Positions 1 to 64,000 of a stretch of DNA of 64,000 nt are shown here, in pieces. Each line of letters opens with the position of its first letter. Positions within the stretch are counted from its first letter, which is position 1. The position numbers and the translations under genes are program-made. The notes beneath the pieces are model-generated. The model did no database searches. It was not told the origin of the DNA and saw only the letters and a list, made by a program, of their open reading frames with translations. This DNA comes from Escherichia coli (GTDB taxonomy: Bacteria; Pseudomonadota; Gammaproteobacteria; Enterobacterales; Enterobacteriaceae). The DNA lies in assembly GCF_003334335.1 (NCBI RefSeq), contig NZ_QOWQ01000006.1; one strand, given 5' to 3'.

Positions 1-21517: not shown

Positions 21518-22291
21518 TTAACCAATTCCCGCCGTTTGTAGCAGCACTAAACTGAATCCCATCACTGACATTCCACATAGTACGCCATAGCTGGGGTTAT
21601 TATTAGGGTCAATCTCTTTGGCGAGCGGCATTAATTCATCAACCGAGAGCGCCACCATAATTCCTGCAACCGCCGCCATGATTGCCGCCATGACCACCGG
21701 GGAAATCATGCTACCGAGGATTAACCACGCCAGCACACCACCAAGAATTTCTGCTAGTCCAGAAATCCCCGCCCACAGAATCGCGGTGCGTTTAGACCCC
21801 GTTGCCGCATAAACCGGGCCTGCCACTGCCAGACCTTCAGGGATATTGTGCAACGCGACGGCCAGTGCGATGCCAAATCCCAGCTCCAGGTTGCTGCTCG
21901 CCGTGACAAAGGTGGCAATCCCTTCCGGGAAGTTATGCAGACTGATGCCGAGAGTGAGCAGAATGGCTGTGCGCTTGATCGATTTTGGCAACGGCTGCAC
22001 CGATTTTTGCATTAAATCCTGCGGATGAGCATGTGGCAACATGCGGTCCAGGCCAAAATAGCCAAGCAGACCGAAGATAAACATTCCATAACCCAACACA
22101 GGCGACATTCCTTCAGCTGCTAGTGCGGCAGGAAGCATTTCCATTAATGAGATGAGCAACATGATCCCCGCCGCAAAACCTAGCGAAAACGCCAGTAAGC
22201 GGTTCGAGGGTTTTTGCCCGAGAACGCCGAGAAACGCGCCAATAAACGTGGCTGCCCCCGCCAGTATGGTCAGAATGAGAGGTACTGACAT
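21518..22291 (-). CDS. zupT: ZIP-family zinc transporter ZupT
   Basis: 257 aa from ATG at 22291 ([19 protein letters not shown]...). Confidence 0.85.
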
Positions 22292-22406
22292 CGACAACTC
22301 CTTATAAATCTTCACCTTCAGGCAGATCGTCAAAATAACTGATGATCATCATCATTGTTATCCGGGTTCTTACTCCGCCGAACAAGCGTATTGTGAGGAT
22401 ATCAAA

Positions 22407-23222
22407 ATGACACCTTTAGTTAAGGATATCATCATGTCTTCAACACGTATGCCAGCATTGTTTTTAGGTCACGGTAGTCCGATGAACGTGCTGGAAGATA
22501 ATTTGTATACCCGCAGCTGGCAGAAGTTGGGGATGACATTGCCACGCCCGCAAGCGATTGTGGTGGTTTCGGCTCACTGGTTTACCCGTGGAACAGGAGT
22601 GACCGCGATGGAGACGCCGCCCACGATTCATGACTTTGGTGGCTTCCCGCAGGCGCTGTACGATACGCATTATCCTGCTCCGGGTTCGCCTGCGCTGGCA
22701 CAGCGTCTGGTTGAGCTGTTAGCGCCGATCCCGGTGACGCTGGATAAAGAAGCCTGGGGCTTTGACCACGGCTCGTGGGGCGTGCTGATTAAGATGTATC
22801 CTGACGCTGATATCCCGATGGTGCAGTTGAGTATCGACAGTAGCAAACCTGCCGCCTGGCATTTCGAAATGGGGCGCAAACTGGCAGCGCTGCGAGATGA
22901 AGGAATAATGTTGGTCGCCAGCGGTAACGTGGTGCATAACCTGCGCACAGTGAAGTGGCACGGTGATAGTTCACCGTATCCGTGGGCGACGTCGTTTAAT
23001 GAGTATGTGAAAGCGAATCTGACGTGGCAAGGGCCAGTGGAACAACATCCTCTGGTGAATTACCTCGACCATGAAGGTGGCACGTTATCGAACCCAACGC
23101 CAGAGCATTATTTGCCGTTGTTGTATGTGTTAGGTGCGTGGGATGGGCAGGAGCCAATTACCATTCCGGTTGAGGGTATAGAAATGGGCAGCCTGAGTAT
23201 GCTGTCGGTGCAGATAGGCTAA
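22407..23222 (+). CDS. ygiD: 4,5-DOPA dioxygenase extradiol-like protein
   Basis: Extradiol ring-cleavage dioxygenase class III family; start may be the internal ATG at 22434. Confidence 0.8.
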   Translation: MTPLVKDIIMSSTRMPALFLGHGSPMNVLEDNLYTRSWQKLGMTLPRPQAIVVVSAHWFTRGTGVTAMETPPTIHDFGGFPQALYDTHYPAPGSPALAQRLVELLAPIPVTLDKEAWGFDHGSWGVLIKMYPDADIPMVQLSIDSSKPAAWHFEMGRKLAALRDEGIMLVASGNVVHNLRTVKWHGDSSPYPWATSFNEYVKANLTWQGPVEQHPLVNYLDHEGGTLSNPTPEHYLPLLYVLGAWDGQEPITIPVEGIEMGSLSMLSVQIG

Positions 23223-23259
23223 CAATTACCGGATGGCGAGTGCCATCCGGTATCGTGGC

Positions 23260-24420
23260 TTATTCAACAAAAATATGTGGATAAAACCGAGACATATCCT
23301 GGGTGATCAATGCACGGTCTTCACGAATGCCAATTCCGGCGGGTTGATCGTTCACCAGCCAGCTACCAATCAGCATATAGCTGTCGCCGAATTTCGGTAA
23401 CGGGTGGAATTGCTGAACAATCATCCCTTCTTCGCCATACGGACCTTCCGCTGCTTCAATGGTTTTGCCGTTCTCAATGATCGACACGTTTGCGCCTTCA
23501 CGGGAGAAGATCGGTTTAACCACATATTTTTCCATTTGCGGATGATCATCTTCCGCAAAATAAGCGGGCAGCAGGTTCGGGTGATTCGGGAACATCTCCC
23601 ACAGTAGCGGTAGAAGTGCCTTGTTGGAGATAATGCTCTTCCACGCCGGTTCCAGCCAGCGTACGCCTGCATCCTCCAGCTTGGTTGAGAACATCTCACG
23701 CAACATAAATTCCCACGGATACAGTTTGAACAGGTTGGAAATTACCTGATCCTGTAAATCCGTGAACTGACCTTTTTCACCTAACCCGATATCATCGATG
23801 TAGAGGAACTCAGTAGCAATTTCAGCTTCCGTTGCGCAGTCCTGCAAATACTGAATGGTTCCGCGATCTTCCACCGTGTCGCGACAGCAGGTGAGATGCA
23901 GCAACTGGAAGCCATACTGTTCACGCAGCTCAACGAAGCGATCGATCAGTTTTTCTTGCAGACTGTTAAACTGGTCGCTGCCCTCCGGCAAGTTACCGGC
24001 GTTAAGCTGATCTTCCAGCCAGATCCACTGAAAGAACGCCGCCTCGTATAGTGACGTTGGCGTATCGGCGTTATTTTCCAGAAGTTTAGGTTCACCAGTG
24101 CCATCCCACGCCAGATCAAGACGCGAATAAAGCGATGGCTGGTGCGTCAGCCATGACTGGCGCACAAAACTCCAGGTGTGTTTTGGAATGCGGAATTTGG
24201 TCATCAGCTCATCGCTGGCGATCACTTTTTCCACCACTTTCAGGCACATCTGGTGCAGTTCGGCGGTGACTTCTTCCAGCTTTTCAACCTGGGCGAGGGT
24301 CAACTTGTAGTAAGCATCTTCACACCAGTACGGCTCGCCGTACATGGTGTGAAAATTGAAACCGTATTCGTGGGCTTTCTCACGCCAGTCCGGGCGCTCG
24401 GTAATACTGACTCTTTCCAT
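23260..24420 (-). CDS. ygiC: glutathionylspermidine synthase-like ATP-grasp protein
   Basis: 386 aa; family recognition and synteny with ygiB. Confidence 0.8.
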
Positions 24421-24425
24421 CGGTA

Positions 24426-25097
24426 TCAGCCACCCATTGAACGAGAAGAGGTACCGGTTGCACTACGCTGCATAGTGCTTTGTTTGGCAACAGATTCACC
24501 AAAACCGCCACGGGTAACGGTAGTGGTGGTCGCCGGTTTTGGTGCCATTGCCGTCTTCGGTACGGTCATGGTGCGGCCTGGCTGGGCTGCGCCATAGTTT
24601 TTACCCGTCGCGTCGGTATATTTACCGTAAGCCGGACTGGCTGGGTTTTTCGAGGAGAACAGCGGCTGCTGTGCAAATCCCGCGCCGCCGCCCATCAGAC
24701 GCCCCATCATGTAACCGGCCATCAGCGGCATCCAGAAACTCCCGCTGGATTGCTGGGCCTGCGCCTGGTTTTCTGGTGCCATGCCAGCCTGGGCTGGTGC
24801 CTGCTGGCACTGACCTTCACCAAATTCAGCAACACAGTCTTCACGGGTGGCGTATTTCGGCGCAGTACGTTCGGCTTCTTTCAGCGCATTGTTGTACGCG
24901 GTGGTACATTCGGCGCTTTTGCCTGGGTTTGCAGCTGAACAGTCGTCAGCATTTTGATAGAGAGACACTGTTTCATCACTCTTTTCACAGCCAGCCAGCA
25001 TAAAAACAGTGGCAACCGCGAGAGCGACTGGTGTCAGATGGCGTGCGCTCCAGTTTTTGCGGAACGATGCGTGGCGTATGGATTTTGTCCGTTTCAT
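24426..25097 (-). CDS. ygiB: DUF1190-family lipoprotein-like protein
   Basis: 223 aa from ATG at 25097 (MKRTKSIRH...); the track ORF extends upstream. Confidence 0.75.
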
Positions 25098-25244
25098 TTT
25101 TGTCTTCCGGGACCAGTGGTAAATACCCATCAGAATAGAGGATGGCTGGTCGAAATTGAAGCGAGAAGGGGGAAGAATGCGGCAGATAACCCGTATCTTT
25201 ACGTTGCCTTACGTTCAGACGGGGCCGAAGCCCCGTCGTCGTCA

Positions 25245-26726
25245 TCAGTTACGGAAAGGGTTATGACCGTTACTGGTGGTAGTGCGTGCGGATGTTTGCT
25301 GAACGACTGGTGCCGGGCTATCAGGCGCATAACCATCAGCAATAGCATTCTGTTCCGGCGTTTGCGGTGCAACGTTTTCCGGATTAGTGGAAACCGGTTT
25401 GCTCAGCGCATTGTTCAGTGCCAGCAGATCCTGCTCGTTCAACGTACCCAGAGCTGACTTAATATTCAGCTGATTAATCAGGTAGTTATAACGCGCATTC
25501 GCCAGCTCTTGCTTGGCGTTGTACAACGTGGTGGTCGCATCCAACACATCAACAATGGTACGCGTACCGACCGAGTAGCCCGCTTCCATCGCGTCTAATG
25601 AGCTTTGAGCGGAAACTACGGCTTGTTTGTAGGCGTTAATGCTACTGATAGATGCATTAATGTTGTTGAAGGAGGAACGCACGGTCTGCACGACGCTACG
25701 ATGGGCACTTTCCAGTTGCTCGCTGGCACCGACAAAGTTGTACTGTGCCTGTTTCACCTGCGAGTTAACCATTCCGCCCTGATAAATCGGCAGCGAGAAG
25801 CTCAGGCCAACTTTGTTCTGGCCCATATTGCTATCGTCATACTGGGTACCAGCGGCACCACGGGTTTTCGAACCGCTATAAGAGGTGTCAGAAATCCCGG
25901 TAGAAGCCGTTAAATCCAGAGTCGGTAAGTGACCATCCTGCGCCTGGCGAATTTGCTCGCGCGCCAGGTCCTGGCTCAAGCGTGCCTGTAACAGCGACAG
26001 GTTGCGTTTTTCGGCTTCTTTCAGCAGCGCGTTAACCGGCTGTGGTTTGTCGGTTTTAAAGTTTTCGACATTCAGCGCAGCCAGTTCCGGATAGTAGTTA
26101 CCGGTGATCTGGCGCAGCTGCTCTACCGCGTTATCAAGGTTATTACGTGCGGTCACTTCGTTCGCCAGCACGGTATCGTACTGTGCGCGGGCGTTCTGCA
26201 CGTCGGTGATCGCTACCAGGCCCACGTTAAAACGTTGGGTGGTTTGATCTAATTGACGGTAGATCGCTTCTTTTTGTGCCTGTGTATAGGAAAGAACGTC
26301 AATAGCATTCAACACGTTGAAATAAGCGGTCGCGGTGTTGAGGATCAAGGTTTGCTGATCGGTCTGATACGTGACGTCCTGAATCCCTGCTGCTTTTTCC
26401 TGCAGCGTTAACGCACGCCATTTCGACATATCAAAAATGGATTGAGTTAACTGCAAGGACGCACTGGTCGCGTTAGAGTTGATGCCGTTCGCGTCGCGGT
26501 AGCCGTTGCTATAGGTGTAATCTGCACCTAAACCTAGCTGTGGCAGTAATGGACTGCGCGCTTCATTAATTTTTTCAAAGGCAGCATCACGATCGGCGGC
26601 AGACTTACGCAATTCCGGGTTACTAAGGCGTGCTTGCTGATAAACTTGCATCAGGTTCTCGGCCTGGCTCAACGAACTGAACCCAGAAAGGCTCAGGCCG
26701 ATAAGAATGGGGAGCAATTTCTTCAT
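25245..26726 (-). CDS. tolC: outer membrane efflux channel TolC
   Basis: 493 aa from ATG at 26726 (MKKLLPILIGLSLSGFSSLSQAENLMQVYQQA...). Confidence 0.95.
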   Translation of the reverse strand: MKKLLPILIGLSLSGFSSLSQAENLMQVYQQARLSNPELRKSAADRDAAFEKINEARSPLLPQLGLGADYTYSNGYRDANGINSNATSASLQLTQSIFDMSKWRALTLQEKAAGIQDVTYQTDQQTLILNTATAYFNVLNAIDVLSYTQAQKEAIYRQLDQTTQRFNVGLVAITDVQNARAQYDTVLANEVTARNNLDNAVEQLRQITGNYYPELAALNVENFKTDKPQPVNALLKEAEKRNLSLLQARLSQDLAREQIRQAQDGHLPTLDLTASTGISDTSYSGSKTRGAAGTQYDDSNMGQNKVGLSFSLPIYQGGMVNSQVKQAQYNFVGASEQLESAHRSVVQTVRSSFNNINASISSINAYKQAVVSAQSSLDAMEAGYSVGTRTIVDVLDATTTLYNAKQELANARYNYLINQLNIKSALGTLNEQDLLALNNALSKPVSTNPENVAPQTPEQNAIADGYAPDSPAPVVQQTSARTTTSNGHNPFRN

Positions 26727-26930
26727 TTGCATTCCTTGTGGTGAAGCAGTATTTAGCGCGATCAAACTGTAAAATTATTGCGGATTCTAGCAGAAGCCGC
26801 TACCGCAAAAGGTTGGCGTTACGTGCCATAGGGCGTTAATGTGCCTCAATTTAACACATGACTGCTCAAACGGCAGTCAAACGTCGCTGAAATTCACATT
26901 TAATTCACTATTAGTGCCAGGACATTAACA

Positions 26931-27560
26931 ATGCTTAAGCCAGACAACCTGCCCGTTACATTTGGCAAAAACGATGTAGAAATTATTGCACGAGAAACAC
27001 TTTATCGCGGCTTTTTTTCATTAGATCTTTATAGATTTCGTCATCGTCTATTCAACGGGCAAATGAGTCATGAGGTGCGGCGGGAAATTTTTGAGCGCGG
27101 TCACGCCGCAGTCTTGCTACCCTTTGACCCAGTGCGTGATGAAGTTGTGCTGATTGAGCAGATTCGGATTGCCGCGTACGACACCAGCGAAACCCCTTGG
27201 CTACTGGAGATGGTTGCCGGGATGATTGAAGAGGGTGAAAGTGTGGAAGATGTTGCCCGTCGCGAAGCGATTGAAGAGGCGGGACTGATAGTCAAACGGA
27301 CCAAACCGGTGTTAAGTTTCCTGGCAAGCCCGGGGGGCACCAGTGAGCGTTCGTCAATTATGGTGGGCGAAGTGGACGCCACGACCGCAAGCGGTATTCA
27401 CGGTCTGGCTGATGAAAACGAAGATATTCGCGTTCATGTGGTAAGCCGGGAACAGGCATACCAGTGGGTAGAAGAGGGGAAAATCGACAACGCAGCGTCG
27501 GTCATCGCTTTGCAATGGCTGCAGCTGCATCATCAAGCGTTAAAAAATGAGTGGGCATAA
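26931..27560 (+). CDS. nudF: ADP-ribose pyrophosphatase (Nudix)
   Basis: 209 aa with Nudix box. Confidence 0.9.
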
Positions 27561-27983
27561 ATGAAGCGTTACACACCTGACTTTCCTGAAATGATGCGCC
27601 TGTGCGAGATGAACTTTTCACAATTGCGCCGTTTGTTACCGCGCAATGACGCACCCGGCGAAACTGTAAGCTATCAGGTGGCAAACGCACAATATCGGCT
27701 GACGATTGTGGAATCGACCCGATACACTACCCTGGTGACAATAGAACAGACTGCGCCCGCGATCAGTTACTGGAGCCTTCCGTCAATGACGGTGCGTCTG
27801 TATCATGACGCGATGGTGGCTGAAGTGTGTTCAAGCCAGCAGATTTTTCGCTTCAAAGCGCGGTATGATTATCCTAATAAAAAGTTGCATCAACGCGACG
27901 AAAAGCATCAAATTAATCAGTTTTTAGCGGACTGGTTGCGATACTGTTTAGCACATGGAGCGATGGCGATTCCGGTTTATTAG
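27561..27983 (+). CDS. yqiB: DUF1249-family protein YqiB
   Basis: 140 aa; start abuts the nudF stop; synteny. Confidence 0.75.
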
Positions 27984-28007
27984 CGTCGTGAAACCTAAGG
28001 ACACCAT

Positions 28008-28835
28008 TTGGAAAGCCTGTTAACCCTTCCTCTGGCTGGTGAGGCCAGAGTCAGGATTTTACAAATTACCGACACTCACCTGTTTGCACAAAAGCACGAA
28101 GCCCTGTTAGGGGTAAACACCTGGGAGAGTTACCAGGCGGTGCTGGAGGCGATTCGGCCACACCAGCACGAATTCGACCTGATTGTCGCGACAGGTGATT
28201 TAGCGCAGGATCAATCCTCTGCGGCCTATCAGCATTTCGCTGAAGGCATCGCAAGTTTTCGTGCGCCCTGCGTCTGGCTGCCGGGCAACCACGATTTCCA
28301 GCCCGCGATGTACAGCGCGTTACAGGATGCGGGTATCTCCCCGGCGAAGCGCGTGTTTATTGGTGAGCAATGGCAAATCCTGTTGCTGGATAGCCAGGTG
28401 TTTGGCGTGCCGCACGGTGAGCTGAGCGAGTTTCAGCTTGAGTGGCTGGAACGTAAACTGGCCGATGCGCCAGAACGCCATACGTTGCTGCTGCTGCATC
28501 ATCATCCGCTACCTGCGGGTTGTAGTTGGCTCGATCAACACAGTCTGCGTAACGCGGGCGAACTGGATACCGTGCTGGCGAAGTTTCCGCACGTCAAATA
28601 CTTGCTGTGCGGTCATATTCATCAGGAGCTGGATCTCGACTGGAATGGTCGCCGCCTGCTGGCAACGCCGTCGACCTGTGTGCAGTTTAAGCCGCACTGT
28701 TCCAACTTTACGCTGGATACCATCGCGCCCGGCTGGCGTACTCTCGAGTTACATGCTGATGGCACGCTGACCACCGAGGTGCATCGCCTGGCGGACACAC
28801 GTTTCCAACCTGATACCGCTTCAGAAGGCTACTGA
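28008..28835 (+). CDS. cpdA: 3',5'-cyclic AMP phosphodiesterase
   Basis: 275 aa calcineurin-like metallophosphoesterase ([26 protein letters not shown]); the called start at 28008 is TTG. Confidence 0.85.
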
Positions 28836-29416
28836 TGTCTACGCTTCTTTATTTACACGGTTTCAACAGCTCGCCGCGCTCTGCAAAAGCGAGCTTGTTA
28901 AAAAACTGGCTGGCGGAACATCACCCTGACGTTGAGATGATCATTCCGCAGTTGCCGCCGTATCCTTCCGACGCGGCAGAGCTGCTGGAATCCATTGTCC
29001 TGGAACATGGCGGTGATTCGCTGGGTATTGTCGGTTCGTCACTGGGGGGATATTACGCCACCTGGTTGTCACAATGTTTTATGCTGCCCGCAGTGGTGGT
29101 AAACCCGGCGGTGCGCCCGTTTGAACTGCTGACGGACTATCTCGGTCAGAACGAGAACCCCTACACCGGGCAGCAATATGTGCTAGAGTCACGCCATATT
29201 TACGATCTTAAAGTCATGCAGATTGACCCGCTGGAAGCGCCGGATTTGATCTGGCTGCTGCAACAGACGGGAGATGAAGTGCTGGATTACCGCCAGGCGG
29301 TGGCGTACTACGCTTCCTGCCGCCAGACTGTCATAGAAGGCGGCAACCACGCATTCACGGGCTTCGAAGATTATTTCAACCCGATCGTCGATTTTCTTGG
29401 TCTGCACCATCTCTGA
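28835..29416 (+). CDS. yqiA: esterase YqiA (alpha/beta hydrolase)
   Basis: 193 aa with GxSxGG motif (VGSSLGG); start overlaps the cpdA stop. Confidence 0.85.
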
Positions 29417-29441
29417 CGATCAACTCGAATTACTAACTTAA

Positions 29442-31337
<1,896 letters not shown>

Positions 31338-31384
31338 AGGAAAGAACATTGCCCGGTCAGGATGGCCGGGCAAACAAGGCAGGA

Positions 31385-31699
31385 TTAAATCCCTGGCTGC
31401 AGAATACGGATATTCATCTCCAGCACGTCACCTTTTACGGCTTCGCTATACGCCTTCATGTGCGGGGTTTGCAGATGCGCTTCAAGATGCGCGATGCTTT
31501 CCCACTGCTCAATCATCACGATAGAATCCGGTGCCATAGACTGGAAACTCACGCCAGCTGCGCAATCCACCATTGGCGCATAGCCGTGGCAACCTTCTTC
31601 TTTCAGTACGGTTGGAACGATTTTAGCAAACTGATCCAATACCGCCTGACGGTGATGTTGACCAGGACGAGTACGGATTTCTGCGATTACGGTAAGCAT
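31385..31699 (-). CDS. ygiN: quinol monooxygenase YgiN (ABM domain)
   Basis: 104 aa; synteny with mdaB. Confidence 0.85.
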   Translation of the reverse strand: MLTVIAEIRTRPGQHHRQAVLDQFAKIVPTVLKEEGCHGYAPMVDCAAGVSFQSMAPDSIVMIEQWESIAHLEAHLQTPHMKAYSEAVKGDVLEMNIRILQPGI

Positions 31700-31729
31700 G
31701 GTTAACTCCTTCTAAAGCCTGAGCTCTAG

Positions 31730-32311
31730 TTAACCAAAAATTTCCACAAGATGCTTGCGATATTCTTCAGTATAGCGGGGAACATCAGGCATTTTTATCA
31801 CGTCATTAGCGATAAATGTCGGCAGCGGTTCCATACCGAGGAATTGGTTTGCTTTATGGAACGGCAGATACACACCGTCAACGCCAACGCCGTGGAAGAA
31901 CTGATCTTTTTCGGTGAAGGCTTCCATTGGTGCGTTCCAGGTCAGAGAAAGCATATATTTTTTGCCCTGTACCAGGCCGCCGGAACCGTATTTTTTCGAC
32001 GGATCTTTGCGGGTACGACCATCGCTGGCATACAGCGTCCCGTGACCTTCGGTGAATACATCATCAATGTATTTTTTCACTGTCCACGGCGCGCCCATCC
32101 ACCAGCCTGGCATCTGCCAGATCACCACATCAGCCCAGAGAAAGTTTTGTACTTCCGCTTTGACATCGTAGTCGCTGTCGGCGCGAACGATGCGGACATC
32201 ATGCCCAAGGTCGCGCAGTGTGCCATCCGCGACTTCGGTCAGGGTGTCGTTCAGTTGACCATTGGAGTGGGCGAATTTTTTCGCGCCGTTGATAATCAGG
32301 ATGTTGCTCAT
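31730..32311 (-). CDS. mdaB: NADPH:quinone oxidoreductase MdaB
   Basis: 193 aa flavodoxin-like protein. Confidence 0.9.
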   Translation of the reverse strand: MSNILIINGAKKFAHSNGQLNDTLTEVADGTLRDLGHDVRIVRADSDYDVKAEVQNFLWADVVIWQMPGWWMGAPWTVKKYIDDVFTEGHGTLYASDGRTRKDPSKKYGSGGLVQGKKYMLSLTWNAPMEAFTEKDQFFHGVGVDGVYLPFHKANQFLGMEPLPTFIANDVIKMPDVPRYTEEYRKHLVEIFG

Positions 32312-32629
32312 TTTTTAACCTCAAGGTGAGACGTTTGCCGACTATAGTACGTCACAGAGCGGTACGGTGAAATTAGCAAAATGTGCAAAGTCTTTTGCGA
32401 ATTTAGCAAAAGTCTGATCTTACTCTGACTCACCGATGCAGGATAAATATTTTCTGAAAATGACAATACTGATAGCCATTCCTCATAATTCTTACTCGCA
32501 CCGGAATAATTTACACGTTTGGTTCGGTTTTTTTGGGGATTGATAATATGGCTTTGAATAAGTAAAAGATGAAAGTATCAACGTGTCATGTTGATAATTA
32601 TAAATGGATTTTTATGAGCGTACTGATAT

Positions 32630-32962
32630 ATGTTAAAGCAGAAAATTAAAACAATATTTGAAGCATTGCTATATATAATGCTTACTTATTGGTTAATAGA
32701 TTCTTTTTTTGCTTTCAATAAGTATGACTGGATGCTTGAGTCGGGAGGAAATATTTGCAGTATACCTTCCGTTTCAGGCGAAGATCGTATATTGCAAGCA
32801 ATGATTGCAGCATTTTTTCTTCTTACGCCACTTATTATTCTTATCTTAAGAAAACTCTTTATGCGGGAAATGTTCGAGTTTTGGGTATATGTATTCTCGC
32901 TCGGTATTTGTCTGGTTTGTGGTTGGTGGCTTTTTTGGGGACGGTTTATATTTTGCTATTAG
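32630..32962 (+). CDS. ygiZ: small inner-membrane protein YgiZ
   Basis: 110 aa, multi-TM, AT-rich codon usage; synteny. Confidence 0.7.
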   Translation: MLKQKIKTIFEALLYIMLTYWLIDSFFAFNKYDWMLESGGNICSIPSVSGEDRILQAMIAAFFLLTPLIILILRKLFMREMFEFWVYVFSLGICLVCGWWLFWGRFIFCY

Positions 32963-33007
32963 TAAAATCTATGAGAGTCGTTTTAACGGCTCTCATAGAC
33001 AGAGAAG

Positions 33008-34357
33008 TTACCAGCTTACCTTCGCCTCAAATCCACCTTGTTCCGCATTCCCAAATTCAACATTCATGCCATGCAATTTGGCGATTCGCTGGACAATCGA
33101 TAGCCCAAGCCCGCTGCCGGTAGCGGTTTGTCCGGGTGGGCGATAGAAGCGTTCGCCAATTCGCGCCAGTGCCTCTGGTGTCACACCGGGGCCGTTATCC
33201 CTCACGATGAAATTATCAGCATTCAGCGTGACGTCTACCACGCTGCCCTGTGGACTGTAGCGCACGGCGTTATCCAGCAAATTTCGCACCAACAAACTTA
33301 GCAATAGCGGTTGCCCGGTGCGTTTGATGCTGTGGGCATTGAGTGTCAGTCGCACGTCAATTTTCGCCTGCTGCGCCGTGTGGTAAATATCCATCACCGA
33401 CGATTGCAGGAGATCTTCAAGCGGGATCTCCGCGACGTCCTGAAGGTTATCCAGTGAGTCCAGCCGCGATAGCGTGAGCAGTTGATCAACCAGACGAGTA
33501 GCGCGATCGATCCCGGAATGTAATTGGAGCAGTGCTTTTTTCCGCGCCTGCGGATCATCGTCAGAGAGCTGCGCAACTTCGGTTTGCACTTTCAGCGCCG
33601 TTAACGGGCTACGAAGTTCGTGAGCTGCGTCGGAGGTAAAGCGTCGTTCACGAACCATCATCGCATGTGTGCGGGCGAACAGTTGATTTAGCGACTCAAC
33701 CAGTGGCCGCACTTCGCTGGGTACGCCAGTCGCGTTTAGTGGTTTTTCCGAGTCAGGGTCACGCATACGTAGTGCCAGCGCCAGTTTGTTCAGCGGCGCG
33801 AGTTCACGACCCAGTAGTACCATCATGATGATTAACATAATCGGCAGTGCGACCAGCCACGGGATCAATTGCCCGGCAACAATCGCCAGCGCCATGTCTT
33901 CACGGTATTCCCATTCCTGGCCAACAACGATGCGATATTTGCCATCAGGTGAGGTCATCCAGACAAAACGCCAAGGATCGTCTTCACCGACCAGTTGCCC
34001 GTCAGCAAAACCTTCCCGTTGATAGCTATAGGGAATATCTTCTCCGTTATCGCCATCATTAAGGACCATTCTGCCGTCGTGGGTAAAGATGGCAAAGGTC
34101 AGCGCATCGTCATCAACATGACCGTGTTTTAATCTATTTGGCGTCTGTGCCATGCGATCCGCCGCGTTGATTTCGTTGAGATCGAGCGTACTTAACCGCT
34201 TGGCAAACAGCATCAGTTGGGTGTCGAACAATTCATCGACGTTATCCGTTGTTTGTTTCCAGGCGACAAAGCTGGAAAGCAGCCAGGTCACCGAGGCCAG
34301 AATTAAAAAGATTAGCGTCAGCCTGACGCGCAGACTAAGACGTTGGGTAAATTTCAT
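33008..34357 (-). CDS. qseC: two-component sensor histidine kinase QseC
   Basis: 449 aa with two TM segments, HAMP, H-box ([12 protein letters not shown]) and HATPase motifs. Confidence 0.9.
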
Positions 34358-35013
34358 TTCTCACCTAATGTGTAACCAATACCATGCACGGTACGAATAA
34401 AATCACTACCGAGTTTGCGTCGCAGATGATGCACATGCACTTCAACGGCATTACTGGTGACCTCTTCGTCCCAGGTATACAGTTTCTCTTCAATCAGTTT
34501 GCGCGGCAGTACCCGACCAGCGTTACGCATCAGTAATTCCAGCAGGGCAAATTCTTTTGGTTTCAGTGTTAAGGGTTCGCCAGCCAGCGTGGCGATACGT
34601 TTGCCGGGGTCGAGCATGACGTTACCGTGGCGCAGCTCGTTGCTGGCCTGGCCGTTGGTTCGGCGCATCAGAGCTTCCAGCCTGGCGGCGACTTCTATCA
34701 ACGCAAAAGGTTTACACAGATAATCGTCAGCTCCCAGACGCAGCCCTTCTACACGTTCCGCCAGCGCATCGCGCGCGGTCAGGATCAGTACCGGCTCACG
34801 CTGACCTTTTTCTCGCCATTCGCGCAAAATATCGCGACCATCCATGCCTGGTAAGGTTAAATCCAGGATCACCGCATCATAAGGTGCGCTATAAAGCGCC
34901 TCTTTTCCCTGACGACCTTGTGTAAACCAGTCGACGCTAAAACCCATTTTACTAAGGCCCGTTTTGATGCCGTCGCCAATCAGCATGTCATCTTCTATCA
35001 GTAAAATTCGCAT
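34354..35013 (-). CDS. qseB: OmpR-family response regulator QseB
   Basis: 219 aa starting MRILLIEDD; 4-bp overlap with qseC. Confidence 0.9.
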
Positions 35014-35164
35014 TTTTTCATCCCTGCGATAACCGTATTTGCTGCCAGTAAACCGTGTTGTAACGCGCTCTGTACAGCACTAAATTTTATTTTTTTCCCT
35101 TAAGAAGTTGTTAAGGACTATCTTGTTAAATGCTCGGAAACAGACATTAAAGGGAGTAATAAAC

Positions 35165-35557
35165 ATGAAAAAATTCGCAGCAGTAATCGCAGTAATGGCC
35201 CTGTGCAGCGCACCGGTGATGGCAGCAGAGCAGGGCGGTTTTTCTGGCCCATCGGCAACGCAAAGTCAGGCCGGAGGATTCCAGGGGCCGAACGGCAGCG
35301 TAACGACTGTAGAAAGCGCAAAATCCCTGCGTGACGACACCTGGGTAACCCTGCGCGGCAATATCGTTGAACGCATCTCTGACGATCTCTACGTGTTCAA
35401 AGATGCCAGCGGTACTATCAATGTTGATATCGACCACAAACGCTGGAACGGCGTGACGGTGACGCCGAAAGATACGGTTGAGATTCAGGGTGAAGTCGAT
35501 AAAGACTGGAATTCTGTTGAAATTGACGTCAAACAGATCCGCAAAGTAAATCCGTAA
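35165..35557 (+). CDS. ygiW: periplasmic OB-fold (BOF) stress protein YgiW
   Basis: 130 aa from ATG at 35165 with signal peptide; divergent from qseBC. Confidence 0.8.
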   Translation: MKKFAAVIAVMALCSAPVMAAEQGGFSGPSATQSQAGGFQGPNGSVTTVESAKSLRDDTWVTLRGNIVERISDDLYVFKDASGTINVDIDHKRWNGVTVTPKDTVEIQGEVDKDWNSVEIDVKQIRKVNP

Positions 35558-35609
35558 TTGTTACCGCTCCCGGGACGCGTTCCCGGGAATAATTTCGCAG
35601 GGAGGCAAA

Positions 35610-36092
35610 ATGACAAACCTGACACTGGATGTAAACATTATCGATTTCCCATCAATACCTGTGGCGATGTTGCCGCACCGCTGTAGCCCTGAATTGCTCA
35701 ACTACAGCGTGGCGAAATTTATCATGTGGCGTAAAGAGACGGGGCTTTCTCCTGTTAACCAAAGCCAGACTTTTGGCGTCGCCTGGGACGACCCTGCCAC
35801 CACCGCACCGGAAGCGTTTCGCTTTGATATCTGCGGCAGCGTTAGCGAACCGATTCCCGATAATCGTTATGGTGTGAGCAATGGTGAACTTACCGGTGGA
35901 CGTTATGCCGTGGCCCGCCACGTTGGCGAGCTGGACGATATTTCACACACGGTATGGGGCATCATTCGCCACTGGCTGCCTGCAAGCGGCGAGAAAATGC
36001 GTAAAGCACCGATTCTGTTTCACTACACCAATCTTGCCGGAGGGGTGACAGAGCAGCGACTGGAAACGGATGTTTATGTGCCGTTGGCGTGA
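35610..36092 (+). CDS. ygiV: GyrI-like effector-binding domain protein (putative transcriptional regulator)
   Basis: 160 aa; synteny next to mqsRA. Confidence 0.75.
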   Translation: MTNLTLDVNIIDFPSIPVAMLPHRCSPELLNYSVAKFIMWRKETGLSPVNQSQTFGVAWDDPATTAPEAFRFDICGSVSEPIPDNRYGVSNGELTGGRYAVARHVGELDDISHTVWGIIRHWLPASGEKMRKAPILFHYTNLAGGVTEQRLETDVYVPLA

Positions 36093-36222
36093 TGCCTGAC
36101 TCCAGCTTCCCTTATAAATTCCTGCTTCAAACTGGCGCTACTAATGCGCCACTTTCTTATATGGTCAATCACTTTCCTTAAAGAATACGTTTTGTGTGGT
36201 CACTATCTCCGTACATCTAACT

Positions 36223-36268
36223 AACCTTTTAGGTGCTTTTTCATTGCTGTAATTAACCTTTTAGGTTA
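36223..36268 (+). promoter_or_regulatory. mqsRA operator: two palindromes (AACCTTTTAGGT and TAACCTTTTAGGTTA)
   Basis: Perfect palindromes at 36223-36234 and 36254-36268, 30-75 bp upstream of the mqsR ATG. Confidence 0.75.
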
Positions 36269-36296
36269 TAACTAAAGTAACAGGGAGGCGGGGGTT

Positions 36297-36593
36297 ATGG
36301 AAAAACGCACACCACATACACGTTTGAGTCAGGTTAAAAAACTTGTCAATGCCGGGCAAGTTCGTACAACACGTAGTGCCCTGTTAAATGCAGATGAGTT
36401 AGGTTTGGATTTTGATGGTATGTGTAATGTTATCATTGGATTATCAGAGAGCGACTTTTATAAAAGCATGACCACCTACTCTGATCATACTATCTGGCAG
36501 GATGTTTACAGACCCAGGCTTGTTACAGGCCAGGTTTATCTTAAAATTACGGTAATTCATGACGTACTGATCGTCTCGTTTAAGGAGAAGTAA
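36297..36593 (+). CDS. mqsR: type II toxin MqsR (mRNA interferase)
   Basis: 98 aa starting MEKRTPHTRLSQVKKLV; toxin precedes antitoxin. Confidence 0.9.
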   Translation: MEKRTPHTRLSQVKKLVNAGQVRTTRSALLNADELGLDFDGMCNVIIGLSESDFYKSMTTYSDHTIWQDVYRPRLVTGQVYLKITVIHDVLIVSFKEK

Positions 36594-36594
36594 T

Positions 36595-36990
36595 ATGAAA
36601 TGTCCGGTTTGCCACCAGGGAGAAATGGTTTCTGGCATTAAAGATATTCCATACACCTTCCGTGGACGAAAAACAGTATTGAAAGGTATCCACGGTTTAT
36701 ATTGTGTCCATTGCGAAGAGAGCATCATGAATAAAGAAGAGTCAGATGCTTTCATGGCGCAAGTAAAGGCATTTCGGGCTTCGGTGAATGCCGAAACAGT
36801 GGCACCTGAATTTATAGTGAAGGTTCGAAAAAAGCTCTCTCTTACCCAAAAAGAGGCAAGCGAAATTTTTGGGGGAGGTGTAAATGCGTTTTCGCGTTAC
36901 GAAAAAGGCAATGCCCAACCTCATCCTTCCACAATCAAACTTTTACGTGTTCTGGATAAGCATCCAGAACTATTGAATGAAATCCGTTAA
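36595..36990 (+). CDS. mqsA: type II antitoxin / transcriptional regulator MqsA
   Basis: 131 aa with N-terminal zinc-binding CxxC...CxxC (MKCPVCHQGEM...YCVHCEES) and C-terminal HTH-XRE domain; starts 1 nt after the mqsR stop. Confidence 0.9.
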   Translation: MKCPVCHQGEMVSGIKDIPYTFRGRKTVLKGIHGLYCVHCEESIMNKEESDAFMAQVKAFRASVNAETVAPEFIVKVRKKLSLTQKEASEIFGGGVNAFSRYEKGNAQPHPSTIKLLRVLDKHPELLNEIR

Positions 36991-37122
36991 TTAATGGAAA
37001 AGCGGGGGCAACTCGCTTTTTTCTTTACCGGAGTGTGAGCCAAATCACTCGCGATAAGTTTGAGCGAACAATGCCACAGGCGTATTGTTGTTGGGCTTAT
37101 AATTTCTCCGGTAAGGAATACC

Positions 37123-38730
37123 ATGTATACGCGAAATTTATTATGGCTGGTCAGCCTGGTAAGTGCGGCTCCTCTCTACGCTGCTGACGTTCCCGCCAAC
37201 ACACCGCTCGCCCCGCAACAAGTCTTTCGTTACAACAATCATAGCGACCCAGGTACGCTCGACCCGCAAAAGGTGGAGGAGAATACTGCCGCGCAGATTG
37301 TGCTGGATCTGTTTGAAGGTCTGGTATGGATGGACGGTGAAGGCCAGGTGCAGCCCGCTCAGGCTGAACGCTGGGAGATACTGGACGGCGGCAAGCGCTA
37401 TATTTTCCATCTGCGTAGCGGTTTGCAGTGGTCCGACGGTCAGCCTCTGACGGCAGAGGATTTTGTCCTCGGCTGGCAGCGCGCGGTTGACCCGAAAACG
37501 GCAAGCCCTTTTGCTGGCTATCTGGCACAGGCGCACATTAACAATGCCGCAGCTATTGTTGCGGGTAAAGCAGATGTTACATCGCTGGGTGTCAAAGCGA
37601 CGGATGATCGTACTCTTGAAGTTACGCTTGAGCAGCCGGTTCCTTGGTTCACGACGATGCTCGCCTGGCCGACGCTGTTCCCGGTTCCTCATCATGTCAT
37701 TGCTAAACATGGCGATAGCTGGAGTAAGCCAGAGAACATGGTTTACAACGGTGCCTTTGTGCTTGATCAGTGGGTAGTTAACGAAAAGATTACTGCACGC
37801 AAAAATCCAAAGTACCGCGATGCGCAACATACAGTATTGCAACAGGTTGAGTATCTGGCGCTAGATAATTCGGTCACCGGCTATAACCGCTATCGCGCGG
37901 GAGAGGTCGATCTCACCTGGGTTCCGGCGCAGCAAATTCCCGCCATTGAAAAATCACTGCCTGGCGAGCTACGAATTATTCCGCGTCTGAACAGCGAATA
38001 TTACAACTTCAACCTTGAGAAACCGCCATTTAACGATGTGCGAGTGCGTCGGGCGCTATATCTTACGGTTGATCGACAGCTTATTGCGCAAAAGGTACTG
38101 GGGTTGAGAACGCCCGCAACCACGCTGACGCCGCCAGAGGTAAAAGGCTTTAGCGCGACGACGTTCGATGAACTGCAAAAGCCAATGAGTGAGCGCGTCG
38201 CGATGGCAAAAGCCTTGCTGAAACAGGCGGGATACGACGCCTCTCATCCGCTACGCTTTGAGCTGTTCTACAACAAGTACGATCTGCATGAAAAGACCGC
38301 GATAGCGTTGTCTTCCGAATGGAAAAAATGGCTGGGTGCACAGGTGACGCTGCGCACAATGGAGTGGAAAACCTATCTTGATGCCCGACGAGCCGGTGAT
38401 TTCATGCTGTCTCGGCAGTCGTGGGATGCGACGTACAATGATGCTTCCAGCTTCCTGAACACGCTCAAAAGCGATAGTGAAGAAAACGTCGGTCACTGGA
38501 AAAATGCGCAGTATGACGCCTTACTAAACCAGGCCACGCAGATCACTGATGCGACAAAGCGTAATGCGTTGTATCAGCAGGCAGAAGTGATCATCAACCA
38601 ACAGGCACCGCTGATTCCTATCTACTATCAGCCGTTAATCAAACTGCTTAAACCCTACGTTGGCGGTTTTCCGCTGCATAATCCCCAGGATTATGTCTAC
38701 AGCAAAGAGTTGTATATCAAGGCACATTGA
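37123..38730 (+). CDS. ygiS: periplasmic solute-binding protein, ABC family 5 (orphan)
   Basis: 535 aa from ATG at 37123 with signal peptide (MYTRNLLWLVSLVSAAPLYA); no adjacent permease genes. Confidence 0.8.
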   Translation: MYTRNLLWLVSLVSAAPLYAADVPANTPLAPQQVFRYNNHSDPGTLDPQKVEENTAAQIVLDLFEGLVWMDGEGQVQPAQAERWEILDGGKRYIFHLRSGLQWSDGQPLTAEDFVLGWQRAVDPKTASPFAGYLAQAHINNAAAIVAGKADVTSLGVKATDDRTLEVTLEQPVPWFTTMLAWPTLFPVPHHVIAKHGDSWSKPENMVYNGAFVLDQWVVNEKITARKNPKYRDAQHTVLQQVEYLALDNSVTGYNRYRAGEVDLTWVPAQQIPAIEKSLPGELRIIPRLNSEYYNFNLEKPPFNDVRVRRALYLTVDRQLIAQKVLGLRTPATTLTPPEVKGFSATTFDELQKPMSERVAMAKALLKQAGYDASHPLRFELFYNKYDLHEKTAIALSSEWKKWLGAQVTLRTMEWKTYLDARRAGDFMLSRQSWDATYNDASSFLNTLKSDSEENVGHWKNAQYDALLNQATQITDATKRNALYQQAEVIINQQAPLIPIYYQPLIKLLKPYVGGFPLHNPQDYVYSKELYIKAH

Positions 38731-38867
38731 TGCCTTTATCGCCGTCGGAGCACGTCCGGCGGCGCTATTCACGCTGATCTCCTGTGACTCGACGCGGCAG
38801 ATAATGTAGTATCTCCGGCAATATTGCCCCTTTGAAGGCTGGCGAATAAGTTGAGGAATCAGAATTA

Positions 38868-41126
38868 ATGAGCGATATGGCAGAGCGCCTTGCGCTACAT
38901 GAATTTACGGAAAACGCCTACTTAAACTACTCCATGTACGTGATCATGGACCGTGCGTTGCCGTTTATTGGTGATGGTCTGAAACCTGTTCAGCGCCGCA
39001 TTGTGTATGCGATGTCTGAACTGGGCCTGAATGCCAGCGCCAAATTTAAAAAATCGGCCCGTACCGTCGGTGACGTACTGGGTAAATACCATCCGCACGG
39101 CGATAGCGCCTGTTATGAAGCGATGGTCCTGATGGCGCAACCGTTCTCTTACCGTTATCCGCTGGTTGATGGTCAGGGGAACTGGGGCGCGCCGGACGAT
39201 CCGAAATCGTTCGCGGCAATGCGTTACACCGAATCCCGGTTGTCGAAATATTCCGAGCTGCTATTGAGCGAGCTGGGGCAGGGGACGGCTGACTGGGTGC
39301 CAAACTTCGACGGCACTTTGCAGGAGCCGAAAATGCTACCTGCCCGTCTGCCAAACATTTTGCTTAACGGCACCACCGGTATTGCCGTCGGCATGGCGAC
39401 CGATATTCCACCGCATAACCTGCGTGAAGTGGCTCAGGCGGCAATCGCATTAATCGACCAGCCGAAAACCACGCTCGATCAGCTGCTGGATATCGTGCAG
39501 GGGCCGGATTATCCGACTGAAGCGGAAATTATCACTTCGCGCGCCGAGATCCGTAAAATCTACGAGAACGGACGTGGTTCAGTGCGTATGCGCGCGGTGT
39601 GGAAGAAAGAAGATGGCGCGGTGGTTATCAGCGCATTGCCGCATCAGGTTTCAGGTGCGCGCGTACTGGAGCAAATTGCTGCGCAAATGCGCAACAAAAA
39701 GCTGCCGATGGTTGACGATCTGCGCGATGAATCTGACCACGAGAACCCGACCCGCCTGGTGATTGTGCCGCGTTCCAACCGCGTGGATATGGATCAGGTG
39801 ATGAACCACCTCTTCGCTACCACCGATCTGGAAAAGAGCTATCGTATTAACCTTAATATGATCGGTCTGGATGGTCGTCCGGCGGTGAAAAACCTGCTGG
39901 AAATCCTCTCCGAATGGCTGGTGTTCCGCCGCGATACCGTGCGCCGCCGACTGAACTATCGTCTGGAGAAAGTCCTCAAGCGCCTGCATATCCTCGAAGG
40001 TTTGCTGGTGGCGTTTCTCAATATCGACGAAGTGATTGAGATCATTCGTAATGAAGATGAACCGAAACCGGCGCTGATGTCGCGGTTTGGCCTTACGGAA
40101 ACCCAGGCGGAAGCGATCCTCGAACTGAAACTGCGTCATCTTGCCAAACTGGAAGAGATGAAGATTCGCGGTGAGCAGAGTGAACTGGAAAAAGAGCGCG
40201 ACCAGTTGCAGGGCATTTTGGCTTCCGAGCGTAAAATGAATAACCTGCTGAAGAAAGAACTGCAGGCAGACGCGCAAGCCTACGGTGACGATCGTCGTTC
40301 GCCGTTGCAGGAACGCGAAGAAGCGAAAGCGATGAGCGAGCACGACATGCTGCCGTCTGAACCTGTCACCATTGTGCTGTCGCAGATGGGCTGGGTACGC
40401 AGCGCTAAAGGCCATGATATCGACGCGCCGGGCCTGAATTATAAAGCGGGTGATAGCTTCAAAGCGGCGGTGAAAGGTAAGAGCAACCAACCGGTAGTGT
40501 TTGTTGATTCCACCGGTCGTAGCTATGCCATTGACCCGATTACGCTGCCGTCGGCGCGTGGTCAGGGCGAGCCGCTCACCGGCAAATTAACGTTGCCGCC
40601 TGGGGCGACCGTTGACCATATGCTGATGGAAAGCGACGATCAGAAACTGCTGATGGCTTCCGATGCGGGTTACGGTTTCGTCTGCACCTTTAACGATCTG
40701 GTGGCGCGTAACCGTGCAGGTAAGGCTTTGATCACCTTACCGGAAAATGCCCATGTTATGCCGCCGGTGGTGATTGAAGATGCTTCCGATATGCTGCTGG
40801 CAATCACTCAGGCAGGCCGTATGTTGATGTTCCCGGTAAGTGATCTGCCGCAGCTGTCGAAGGGCAAAGGCAACAAGATTATCAACATTCCATCGGCAGA
40901 AGCCGCGCGTGGAGAAGATGGTCTGGCGCAATTGTACGTTCTGCCGCCGCAAAGCACGCTGACCATTCATGTTGGGAAACGCAAAATTAAACTGCGCCCG
41001 GAAGAGTTACAGAAAGTCACTGGCGAACGTGGACGCCGCGGTACGTTGATGCGCGGTTTGCAGCGTATCGATCGTGTTGAGATCGACTCTCCTCGCCGTG
41101 CCAGCAGCGGTGATAGCGAAGAGTAA
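38868..41126 (+). CDS. parC: DNA topoisomerase IV subunit A
   Basis: 752 aa GyrA-like. Confidence 0.95.
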
Positions 41127-41359
41127 TATGCCGGGGAGGGCGCTGTTTCCTCCCGCTTGCAAGGAACGCCGGATGAAACGTTAAGTCGTCATCCGGCAGC
41201 GTATTCAACCCCCGGAAACGATAAAAATTCCCTTGAAACCGTTGTTTATTCATGCGTTGCGATTAACAATACGCTTTTCCAGAGAGCGGCTTTTAACAAT
41301 GCCCTAACCTGATTTCAGGTGACGTACAATGCCAGTCTCTCAGACCTTCAGAGGGTGTT

Positions 41360-42097
41360 ATGCTATATATCTTTCGTCTTATTATTACCGTGATTTACAG
41401 CATCTTAGTCTGTGTATTCGGCTCCATTTACTGCCTTTTCAGCCCGCGTAACCCGAAACATGTGGCCACCTTTGGGCATATGTTTGGCCGTCTTGCGCCG
41501 CTGTTTGGCCTGAAAGTTGAGTGCCGTAAACCTACAGACGCTGAAAGCTACGGCAATGCTATCTATATCGCTAACCACCAGAACAACTATGACATGGTGA
41601 CAGCATCGAACATCGTGCAACCGCCGACGGTGACGGTAGGTAAAAAGAGCTTGCTGTGGATCCCCTTCTTCGGGCAGTTGTACTGGTTAACCGGCAACTT
41701 ATTGATCGACAGAAACAATCGCACTAAAGCTCACGGCACCATTGCGGAAGTAGTGAATCACTTCAAAAAACGCCGTATTTCCATCTGGATGTTCCCGGAA
41801 GGAACCCGCAGCCGTGGTCGCGGCCTGCTACCGTTCAAGACTGGAGCATTTCACGCGGCAATTGCGGCGGGCGTCCCGATTATTCCCGTGTGCGTCTCTA
41901 CAACTTCGAATAAGATTAATCTTAATCGACTGCACAACGGTCTGGTGATTGTCGAAATGCTGCCGCCAATTGACGTCAGTCAGTATGGCAAAGATCAGGT
42001 TCGTGAGCTGGCTGCCCATTGTCGTTCGATAATGGAACAAAAAATCGCCGAGCTCGATAAAGAAGTCGCAGAACGCGAAGCCGCCGGAAAAGTTTAA
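41360..42097 (+). CDS. plsC: 1-acyl-sn-glycerol-3-phosphate acyltransferase
   Basis: 245 aa with the acyltransferase H(X)4D motif (NHQNNYD). Confidence 0.9.
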   Translation: MLYIFRLIITVIYSILVCVFGSIYCLFSPRNPKHVATFGHMFGRLAPLFGLKVECRKPTDAESYGNAIYIANHQNNYDMVTASNIVQPPTVTVGKKSLLWIPFFGQLYWLTGNLLIDRNNRTKAHGTIAEVVNHFKKRRISIWMFPEGTRSRGRGLLPFKTGAFHAAIAAGVPIIPVCVSTTSNKINLNRLHNGLVIVEMLPPIDVSQYGKDQVRELAAHCRSIMEQKIAELDKEVAEREAAGKV

Positions 42098-42171
42098 GTC
42101 GGCAATCTGTATTTTTGCGGGGAACACTTTCCTGCACGGTATTACTTTAGCCAGTTTTACATGGAGCAAAT

Positions 42172-43584
42172 ATGTCACTCAGTCGGCGTCAGTTCATTCA
42201 GGCATCGGGGATTGCACTTTGTGCAGGCGCTGTTCCCCTGAAGGCCAGCGCAGCCGGGCAACAGCAACCGCTACCCGTTCCGCCGCTACTTGAATCTCGC
42301 CGTGGGCAACCGCTGTTTATGACTGTACAACGTGCGCACTGGTCATTTACGCCAGGGACACGCGCGTCGGTCTGGGGAATCAATGGTCGTTACCTGGGGC
42401 CGACTATCCGCGTCTGGAAGGGCGACGATGTTAAGCTTATTTACAGCAACCGCCTGACAGAAAATGTCTCAATGACGGTGGCCGGGCTACAGGTACCAGG
42501 CCCGCTGATGGGCGGTCCGGCACGGATGATGTCGCCAAACGCTGACTGGGCACCCGTACTGCCCATTCGCCAGAACGCAGCTACTCTGTGGTATCACGCC
42601 AATACTCCCAACCGCACGGCTCAGCAGGTCTATAACGGCCTTGCCGGAATGTGGCTGGTGGAAGATGAAGTCAGCAAGTCGCTGCCTATCCCCAACCATT
42701 ATGGTGTGGATGATTTTCCGGTCATTATCCAGGATAAACGGCTGGATAACTTTGGTACGCCAGAATACAACGAACCGGGAAGCGGCGGCTTTGTTGGTGA
42801 TACGCTGCTGGTTAACGGTGTACAAAGCCCGTACGTTGAAGTCTCGCGTGGCTGGGTGCGCTTGCGACTGCTGAACGCGTCGAACTCTCGTCGCTATCAA
42901 CTACAGATGAACGATGGTCGCCCGTTACATGTGATTTCTGGCGATCAGGGATTCCTGCCTGCTCCTGTATCGGTGAAGCAACTTTCGCTGGCACCGGGCG
43001 AGCGCCGCGAGATTCTGGTGGATATGAGCAACGGCGATGAAGTGTCGATCACCTGTGGCGAAGCGGCGAGCATTGTTGATCGTATTCGTGGCTTCTTTGA
43101 GCCATCCAGTATTCTGGTTTCTACCCTGGTGCTAACGCTGCGCCCAACCGGCCTTCTGCCGCTGGTCACAGACAGTCTTCCGATGCGCTTGCTGCCAACT
43201 GAAATCATGGCTGGTTCGCCAATTCGCAGTCGCGATATCAGTCTGGGTGATGACCCGGGTATTAATGGACAGCTGTGGGACGTCAACCGTATTGATGTCA
43301 CCGCGCAGCAAGGAACGTGGGAACGCTGGACGGTACGCGCGGACGAGCCGCAAGCGTTCCATATTGAAGGCGTAATGTTCCAGATCCGTAACGTGAATGG
43401 CGCGATGCCGTTCCCGGAAGACAGAGGCTGGAAAGATACCGTTTGGGTTGACGGACAAGTGGAGCTGCTTGTTTATTTCGGTCAGCCTTCCTGGGCGCAC
43501 TTCCCGTTCTACTTCAACAGTCAGACGCTGGAAATGGCGGACCGTGGCTCGATTGGGCAACTGTTGGTCAATCCGGTACCGTAA
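42172..43584 (+). CDS. ftsP: cell division protein FtsP (SufI), multicopper-oxidase fold, Tat-exported
   Basis: 470 aa with twin-arginine signal (SRRQFIQASG). Confidence 0.9.
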   Translation: MSLSRRQFIQASGIALCAGAVPLKASAAGQQQPLPVPPLLESRRGQPLFMTVQRAHWSFTPGTRASVWGINGRYLGPTIRVWKGDDVKLIYSNRLTENVSMTVAGLQVPGPLMGGPARMMSPNADWAPVLPIRQNAATLWYHANTPNRTAQQVYNGLAGMWLVEDEVSKSLPIPNHYGVDDFPVIIQDKRLDNFGTPEYNEPGSGGFVGDTLLVNGVQSPYVEVSRGWVRLRLLNASNSRRYQLQMNDGRPLHVISGDQGFLPAPVSVKQLSLAPGERREILVDMSNGDEVSITCGEAASIVDRIRGFFEPSSILVSTLVLTLRPTGLLPLVTDSLPMRLLPTEIMAGSPIRSRDISLGDDPGINGQLWDVNRIDVTAQQGTWERWTVRADEPQAFHIEGVMFQIRNVNGAMPFPEDRGWKDTVWVDGQVELLVYFGQPSWAHFPFYFNSQTLEMADRGSIGQLLVNPVP

Positions 43585-43694
43585 TCTTCATACTCGCCCG
43601 AGGAGGGCGAGTATGGAATACCTTTCGATTTCTCTTTCGTTCCGGCTTATAATCCCCGGCCTTTGATTATTTTTTTATCATTTCTGGAAGCAAA

Positions 43695-45914
43695 ATGAGC
43701 TCTATCTCCCTGATCCAACCGGATCGCGACCTGTTCTCCTGGCCGCAGTACTGGGCCGCCTGTTTTGGACCGGCACCGTTTTTGCCGATGTCTCGTGAAG
43801 AGATGGATCAACTTGGCTGGGATAGCTGCGACATCATTTTGGTTACTGGCGACGCGTATGTCGATCACCCAAGCTTCGGGATGGCGATTTGCGGTCGTAT
43901 GCTGGAAGCGCAGGGCTTTCGCGTCGGGATCATCGCCCAGCCGGACTGGAGCAGCAAAGACGACTTTATGCGTCTGGGTAAACCGAATCTGTTTTTCGGT
44001 GTTACTGCTGGCAACATGGATTCGATGATCAACCGTTATACCGCCGATCGCCGTTTACGTCATGACGATGCCTACACGCCGGATAACGTCGCGGGTAAGC
44101 GCCCGGATCGCGCCACACTGGTTTATACCCAGCGTTGTAAAGAGGCGTGGAAAGATGTACCGGTGATCCTCGGCGGTATTGAGGCTAGTCTGCGCCGTAC
44201 CGCGCATTATGATTACTGGTCCGATACCGTGCGCCGTTCCGTGCTGGTGGATTCGAAAGCCGACATGCTGATGTTTGGTAACGGTGAGCGTCCGCTGGTG
44301 GAAGTGGCGCATCGTCTGGCGATGGGCGAGCCAATTAGTGAAATCCGCGATGTGCGTAATACCGCGATTATCGTGAAAGAGGCGCTGCCTGGCTGGAGCG
44401 GCGTGGATTCCACCCGTCTTGATACCCCTGGAAAAATCGACCCAATCCCGCATCCGTATGGTGAAGATTTGCCGTGCGCGGATAACAAACCGGTGGCACC
44501 GAAAAAGCAGGAAGCCAAAGCCGTAACCGTGCAGCCACCGCGCCCGAAACCGTGGGAAAAAACCTACGTGTTGCTGCCTTCTTTCGAGAAAGTGAAGGGC
44601 GATAAAGTGCTGTACGCCCATGCTTCGCGTATTCTGCACCACGAAACCAACCCAGGCTGTGCCCGCGCATTGATGCAAAAACACGGCGACCGCTATGTGT
44701 GGATCAACCCGCCTGCTATTCCGCTTTCTACCGAAGAGATGGACAGCGTTTTTGCGCTGCCATACAAGCGCGTGCCACATCCGGCCTATGGCAATGCCCG
44801 TATTCCGGCTTACGAAATGATCCGTTTTTCGGTCAACATTATGCGTGGCTGCTTTGGCGGCTGCTCTTTCTGTTCTATCACCGAGCACGAAGGGCGCATT
44901 ATTCAGAGCCGTTCCGAAGATTCGATCATTAATGAGATCGAAGCGATCCGCGACACCGTTCCAGGTTTTACGGGCGTGATTTCCGATCTTGGTGGGCCAA
45001 CTGCCAACATGTATATGTTGCGCTGCAAATCGCCACGCGCTGAACAAACTTGTCGCCGTTTGTCGTGCGTTTATCCGGATATTTGTCCGCACATGGACAC
45101 GAACCACGAACCAACGATCAACCTCTATCGCCGTGCGCGTGATCTGAAAGGCATTAAAAAGATCCTGATTGCCTCTGGTGTGCGTTATGACATAGCCGTA
45201 GAAGATCCGCGCTATATCAAAGAACTGGCGACCCATCACGTCGGCGGTTATCTGAAGATTGCCCCGGAACATACCGAAGAAGGGCCGTTATCGAAGATGA
45301 TGAAGCCGGGCATGGGCAGCTATGACCGCTTTAAAGAGCTGTTCGATACTTACTCAAAACAGGCAGGTAAAGAGCAGTATCTGATCCCCTATTTCATCTC
45401 CGCGCACCCCGGTACGCGTGATGAAGATATGGTGAATCTGGCGCTGTGGCTGAAAAAGCACCGCTTCCGCCTCGACCAGGTGCAGAACTTCTATCCGTCG
45501 CCGCTGGCGAACTCAACCACCATGTATTACACCGGGAAAAACCCGCTGGCGAAGATTGGTTATAAGAGCGAAGACGTCTTCGTACCGAAGGGCGACAAAC
45601 AGCGTCGTTTGCATAAAGCGTTGTTGCGTTACCACGATCCGGCAAACTGGCCGTTAATCCGCCAGGCGCTGGAAGCGATGGGCAAAAAGCATCTGATTGG
45701 CAGCCGTCGCGATTGCTTAGTGCCTGCGCCAACCATTGAAGAGATGCGTGAAGCTCGTCGCCAGAACCGCAATACCCGTCCGGCGTTGACGAAACATACG
45801 CCGATGGCGACCCAGCGTCAGACGCCTGCTACGGCAAAAAAAGCGTCGTCTACGCAATCTCGTCCGGTGAATGCTGGTGCGAAGAAACGGCCTAAAGCGG
45901 CGGTTGGACGTTAA
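43695..45914 (+). CDS. ygiQ: radical SAM family protein YgiQ (UPF0313)
   Basis: 739 aa with CxxxCxxC-like cluster (CFGGCSFCS) and basic C-terminal tail. Confidence 0.85.
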
Positions 45915-45919
45915 AAAAT

Positions 45920-45956
45920 ATCCCCGGCAACTGACACGCTACCGGGGATTTTTTTA
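45920..45956. terminator. bidirectional intrinsic terminator between convergent ygiQ and yqhH
   Basis: Hairpin ATCCCCGG...CCGGGGAT followed by a T7 run, preceded by an A-run. Confidence 0.65.
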
Positions 45957-46214
45957 TCATTCTGCGTACATACGCAAGCAGCGCAGGCAATCAAAATAGT
46001 CCTGAGCATCAAGACGCGTATTGGCTCTGTTAGCTTCGGATTTGGCAGCATAGATTTGTGGGCGTAGTGCTTTCATATCCTGCTCAAGCCGGGCGATTTT
46101 GGTATTTAATGTTTGCACATTGCTCGCCAGCTGATTGACCTTTTGCTCATTGACGCAGCCACTGAGCAAGCAGGTTGCCAGAACAACAGCTCCCACGGTG
46201 AAAATCGTTTTCAT
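45957..46214 (-). CDS. yqhH: Lpp-like outer-membrane lipoprotein paralog
   Basis: 85 aa with lipobox (LLSGC) and Lpp-like heptad region. Confidence 0.8.
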
Positions 46215-46264
46215 ATAGTGTTCCCTTTTATTTATTGTTCCGGCTAATTGTTATTTAATTCAGC

Positions 46265-47191
46265 TCATTGCTTTAATCTGGCGGCAGTTTTTGCCTCAAT
46301 CTGCTTAAGTAGGCTGCCGCTGTTCGGGCGGATAAAATCAGCGATTTCCCACTTGCCTTCGCGCCGCTGTAAAACCAGTTCTTGCTCTTCGTTGTTGCCA
46401 TTGGTCAGCGTAAAACGAACATGAATGCGGGCGGAATCGGCGGTTTTCTCCAGGACTCGAATTTCATCAACGCGTGAAAATAGCGACTCTTCGCCAAAAC
46501 AGATCGGATTGTCGTAAATAAATTGCCGTTCTATTTGCATATCTTCATCGGGATTATTGGCCGTCTTGAAGGTGGTTTTATAGAAGGCATTAACCGCCTG
46601 GCGGTAAGAGTCGGAAACCACCCACGTCCACGGCCAGCTATAATCAGCAATATGTTCAAAGAGTTCGGCAACAAAGGCTTCCGGCTGTTCTTTTTGCAAC
46701 GAAGCTAAAGCGGCCAGCGTTTTTTCATTCTCGCTATTAACTGCTTGTAAGACGCTGCCATGATTGCTGACAATATCGTCAATGACCCAACGACCATTTT
46801 CCGCCACCATTTTCAGTGTCTGCGTGGTCTTTTCTTTATCATCTTTAAAGATACGAAAGCGCACAACGGCATCGGCATGATCGGCGTCAGTTTGGGTTAT
46901 CGCAACGCTTTCTAGCACCAGATCGCCAAAATCCTGACAATCACAAACCGGATCATAATCCAGCCAGCCAATATTGCCCGGCAGCGTAAGATTGTCGTTC
47001 AGGGTAAGCGCCTGTTGAATACGCGCAGAAGTTATCGCCCGCTCTCCGGTTTCACCAAAATAAGGGGCAGTGGCATCTGATTTATAGTTCTGATAAATAT
47101 GCCGGACTGTTTGTTCTACGGTCTGTGAGGGGGGCTGTGCGTGTACGGTAAAACTTGCCAGGGCTGCTAAAAACAGAAGTATTATTTTCAT
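46265..47191 (-). CDS. yqhG: DUF3828-family periplasmic protein YqhG
   Basis: 308 aa with signal peptide; synteny. Confidence 0.7.
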   Translation of the reverse strand: MKIILLFLAALASFTVHAQPPSQTVEQTVRHIYQNYKSDATAPYFGETGERAITSARIQQALTLNDNLTLPGNIGWLDYDPVCDCQDFGDLVLESVAITQTDADHADAVVRFRIFKDDKEKTTQTLKMVAENGRWVIDDIVSNHGSVLQAVNSENEKTLAALASLQKEQPEAFVAELFEHIADYSWPWTWVVSDSYRQAVNAFYKTTFKTANNPDEDMQIERQFIYDNPICFGEESLFSRVDEIRVLEKTADSARIHVRFTLTNGNNEEQELVLQRREGKWEIADFIRPNSGSLLKQIEAKTAARLKQ

Positions 47192-47390
47192 CTGTTTTTC
47201 ACCTCTCCGTTGCGTTTATCCCGGATATAGATGAGTTGTTCTTTTAAGAGCTTCCGGCTCTGCATGATGATGTCCTTATATTTGGCATTCCTGAACAAGG
47301 AAGAGTAACAACGGGCGGGACGCGAGGGGAATAAATGATTTCTGAAAAGTCCGGTAGCGGAACATTACCGCCACCGGGAGAATTTGCATG

Positions 47391-48218
47391 TTAGCCGCCG
47401 AACTGGTCAGGATCGGGACCGAGACGCTTGCCCTGATCGAGTTTTGCAATTTCGCCGAGTTCGTCTTTGTCGAGACGGAAATCCCAGACATCAAAGTTTT
47501 CGGCAATACGTGAAGGTGTGACCGATTTCGGGATCACCACCAGGCCGCTATCCAGATGCCAGCGGATAACAATCTGCGCCGGGGTTTTGCCGTATTTATC
47601 TGCCAGATCGCGAATGACTTTCTGATCGAAAACGCCTTTCCCTCCTTGCGCTAATGGGCTCCAGGATTCGGTCTGGATTTTGTGTGTCGCGTTCCAGGCG
47701 TGTAGCTGGCGTTGTTGCATCAGCGGATGAAGTTCGATCTGGTTTATCACAGGCGTCACGCCAGTTTCATCAATCAGGCGTTGCAGGTGATGGATCTGGA
47801 AGTTGCACACGCCGATGCTTTTGATTAATCCCTCTTTTTGCAATTCGATCATGCCTTTCCATGCTTCGACATAATGGTCGATAGCGGGAACGGGCCAGTG
47901 CATTAAGTAGAGGTCGATATAATCAAGCTGGAGTTTTTTCAGGCTGTCGAGCAGGGCTTCGCGGGGGCGCTTGTGGTCGTCGTTCCACAGCTTAGTGGTG
48001 ATGAACAGTTCTTCTCTGTTGACTGAGGCATTTTTCAGGGCTTTGCCGACACCTTCTTCGTTCTTGTAGGCCGCGGCGGTATCAATCGAGCGATAACCCA
48101 CTTCTAACGCTTTTTGAATGGCGGTGATTACTTCCTCATTACTTGCTTGCCAGACGCCCAGTCCCAGCTGGGGCATGACATTGCCATCCTGTAGCTTAAT
48201 AACGGTTGGATTAGCCAT
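47391..48218 (-). CDS. dkgA: 2,5-diketo-D-gluconate / methylglyoxal reductase, aldo-keto reductase
   Basis: 275 aa AKR family. Confidence 0.9.
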   Translation of the reverse strand: MANPTVIKLQDGNVMPQLGLGVWQASNEEVITAIQKALEVGYRSIDTAAAYKNEEGVGKALKNASVNREELFITTKLWNDDHKRPREALLDSLKKLQLDYIDLYLMHWPVPAIDHYVEAWKGMIELQKEGLIKSIGVCNFQIHHLQRLIDETGVTPVINQIELHPLMQQRQLHAWNATHKIQTESWSPLAQGGKGVFDQKVIRDLADKYGKTPAQIVIRWHLDSGLVVIPKSVTPSRIAENFDVWDFRLDKDELGEIAKLDQGKRLGPDPDQFGG

Positions 48219-48322
48219 ACGTTCCTCCTTTATATGAACTCACCGGAGCAGGCTCCGGTGAGGTGTTGTGAACTTAAGTCTGGACGAAATGCCCGAAAAC
48301 GAAAGTTTGAGGCGTAAAAAGC

Positions 48323-49486
48323 TTAGCGGGCGGCTTCGTATATACGGCGGCTGACATCCAACGTAATGTCATGATTTTCGCCCAGTTGGGTCATGCCGTG
48401 CTCTTCCAGTTTTTTCAGCAAAGCCGGGATGGAGCTGCCGTCCAGACCGTAGTCGGAGAGGTGGGTCGGCACGCCTAATTGCTCAAAGAAATTGCGGGTT
48501 GCGGCAATCGCGGCGTCAATACGCTCATCATCGGAACCTTCAGTGATGTTCCAGACGCGTTCAGCATATTGCAGCAGCTTAGCGCGCTTGGTATCGCGTT
48601 TTTCATTCCACAGTGCAGGCAGGACGATAGCCAGTGTTTGCGCGTGATCCAGACCGTGCATCGCAGTCAGTTCGTGGCCCAGCATATGCGTTGCCCAGTC
48701 CTGCGGTACGCCAGCGCCAATCAAACCGTTCAGCGCCTGAGTCGCCGCCCACATGACGTTGGCGCGCACATCGTAGTTTTCTGGCTCTTTCAGGGCTTTC
48801 GGACCATCTTCGATTAGCGTCAGCAAAATGCCTTCTGCGAAACGGTCCTGAATTTTGGCATCAACCGGTTTGGTAACATACTGTTCCACGGTGTGTACAA
48901 AGGCGTCCACTACGCCGTTAGCCACCTGACGCGGCGGCAGGGTGTAGGTATAAACCGGATCGAGCACGGCAAATACCGGCTGAACATGGGCAGAATGGAA
49001 CGCCTGCTTGTCGCCTGTGGTTTTACGGGAGATCACCGCGCCTGCGTTGGATTCTGAACCGGTTGCTGGCAGCGTCAGCACACAGCCCATCGGGATGGCG
49101 CTTTTAATCTCTTTACCGCCCGTTTGCAGAATGTGCCACGGATCGATATTTTCCGGATAGTTAGCCGCTGCGGCGATAAATTTGGTGCCGTCCAGTACAG
49201 AACCGCCGCCAACCGCCAGCAGGAAAGTCACTTTCTGTTCGCGAACCAGTTTCACGGCGTTCATCAGCGTTTCATAAGCCGGGTTTGGCTCAATACCGCC
49301 AAATTCCAGCACGTCCATGCCTTTCAGGGCATCCAGAACTTGATCGAGAACGCCGGTTTTTTTCACGCTGCCGCCGCCGTAGGTAATCAATACGCGAGCA
49401 TCGTGAGGAATTTGTTCGCGTAAACCAGCGATTGCGCCTTTACCAAACAGAATGCGGGTTGGGGTGTGCAGATTAAAGTTGTTCAT
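48323..49486 (-). CDS. yqhD: NADPH-dependent aldehyde reductase / alcohol dehydrogenase, iron-type
   Basis: 387 aa from ATG at 49486 ([17 protein letters not shown]...). Confidence 0.9.
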
Positions 49487-49622
49487 TACTTGCTCCCTTT
49501 GCTGGGCCAATATGAGGGCAGAGAACGATCTGCCTGATGTTTTTCATTGTGATCGCCAGCGCCCTGGCTCTCAATGCTCATTTCTGCCAATGTCTTGCCT
49601 ATTTCTCCAGAGTGCTGGAGAA

Positions 49623-50579
49623 ATGCTACAAAATTGCGCACAATCAAATTGCCGCATTATTCCTAAGAAATTACGCGATATGAAACGTGAAGAGATTTGC
49701 CGCTTGCTGGCGGATAAAGTTAATAAACTGAAAAATAAAGAAAATAGTTTGTCAGAACTGTTGCCCGATGTGCGTTTGTTGTATGGCGAGACGCCTTTCG
49801 CACGTACACCGGTGATGTACGAGCCTGGCATCATAATTCTCTTTTCCGGGCATAAAATCGGTTATATCAATGAACGCGTGTTTCGTTATGATGCCAATGA
49901 ATACCTGCTGCTGACGGTGCCGTTGCCGTTTGAGTGCGAAACCTATGCCACGTCAGAGGTGCCGCTGGCAGGGTTGCGTCTCAATGTCGATATTTTGCAG
50001 TTACAGGAACTGTTGATGGACATTGGCGAAGATGAGCATTTCCAGCCGTCGATGGCAGCCAGCGGGATTAACTCCGCCACGTTATCAGAAGAGATTTTAT
50101 GCGCGGCGGAGCGGTTACTCGACGTGATGGAGCGACCACTGGATGCGCGTATTCTCGGCAAACAGATCATCCGCGAAATTCTGTACTACGTGCTGACCGG
50201 ACCTTGCGGCGGCGCGTTACTGGCGCTGGTCAGTCGCCAGACTCACTTCAGTCTGATTAGCCGCGTGCTGAAACGGATTGAGAATAAATACACCGAAAAC
50301 CTGAGCGTCGAGCAACTGGCGGCAGAAGCCAACATGAGCGTATCGGCGTTCCACCATAATTTTAAGTCTGTCACCAGTACCTCGCCGTTGCAGTATTTGA
50401 AGAATTACCGTCTGCATAAGGCGCGGATGATGATCATCCATGACGGCATGAAGGCCAGCGCAGCAGCGATGCGCGTCGGCTATGAAAGCGCATCGCAATT
50501 TAGCCGTGAGTTTAAACGTTACTTCGGTGTGACGCCGGGGGAAGATGCGGCAAGAATGCGGGCGATGCAGGGGAATTAA
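49623..50579 (+). CDS. yqhC: AraC-family transcriptional activator of yqhD
   Basis: 318 aa from ATG at 49623 with C-terminal AraC HTH; divergent from yqhD; the track ORF start at 49452 would overlap yqhD. Confidence 0.8.
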
Positions 50580-50618
50580 ATACGTTCCCGGTACAGCAAC
50601 CGGGAACGGGGAAAATCG

Positions 50619-51278
50619 TCAGGCGTTACAGTATTTTTTTTTAATCACCACAAACAGCGTGCCTAACAAGCCAGCGGTTAACAAGGCAATTGGCAGGATC
50701 ATCAGGAACGTCATTACCTGATCTTCATGGCGTTTAACGAACGGAATCATACTTAAGGCATAGCCAAAACTGGTTACCACGCTGACCCACAGCAATCCAC
50801 TTAACCAGTTGAAAAACTGGAAGCGGCGGTTTGGCAGACCGGAAATTCCCGCCATGGTTGGCAGCAGCGTACGGACAAATGCAAGAAAACGTCCAGCCAG
50901 CAGCGCCAGCAGACCGTGGCGGTCAAACATGCAGGTGGCGCGCTGGTGATATTTAGCAGGAAGCTGTGCCAGCCAGCCTTTCACCGTTTTGGTATTCCCT
51001 AACCAGCGCCCCTGAATATAACTTAGCCAGCAGCCCAGACTTGCTGCGGCGGTCAGAATCGCAATCGTAGGCAGAAAATCCATAACCCCCTGGGCAATCA
51101 ATGCGCCTGCCAGTATCAACAAGCTGTCGCCTGGCAAAAATGAGGCGGGCAGCAGGCCGTTTTCTAAAAACAGCGTGGCAAACATGACAAAGTAAACAAC
51201 GCTAACAATATGAGGATCCGCCAGCGCGGCAAAGTCGTGTTGCCAGAGCGCAGCGATGATATCTTGAATAACAGCCAT
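50619..51278 (-). CDS. yghB: DedA-family inner-membrane protein
   Basis: 219 aa multi-TM DedA family. Confidence 0.85.
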
Positions 51279-51417
51279 GGACTTTCCTGTGGAACAGCGT
51301 TTAAGCCTTTATCTGCCTATTGTACTCCTGAATCGTCCGGGACGCCTTGATCCCGGACGCAACAATTTAAGACTTTTCACAATAAAATGTCTGCAAAATT
51401 GTCCAAAAGTGGCAATG

Positions 51418-52605
51418 TTATACAATTCGCGCAAAACCGGCGTCCAGATCGGCAATCAGATCGTCGACATCTTCCAGACCAATATGCAGGCGAATCAAGG
51501 TCCCGCTAAAATCGATCTCGCCTTGTGGGCGAATGGCGGCGATATGTTCTGGTTGATTTGCCAGGATCAACGATTCATACCCGCCCCACGAGTAGGCCAT
51601 GCTGAATAAACTGAAGTTATCCAGATAGTTCGCCAGCTCTTCATTATTGAGTTTTTTCTTAAGCACAAAGGAAAATAGCCCGCTGCTGCCTGTAAAGTCT
51701 CGTTTCCAGAATTCGTGACCTTTACTGCCAGGCAGAGCAGGGTGGTTAACTCGCGCAACTTGCGGATGTTCTGCCAGCCATTCAGCCACTTTCAGACTGC
51801 TTTCATGATGTTGACGCAAACGCACACCTAATGTGCGCAGGCCACGGCTGGTTATATAGGCGGTATCGGCATCGACCATCTGGCCCATCAGATAGGCATT
51901 TTCCCGTAGCTGCTCCCAGCAACGGGCATTGCACACGGCAGTGCCAATCATCGCATCTGAATGCCCAACCAGATATTTGGTGGCGGCTTGAATAGAAACA
52001 TCGATGCCAAAATCCAGCGCCTTAAACAGCACACCGGCTGCCCAGGTGTTGTCGATCATAATGATGGCATCCGGCACCACACTGCGTACGGCGGCAACAA
52101 TCGCCGGAACGTCGTGGACTTCCATGGTGATGGAGCCTGGCGATTCCAGAAACACGATTTTAGTGTTTGGCTGCAGATGCTTAACGATATCGGCACCAAT
52201 CAGCGGATCAAACCATGATGTCGTTACGCCCAGTTTGCTGAGGATTTTGCTACAGAAATCCTGACTCGGTTCATAGGCGGTGTTGGTCATCAACACATGA
52301 TCGCCCTGTTCGATAAAAGCAAGAATGGAATTAGCAACCGCTGCCGCCCCGCAGGGAAATAGCACGCAGCCTGCGCCACCTTCCAGTTCACACATCGCTT
52401 GTTGTAAGGAGAAATGGGTTAACGTTCCGCGCCGTCCATAGAACAACTCTCCATTGGCGCGATTACGTGTCGCGTGTTTTTTGGCTTCTACACTGTCAAA
52501 GACCAGCGAAGAAGCGCGCTGAATCACGCTATTTACCGCGCCGAGAGAGTATTTTTTGCTGCGTCCTGCATTCACCAGTTGAGTATCAAGCTTTTTGTCC
52601 GCCAT
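51418..52605 (-). CDS. metC: cystathionine beta-lyase
   Basis: 395 aa from ATG at 52605 ([15 protein letters not shown]...), PLP-dependent. Confidence 0.9.
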
Positions 52606-52623
52606 GTCGGGATTCCTGTTTTT

Positions 52624-52639
52624 ATACGTCTGGATGTCT
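52624..52639. promoter_or_regulatory. candidate MetJ operator (tandem met boxes) upstream of metC
   Basis: ATACGTCT and GGATGTCT resemble tandem AGACGTCT met boxes, 20-35 bp upstream of the metC start. Confidence 0.45.
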
Positions 52640-52856
52640 AAACTAGCATGAATATTCGCGGGCGCATCCTGAAGAATTGGCATAAAGCAGAAAATTTTCG
52701 CAAATGGCGTGCTGGTGACTTTTTTACTGCGTAAACGCAAGGAAAAGAAAGCAAAGGTACGGCAGTATGCAAATAGTAATGAGAACGACTATCAATTCGA
52801 CGTCGTTTTGATATTATTATGCGCAGATTTTGTGACTTGCGTCCTGGAGATACACA

Positions 52857-53591
52857 GTGGGTAATAATTTAATGCAGACGGACCTTTCCGTCTGGGGTAT
52901 GTATCAGCACGCCGATATTGTCGTTAAGTGCGTGATGATTGGGCTTATTTTGGCCTCCGTAGTCACCTGGGCAATCTTCTTCAGTAAGAGCGTAGAGTTC
53001 TTCAATCAGAAGCGTCGCCTTAAGCGCGAGCAGCAACTGCTGGCTGAAGCGCGTTCCTTAAACCAGGCCAACGATATCGCCGCTGATTTTGGTAGCAAAA
53101 GCTTAAGCCTGCATTTGCTCAATGAAGCGCAGAATGAGCTGGAACTGTCAGAAGGCAGCGACGATAACGAAGGTATTAAAGAACGTACCAGCTTCCGTCT
53201 GGAGCGTCGGGTCGCCGCAGTGGGTCGTCAAATGGGCCGCGGTAACGGCTATCTGGCAACCATCGGCGCGATTTCTCCGTTCGTTGGTCTGTTTGGTACG
53301 GTCTGGGGCATCATGAACAGCTTTATTGGTATCGCGCAAACGCAGACCACTAACCTGGCAGTCGTTGCGCCGGGTATCGCAGAAGCTCTGTTAGCAACGG
53401 CAATCGGCCTCGTGGCAGCGATTCCTGCGGTCGTTATCTATAACGTATTTGCACGCCAGATTGGCGGCTTTAAAGCGATGCTGGGTGATGTTGCAGCGCA
53501 GGTATTGTTGCTGCAAAGCCGTGACCTGGATCTGGAAGCCAGCGCCGCTGCGCATCCGGTTCGTGTCGCACAAAAATTACGCGCAGGATAA
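52857..53591 (+). CDS. exbB: TonB-system energiser ExbB
   Basis: 244 aa MotA/TolQ/ExbB family. Confidence 0.95.
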   Translation: MGNNLMQTDLSVWGMYQHADIVVKCVMIGLILASVVTWAIFFSKSVEFFNQKRRLKREQQLLAEARSLNQANDIAADFGSKSLSLHLLNEAQNELELSEGSDDNEGIKERTSFRLERRVAAVGRQMGRGNGYLATIGAISPFVGLFGTVWGIMNSFIGIAQTQTTNLAVVAPGIAEALLATAIGLVAAIPAVVIYNVFARQIGGFKAMLGDVAAQVLLLQSRDLDLEASAAAHPVRVAQKLRAG

Positions 53592-53597
53592 TATCCG

Positions 53598-54023
53598 ATG
53601 GCAATGCATCTTAACGAAAACCTCGACGATAACGGCGAAATGCATGATATCAACGTGACGCCGTTTATCGACGTGATGTTGGTTCTGCTGATTATCTTTA
53701 TGGTGGCGGCACCGTTAGCGACGGTAGATGTGAAGGTGAACTTGCCTGCTTCTACCAGCACGCCGCAGCCGCGCCCGGAAAAACCGGTTTATCTGTCGGT
53801 GAAGGCAGACAACTCGATGTTTATCGGTAACGATCCGGTCACCGATGAAACAATGATTACGGCGTTGAATGCGTTAACCGAAGGCAAGAAAGACACCACC
53901 ATCTTCTTCCGAGCGGACAAAACCGTCGATTACGAGACGTTGATGAAGGTAATGGATACGCTGCATCAGGCGGGTTACCTGAAGATAGGTCTGGTCGGCG
54001 AAGAAACCGCCAAAGCGAAGTAA
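53598..54023 (+). CDS. exbD: TonB-system energiser ExbD
   Basis: 141 aa ExbD/TolR family. Confidence 0.95.
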   Translation: MAMHLNENLDDNGEMHDINVTPFIDVMLVLLIIFMVAAPLATVDVKVNLPASTSTPQPRPEKPVYLSVKADNSMFIGNDPVTDETMITALNALTEGKKDTTIFFRADKTVDYETLMKVMDTLHQAGYLKIGLVGEETAKAK

Positions 54024-54030
54024 AGTAGAA

Positions 54031-54245
54031 TTGCCTGATGCGCTACGCTCATCAGGCCTACAAAATCTATTGCAACATGTTGAATCTTCGTGCGTTTGTA
54101 GGCCGGATAAGGCGTTCACGACGCATCCGGCATTAGGTGCTCAATGCCTGATGCGCTACGCTTATCAGGCCTACAAAATCTATTGCAACATGTTGAATCT
54201 TCATGCGTTTGTAGGCGGATAAGGCGTTTTCGCCACATCAGGTAA
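54031..54245. repeat. REP/BIME cluster: two ~105-bp direct repeat units, each containing inverted REP palindromes
   Basis: TGCCTGATGCGCTACGCT(C/T)ATCAGGCCTACAAAATCTATTGCAACATGTTGAATCTTC...GTAGGC...GGATAAGGCGTT appears twice (about 54032-54135 and 54147-54245). Confidence 0.85.
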
Positions 54246-54294
54246 GAGTGAATTCACAATGATGCCCGGTTGCTTTTCACAACCGGGCATTTTT

Positions 54295-55179
54295 TTAACC
54301 TAAATGCTCGCCGCCGCACACGCCGTGCACTTCTGCGGTGACGTAGCTCGACTCCTGACTTGCCAGATAAACATATACAGGGGCCAGTTCCGCCGGTTGC
54401 CCCGCACGTTTCATCGGCGTTTGCTGACCAAACTGCGGGATCTTATCCTGCGTTTGTCCGCCGGAAATTTGCAGTGCTGTCCAGATCGGGCCTGGCGCGA
54501 CAATATTCACCCGAATACCTTTCTCCGCGACCTGTTTTGCCAAGCCACGGCTGTAGTTCAGAATCGCCGCCTTCGTAGCCGCATAGTCCAGTAAATGCGG
54601 ACTTGGCTGGTATGCCTGGATTGACGAAGTGGTGATGATACTTGCACCTTTCGGTAGCAGGGGGATCGCTTCCTGGGTTAGCCAGAACAGCGCGAAAACG
54701 TTAATGGCAAAGGTCTTTTGAAACTGTTCGCTGGTGAGGTCTGCAATATCCGGAATGGCAACCTGTTTCCCGGCGACCAGCGCCATAATATCCAGCCCGC
54801 CTAACGCCTTGTGCGCTTCGTGAACCAGCGAACGGGCAAATTTCTCATCGCTTAAATCGCCTGGCAGCAGAACGGCTTTGCGTCCGCATTCTTCAATGAT
54901 CTTTTTCACATCCTGAGCGTCTTCTTCTTCCACGGGAAGATAACTGATCGCCACGTCAGCCCCTTCACGCGCGTAAGCGATGGCGGCAGCGCGACCTATT
55001 CCGGAATCGCCCCCTGTCACCAGTGCTTTACGATCTTTCAGGCGACCGCTACCAACATAGGTTTTCTCGCCGCAATCCGGTACCGGTGTCATCTTCGCCT
55101 GGATGCCTGGCGTCGGTTGTTTCTGTTTGGGATATTCACCAGTGTAATACTGCGTGGTCGGGTCTTTTAAATGAGACAT
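54295..55179 (-). CDS. yghA: short-chain dehydrogenase/reductase YghA
   Basis: 294 aa with SDR Rossmann motif ([10 protein letters not shown]). Confidence 0.9.
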
Positions 55180-55300
55180 CGTTTTTCTCCCTTCAGGTTC
55201 AACGTCCTTTAAGGGTAGACGTTCTCGATGCGTTGATAAGGGAACCAGGAAGATCCCTAAACCTCAGAATTATGCGACAAAGGTTTAACGTATATGTTGA

Positions 55301-55864
<564 letters not shown>

Positions 55865-55872
55865 TCTGATTC

Positions 55873-55891
55873 GGGCGCGGTTCGCGCGCCC
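55873..55891. terminator. GC-rich hairpin between convergent yqhA and gpr
   Basis: GGGCGCG-GTTC-GCGCGCCC; no clear U-tract. Confidence 0.35.
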
Positions 55892-55903
55892 GTTATTAAC
55901 AGG

Positions 55904-56944
55904 TCATTTATCGGAAGACGCCTGCCACAGATTCAGCTCGCCATCGGCGATATGCTGATCAATCTGCGCCAGCTCCTTGGTGCTAAATGTCAGATTATTC
56001 AGCGCCTGCACGTTCTCCTCTAGTTGCTCCGCGCGGCTGGCACCAATCAATACCGACGTCACGCGATCATCTTTCAGCAACCAGCTTAACGCCATTTGCG
56101 CCATTGATTGTCCACGCTGCTGTGCCATTTCATTCAATAAGCGCAGGCTGTTGAGGTTGGCTTCGGTAAGCATTTTCGGTGTCAGACCACGAACTTTATT
56201 CCCTTCACGATGCATCCGTGAATCTTGCGGAATGCCGTTGAGATATTTTCCGGTCAGCAATCCCTGAGCCAGAGGAGTAAAGGCAATACAGCCCACGCCG
56301 TTATTTTGCAGGGTATCCAGCAGGCCGCTTTTATCCACCCAGCGGTTCAGTAAATTGTACGAAGGTTGATGAATTAACAGCGGAATTTTCCACTCGCGCA
56401 GCAACTCGACCATTTTTTGCGTCCGCTCTGGCGAGTAAGAGGAGATCCCGACATACAGCGCCTTACCGCTTTGTACCGCATGAGCCAGCGCAGAGGCGGT
56501 TTCTTCCATCGGCGTATTTTCATCGACGCGATGAGAGTAAAAGATATCGACATACTCAAGCCCCATACGCTTCAGGCTTTGGTCGAGGCTGGCGAGCAGG
56601 TATTTACGTGAACCGCCAGAGCCGTAAGGGCCGGGCCACATATCGTAGCCAGCCTTGGTAGAGATAATCAGTTCATCGCGATAAGCGGCAAAATCCTCCC
56701 GCAGCAGGCGACCAAAGTTCTCTTCTGCGCTTCCTGGAGGCGGCCCGTAATTGTTGGCTAAATCAAAGTGCGTAATGCCCAAATCAAACGCTTTACGCAG
56801 GATCGCACGCTGTGATTCCAGCGCGTTAACGTGACCGAAATTGTGCCATAAACCGAGCGATAACGCGGGCAGGCGTAAACCACTTTTTCCGCAATAGCGG
56901 TATTGCATCTGCCCGTAACGTTCGGGATTCGCTAACCAGACCAT
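55904..56944 (-). CDS. gpr: L-glyceraldehyde 3-phosphate reductase (aldo-keto reductase; YghZ)
   Basis: 346 aa AKR family. Confidence 0.9.
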   Translation of the reverse strand: MVWLANPERYGQMQYRYCGKSGLRLPALSLGLWHNFGHVNALESQRAILRKAFDLGITHFDLANNYGPPPGSAEENFGRLLREDFAAYRDELIISTKAGYDMWPGPYGSGGSRKYLLASLDQSLKRMGLEYVDIFYSHRVDENTPMEETASALAHAVQSGKALYVGISSYSPERTQKMVELLREWKIPLLIHQPSYNLLNRWVDKSGLLDTLQNNGVGCIAFTPLAQGLLTGKYLNGIPQDSRMHREGNKVRGLTPKMLTEANLNSLRLLNEMAQQRGQSMAQMALSWLLKDDRVTSVLIGASRAEQLEENVQALNNLTFSTKELAQIDQHIADGELNLWQASSDK

Positions 56945-57100
56945 GACCTCTCCTTTCCACCGTTCAATTTCGAAACAATGTTTCTAGTTTAGCGATTCGC
57001 CAGCGCGTATCCCGTAGTCTGGCTCACAGAGTGACGAAAAACTGGGCAAAAACACGTGCTTATGCTTTGCTTAAAAAAACACCAACTGAGGAGTGCAACG

Positions 57101-57985
57101 ATGCCGCGTTTAACCGCCAAAGATTTCCCACAAGAGTTGCTGGATTACTATGACTATTACGCTCACGGGAAAATCTCGAAACGTGAGTTCCTCAACCTTG
57201 CGGCGAAGTGCGGTAGGCGGGATGACGGCATTAGCGTTGTTTGATTTGCTCAAGCCAAATTATGCGCTGGCGACTCAGGTAGAGTTTACCGACCCGGAAA
57301 TTGTTGCTGAGTACATCACGTATCCTTCGCCAAATGGTCACGGCGAGGTGCGGGGTTATCTGGTGAAGCCCGCAAAGATGAGCGGCAAAACGCCAGCCGT
57401 AGTGGTGGTGCATGAGAATCGTGGACTGAATCCGTATATCGAAGATGTGGCACGGCGAGTGGCGAAGGCGGGGTATATCGCCCTGGCACCTGACGGCTTA
57501 AGTTCCGTTGGAGGTTATCCGGGAAATGATGATAAAGGTCGTGAGCTGCAACAGCAGGTTGATCCAACAAACTGATGAATGATTTCTTTGCCGCAATTGA
57601 GTTTATGCAACGCTATCCGCAAGCGACAGGCAAAGTGGGTATTACCGGATTTTGCTATGGCGGTGGCGTATCGAACGCGGCGGCTGTCGCGTATCCGGAA
57701 CTGGCCTGCGCGGTGCCGTTTTATGGTCGTCAGGCACCCACTGCCGATGTGGCGAAGATTGAAGCGCCTTTACTACTCCACTTCGCGGAACTGGACACCC
57801 GAATCAACGAGGGCTGGCCTGCTTACGAGGCGGCGTTGAAAGCCAATAATAAGGTTTATGAGGCGTATATCTATCCGGGGGTTAATCACGGATTCCATAA
57901 TGATTCCACGCCCCGTTATGACAAATCTGCCGCCGATCTTGCCTGGCAAAGGACACTGAAATGGTTCGATAAATATCTCTCCTGA
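57101..57985 (+). pseudogene. yghX: dienelactone hydrolase-family gene disrupted by two frameshifts
   Basis: Three consecutive ORF pieces (57101..57244, 57150..57575, 57575..57985) each carry dienelactone hydrolase-like sequence ([39 protein letters not shown]) in frames 2/0/2; the second junction is at an AAA run at 57569-57571. Confidence 0.75.
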
Positions 57986-58103
57986 TAGGTTTATCTCTTA
58001 CGGGATTACGTCTTAAACAAGCATGAAAAAATAGCGTGCGCAAAAGTCGTTCTTTGCCTAAAATATCGCTATATATGACAATATATAGCGAATGAGGTGA
58101 ACG

Positions 58104-58391
58104 ATGAATAACCATTTTGGTAAAGGCTTAATGGCGGGATTAAAAGCAACGCATGCCGACAGTGCGGTTAATGTGACAAAATTCTGTGCCGATTATAAAC
58201 GCGGTTTTGTATTAGGCTACTCACACCGGATGTACGAAAAGACCGGAGATCGCCAGCTTAGCGCCTGGGAAGCGGGTATTCTGACGCGCCGCTATGGACT
58301 GGATAAAGAGATGGTAATGGATTTCTTTCGTGAGAATAATTCCTGTTCTACGTTGCGCTTTTTTATGGCCGGTTATCGCCTCGAAAATTGA
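58104..58391 (+). CDS. yghW: DUF2623-family small protein YghW
   Basis: 95 aa; synteny upstream of the hyb operon. Confidence 0.7.
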
Positions 58392-58579
58392 TCAAACATA
58401 CGTATTATCTTGCTTTAATTAATTACACTAATGCTTCTTCCCTTCGTTTTAGCGCCCCGCCGCAGTATCATGATATCGATAACCATAATAAATGTGTGGT
58501 AAATGGCGCATCGATCGCATTATTGATTTTGCGATTGAGGCAAAATATATGCCAGGTCTTCGCAACGGAATAACTATAA

Positions 58580-64000: not shown

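Follow-up and report, generated by a model that had tools for sequence, protein, structure and literature searches.

Among T6SS effectors directed at peptidoglycan, the closest described counterparts of the locus discussed here are the Tge/Tgi pairs, Tse3–Tsi3 of Pseudomonas aeruginosa and Tge2–Tgi2 of Pseudomonas protegens. The immunity proteins known to us for T6SS peptidoglycan glycosidases (Tsi3 and the Tgi proteins) are soluble periplasmic proteins or lipoproteins, and we know of none that is a polytopic membrane protein. Small polytopic immunity proteins of the inner membrane are familiar from pore-forming colicins such as E1 and Ia, where they neutralise membrane-inserted pore domains. 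On the genomic side, hcp islands of Pantoea agglomerans carry an effector–immunity pair directly after hcp (PMC9796082), and both in hcp islands and in the orphan immunity arrays of Vibrio cholerae the immunity gene outlasts its effector and is thought to give protection from kin in which that effector persists (PMC9796082, PMC6730261).

Here we analyse a locus that shares features with each of these systems. The window is a stretch of 64,000 nucleotides from Escherichia coli (GCF_003334335.1, NZ_QOWQ01000006.1), read on one strand, in which ygiZ lies between mdaB and qseC. An initial annotation had marked positions 32312–32962 as an AT-rich islet containing ygiZ and had suggested that it was horizontally acquired or silenced by a nucleoid protein. 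Comparison of this site across genomes leads us to a model in which ygiZ is probably an orphan T6SS immunity gene, left from a reduced islet that in its full form encodes Hcp, a hypothetical protein that we call X, and YgiZ. If this is true, a y-gene annotated without a function in the best-studied of all bacteria acquires a testable role as a T6SS immunity gene.

Results

Boundaries and composition of the insert

Over 20 kb around the locus the sequence agrees at 100% identity with many complete E. coli genomes, and gene names were confirmed from the RefSeq annotation of the identical locus. The ORF map places parE (29445–31337, plus strand) and ygiN (31385–31699, minus strand) ahead of the left native flank, mdaB (31730–32311, minus strand), which encodes an NADPH:quinone oxidoreductase; the right native flank is the sensor kinase gene qseC (33008–34357, minus strand), followed by qseB (34354–35013, minus strand). 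Positions 32312–32415 (GC 0.404) are native mdaB upstream DNA outside the insert, because they are present at 97–100% identity in strains without ygiZ. This region is also conserved in Citrobacter, and it closes with a palindrome found by inverted-repeat scan, AGTCTTTTGCGAA-T-TTAGCAAAAGTCT (32389–32415). The accessory AT-rich segment itself spans 592 bp (32416–33007, GC 0.341), in place of which E. coli strains with an empty site have the 5 nt TACCC. The AT-rich insert reported for 32312–32962 is present, but its limits required correction, in that the first 104 bp of that interval are native and the insert extends to 33007.

The segment begins with the left end of the islet (32416–32488, plus strand), which lies upstream of hcp in full islets and is 96.9% identical to strain CE10 (L001:1419-1707). 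A 141-bp spacer peculiar to the ygiZ-only arrangement follows (32489–32629, plus strand) and stands in place of the ~1.29 kb of hcp and X found in full islets. Next comes ygiZ (32630–32962, plus strand), an ORF for a 110-residue inner-membrane protein of the DUF2645 family (Pfam PF10840), and between the convergent ygiZ and qseC genes lies a hairpin (32968–32999) with 15-nt arms that are 93% complementary and a 2-nt loop. The hairpin is missing from the empty site, so it belongs to the insert; it is a probable bidirectional terminator, left uncalled by a consensus terminator scan because it has no T-run. An Rfam search of the region gave no structured-RNA match at E ≤ 1. A 24-nt direct repeat (32526–32549 against 32928–32951 at the 3' end of ygiZ, 79% identical) was considered as a possible vestige of another DUF2645 gene and rejected, since the DUF2645 HMM scored at most 2.3 bits and the repeat is a low-complexity T/G run.

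Reading of the junctions together with a repeat scan revealed nothing convincing at either end of the islet in the way of terminal inverted repeats or a target-site duplication, and the window contains no integrase or transposase gene, tRNA target or flanking direct repeats. The islet has probably spread via homologous recombination of its flanks.

The base composition of the interval is as atypical as had been claimed. GC content is 0.349 across 32312–32962, compared with 0.507 for the whole window (z = −3.2), and the two parts contribute alike, with 0.355 in the mdaB–ygiZ spacer (318 bp, in agreement with the ~320 bp first estimated) and 0.342 in the ygiZ coding sequence. A GC content this low is reached in just 0.45% of all 651-bp windows, and the 200-bp GC profile has its minimum at 0.28; the remaining low-GC windows, at about 13.5–21 kb and 36.1 kb, correspond by annotation offset to the yqi/ygiL fimbrial cluster and mqsRA. 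The islet as a whole has a GC content of 0.34 between flanks of 0.51–0.54, mdaB standing at 0.505 with a GC3 of 0.58. The initial annotation had offered GC content and codon usage like those of the neighbours as grounds for giving up the idea of an insert, and both differ clearly. By codon position the GC content of ygiZ is 0.37/0.33/0.33, compared with a GC3 of 0.51–0.59 in six neighbouring genes. Scored under neighbour usage, its synonymous codons have a mean log-likelihood of −1.468, where −1.007 ± 0.055 would be expected (z = −8.4), a value not reached in any of 5000 simulations.

Three allelic states of the mdaB–qseC site

A megablast search with 32312–33007 matched all 5,426 complete E. 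coli genomes examined, 3,330 of them at ≥80% query coverage; these 3,330 (61%) share the state of the window, in which ygiZ stands alone. Presence or absence of ygiZ had been proposed as a check, and an exact empty site is indeed found in 713 genomes (13%), including O157:H7 and strain 117, counted as genomes with a 51-mer spanning the junction. The empty site reads ...AAAGTCT, then TACCC, then TTACCAGC..., and leaves a gap of 109 bp between mdaB and qseC, similar in size to the mere 106 bp that separate preB (qseC) from mdaB in Salmonella Typhimurium (PMC2653508). In a third state, the full islet, hcp and X DNA is present (1,262 of 5,426 genomes, for example CFT073, Nissle 1917, CE10 and YP3), and the order is mdaB, Hcp (159 aa), X (hypothetical, 236 aa), ygiZ, qseC. 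The window shares 32200–32488 with CE10 at 96.9% identity and 32652–33100 at 98.4%, a B2 strain aligns with it from 32628 onward, and its YgiZ is 93% identical to the CE10 protein encoded after X.

These alignments leave the 141-bp spacer as the part of the window without a counterpart in full islets. Remnants of hcp or X DNA were not detected in 32489–32629 by blastn (word size 7), tblastn or Smith–Waterman comparison with shuffled sequences (p = 0.14–0.73), and HMM searches of six-frame translations gave at most 2.3 bits for Hcp, X or DUF2645. A recent internal deletion of a CE10-type islet is accordingly not supported. The spacer also occurs, with indels, in the cryptic-clade strain Escherichia sp. 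E2593, where ygiZ likewise stands alone; this sharing makes the ygiZ-only state an old one. Its age and the lack of any hcp or X trace in the spacer count against regarding loss of hcp and X as demonstrated; the two genes may have been lost from this arrangement, or they may have replaced the spacer.

The Hcp-X-DUF2645 cassette in other genera

Close homologues of YgiZ are confined to Escherichia and Shigella, plus a Citrobacter protein at 62% identity that belongs to an Hcp-X-DUF2645 trio, likewise situated between mdaB and qseC. Homologues of X that are 54–74% identical occur in Pectobacterium, Erwinia, Serratia and Chania, each in a different setting: the Pectobacterium trio lies between pagP and eamA, the Serratia trio on a 75.6-kb plasmid, the Chania trio beside a transposase fragment (the sole case that adjoins a transposase), and the Erwinia X-DUF2645 locus is flanked by yfbR and a HAD hydrolase gene. 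Further carriers came from a pattern scan that covered 100,044 species, each represented by a single genome; they were Pseudocitrobacter, Buttiauxella, Citrobacter werkmanii and a Serratia that has two copies.

When all ORFs of these loci were searched with HMMs, DUF2645 lay immediately 3' of X on the same strand at every X locus examined, the two ORFs being −4 to +6 nt apart, and Hcp lay immediately 5' of X in nearly all of them (E. coli, Citrobacter, Pseudocitrobacter, Pectobacterium, Serratia, Chania, Buttiauxella and Rahnella). More distant cases extend the pattern. A metagenomic DUF2645 protein 29% identical to YgiZ is preceded by Hcp and a 255-residue ORF, and plasmids of Rahnella and Serratia carry X-like genes of ~40% identity followed by annotated DUF2645 genes, again with Hcp adjacent; a weaker case is Cronobacter, where an X-like gene (36% identical) precedes an unannotated 98-residue ORF. 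DUF2645 itself is a tiny family, with 28 representatives in an exhaustive profile search of 1.84 billion 50%-identity clusters. Its full-length members mostly coincide with X-linked cassette loci, and besides the copy in the window, which has neither hcp nor X, at least one other copy is solitary. Conservation across genera is limited to the ORFs, and no conserved promoter was found upstream of hcp. In most hosts the GC content of the cassette is 10–20 points below that of the flanks; it is not lower in Chania or on the Serratia plasmid. The suggestion of a horizontally acquired insert is borne out by the atypical composition and codon usage, the presence/absence polymorphism in E. coli and the occurrence of the cassette in unrelated contexts elsewhere.

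Hcp and X

The Hcp protein of the islet is a full-length TssD (TIGR03344, 198 bits). X, at 236 residues, has no N-terminal hydrophobic segment, signal peptide or lipobox. Its modelled structure has a lytic-transglycosylase/lysozyme-like fold, with MltE (10.1) and Slt (10.0) as the top matches in a fold search, followed by the T6SS effector Tse3 in complex with Tsi3 (9.5), MltC (9.5), Slt70 (9.1), g-type lysozyme (8.6) and Tge2 (6.2). Foldseek comparison with AFDB50 recovered uncharacterised enterobacterial and Pseudomonas relatives, and the same type of fold was also found at the C terminus of PAAR-, RHS- and eCIS-domain proteins, which are the usual carriers of polymorphic toxins.

Sequence searches with X gave no match in Pfam (with the SLT model included, at E ≤ 10), in NCBIfam or among PDB sequences (phmmer and profile search), so that of the attempts to identify X, fold comparison alone was informative. 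Its alignment contains invariant residues W80-I81-E82, G114, Q119 and Y188-N189-R190-G191, which are reminiscent of the ES, GLMQ and AYNxG motifs of family-1 lytic transglycosylases. Judged by its invariance, the glutamate of the WIE motif, Glu82, probably serves as catalytic acid; residues 86–113, beside this putative catalytic residue, are modelled with a pLDDT below 50.

YgiZ

YgiZ matches the Pfam family PF10840 (DUF2645) at E = 1.3e-9, with residues 13–109 aligned to positions 5–98 of the 98-position model, and in RefSeq, too, its product name is "DUF2645 family protein". Its description as a small multi-TM protein rich in F, L, I and W was accurate, as these four residues make up 48 of 110 positions (44%) and there are three hydrophobic helices. 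An AF2 model (pLDDT 83) places the helices at residues 2–27, 50–77 and 81–107. The N terminus and the 74–81 loop are basic and the 30–56 loop is acidic; on the basis of this positive-inside charge pattern, an N-in/C-out topology is predicted, in which loop 28–49 and the C-terminal tail would be periplasmic. All of 13 diverse members have two cysteines in common, C43 of the loop and C109 of the tail, and both would lie on the predicted periplasmic side. A search of the PDB gave no structural match for YgiZ.

Selection and age

The ygiZ ORF is intact, and dN/dS was 0.26–0.34 in all Escherichia comparisons. This range also holds between K-12-type and cryptic-clade ygiZ, both from ygiZ-only sites, at a dS of 0.25. 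Values of about 0.3 indicate that the constraint is only moderate. Across the same strain pairs (E. coli lineages, the cryptic clade and Citrobacter), ygiZ and its neighbours mdaB and qseC have dS values of similar magnitude; against Citrobacter dS is about 1.0–1.1 for ygiZ, 0.85–0.98 for mdaB and about 1.7–1.9 for qseC. Because its dS is like that of the flanks, the islet has long co-diverged with mdaB and qseC. Rather than a recent import, it is an accessory element of long standing that has remained polymorphic.

Promoter region

As reported in PMC3950696, BglJ-RcsB activates the ygiZ promoter through a site at position −65 to −68 with the core wwTTCykA, and mutation of the site abolishes activation; the H-NS tests in that paper concern other loci, with ygiZ not among them. 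Of the features that mark an H-NS-silenced locus, the segment has the high AT content. The sequence TTTTCTGA at 32450–32457 fits this core, and we infer that it is the BglJ-RcsB box of ygiZ. A promoter scan found promoter-like elements on the plus strand at 32460–32489 (ATGACA-N18-CATAAT) and, within the 141-bp spacer, at 32569–32598; the spacer also contains a −10-like AATAAT (32505–32510, plus strand) 51 bp downstream of the putative box. In strain YP3 the same box, with the same spacing to a TATTAT, lies upstream of hcp, and a similar box is present in Citrobacter. Since the putative box lies in the part common to full islets, BglJ-RcsB regulation may belong to the entire hcp-X-ygiZ module.

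Discussion

Our results support a model in which ygiZ is an orphan T6SS immunity gene. The direct basis of the model consists of the composition of the segment, the three allelic states, the strict pairing of X with DUF2645 across genera, the fold of X, and two properties of YgiZ, its helices and its sequence constraint. The tight, context-independent pairing of X and DUF2645 behind an extra hcp argues for an effector and its immunity protein, as do the toxin-type fold of X and the retention of an intact ygiZ where X is absent. In other genomes X sits beside a T6SS carrier gene, as expected of an effector, and the DUF2645 gene is downstream, co-oriented, tightly coupled (−4 to +6 nt) and conserved across contexts, as expected of its immunity gene. 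In the window, no effector is present, yet the gene whose homologues follow X elsewhere is intact and constrained, which is the pattern of an orphan provided that the effector–immunity assignment holds.

According to this model, the extra Hcp tube protein of full-islet strains would carry X, a cytoplasmic protein without a signal peptide, and the T6SS would deliver it into the periplasm of a neighbouring cell. There X would cut the glycan strands of peptidoglycan, with Glu82 as the likely catalytic acid. YgiZ would sit in the inner membrane and expose loop 28–49 and its C-terminal tail to the periplasm, where a C43–C109 disulfide may link the two, and would neutralise X, so that the producer and its kin are protected. 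The E. coli of the window would retain only ygiZ, a BglJ-RcsB-responsive promoter region and a terminator hairpin, and its orphan YgiZ would shield an X-less cell from X-armed E. coli, Citrobacter and similar neighbours. The laboratory strains K-12 and B lack a T6SS, and CFT073 has one (PMC6730261), a distribution in keeping with ygiZ-only strains having the gene for immunity alone. The polytopic nature of YgiZ is a main weak point of the model; the failure of X to match any sequence model, the low modelling confidence beside Glu82 and the moderate constraint on ygiZ also weigh against it. That ygiZ is an orphan immunity gene of a reduced effector–immunity islet seems to us probable, and we would give even odds to the more specific proposal that DUF2645 is a new family of polytopic immunity proteins directed against an Hcp-borne, lytic-transglycosylase-fold toxin and that most E. 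coli, among them the T6SS-less laboratory strains in routine use as naive prey, are resistant to it through an orphan copy.

Four other explanations were weighed, and all are less well supported. The one that survives best, although we think it improbable, holds that ygiZ is a small, horizontally acquired membrane protein of the envelope-stress response within the Rcs/BglJ regulon, with a function of its own in, for example, membrane integrity or solvent tolerance, and that its linkage to Hcp and X is incidental or unrelated to immunity. Activation of its promoter by BglJ-RcsB (PMC3950696) speaks for such a role, as do a 27-fold induction of ygiZ in a sabinene-adapted strain together with the increased sabinene tolerance caused by its overexpression (PMC7181518), the improved Ca2+ chemical transformation on its deletion (as cited in PMC12844161), and the fact that ygiZ alone is both the majority state in E. 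coli and an old one. The published phenotypes are generic envelope effects and count against the immunity assignment. Small membrane proteins give non-specific phenotypes when overexpressed. The tiny size of the family, whose members outside Escherichia almost always come directly after X, is hard to reconcile with incidental linkage, and 13% of E. coli as well as Salmonella Typhimurium manage without the gene. The regulatory argument also loses force if, as the putative box upstream of hcp in full islets suggests, regulation is module-wide.

It is less likely still that X remodels peptidoglycan so that the T6SS can be assembled through the cell's own wall, with YgiZ as its membrane partner or regulator and the ygiZ of the window a functionless or re-purposed leftover. 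There are models for such an enzyme in MltE (EAEC Sci-1 T6SS), VirB1 (T4SS) and EtgA (T3SS). However, X has neither a signal peptide nor a lipobox, and the cell's own periplasm would be out of its reach by Sec. The islet is a stand-alone unit with an extra hcp, located away from T6SS core clusters and carried on plasmids as well; the fold of X also occurs joined to PAAR and RHS carriers, an arrangement characteristic of toxins; the overlapping stop and start codons of the X-ygiZ bicistron are a signature of effector–immunity pairs; and ygiZ is under purifying selection in lineages that have no X.

An enzyme with a lysozyme fold and no signal peptide, paired with a small three-TM protein, is also reminiscent of an endolysin and holin, in which case X and YgiZ would form a lysis pair that came from a phage or a bacteriocin-release system, with ygiZ as the remnant of a holin gene. 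X does match PHROG family 11932 (E = 1.7e-29), which has no assigned function, but tblastn of X against 50,697 phage genomes gave no match, so that a phage origin suggested by the PHROG match has no backing from any phage genome. No phage genes flanked the cassette at the loci examined, the genes run in the order Hcp, enzyme and then membrane protein, and a holin left on its own would bring no benefit or do harm, which does not agree with the conservation of ygiZ in 61% of E. coli. Taken together, these points make a lysis pair very unlikely. Finally, membrane proteins and intergenic DNA do tend to be AT-biased, and even the native 104 bp beside mdaB have only 40% GC, but the notion that low GC merely reflects hydrophobic amino acids (F, I, L, K, N, Y) and intergenic bias is already refuted by a GC3 of 0.33 against 0.51–0.59, by synonymous codon choice (z = −8.4), by the absence of the segment from 713 E. 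coli genomes and by the GC content of the cassette, which in most hosts falls short of the flanks by 10–20 points, and it can be set aside.

If the orphan-immunity model is correct, it has several implications. X and DUF2645 would constitute a new effector–immunity family, with carriers among E. coli both uropathogenic (CFT073) and probiotic (Nissle 1917) and among plant-associated Enterobacterales, in which a polytopic membrane protein would, unusually, guard against a cell-wall glycosidase. The orphan copy would confer resistance to a weapon of B2/F E. coli and Citrobacter, and K-12-type prey would not be immunologically naive, a hidden bias in T6SS assays that pit E. coli against E. coli. 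The three states of the site (weapon and antidote, antidote only, neither) across 5,426 genomes would offer a natural system for following the dynamics of an arms race within a species.

T6SS effector–immunity islets with an orphan immunity gene are well known; the X/DUF2645 family and its assignment appear to be new. A full-text literature search returned no mention of "DUF2645" and no text in which Hcp, mdaB and qseC occur together, and none of the 23 papers found to name ygiZ looks T6SS-related as judged from titles and abstracts. An APEC Hcp paper (PMC5874247) and an STEC preprint deal with hcp loci other than the one between mdaB and qseC.

Comparison with known systems

Among enzymes of its fold, X differs from the GH23 family-1 lytic transglycosylases MltE, Slt70 and MltC in escaping the Pfam SLT model even at E ≤ 10, in having no export signal and in its genomic context, which is that of a toxin module. 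It is nonetheless nearer to this family, with MltE and Slt as its top structural matches, than to the effectors of the Tge/Tgi pairs, to which it has no detectable sequence similarity. The Tge/Tgi pairs also differ in the partner, as YgiZ is an integral membrane protein with three TM helices whereas their immunity proteins are soluble periplasmic proteins or lipoproteins, and in that X is encoded together with Hcp in a free-standing islet of three genes. In its architecture YgiZ is closer to the immunity proteins of colicins E1 and Ia, which likewise have about 110 residues and 3–4 TM helices and protect at the inner membrane; this likeness is one of description, and the cognate toxin of YgiZ would have the fold of a cell-wall-targeting enzyme. 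As in the hcp island of P. agglomerans, the putative effector–immunity pair directly follows hcp, and as in hcp islands and the V. cholerae arrays, an immunity gene would have outlasted its effector. Unlike hcp islands, however, the hcp-X-ygiZ islet lies outside any T6SS cluster, alone between housekeeping genes, and unlike the orphan immunity genes of those systems, ygiZ occurs in K-12 and B, which according to the literature have no T6SS of their own.

Polymorphism and decay around the ygiZ site

About 1 kb from the ygiZ site, the parE|ygiN junction provides another site at which insertions vary between strains. In the window, parE precedes ygiN (junction 31338-31384); in strain 117, which has an empty ygiZ site, in YP3, which carries the full islet, and in a cryptic-clade Escherichia, which has ygiZ alone, ygiN is instead preceded by genes for a MurR/RpiR regulator and an iron-siderophore ABC transporter of the FecCD type (loci compared at this junction: L002:1-3029, L014:1-583 and L015:1-2664).

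The islet itself has been invaded by IS1 elements in some strains, at the same mdaB|qseC locus (genome matches H1, NZ_CP007594.1, and H13, NZ_CP030919.1). IS1 interrupts the mdaB-ygiZ spacer in SEC470 and hcp in KL53, which shows that the Hcp-X-DUF2645 module is still decaying. We also observed a 24-nt direct repeat (GGTTTTTTTGGGGATTGATAATAT / GGCTTTTTTGGGGACGGTTTATAT, 79% identity) between the ygiZ-only spacer (32526-32549) and the ygiZ 3' end (32928-32951), which is probably a low-complexity chance similarity, given that protein-level support is absent.

The remaining low-GC tracts of the window lie at ~14,480-19,430 and ~36,300-36,990, with a GC minimum of 0.33 at about 19,077 (651-bp windows). 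When positions are transferred by offset from an identical genome that has been annotated, the first tract falls on the yqiI-yqiH-usher-ygiL fimbrial cluster and the second on the toxin-antitoxin pair mqsR/mqsA. The two are additional AT-rich, accessory-type loci within the same 64 kb as ygiZ.

Copies and relatives of X

X, the presumed effector of the module, also occurs outside this locus. A 99.6%-identical copy is found on a 353-kb E. coli plasmid record (H35, NZ_MG591698.1:60214-60921), which reflects either a chromosomal region captured by a plasmid or a mis-assigned replicon. Serratia sp. H1w carries two divergent Hcp-X-DUF2645 cassettes in one genome (L022:3507-5058 and L024:2904-4448), whose X proteins share 57% and 63% identity with E. 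coli X; the presence of two such copies suggests, tentatively, that the cassette has diversified into types of differing specificity. On the Cronobacter dublinensis plasmid pA137-2 (L030:2483-3452), a 98-aa ORF that lacks annotation lies directly after an X-like gene (36% identity), and Hcp is absent within 2.5 kb of the X-like gene. The two genes may form an effector-immunity pair that belongs to this superfamily but is more distantly related.

Among phage proteins, PHROG family 11932 (function unknown) matches X (L001:2262-2969, in the full islet of CE10; E = 1.7e-29). A tblastn search of X against 50,697 phage genomes returned zero matches, and the weak profile match between phiKZ gp034 and X was not significant (E = 0.36). 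Members of this PHROG family may originate in mis-delimited prophages.

A candidate operator upstream of mdaB

The native mdaB upstream region contains a near-perfect palindrome (AGTCTTTTGCGAA-T-TTAGCAAAAGTCT; 32389-32415), exactly after which the islet starts, and a direct repeat (GAAATTAGCAAAA / GAATTTAGCAAAA; within 32369-32415). Citrobacter keeps both elements. The palindrome may constitute an operator for mdaB-ygiN, which is activated by PreA/QseB in Salmonella.

Follow-up and report, generated by a model that had tools for sequence, protein, structure and literature searches.

The DNA under study is the chromosomal qseBC-ygiW locus of Escherichia coli: the identities of its genes, the overlap between qseB and qseC, a direct repeat in the qseB-ygiW spacer, and the conservation and geometry of that repeat are all directly observed. 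Within the window (the whole 64-kb stretch of DNA that was analysed), the best overall explanation, which we hold with high confidence, is the E. coli qseBC-ygiW locus with a qseB-qseC operon and a CTTAA-N6-CTTAA repeat that regulates both ygiW and qseBC. Judged from its sequence context, the repeat would most likely activate the ygiW promoter as a class-II site of the PhoB/PmrA type, because the box is present in all 44 loci compared, a hexamer lies 10 nt from it, and the same geometry recurs in Pasteurellaceae and in Serratia/Rahnella. The locus had been correctly recognized in an earlier, sequence-only reading, and it is ordinary: it is already known, and nothing new was found.

Gene identities and layout

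The genes and the elements at their borders are as follows.

33008..34357, minus strand: qseC, sensor histidine kinase, 449 aa (ORF; NCBIfam NF007664; Pfam; PDB)
34354..35013, minus strand: qseB, OmpR/PhoB-family response regulator, 219 aa (ORF; NCBIfam NF007663)
34354..34357, minus strand: ATGA overlap of the qseB stop (TGA) and the qseC start (ATG) (direct reading)
34360..34366, minus strand: AGGTGAG, Shine-Dalgarno-like, putatively for qseC, within the qseB 3' end (context TTAGGTGAGAAATGA)
35165..35557, plus strand: ygiW, periplasmic OB-fold (BOF family) stress protein, 130 aa (TIGR00156; PDB 1NNX; RefSeq)
32968..32999, no strand assigned: hairpin with a 14-bp stem between the convergent qseC and ygiZ

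Gene order, orientation, the 4-nt overlap, and the 151-bp spacer all match qseBC and the divergent ygiW (b3024 to b3026) of E. coli K-12 and EHEC. The sequence-only reading had called the arrangement known and had placed ygiW divergently from qseBC over a shared region of 150 bp; the spacer, 35014-35164, measures 151 bp. The RefSeq annotation of E. coli genomes shows the identical layout. The sequence differs from that of K-12 MG1655 by 4 nt over 7.5 kb, and a 3.5-kb stretch is present in 5,425 of 5,426 complete E. coli genomes. The single coding difference from MG1655 is at QseB residue 170, which is Ser in that strain and here is Pro, as is common to other Enterobacteriaceae; structurally, there is no difference.

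Protein searches upheld the assignment of both QseB and QseC. QseB matched the equivalog model NF007663 at 468.1 bits (cut-off, 345) over residues 1 to 218 of the 219-position model; the runner-up, the PmrA model, scored 250 bits, under its cut-off of 330, and the closest solved relative in a PDB search was BasR/PmrA (4S04 and 8JO2, 183 bits). The receiver Asp51, cited as an essential residue (PMC5053249), is present, as is the conserved Lys101 in YLCKPF; that QseB binds target promoters in a phosphorylation-dependent manner is known from the literature alone (PMC5053249). QseC matched the equivalog NF007664 over its full length at 852.5 bits (cut-off, 475) and contains the Pfam domains 2CSK_N, HAMP (residues 182 to 231), HisKA (residues 237 to 301), and HATPase_c (residues 349 to 445), with His246, read from the translation, as the phospho-acceptor in HisKA. 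The hydropathy profile places hydrophobic segments at about residues 13 to 33 and 159 to 185, and the periplasmic domain between them carries an acidic EYRED motif at residues 150 to 154; the counterpart in Aggregatibacter actinomycetemcomitans is EYRDD, and a role for the motif has been described (PMC4660874, PMC5053249). The PDB chains 3JZ3 and 2KSE, both named “Sensor protein qseC,” match QseC, and the E values of the PDB matches named QseC (3JZ3 and 2KSE) and YgiW (1NNX) range from 1e-70 to 1e-135. The response of QseC to epinephrine, norepinephrine, and AI-3 and its phosphatase activity on QseB are taken from the literature, in which the ligand response is disputed for Salmonella (PMC2653508).

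The 4-nt, ATGA-type overlap that had been proposed for qseB and qseC is exact: positions 34354-34357 read TCAT on the plus strand and ATGA on the coding strand, the qseC ATG occupying 34357-34355 and the qseB TGA occupying 34356-34354. When the window was surveyed together with 80 related loci, a four-base overlap was present at the qseB stop in 53 of the 81 (ATGA in 41, GTGA in 10, and TTGA in 2); the overlap is not peculiar to the source genome. A stop/start overlap and a Shine-Dalgarno motif inside the preceding gene, both of them features of coupled operons, are present at the qseB-qseC junction. The two genes form one operon, and ribosomes ending qseB could re-initiate on qseC by translational coupling, since the ATGA overlap and the Shine-Dalgarno motif inside the qseB end make such re-initiation possible.

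Beyond the 3' end of qseC, the hairpin at 32968..32999 folds at −18.1 kcal/mol (z, −4.5) on the qseC strand, where it is followed by AUUUUA, and at −21.3 kcal/mol (z, −5.7) on the plus strand. This hairpin is a probable qseBC terminator, possibly a bidirectional one. No RNA family was returned by an Rfam search of 31000 to 38000 at an E of ≤1.

The product of the divergent gene had been described as a periplasmic OB-fold stress protein, and it matches the YgiW subfamily TIGR00156 at 219.9 bits (cut-off, 108). Its translation begins with the signal peptide MKKFAAVIAVMALCSAPVMA, encoded at 35165-35224 and followed by AEQ, and the crystal structure 1NNX (“Protein ygiW”) spans residues 22 to 130, the mature protein. 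A start at TTG 35108, given in the mechanical ORF list, was rejected because RefSeq and all orthologue alignments begin at ATG 35165, which is preceded by a Shine-Dalgarno motif (GGGAG at 35152-35156). In the ygiW-ygiV spacer, a hairpin at 35552-35612 was not called a terminator because it folds no better than shuffled sequence (z, −1.1) and has no T-run. Its non-terminator status fits the co-transcription of ygiW and STM3175 (ygiV) in Salmonella (PMC2653508).

The direct repeat and the promoters around it

The following elements lie in the spacer, in order from qseB to ygiW.

35047..35076, minus strand: proximal (basal) qseBC promoter (−35 TGTACA at 35076-35071, 18-nt spacer, −10 TTTACT at 35052-35047)
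35084..35091, minus strand: distal, QseB-regulated qseBC start region (published EHEC −77/−78, equal to 35090/35091)
35099..35115, no strand assigned: QseB/PmrA-type direct repeat (exact match, conservation, literature)
35126..35131, plus strand: TTAAAT, probable −10 of a QseB-dependent ygiW promoter, 10 nt downstream of the box
35135 (primary) and 35141 (secondary), plus strand: ygiW start cluster (coordinates mapped from Shigella flexneri M90T)

A search of the whole spacer for direct-repeat response-regulator sites was positive. Read on the plus strand, toward ygiW, the repeat is CTTAAG-AAGTT-GTTAAG; on the minus strand, toward qseB, it is CTTAAC-AACTT-CTTAAG and contains an exact CTTAA-N6-CTTAA at 35100-35115, the sole exact match in the 64-kb window (0.13 expected). 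The box at 35099-35115 holds two TTAA-core half-sites 11 bp apart and departs from the PmrA consensus YTTAAK-N5-YTTAAK by a single mismatch on each strand. The box is nearly palindromic as well, the half-site CTTAAG being palindromic and the whole box forming a 9-nt near-inverted repeat. Exactly one box, in the same orientation, was found in each of the 44 Enterobacterales loci with a divergent ygiW, with about 2 bits of information in each repeat column but almost none in most columns beside it. In A. actinomycetemcomitans CTTAA-N6-CTTAA is the sequence bound by QseB, and in E. coli it has been proposed as the site of PmrA/QseB at the qseBC promoter (PMC5053249).

The suggestion that the control region is the regulatory hub of the neighbourhood stands for ygiW(-ygiV) and qseBC but not beyond them, where no comparable box lies upstream of mdaB. 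In the window scan, neither mdaB nor ygiZ had a further QseB/PmrA box upstream; apart from the repeat, the 64 kb contain one consensus-grade site (19554-19570), far outside the locus, and the direct sequence evidence for a hub covers the qseB-ygiW spacer only. In Salmonella, PreA (QseB) activates preAB, ygiW-STM3175 (ygiV), and mdaB-ygiN (PMC2653508).

All 44 loci carry, on the ygiW side, a hexamer T(T/G)(T/A)A(A/C)T separated from the box by exactly 10 nt. Its second position, where A is normally the most conserved base of a sigma-70 −10 element, is never A (0 of 44). The layout box-10 nt-T(T/G/A)TAAT is also found upstream of ygiW in the ygiW-qseBC promoters of Pasteurellaceae, and a box-10 nt-hexamer layout lies directly upstream of qseB in Serratia/Rahnella, the Rahnella hexamer being TATAAT. 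In Aggregatibacter segnis this geometry predicts a start at −50, within 3 nt of the −53 published for A. actinomycetemcomitans, in which the repeats are described as flanking the −35 element (PMC5053249). The hexamer fits YTTAAK, but a role as a third QseB half-site was rejected because its start is 16 bp from that of the second half-site, out of helical phase, and because the Rahnella hexamer is TATAAT.

The ygiW starts derive from S. flexneri M90T, in which the primary (73727) and secondary (73733) starts precede a ygiW ATG at 73757 (PMC7132871, Table S2); the printed M90T flank has one mismatch to the window in the spacer, at 35081 (C in the window and T in M90T). These starts lie 20 to 26 nt downstream of the box and bracket the hexamer-predicted start, 35137-35138, without coinciding with it: the primary start is 4 nt and the secondary start 10 nt past the hexamer, and neither fits the expected 6 to 8 nt. 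Primer extension in Salmonella gave starts at −161 for ygiW and −423 for preA (PMC2653508). No ygiW or qseBC starts are entered in the genome-wide tables of Kim 2012, Ettwiller 2016, and Romero 2014, and ygiW has no entry in the Salmonella SL1344 start-site table. A generic sigma-70 promoter scan gave no match in the spacer; its two matches elsewhere were at chance level.

On the qseBC side, the proximal start lies at 35041/35040, i.e., −28/−27 from the qseB ATG, and CTGTACA and GGTTTACTG of this promoter are conserved across Enterobacteriaceae. Published proximal starts are at −28 in Shigella M90T (PMC7132871), 27 nt upstream of the ATG in Salmonella SL1344 (start-site data), and at −27 in EHEC (PMC5053249, PMC2653508). 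The distal EHEC start at −77/−78 is quoted in PMC5053249 and PMC2653508; together with the −27 start and the CTTAA-N6-CTTAA repeat of E. coli K-12/EHEC, it maps exactly onto the window (PMC5053249). The genome-wide start data sets for Shigella and Salmonella contain no distal qseB start. Directly downstream of the distal start, a −10-like TAAAAT (35089-35084) can be read 9 nt from the box, and a comparable A2/T6 hexamer occurs with that spacing on the qseB side in 15 of the 44 loci, mostly Enterobacteriaceae sensu stricto. Measured from −77/−78, the repeat spans −10 to −25 of the distal promoter, a position more typical of repression than of activation.

Proposed regulation and alternative roles of the repeat

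The spacer combines a basal qseBC promoter, the tandem repeat, and, separated from the repeat by 10 nt in the direction of ygiW, the −10-like hexamer. QseB, as a phosphorylated dimer, or the paralogous PmrA may bind this repeat in head-to-tail fashion where a −35 element would otherwise lie, as at PhoB/PmrA promoters, and recruit RNA polymerase to the ygiW promoter by class-II activation, and the same repeat would underlie the reported positive autoregulation of qseBC from the distal promoter. Binding by QseB/PmrA and the regulation of qseBC and ygiW are known from published work, and several of its observations bear on this scheme. PmrA binds tandem half-sites over the −35 element head-to-tail, and the Citrobacter rodentium ygiW promoter functions together with QseBC as a sensor. 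In Salmonella, activation of ygiW by PreA/QseB is 355-fold (PMC2653508). The qseBC promoter is controlled by both PmrA and QseB and is bound directly by PmrA; the Fe3+ surge requires the two together.

The location of the repeat relative to the distal start suggests a different division of labour, in which the repeat would activate ygiW only and, for qseBC, would be an operator that represses the distal promoter; autoactivation of qseBC would then proceed via other QseB sites (the footprints reported near the starts and at −409 to −423). We regard this pair of claims as rather unlikely. Repression is suggested because the repeat overlaps the −10 region of the distal promoter, at −10 to −25 relative to 35090/35091. 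It is also consistent with the presence of the qseB-side −10-like element in 15 of 44 loci compared to 44 of 44 for the ygiW-side element and with the description of the EHEC DNase footprints of QseB by another consensus, CAATTACGAATTA (PMC5053249). However, a review (PMC5053249) and Guckes et al. credit this very repeat with the activation of qseBC by PmrA/QseB, and QseB-family boxes drive qseB elsewhere, since the box-10 nt-(T/G/A)TAAT module sits directly before qseB in Serratia/Rahnella.

The pseudo-symmetry of the repeat could instead let it replace the −35 element of two back-to-back class-II promoters at once, PygiW and, as its mirror image, a qseBC promoter with TAAAAT (35089-35084); the qseBC start activated by QseB would then be expected near −64 to −66, not at −77/−78. 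The palindromic CTTAAG half-site and the 9-nt near-inverted repeat point in this direction, as does a TAAAAT/GAnnnT hexamer on the qseB side, at a distance of 9 nt, which is seen in Escherichia, Citrobacter, Kluyvera, Pluralibacter, and Kosakonia. Nevertheless, the spacing is 9 nt rather than the canonical 10, the hexamer is missing in Erwinia, Pantoea, Pectobacterium, Hafnia, and others, and the A/T tract might just as well serve PygiW as an UP-like element. The start published from primer extension lies ∼12 nt away (PMC5053249), and the Shigella and Salmonella data sets contain no such start; the arrangement and its shifted start are, in our judgement, unlikely. If it were true, the universally conserved PygiW would be paired with a qseBC mirror promoter specific to the Enterobacteriaceae lineage, the alternative being repression of the −77/−78 promoter by the repeat; one head-to-tail dimer in either orientation would partition transcription between a stress protein and its own regulator, and the QseB-induced qseBC start would have to be re-mapped to about −65.

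It is very unlikely that the repeat is primarily a PmrA (BasR) site in E. coli, with a QseB effect that is only weak or indirect. The single mismatch to YTTAAK-N5-YTTAAK on either strand, the direct binding of the qseBC promoter by PmrA, and the dependence of the Fe3+ surge on both regulators would accord with such a role, but the identical repeat is a demonstrated QseB site in A. actinomycetemcomitans, which is without PmrAB (PMC5053249), and the box is kept beside qseB or ygiW in Pasteurellaceae. QseB and PmrA are, moreover, close paralogues, QseB scoring 250 bits on the PmrA model. For the preferred role of the repeat as a class-II activator site, one mismatch in geometry stands out: the box-10 nt-hexamer arrangement is strictly conserved on the ygiW side, whereas, measured from the published distal qseBC start, the box covers the −10 region of the distal promoter. 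Resolving this mismatch would refine a known autoregulatory circuit and would open no new question.

Related systems and significance

The preAB (qseBC)-ygiW (visP)-STM3175 locus of Salmonella enterica has the same divergent layout, and PreA/QseB is a strong activator there of both ygiW-STM3175 and its own operon (PMC2653508). No ygiZ separates the kinase gene from mdaB in Salmonella, and activation of mdaB-ygiN by PreA has been reported there, whereas ygiZ intervenes in the E. coli window. The ygiW-qseBC loci of A. actinomycetemcomitans and Haemophilus comprise the same three genes and the same CTTAA-N6-CTTAA QseB site (PMC5053249), with the same 10-nt spacing from box to hexamer as in the window, the hexamer there being TTTAAT. 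In these organisms, however, ygiW precedes qseBC in one transcript, separated from it by an attenuator, whereas ygiW is on the opposite strand in the E. coli window, and a single box therefore faces two promoters. The PmrA box of PmrA/PmrB (BasRS) and the pho-box promoters of PhoB likewise have hexamer half-sites arranged in tandem at an 11-bp distance; these overlap the −35 element or take its place and bind a head-to-tail dimer. The cognate kinase and the signals of QseBC differ from those of PmrA/PmrB, but cross-talk of PmrB, QseB, and PmrA at the qseBC promoter is documented.

Identification of the locus adds no new biology. Its correct recognition is useful for annotation because QseBC is a much-studied system of virulence and polymyxin-tolerance signalling, none of whose targets is induced more strongly than ygiW (visP).

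Genes, products, and allelic variation

The qseB and qseC genes overlap by 4 nt: the TGA of qseB and the ATG of qseC share the bases at 34354-34357, which read TCAT on the plus strand of the raw sequence, i.e., ATGA on the coding strand. An AGGTGAG sequence resembling a Shine-Dalgarno site (34366-34360) lies directly upstream of the overlap. The spacer shared with the divergent ygiW (35014-35164) is 151 bp. The sequence-only reading, which had described an ATGA-type overlap and a divergent ygiW across a control region of about 150 bp, was correct to the base.

Features of the locus
33008-34357, minus strand, qseC, 449 aa (ORF list and raw sequence)
34354-35013, minus strand, qseB, 219 aa (ORF list and raw sequence)
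35047-35076, proximal basal qseBC promoter: -35 element TGTACA (35071-35076), 18-nt spacer, -10 element TTTACT (35047-35052); conserved across Enterobacteriaceae
35165-35557, plus strand, ygiW, ATG start (RefSeq annotation and orthologue alignments)

The ygiW ATG at 35165 is preceded by GGGAG; a start at TTG 35108, given by the ORF tool, was rejected because RefSeq and every orthologue alignment begin at the ATG. The 13 nt around the divergent starts (35009-35021 and 35165-35177; CGCATTTTTTCAT and ATGAAAAAATTCG) are 92% complementary, and both genes begin ATG-(A/C)(A/G)A-A(A/T)T-TT. This complementarity is probably coincidental, reflecting the use of A/T-rich codons early in both genes.

Protein searches support the QseB/QseC assignment, as both proteins exceed the cut-offs of their NCBIfam equivalog models (QseB, 468 bits, cut-off 345; QseC, 852 bits, cut-off 475). 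The functional residues Asp51 and Lys101 are present in QseB, whose closest solved relative is BasR/PmrA. QseC has 2CSK_N, HAMP, HisKA, and HATPase_c domains (Pfam), two hydrophobic segments, His246, and a periplasmic acidic motif, EYRED (residues 150-154), and matches solved structures named QseC (3JZ3 and 2KSE). For YgiW, TIGR00156 gives 220 bits (cut-off 108); the protein carries a signal peptide and matches the YgiW structure 1NNX over residues 22-130.

The 3.5-kb stretch is present and annotated alike in 5,425 of 5,426 complete E. coli genomes, and the window, which is antiparallel to MG1655 (MG1655 coordinate = 3169828 + [35013 - window coordinate]), differs from it by 4 nt over 7.5 kb. 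At 34506 (qseB codon 170, in the winged-helix DNA-binding domain), the window has G (coding CCG, Pro170) and MG1655 has A (TCG, Ser170). Since Pro170 is also found in the closest enterobacterial orthologues of E. coli QseB (RVLPR-containing sequences), the unusual allele appears, from this alignment, to be that of the K-12 reference. Insertion sequences occur in the locus of some natural isolates: in strain 1332KP, qseB is interrupted by an IS3-family element (locus L084, 1955-3927), IS1 lies in ygiZ in ETEC H10407 and SEC470 (locus L083, 326-1340), and IS3-family/IS2 transposases are listed under the match to the 3.5-kb stretch in YJ6 and ETEC6.

A QseB/PmrA-type repeat in the shared spacer

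The search of 35014-35164 for direct-repeat response-regulator sites, which the sequence-only reading had proposed, found CTTAA-N6-CTTAA at 35100-35115 on the qseB strand, the sole exact match in the 64-kb window (0.13 expected by chance). On the ygiW strand this box reads CTTAAG-AAGTT-GTTAAG (35099-35115); it has one mismatch to the PmrA consensus, YTTAAK-N5-YTTAAK, on either strand and is also near-palindromic. A review (PMC5053249) describes the repeat as identical to the PmrA consensus and credits its proposal as the PmrA site to Guckes et al. (2013). A perfect match to this consensus, TTTAAGTTTTACTTAAT, lies at 19554-19570 (minus strand), in an AT-rich spacer 127 nt upstream of a 183-aa ORF (18876-19427, minus strand) that, judged by position against MG1655, is probably fimbrial ygiL. 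This site may be either a PmrA/QseB target or a product of chance.

In EHEC, qseBC starts lie at -27 and -77, the distal one is QseB regulated, and the repeat overlaps the -10 region of its promoter (PMC5053249). The published distal start (-77/-78) corresponds to 35090/35091, and the repeat therefore covers -10 to -25 of that start, in agreement with this description. The Shigella flexneri M90T spacer, as printed in Table S2 of PMC7132871, equals that of the window except at 35081 (C in the window, T in M90T); the primary qseB start given there corresponds to 35041 (-28), and the ygiW starts correspond to 35135 (primary) and 35141, 35128, and 35115 (secondary). The proximal basal promoter is defined by this M90T qseB start together with that of Salmonella SL1344, which lies 27 nt from the ATG.

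Extent of QseB control in the neighborhood

The sequence-only reading had flagged the arrangement as the likely regulatory hub of the neighborhood, and this holds for ygiW(-ygiV) and qseBC but is unsupported for the other neighbors, as the box occurs only in the qseB-ygiW spacer. Local control has precedent, since Salmonella PreA (QseB) activates preAB, ygiW-STM3175, and mdaB-ygiN (PMC2653508). In the window, ygiZ stands between qseC and mdaB, and no QseB-type box was found upstream of mdaB (32312-32629). In the divergent mdaB-ygiZ spacer (32370-32420), a small palindrome, GCAAAGTCTTTTGC, stands between two (A/T)TTAGCAAAA copies spaced by about 30 bp; the feature does not resemble the QseB box and may be where a regulator of mdaB binds.

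A strong hairpin between the convergent qseC and ygiZ (32968-32999) is likely the qseBC terminator. A convincing terminator is lacking between ygiW and ygiV, which fits the cotranscription of ygiW with STM3175 (ygiV) in Salmonella (PMC2653508). No Rfam family was found in 31000-38000. The toxin-antitoxin pair mqsR (36297-36593) and mqsA (36595-36990), separated by 1 nt, follows ygiW-ygiV on that strand after about 0.7 kb; MqsR is reportedly linked to qseBC expression.

Comparative geometry of the repeat

Among 80 loci returned by a gene arrangement scan (one genome per species), those of Enterobacterales have ygiW and qseB in divergent orientation and those of Pasteurellaceae have ygiW upstream and co-directional, as published, while ygiW is absent from the qseB neighborhood in Serratia, Rahnella, and some others. 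All 44 divergent-ygiW loci (window included) have exactly one TTAA-N7-TTAA box per spacer, in constant orientation (CTTAAC-N5-CTTAAx towards qseB), with invariant repeat columns and near-zero information in most flanking columns. On the ygiW side, a spacing of exactly 10 nt separates the box from a hexamer, T(T/G)(T/A)A(A/C)T, in 44/44. The module recurs ahead of ygiW in Pasteurellaceae as box-10 nt-TTTAAT, and directly ahead of qseB in Serratia and Rahnella as box-10 nt-TGTAAT or -TATAAT. Applied to Aggregatibacter segnis, the geometry would place the ygiW start at -50 from the ATG; in A. actinomycetemcomitans, the QseB-dependent start has been mapped to -53, and the repeats are described as flanking the -35 element (PMC5053249).

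This ygiW-side spacing fits the PhoB/PmrA class II arrangement, where the -35 element is covered by a head-to-tail dimer, and with fair confidence the box is a class II activator site for ygiW. Confidence is held at that level by discrepancies concerning the hexamer, the distal start, the EHEC footprints, and the Salmonella starts. None of the 44 hexamers has A at position 2, and the hexamer-predicted ygiW start (35137-35138) is bracketed by the M90T starts, coinciding with none. No distal qseB start appears in the M90T or SL1344 data, neither set having conditions meant to activate QseB; the EHEC footprints are summarized with another consensus (PMC5053249), and primer extension in Salmonella placed the starts quite differently (PMC2653508).

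Towards qseB, 9 nt separate the box from a -10-like hexamer (TAAAAT in the window; GAnnnT in relatives) that is largely confined to Enterobacteriaceae sensu stricto (15 of 44 loci); the A/T tract on this side may just as well serve the ygiW promoter as an UP-like element. The published distal qseBC start puts an activator site over the -10 region of its promoter, where the repeat may mean activation, repression, or a mirror promoter. The finding of the sequence-only reading is real and was interpreted correctly, the arrangement being already known, and the comparative geometry is a small refinement of the published QseB circuit rather than a discovery.

Follow-up and report, generated by a model that had tools for sequence, protein, structure and literature searches.

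MqsR and MqsA of Escherichia coli form one of the best-characterised type II toxin-antitoxin systems, since structures are available for both proteins, for their complex and for MqsA on its operator, and the promoters have been mapped. MqsR cuts RNA at 5'-GC(U/A) sites as a ribosome-independent RNase; Lys56 and Tyr81 are essential for its catalysis, and MqsA inhibits it sterically by blocking the binding of the RNA substrate (PMC9636575). The roles of the catalytic residues, including Gln68 and Lys96, have been described as well (PMC9636575; PMC5422877). MqsA also binds the DNA sequence 5'-AACCT(N)3AGGTT-3', two copies of which are present in p-mqsRA, and both of them were occupied in EMSA (PMC4894380). 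Autorepression of the operon promoter, pRA, has been reported, deletion of mqsRA relieves the repression of pRA, and two constitutive promoters of mqsA, pA1 and pA2, lie within the mqsR ORF (PMC6918082). MqsR releases MqsA from DNA, and no co-repression takes place (PMC6918082; PMC5422877). The physiological role of the system is disputed (PMC6918082 versus PMC4894380).

The MqsR/MqsA pair of Pseudomonas putida KT2440 (PP_4205/PP_4204) resembles that of E. coli in that the toxin gene comes first, ACCT-N3-AGGT is bound by MqsA, and MqsR abolishes this DNA binding (PMC5422877). The two P. putida proteins share 58% and 45% identity with their E. coli counterparts, and unlike E. coli, which has two operators flanking the -35 element, P. 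putida has one 17-bp palindrome over the mqsR ribosome-binding site (PMC5422877). HigB/HigA-type modules share with mqsRA the reverse gene order, an RNase toxin of the RelE fold and an antitoxin with an XRE-type helix-turn-helix (HTH); the C-terminal domain of MqsA (residues 63-130) finds Vibrio cholerae HigA-2 (5JAA) as a weak match (E 4.6e-4). They differ from mqsRA in that MqsA carries an N-terminal zinc-ribbon domain for toxin binding, and in that MqsR is ribosome-independent and does not act as a co-repressor (PMC9636575, PMC6918082).

The window, that is, the whole 64-kb stretch of E. coli DNA analysed here, contains a locus at 36223-36990 that is, with hardly any room for doubt, the chromosomal mqsR-mqsA (ygiU-ygiT, b3022-b3021) type II toxin-antitoxin operon. 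An initial annotation made from the sequence alone had proposed such a module, and this proposal is borne out by proteins that are 100% identical to solved structures, by matches to the corresponding Pfam families and by RefSeq, which labels the same DNA mqsR/mqsA across thousands of E. coli genomes. The order described there, with a toxin of 98 aa followed after 1 nt by an antitoxin of 131 aa, is exactly that of the DNA, in which base 36594 alone separates the stop codon of mqsR from the ATG of mqsA. The layout is that of a type II system, namely two small, adjacent and co-oriented genes with operators for the antitoxin in their own promoter. The gene directly upstream, in the same orientation, is the GyrI-like ygiV (35610-36092, plus strand; PF06445, E 1.7e-36), as had been claimed. 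The locus is also AT-rich relative to its neighbours, as had been stated, with a GC content of 41.1% (36093-37021) against 50.7% for the whole window; taken 300 bp at a time, GC is 38-43% across mqsRA and 52-58% in ygiV and ygiS. An antisense ORF of 103 aa (36444-36755, minus strand) was rejected as spurious, being devoid of support and overlapping both genes.

The MG1655 counterparts are b3022 (mqsR) and b3021 (mqsA), flanked by ygiV and ygiS, and position x of the window corresponds to MG1655 position 3204841 - x on the opposite strand. K-12 encodes the same proteins in the same order, again with 1 nt between the genes, and shares both operators and the neighbouring genes on either side. The cassette that holds the operon has no mismatch to MG1655, and only 4 SNPs (34506, 36040, 37701 and 38774) occur in the 9 kb compared around it, from which the source would seem to be a very close relative or a derivative of K-12 and not MG1655 itself. 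The mqsR-mqsA locus and its MqsA operators were thus previously known and extensively characterised, and there is nothing new in their identification; what the comparison does illustrate is that a reading from sequence alone can correctly recognise a toxin-antitoxin module together with its operators.

The toxin gene mqsR (b3022) occupies 36297-36593 on the plus strand, preceded by a Shine-Dalgarno sequence, GGGAGG (36283-36288, plus strand), which as read from the sequence lies 8 nt before the ATG. Its product, an endoribonuclease of the RelE fold, is 100% identical over the full length to chain B of PDB entry 3HI2, a co-crystal of exactly these toxin and antitoxin sequences. It matches the Pfam family MqsR_toxin (PF15723) with an E-value of 6.1e-35, residues 5-97 aligning to positions 1-95 of the 95-position model; among the NCBIfam models, none matches MqsR. 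The residues K56, Q68, Y81 and K96 are all present in the translation, and K56, Y81 and K96 are invariant among 11 aligned MqsR sequences. The published RNase activity and growth arrest were obtained with the identical sequence (PMC9636575). Given the specificity of the toxin, the operon could be thought to avoid its own cleavage sites, and this idea was rejected. GCT occurs once in mqsR, against 5.5 occurrences expected from the window frequency without correction and 3.5 expected in shuffles of cassette composition, of which a fraction of 0.13 lie at or below the observed count. The whole mqsRA mRNA has 5 against 8.9 expected (fraction of shuffles at or below, 0.11), so that the deficit is not significant after correction for composition, and GCA is, if anything, enriched.

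The antitoxin and repressor gene mqsA (ygiT, b3021) extends from 36595 to 36990 on the plus strand, and its Shine-Dalgarno sequence, AAGGAG (36582-36587, plus strand), is contained in the last bases of mqsR, 7 nt ahead of the ATG. MqsA is identical (100%, full length) to MqsA/YgiT in PDB entries 2KZ8, 3GN5 and 3O9X, the last of which is the MqsA-DNA co-crystal. It matches PF15731 from position 1 to 131 of 131 (E 8e-56), HTH_3 at residues 76-117 (E 8e-4), and the NCBIfam models TIGR03830 (146.7 bits, curated cut-off 61.8) and TIGR03831 (43.7 bits, cut-off 20.2). Both family searches that had been suggested as a check on the module therefore returned their matches. The N-terminal Cys4 zinc domain contains C3, C6, C37 and C40, and the C-terminal XRE-type HTH contains the DNA-contacting N97 and R101; all six residues are invariant in 13 of 13 MqsA sequences.

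Upstream of mqsR lie two operator sites for MqsA. The distal one, ACCT-TTT-AGGT (36224-36234), has arms of only 4 nt because the leading A at 36223 is unpaired, standing opposite the G at 36235. The proximal one, TAACCT-TTT-AGGTTA (36254-36268), has arms of 6 nt around an ACCT-N3-AGGT core at 36256-36266. The initial annotation had described two perfect palindromes here, AACCTTTTAGGT and TAACCTTTTAGGTTA. Both strings are present where they were placed, the former at 36223-36234 and again within the second site at 36255-36266, the latter at 36254-36268; the word perfect does not hold, as each string differs from its reverse complement. Each site is instead an inverted repeat (ACCT/AGGT and TAACCT/AGGTTA) flanking a non-palindromic TTT spacer. 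The scan motif that had been recommended, ACCT(N)4AGGT, likewise fails, with no match in the 64-kb window; since the spacer is 3 nt, the motif has to be ACCT(N)3AGGT, and this fixes the form to be used in genome-wide scans. Extended to a 15-mer (36222-36236), the distal site differs from the proximal one at 2 positions, and the exact 15-mer TAACCT-N3-AGGTTA occurs once in the window.

ACCT-N3-AGGT has just two matches in the 64 kb, neither of them more than 75 bp from the start of mqsR. An interrupted palindrome of 11 bases can arise randomly, and shuffled versions of the 64 kb contain 0.44 matches on average, with two or more in 9 of 100 shuffles; on such grounds it might be held that ORFs and palindromes alike arose by chance and that no functional module exists. 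We regard this as a negligible prospect. Both proteins are identical to crystallised ones, their Pfam E-values are those given above, and distant orthologous loci carry the operator motif at the corresponding position, so that protein identities, family matches and recurrence in orthologues together refute it. Chance does not explain the placement of both operators near the start of mqsR. They lie 29-73 bp upstream of the gene with their centres 32 bp apart, a distance equal to that in the published coordinates, and both are the published MqsA binding sites (PMC4894380). A search of Rfam at E <= 1 over 35500-37500 found nothing, and the operator region folded as RNA is unremarkable (z -1.4); therefore, the palindromes are to be seen as protein-binding sites in DNA and not as RNA structure.

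The operators are closely interlocked with the putative elements of pRA, for which we propose the hexamers TTGCTG at 36244-36249 as -35, read from the sequence, and TATAAC at 36267-36272 as -10 (both plus strand), the latter guided also by comparison with orthologues, which repeat the layout of TTGC(T/C)A, 17 nt with the operator, and TAnnnT. The 17-nt spacer between the two hexamers is filled by the proximal operator, the last TA of which also opens the -10 hexamer. A simple promoter scan did not return pRA because it demands a T at the end of the -10 hexamer, which TATAAC lacks. The sole promoter-like site in the scanned interval 36000-37200 was a sigma-70-like TTGTTA-16-TAAAAT at 36520-36547 (plus strand), inside mqsR, which is likely to be pA1 and to transcribe mqsA alone. 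If 36520-36547 is indeed pA1, the reported distances (a TSS 8 nt after pA1, a second TSS 111 nt upstream, and pA2 8 nt upstream of the latter; PMC6918082) lead to a candidate pA2 -10 element, TATCAT at 36431-36436 (plus strand), with a TGt in front that recalls an extended -10. Downstream of mqsA, an intrinsic terminator of the operon at 36996-37022 (plus strand) has an 11-bp stem, a 5-nt loop and a T-run (-12.8 kcal/mol, z -3.0). At the other end, a G+C-rich hairpin, TGGCGC-N7-GCGCCA with a T-rich tail (36133-36151, plus strand; -10.9 kcal/mol, z -3.4), lies 40 bp downstream of the stop codon of ygiV; listed by the same scan as a terminator-like site, it is absent from strains devoid of the cassette and is possibly a terminator that would insulate mqsRA from ygiV read-through.

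A mechanism for the locus can be proposed in which RNase specificity, DNA binding, autoregulation and internal promoters are taken from the literature, and protein identities, operators, orthologue conservation, cassette boundaries and presence/absence from the present analysis. MqsR, as a small endoribonuclease, arrests translation by cutting mRNA, and the N-terminal zinc domain of MqsA binds MqsR and keeps the RNA substrate out. According to the literature, the C-terminal HTH dimer binds both operators. With the proximal operator overlapping the predicted -10 and the distal one about three helical turns further upstream, the two would face the same side of the helix. Given this position of the operators over the promoter, MqsA occupancy would block RNA polymerase and thereby repress the operon, the occlusion itself being what we infer. 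MqsR does not act as a co-repressor, and displaces MqsA from the DNA. Because mqsR precedes mqsA, additional antitoxin is supplied by the constitutive promoters inside mqsR. The whole is a self-contained, low-GC unit carried by only part of the species.

The mqsRA cassette (36095-37021) is a low-GC segment of about 927 bp between ygiV and ygiS that contains its own promoter, operators, both genes, the terminator, which ends at its right edge, and, inside its left end, the hairpin described above. It is present in 2283 of 5426 complete E. coli genomes (42%), and the remaining 58% do not have it; most of these match only 37022-37060. The empty site of O157:H7 reads ygiV-TGAtg/gggaa/tctttacc-ygiS, and since it has 5 bp at this place, the roughly 927 bp of 36095-37021 replace 5 bp. 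The contiguous empty-site form was found in 1755 genomes. At the cassette junctions, no target-site duplications or terminal inverted repeats were seen, and no mobility genes flank the cassette; with neither mobility genes nor a target-site duplication, insertion and deletion are indistinguishable here.

The interval between ygiV and parC (36095-38730 in the window) exists in at least three structural alleles, ygiV-mqsRA-ygiS-parC (2283), ygiV-ygiS-parC (1755) and a form without ygiS in which parC follows ygiV directly (L016; for example NZ_CP196743.1). The gene ygiS is said to be an MqsR target in deoxycholate tolerance, and these alleles bear on that disputed link. IS1 splits mqsR in strain 203740 and lies between mqsA and ygiS in strain CP52E (cases H1, NZ_CP025913.1, and L017, 2788-3485). 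An apparent plasmid copy in E. coli strain PN43 (L015, NZ_MG591698.1, 353 kb) was rejected as evidence of plasmid transfer. This record holds ygiZ-qseCB-ygiWV-mqsRA-ygiS-parC in chromosomal order, and because the whole chromosomal neighbourhood, including the essential parC, is aboard, it is probably a piece of the chromosome, or else a replicon with the wrong label, and not a true plasmid.

The low GC content, the patchy distribution and the frequent plasmid orthologues fit a horizontally acquired accessory module, in line with the scepticism about a physiological role expressed in PMC6918082. The presence/absence data, with the cassette in 42% of complete genomes, an empty site that is clean, and one more allele from which ygiS is missing too, form a background to the dispute between core regulator and selfish element. 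Three views of the biological role were weighed. According to the first, which is compatible with that mechanism and which we consider to have an even chance of being right, mqsRA is mainly a selfish, addictive and horizontally acquired accessory element with no integrated regulatory role in E. coli. The distribution just described, the GC content of 41% against 51% for the window, and a promoter and terminator held within 927 bp all agree with this. So do the plasmid orthologues, which occur in many genera (97 records), often beside ArdA, replication or transposase genes, and the existence of copies with IS1 insertions or a frameshifted toxin. In addition, no effect of mqsRA on stress, on biofilm or on the rpoS, csgD and cspD promoters was found in one study (PMC6918082). 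On the other hand, neither flanking mobility genes nor a target-site duplication was seen, which leaves insertion and deletion indistinguishable, and phenotypes have been reported by other laboratories (PMC4894380, PMC10846083).

The second view is that MqsA is also a global regulator, repressing further promoters with palindromes like those of mqsRA (rpoS, csgD and cspD) and thereby linking stress and biofilm formation, and that MqsR tunes the neighbouring ygiS. EMSA with p-csgD and changes in transcripts (PMC4894380), as well as palindromes at algU and other P. putida genes (PMC5422877), speak for it, yet the regulation of csgD, cspD and rpoS was not reproduced at near-native levels of MqsA (PMC6918082), and the absence of MqsA from 58% of complete E. 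coli genomes would be odd for a core global regulator. The window itself offers one site of this kind, ACCT-TG-AGGT at 32318-32327, with an N2 spacer as at csgD; it is the sole N2 match in the window. This inverted repeat lies over the ribosome-binding site of a minus-strand gene (31730-32311) which, from its K-12 position, we take to be mdaB, 6 nt upstream of the start and overlapping the Shine-Dalgarno sequence (cACCTTGAGGTtaaaaaATG). However, chance alone would place a core motif of 8 bases roughly once in 64 kb, which leaves single matches with little evidential value, and the site at mdaB may well be one of these. On balance, we consider a global regulatory role unlikely.

Accessory distribution and low GC are typical of defence genes, and the third view is that infection frees MqsR and thereby leads to dormancy, making mqsRA a phage-defence system. 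A preprint reports phage inhibition by MqsR/MqsA together with restriction-modification systems (10.1101/2023.02.25.529695; also PMC7438911). Against this stand the neighbours of the cassette, ygiV and ygiS, with no adjoining defence genes, and the outcome with PADLOC, by which membership in a defence system was rejected, as MqsR had no match and MqsA only weak, HTH-level matches to RmrA. A defence role is conceivable, and we regard it as doubtful.

For the comparison of orthologous loci, 12 plasmid loci encoding MqsA homologues of 32-67% identity were used (31.4 kb in total; the P. asiatica locus is cut at the start of the record). The same arrangement of two genes and operator is found in them. 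The motif AACC-N5-GGTT has 11 sites in the 31.4 kb, whereas shuffles averaged 0.44 and never exceeded 4; the 11 are distributed over 9 of the 12 loci, and every one lies just upstream of the mqsR operon. The absence of palindromes from orthologous loci, which had been named as grounds for abandoning the proposal, is thus contradicted. The genera with the motif are Rahnella, Pectobacterium, Azotobacter, Herbaspirillum, Rhodanobacter, Mycetohabitans, Ralstonia and Legionella. Rahnella, Pectobacterium and Legionella have paired sites 31-32 bp apart, like E. coli, and Azotobacter, Herbaspirillum, Rhodanobacter, Mycetohabitans and Ralstonia have one full site with an upstream half-site adjoining the -35 element. 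Degenerate operators occur in Pandoraea (TACC-N5-GGTC) and Vibrio (ACCCT-TAA-AGGGT), and upstream of the Xanthomonas locus, which encodes the most distant homologue, no operator motif was found.

A further feature concerns the start of the toxin gene. In the Herbaspirillum, Rhodanobacter, Azotobacter, Pandoraea, Mycetohabitans and Ralstonia orthologues (L006, L007, L005, L008, L009 and L010; at about 870-905), mqsR starts some 5-7 nt after an operator-overlapping -10-like hexamer and has no Shine-Dalgarno sequence, and this suggests that the toxin mRNA may be leaderless in these loci. E. coli mqsR differs from them in having a leader of about 17 nt with GGGAGG. If true, a leaderless toxin mRNA would be a built-in limit on toxin output in an operon in which the toxin comes first. 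More broadly, mqsRA might travel as a fixed promoter-operator design, with a -35 TTGCnn, a 17-nt spacer filled by the operator and a -10 TAnnnT sharing its TA with the operator arm, leaderless in some orthologues and occurring in E. coli among at least three ygiV-parC alleles. We offer this combined picture tentatively, as a possibility; neither the promoter-operator design nor the alleles were found stated in the mqsRA literature consulted for comparison.

Two of the plasmid loci depart from the two-gene layout. In that of Pectobacterium versatile (L004, 587-898), two operators 31 bp apart are followed by an extra ORF of 75 aa (671-898), which ends 4 nt before mqsR, seemingly forming a three-gene operon. 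In the Azotobacter salinestris plasmid (L005, about 900-1200), a frameshift late in mqsR has put the conserved C-terminal motif VLIVSFKEL into another frame, and mqsA and the operator are intact, so that MqsA looks like an orphan antitoxin or repressor there.

Follow-up and report, generated by a model that had tools for sequence, protein, structure and literature searches.

Separate MetJ and Fur operators in the metC-exbB divergent promoter region of Escherichia coli

Introduction

Does the short spacer between the divergent genes metC and exbB of Escherichia coli hold genuine operators for methionine and iron control, and if so, do the two controls act jointly or each on its own gene? The question was raised by a preliminary description of a 64,000-nucleotide stretch of DNA (the window), in which tandem met-box-like octamers were pointed out just upstream of metC, and a Fur-box-like AT-rich segment, judged to be weak, upstream of exbB. 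Both operators are already known in detail and are curated, textbook-level features of E. coli K-12. The outcome therefore carries little weight as a discovery, and its use lies in calibration, in that a reader of sequence only had placed two real operators correctly. In our assessment the region is, with high confidence, the divergent metC-exbB promoter region native to E. coli, with two separate repressor operators serving one gene each.

Results and Discussion

Layout of the metC-exbB spacer

The window derives from the E. coli chromosome, and a 901-bp query around the region matched 5424 of 5426 complete E. coli genomes. The spacer (positions 52606-52856, 251 bp) is identical to that of K-12 MG1655 at 251 of 251 positions, and published K-12 data thus apply to it directly. 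metC lies on the minus strand and exbB, followed by exbD, on the plus strand. The following landmarks delimit the spacer.

52603-52605, minus strand: metC start codon ATG (open reading frame list and K-12 annotation; the MetC tblastn match begins here)
52614-52617, minus strand: probable metC ribosome-binding site AGGA, 8 nt before the ATG (read from the sequence)
52846-52849, plus strand: exbB ribosome-binding site GGAG, 7 nt before the GTG (read from the sequence; invariant in the alignment)
52857-52859, plus strand: exbB start codon GTG (open reading frame list and K-12 annotation)

An Rfam scan of the whole window assigned no RNA family to the spacer. A 51-codon open reading frame that spans the Fur box (52709-52864) was rejected as a gene, since in-frame stop codons interrupt it in 46 of the 66 orthologous loci, Citrobacter among them. 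For the exbB gene itself (52857-53591), the ten genomes listed as matching best carry the automatic NCBI product name "tol-pal system-associated acyl-CoA thioesterase", and the curated K-12 record has "Ton complex subunit ExbB"; the automatic product name looks like a propagated misnaming.

The MetJ operator at metC

Candidate met boxes were scored with the MetJ matrix and thresholds of Augustus and Spicer 2011 (PMC3228920), which call for at least 3.15 bits per box and a sum of at least 12.58 bits. Two boxes were found in 8-bp register.

52624-52631, minus strand: met box proximal to metC, AGACGTAT, 9.96 bits (published matrix; PMC3228920 Table S1; kept in Enterobacteriaceae)
52632-52639, minus strand: met box distal to metC, AGACATCC, 8.96 bits (published matrix; PMC3228920 Table S1; conservation)

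Once reverse-complemented, the octamers of the preliminary description, ATACGTCT (52624-52631) and GGATGTCT (52632-52639), give the pair agacatccagacgtat published for K-12, which confirms them as met boxes. Read on the metC strand from 52639 to 52624, they are the adjacent octamers AGACATCC AGACGTAT, with 6 of 8 and 7 of 8 matches to AGACGTCT, respectively. The pair sits 18 bp upstream of the metC ATG, well inside the roughly 75 bp before the start codon of a methionine gene where MetJ operators typically occur, and sums to 18.92 bits (8.96 + 9.96), above the published thresholds, and is the top MetJ site of the 64 kb; sites of at least this score are expected 0.025 times per shuffled window (200 dinucleotide shuffles). 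The octamers on either side have scores of -9.4 and -8.7 bits, by which a third or fourth met box beside the pair was ruled out, and the metC operator thus consists of exactly two boxes.

The matrix scan and the comparison with curated sites that had been proposed as checks lead to the same answer: Table S1 of PMC3228920 lists for K-12 metC the same sequence, two boxes with 18.92 bits, 18 bp from the start codon. The operator differs in no respect from that of K-12 (sequence agacatccagacgtat, score, ATG distance and spacer are identical) and is simply found in another E. coli strain. In the same study E. coli operators were assayed by lacZ fusions, comparing wild-type with a metJ deletion, and by gel shifts, and MetJ bound DNA of the shared metC/exbB spacer.

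In the whole window only two sites pass the published MetJ thresholds, the metC pair being the better one. The other, ATATGTTTGGCCGTCT at 41478-41493, scores 13.97 bits, a level at which about 0.7 sites are expected per shuffled window, and is probably a chance match.

The Fur operator at exbB

On the exbB side a core Fur box and an AT-rich extension adjoining it upstream were delineated.

52769-52777, no strand assigned: AT-rich extension GCAAATAGT upstream of the core 19-mer (conserved across Enterobacterales)
52778-52796, no strand assigned: core Fur box AATGAGAACGACTATCAAT, with its centre at 52787, 70 bp upstream of the exbB start (20.03 bits; conservation; gel shift in PMC2189734)

To score Fur sites, a matrix was built from the centres of 19 strong sites in Table 4 of Chen et al. 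2007 (PMC2189734), with the exbB site itself left out. The training sites were those of fhuA, fepA-fes, fepD-entS, entC, gpmA, fiu, efeU, sufA, ydiE, cirA, mntH, nfeF, bfd, ryhB, sodA, fecI, fecA, fhuF and yoeA; their centres were mapped to NC_000913.3, and the distance to the gene start was checked where the current annotation allowed. The symmetrised 19-bp matrix (consensus AATGATAATCATTATCATT) holds 23 bits of information, and its training sites score 16.1-27.9 bits when left out one at a time. With 20.03 bits the exbB box falls within this range of proven sites. It is the sole pick of the matrix in the spacer and the highest of the window (next best 14.8 bits), and in shuffled sequence the expected number of scores this high is 0.01 for the 64 kb and 0.0002 for the spacer.

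The Fur-box-like segment at about 52769-52795, quoted in the preliminary description as AAATAGTAATGAGAACGACTATC (52771-52793), is accordingly real, but at 20.0 bits with a matrix of proven sites, and with the conservation described below, it cannot be called weak. That impression stems from consensus counting, by which the box matches only 13 of 19 positions of the classical consensus and 11 of 14 of the 7-1-7 form; a further 21 19-mers of the window also reach 13 of 19. Classical consensus counting was dropped as a test of Fur sites, being non-discriminating. It understates a true Fur site, whereas a matrix of real sites together with phylogenetic footprinting identifies the exbB box unambiguously.

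The box coincides with the published site at -70. According to PMC2189734, exbB has a Fur site of 19.1 bits at this position, one of three overlapping sites that together form a 31-bp cluster, and 150 nM Fur shifted an oligonucleotide with the exbB site. Compared with this cluster (Eick-Helmerich and Braun 1989, as cited; PMC2189734) the position is the same, and the difference of 0.9 bits (19.1 published, 20.0 here) is explained by our matrix having been built on a different, overlapping set of sites. The AT-rich extension is probably part of the overlapping cluster; a site centred on 52775 within it scores only 1.6 bits with our own Fur matrix.

Fur binding and Fur-dependent expression are likewise documented in Gao et al. 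2023 (PMC10164565), in which a Fur ChIP-exo peak is reported at 3150091-3150113 (old MG1655 coordinates), 85-107 bp upstream of exbB. This corresponds to about 52750-52772 in the window, so that the peak adjoins the core Fur box just upstream and does not lie over it. That study assigns exbB and exbD to the core Fur regulon shared by nine E. coli strains, and both were derepressed in fur deletion mutants (log2 change 1.9-5.5, nine strains).

Second-tier Fur matches in the window are found at 18759-18777 (14.8 bits), 22338-22356 (13.7 bits) and 46197-46215 (12.7 bits). They score under the range of proven sites and within that of the shuffled sequences (median maximum 12.5 bits).

Conservation of the two operators among relatives

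Species-representative genomes were scanned with ExbB, giving 80 loci from Escherichia to Pseudomonas, and metC was found to be the divergent neighbour of exbB in most Enterobacterales. The preliminary description had let its case depend on conservation in orthologous intergenic regions, and this was found across Enterobacterales for the Fur box and in Enterobacteriaceae only for the met boxes.

The Fur 19-mer is nearly invariant and reaches 15 bits or more in 66 of the 67 loci from Enterobacterales, with variation mostly at the central base or toward the consensus (as in AATGATAATTACTATCAAT of Yersinia and Providencia). Across the order it is flanked by AAATAsT upstream and by TGnTATnAT 11-14 nt (mostly 12) downstream. 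In 26 Enterobacteriaceae loci a threshold-passing met-box pair occurs at a distance of 13-43 bp (most often 16-22) from the metC start codon. A matrix scan of the orthologous loci found no met boxes at metC in Erwinia, Pantoea, Tatumella, Dickeya, Yersinia, Photorhabdus, Xenorhabdus and Providencia, and some Serratia have different met boxes, 60-73 bp upstream. Our lineage pattern agrees with the literature, in which 81 of 119 Enterobacteriales were counted as having met boxes at metC. Control of metC by MetJ is a lineage-specific acquisition, unlike the architecture of Fur box and extended -10 element at exbB, which is constant throughout the order Enterobacterales.

In 27 aligned Enterobacteriaceae spacers the mean identity to the base of the window is 0.93 for the met boxes and 0.97 for the Fur 19-mer, as compared with 0.61 for the sequence in between. 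That both strings merely resemble operators by chance in an AT-rich spacer, and have no regulatory role, is an idea for which the poor discrimination of consensus counting, with its 21 equally good 19-mers, would speak. It is, however, hardly credible when both sites are the top matrix matches of 64 kb (0.025 and 0.01 expected), form the most conserved blocks of the spacer, and have published binding and expression data for the identical sequence.

Among the more distant loci, those of Serratia, Yersinia, Providencia, Xenorhabdus and Photorhabdus (L050-L053 and L057-L068) have the Fur box 290-560 bp upstream of the residue aligned with the ExbB start, a distance that fits the description of a long N-terminal extension of ExbB in Serratia (PMC9008036). 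The Fur box of this group is nearer the consensus, with up to 24.1 bits. In the Pseudomonas loci (L069-L081) a Fur-like 19-mer, AACAAGAATTACTTGCAAT, is conserved before the exbB homologue, its distance upstream of the ExbB-aligned start being about 300-380 bp; it scores 10.6-15.3 bits with the E. coli matrix.

Independence of the two controls

The proposal that methionine and iron regulate the two divergent units is supported by published, tested sites, with the refinement that the two controls are separate. With the divergent genes just 251 bp apart, and MetJ binding fragments of the spacer whichever of the two genes names them, the operators might be taken for one shared control region in which MetJ also acts on exbB or Fur on metC. 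Yet the operators lie 138 bp apart, each on its own predicted core promoter, and the Fur box stays with exbB in loci where metC is missing (L010, Pectobacterium and some Pantoea). Moreover, MetJ exerts no control over exbB in vivo (PMC3228920), and metC has no entry in any of the supplementary tables of the Fur pan-regulon. Shared control is, on this evidence, very improbable, and separate control of each gene by its own repressor is the reading adopted here.

The divergent pairs metJ-metBL and metE-metR (MetJ) and fepA-fes and fepD-entS (Fur) likewise have short spacers and involve the same two repressor families. Each of these pairs shares one operator, whereas metC-exbB has two repressors with separate operators, between which no cross-regulation was detected. 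A bidirectional operator is defined by one site cluster that acts on both genes, and metC-exbB has no such cluster.

Predicted promoters and the probable geometry of repression

A generic scan for -35/-10 promoters and terminators in 52500-52950 returned nothing. Two conserved motifs are nevertheless compatible with core promoters.

52640-52648, minus strand: predicted metC extended -10 element TGcTAGTTT (TGnTARTYT pattern kept in 27 aligned Enterobacteriaceae spacers)
52809-52817, plus strand: predicted exbB extended -10 element TGaTATTAT (TGnTATnAT, at a near-constant distance from the Fur box, within about 2 bp, across the order)

Judged by these motifs, both promoters appear to be of the extended -10 type with poor -35 hexamers. 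The metC element (TGcTAGTTT, 52648-52640) ends exactly where the met boxes begin. Its transcript start is predicted at about 52631-52635, near 52633, which would place the met boxes roughly from -6 to +10. For exbB a transcript start at about 52824-52825 is predicted, and a 17-bp spacer would put the -35 hexamer (52789-52794) inside the Fur box. All but three of the strong Fur clusters overlap a predicted sigma-70 promoter according to PMC2189734, and exbB is not an exception.

With each operator situated on its own predicted core promoter, and with the published sigma-70 overlap at exbB, repression by promoter occlusion is likely at both genes, given the predicted transcript starts and geometry. 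When S-adenosylmethionine is plentiful, MetJ dimers bind the two tandem met boxes (52624-52639) cooperatively, and from their position over the predicted metC transcript start would block RNA polymerase and turn metC off. When iron is plentiful, the 9-1-9 box (52778-52796) and the AT-rich bases beside it are bound by Fe2+-Fur, which represses exbB-exbD and would lie over the -35 region of the extended -10 promoter predicted for exbB.

A conserved 22-bp block and possible further inputs

Between the two operators lie a conserved block and a published predicted CpxR site.

52724-52745, no strand assigned: conserved 22-bp block TTACTGCGTAAACGCAAGGAAA, which includes the palindrome TGCG-N4-CGCA (kept in 24 Enterobacteriaceae loci with no more than 3 mismatches)
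52741-52755, no strand assigned: published predicted CpxR site GGAAAagaaaGCAAA, PSSM score 9.98 (PMC9600279 supplement; weak)

The 22-bp block is the only unexplained feature of the spacer. In all 24 loci it lies 63 bp from the centre of the Fur box, while the intervening 20-25 bp vary, and the window contains no second copy of it. In L010 (Escherichia sp. ESNIH1, 1-1500), exbB is preceded by a same-strand open reading frame of 410 amino acids in place of the divergent metC; this locus keeps the block, the Fur box and the -10 pattern, and its upstream frame is open and in frame with exbB. The block is missing or degenerate in L009, L027 and L046, which are Enterobacteriaceae that keep both operators.

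Tentatively, the block TTACTGCGTAAGCGCAAGGAAA (52724-52745) could be a candidate site for a further transcription factor and thus a third input to exbBD or metC, an idea suggested by its conservation that we rate as possible but rather improbable. If true, it could mediate, for example, the reported anaerobic repression or a response to envelope stress. Put more broadly, at least one further functional site might exist beside those of MetJ and Fur, whether the 22-bp block, the CpxR site or the source of an FNR ChIP signal, and would bring exbBD or metC under additional control by envelope stress or anaerobiosis; this would be an addition to the main explanation and no replacement for it. The constant placement of the block between variable flanks argues for such a site, and a search for a factor assigned to the block, which gave none, argues against it, as do the three loci without an intact copy.

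The CpxR prediction was considered against a CpxR box made up of tandem pentamers at 5-bp spacing (GTAAA-N5-GTAAA) that is conserved and CpxR-dependent. The 5' end of the predicted site overlaps the 3' end of the 22-bp block, and conservation is poor over its 3' two-thirds. Transcript levels of both metC and exbB are lower on Cpx activation (PMC9600279), in line with a CpxR input. On the other hand, the score of 9.98 is low, and the changes are still seen when cpxR is deleted (metC 0.06, exbB 0.20; PMC9600279), which makes direct CpxR control doubtful.

As for anaerobic control, exbB has been reported to be more repressed anaerobically, and an FNR ChIP-chip peak was assigned to exbB/metC at 3150195 (old coordinates), with no FNR-like site given (PMC1802558). 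The peak corresponds to about position 52668 of the window. On reading the spacer, no convincing TTGAT-N4-ATCAA was found, which agrees with the blank in the FNR ChIP-chip table (PMC1802558), and in our reading the 22-bp block, too, matches the FNR consensus poorly. Taken together, a further functional site in the spacer seems rather unlikely, and control of metC by MetJ and of exbB by Fur remains the main explanation.

Other features of the window

The Rfam scan gave several matches elsewhere in the window. Two strong SIB RNA matches lie on the plus strand at 10903-11052 and 11278-11427, with 142 and 148 bits, respectively; RNAs of this kind are the small-RNA antitoxins in the ibs/sib family of type I toxin-antitoxin systems. 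An FMN riboswitch at 20123-20271 (plus strand, 121 bits) is presumably the ribB leader. The sRNA ES173 was matched at 48257-48320 on the minus strand. Finally, naRNA4, a nucleoid-associated RNA derived from repetitive extragenic elements, was matched on the plus strand at 2913-2983 and 54101-54171, with one copy located just downstream of exbD.

Follow-up and report, generated by a model that had tools for sequence, protein, structure and literature searches.

The feature at positions 57101-57985 of the window (the whole 64,000-nucleotide stretch of Escherichia coli DNA analysed here) is very probably, at roughly 0.94, the E. coli yghX gene, a member of the YghX family with a dienelactone-hydrolase fold, which was pseudogenised by two successive small deletions that became fixed in one lineage. 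The pseudogene is already known and catalogued, and the finding is real but ordinary. As a catalogued K-12 pseudogene it carries little weight for biology at large, and the hydrolase remains intact in most strains of E. coli, its structure having already been solved. What is gained is a precise account of the two steps by which yghX decayed and of their order; either junction can be used as a simple lineage marker.

The yghX reading frame is split into three segments

Three open reading frames cover the feature on the plus strand, namely 57101-57244 (47 aa from ATG), 57150-57575 (141 aa) and 57575-57985 (136 aa), of which the second lies in the +1 frame and the third shares the frame of the first. 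When the window was translated in three frames, the hydrolase-like sequence began in frame 1, continued in frame 2 and ended in frame 1 again. We then compared the three segments with the profile NF041440 ('YghX family hydrolase'). The results showed that 57101-57208 matched profile positions 1-34 (E 9e-15, 54.6 bits), 57210-57569 matched positions 36-155 (E 9e-69, 231.8 bits) and 57575-57982 matched positions 158-292 (E 5e-78, 262.2 bits). The fragments thus occupy consecutive profile positions, and none alone reaches the cutoff of 460 bits, as is expected of a split gene. This split-gene observation is far above chance level. The coordinates of the features are collected in Table 1.

Table 1. 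Features of the yghX pseudogene in the window
Feature	Positions	Strand	Basis or remark
Shine-Dalgarno-like GAGGAG, 7 nt 5' of the yghX/yqhI start codon	57088..57093	+	read from the sequence
Whole yghX pseudogene, ATG to native TGA	57101..57985	+	885 nt, 3 nt shorter than the intact 888-nt alleles; alignment to intact alleles
yqhI ORF, 47 aa (residues 1-36 of YghX followed by 11 residues read out of frame)	57101..57244	+	identical to MG1655 b4755
Lesion 1, 2-bp deletion (TA, equivalently AT); codon 37 (TAT, Tyr) is lost and the reading frame displaced	57208..57209	+	alignment columns 109-110
Middle segment, YghX codons 38-157, readable in the +1 frame only	57209-57568 (360 nt)	+	translation; NF041440 match
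Lesion 2, 1-bp deletion of C in the codon of Thr157 (ACC to AC); original frame regained	57568..57569	+	alignment column 470
3' segment, YghX codons 158-295 plus stop, original frame	57569..57985	+	translation; NF041440 match
Codon of Cys186, predicted nucleophile (G-F-C-Y-G elbow)	57653..57655	+	aligns with 4U2C residue 123 (Ser in that variant)
Codon of Asp233, predicted triad	57794..57796	+	aligned to 4U2C Asp171
Codon of His264, predicted triad	57887..57889	+	aligned to 4U2C His202

A stretch of 1,100 bases containing yghX was matched in all 5,426 of the 5,426 complete E. coli genomes, and each of the full-length matches listed lay under the feature 'yghX: YghX family hydrolase'. On sequences 100% identical to the window, the PGAP/RefSeq label was that of a pseudo-CDS, 'YghX family hydrolase, frameshifted', and the neighbours in these genomes were gpr on one side and yghW-hybOAB on the other. 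A quoted description involving modA was tried for this locus and rejected, as modA is absent from the annotated neighbours. A simple sigma-70 and terminator scan of 56900-58150 yielded no plus-strand promoter upstream of yghX, with match counts at shuffle level. In metabolic engineering, yghX has routinely served as a pseudogene integration site that is neutral for insertion (PMC7677707, among many other works).

The closest known counterpart is the yghX gene of K-12 MG1655 (b4658) together with yqhI (b4755). The 885-nt gene of MG1655 is identical to that of the window, so that both deletions, the premature stop and yqhI coincide, and the gene order (gpr, yghX, yghW, hybO) is the same. Over the surrounding 8 kb the window and MG1655 differ by three mismatches (57053, 59452 and 60724), and the window therefore comes from a close relative of MG1655 and not from MG1655 itself. 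At 57053 the window has C and MG1655 has T; this position precedes the yghX/yqhI start by 48 nt and lies where the promoter is presumed to be. In NC_000913.3, the MG1655 pseudogene is drawn from the ATG at 57150 only, and the first 144 nt are given separately as yqhI. The sequence comparison shows that yghX and yqhI of MG1655 derive from one ancestral gene.

Two deletions disrupt yghX

To place the lesions, we aligned the window with three alleles, two of them intact (888 nt) and one of 886 nt; this alignment contained exactly two indels, of -2 and -1. After position 57208, the intact alleles read AAG TAT GCG and the window reads AAG T GCG; after position 57568, the intact alleles read CCA ACC AAA CTG and the window reads CCA AC AAA CTG. 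The window junctions are AAGTGCG at lesion 1 and CCAACAAAC at lesion 2, and the corresponding undeleted forms are AAGTATGCG and CCAACCAAAC. Because both lesions are deletions and their sum is -3, the first 36 and the last 138 codons lie in one frame. In the frame of the start codon, translation meets a premature TGA at 57242-57244. The yghX of the window thus has both marks of a pseudogene, a frame disrupted relative to intact orthologues and a premature stop.

Apart from these three bases, the coding sequence is well preserved. The intact allele translates as a single ORF of 295 aa, and the middle segment of the window, translated in its own frame, is 100% identical to the intact protein over the same stretch. 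Lacking three bases, the window cannot encode the intact YghX (WP_001137768.1, 4ZV9) in one frame; with these bases restored, it shows 0 amino-acid differences from the intact allele WP_001137768.1. At the nucleotide level, the repaired window and the intact allele differ at 8 positions, all synonymous. The identity of the repaired protein to the intact allele, with no further coding decay, is consistent with a recent inactivation.

A preliminary description of this DNA had proposed a yghX-like gene of the dienelactone hydrolase family inactivated by frameshifts, and both points held: the three fragments match NF041440 consecutively, and the two indels relative to intact alleles, the premature TGA and the RefSeq 'frameshifted' pseudogene label agree on the inactivation. 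The frameshifts had been called opposite in sign, which is correct in terms of frame (+1 and -1) and incorrect for the indels, both of which are deletions (-2 and -1). A middle stretch of about 330 bp in a different frame was likewise recovered as a displaced frame, but its length is 360 nt. The first junction had been expected within 57200-57250, and the alignment places it there. The second had been assigned to the AAA run at 57569-57571; this run has the same length in intact alleles, and the lost base is the C after 57568. With the run extended to AAAA the peptide would be restored (ACA AAA, Thr Lys), but the nucleotides would differ from the ancestral sequence. The proposed alignment to intact orthologues yielded 888-nt single-frame E. 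coli alleles and 295-aa orthologues in other Enterobacteriaceae, and no intact orthologue had the nucleotide sequence of the window, since the 3 additional bases are present in every intact allele.

Frequency and order of the two deletions in E. coli

We counted the alleles in 5,426 complete E. coli genomes, using junction queries of 50-52 bases centred on each junction. As megablast is unable to seed across the alternative allele, each junction query counts one allele only. The TA-deleted junction was found in 1,505 of the 5,426 genomes (~28%) and the C-deleted junction in 1,199 of the 5,426 (~22%). The intact CC junction was present in 4,222 of 5,426, and the C-deleted and intact-CC counts together comprise 5,421 genomes of 5,426. 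For the intact TA junction the count was at least 3,593 of 5,426 (at least 3,491 with a second query); these are lower bounds, since nearby SNPs interrupt the 28-base seed, and up to ~330 genomes are unclassified at lesion 1.

Chimeric queries were used to determine how the two lesions are combined. A query carrying both deleted junctions matched 1,505 genomes, equal to the TA-deleted set, of which 1,195 contained the two junctions together. A query carrying the intact TA and the C-deleted junctions matched 4,690 genomes (3,491 + 1,199), and zero genomes had both. The C deletion is thus found only alongside the TA deletion, which indicates that TA was lost first. The TA deletion alone occurs in about 306 genomes, and one such 886-nt allele was read directly. 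These results demonstrate that the lesions are real and inherited, being present in 1,505 and 1,199 genomes in a strictly nested pattern. The double-lesion form is common to about a fifth of sequenced E. coli, K-12 included. The TA-deletion clade may correspond to phylogroup A, to judge from the membership of K-12.

The same counts bear on the possibility that yghX is really intact and that both indels are artefacts of sequencing or assembly. Single-base indels are a frequent class of error, which would favour such an explanation, and the preliminary description had raised it for homopolymers, but no long homopolymer is present at either lesion (TAT to T; CC to C). Moreover, several unrelated assemblies share this 1,100-bp sequence at 100% identity, and both junctions occur in ~1,195 complete genomes, including the repeatedly resequenced K-12 MG1655. 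Given the non-homopolymer sites and the recurrence in more than 1,000 independent assemblies, sequencing error is excluded for practical purposes; the case rests on identical sequence across many independent assemblies and not on the reads of this isolate. The earlier judgement that this is a real pseudogene and not a sequencing error is therefore upheld by about 1,195-1,199 independent complete genomes with the double-lesion sequence.

Programmed recoding, by which ribosomes would shift +1 near 57209 and -1 near 57569 and so produce a near-full-length hydrolase, also deserves next to no credence. It is true that the two shifts cancel and that the rare Arg codons AGG CGG stand in the zero frame at 57215-57220, just downstream of lesion 1. 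However, two independent efficient events would be required, and neither site, when the sequence was read by eye, has an X XXY YYZ slippery heptamer or a long homopolymer. A search of 56900-58200 with E values up to 1 gave no Rfam match and hence no known RNA element or stimulator of frameshifting. A plain gene in a single frame is both the ancestral and the majority form, the homologues are likewise single-frame, and a zero-frame 47-aa termination product has been seen experimentally (PMC6001520). The TA-only intermediate allele suits stepwise decay and not a designed pair of shifts. Accordingly, yghX displays neither the slippery motif or stimulatory RNA nor the conserved shift by which a programmed ribosomal frameshift is recognised.

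Some variant alleles were observed during this comparison. In the TA-only allele that was read directly (L002 1150-1986, equivalent to the window from 57150 onward), a 278-aa ORF starts at an internal ATG and joins a new N-terminus to YghX residues 38-295. TA-only strains might make a near-complete hydrolase from this ORF. In strain STK78-E (L006 1474-2171), an IS1 element is inserted inside yghX. Of the yghX coding sequence, strain IAL7255 (L007 2248-3097) has only the final ~96 nt, with 212 bp matched overall, and this remnant adjoins IS1 and has been relocated beside mdtM. The changes in STK78-E and IAL7255 are independent additional damage to yghX.

Features of the intact YghX protein

The protein of the intact allele, which equals the translation of the repaired window, scored 587.3 bits against NF041440 over profile positions 1-292 (cutoff 460) and therefore belongs to this family. 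It also belongs to the Pfam family DLH (PF01738), as residues 84-294 matched model positions 1-217 of 217 (E 3.3e-48). Residues 1-36 matched PF23678 ('YqhI-like', 36 positions). The PDB entry 4ZV9 ('Uncharacterized protein') spans residues 59-294 and is near-identical (E 2e-161). Three parts thus make up the ancestral 295-aa protein: a conserved N-terminal segment of 36 residues, a hydrophobic stretch resembling a signal peptide, and a domain with the dienelactone-hydrolase fold.

Intact single-frame orthologues of 294-299 aa with both Pfam domains were found in Citrobacter (C. koseri), Pseudescherichia, Enterobacter, Kosakonia, Leclercia and Silvania, and they align gap-free over both lesion sites. 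The N-terminal 36 residues are near-invariant in seven enterobacterial genera.

We further compared YghX with the Pseudomonas dienelactone hydrolase (carboxymethylenebutenolidase) ClcD, represented by 1DIN and 4U2C, which share the same numbering. The two proteins belong to the same fold family, and their Cys-Asp-His positions align. Cys123 of the Pseudomonas enzyme is a catalytic residue. The positions of Cys123, Asp171 and His202 of ClcD are all matched in YghX, and the three codons are intact in the last fragment of the window, so Cys186, Asp233 and His264 are predicted to form the catalytic triad of YghX. The relationship is distant (E about 4e-15), YghX has an additional 58-residue N-terminal extension, and the annotated neighbours of yghX include no chlorocatechol pathway genes.

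The N-terminus of intact YghX up to residue 58 corresponds to window positions 57101-57274. Beyond the 36-residue segment, YghX has a mildly hydrophobic stretch followed by ALA|TQ, and the 4ZV9 construct starts at residue 59. A Tat signal was considered for this N-terminus but is not supported: the motif reads S-K-R-E-F-L-N against S/T-R-R-x-F-L-K, with KR conserved in the seven genera. The Pfam and NCBIfam output for intact YghX contained no Tat-signal family. The N-terminus nevertheless appears to resemble a long Tat-type export signal in which KR replaces RR, and it may work in a Tat- or Sec-like manner.

YqhI is the 5' remnant of yghX

The GAGGAG site and the start codon of yghX are unaltered in the window, and the former fits the detected translation of YqhI (PMC6001520). 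In that study the product was detected in MG1655 by means of a chromosomal SPA tag inserted directly ahead of the premature stop, and a glycosyltransferase-domain match was given for YqhI (PMC6001520). By alignment, YqhI is a truncated YghX N-terminus, and the 'YqhI-like' family PF23678 corresponds to the N-terminal part of full-length YghX proteins. This link is absent from PMC6001520 and from PMC11429745, the only two works on yqhI in the literature searched, the latter of which makes no mention of yghX. Since the Pfam 'YqhI-like' domain is placed on full-length YghX, the data for the link already exist. Annotation should be read with care in this respect, as K-12 lists the 5' end of a dead gene as a separate small-protein gene, yqhI, after which a Pfam family has been named. 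Studies of YqhI should regard the peptide as a truncated YghX N-terminus.

The sole alternative with any support is that of a functional split gene, in which fission left YqhI or the C-terminal fragment with a kept or new function. YqhI is indeed translated (PMC6001520), its ribosome footprints and RNA go up in low Mg2+ and deletion of yqhI reduces growth yield under this condition (PMC11429745), and its 36 N-terminal residues are near-invariant between genera. However, plasmid-borne YqhI failed to complement the deletion phenotype and its overexpression had no effect (PMC11429745), and the tail of YqhI is out-of-frame sequence. The C-terminal ORF starts at ATG 57575 without an obvious Shine-Dalgarno sequence and encodes a fragment without the N-terminal half of the alpha/beta fold, and the locus is further disrupted by IS1 in some strains. 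We therefore consider a retained or new function of either fragment very unlikely, and favour pseudogenisation.

A more specific possibility, which is speculative and to which we give little credit, is that YqhI persists as a cytoplasmic peptide still able to bind the partner of the 36-residue segment, which might be a targeting factor or a chaperone for export, and so acts as a new small regulator. YqhI could persist as a cytoplasmic peptide because it retains exactly the near-invariant 36 residues without the hydrophobic export segment. If this were true, the TA-deletion lineage would have gained a small regulator, which might explain the phenotype of the yqhI deletion in low Mg2+, which was not complemented.

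Proposed course of yghX decay

Under the favoured reading of a pseudogenised yghX, against which no observation speaks, decay would have begun with the loss of a TA dinucleotide in codon 37. Ribosomes from the still-active start would then leave the native frame past residue 36 and reach a TGA 11 codons on, yielding the 47-aa peptide annotated as YqhI and no hydrolase domain from that start. Later in the same lineage, one C would have been lost in codon 157. This second step would have had no functional consequence, the gene being already dead, and would have returned the last 138 codons, including the whole triad, to their original frame. We infer that no hydrolase is made at all from the double-lesion yghX, which is indirectly supported by the truncated 47-aa product (PMC6001520), and that the C deletion was probably neutral. 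The restoration of the frame by the C deletion can be read as non-random; restoration by chance is not unlikely.

A palindrome downstream of yghX

Positions 58066-58091, downstream of the yghX stop and ahead of the yghW start, form a perfect palindrome, CGCTATATAT-GACA-ATATATAGCG. A constitutive yghW promoter with the -10 element GACAAT has been described (PMC3946193), and the palindrome overlaps that -10 element. It may represent a candidate operator site.
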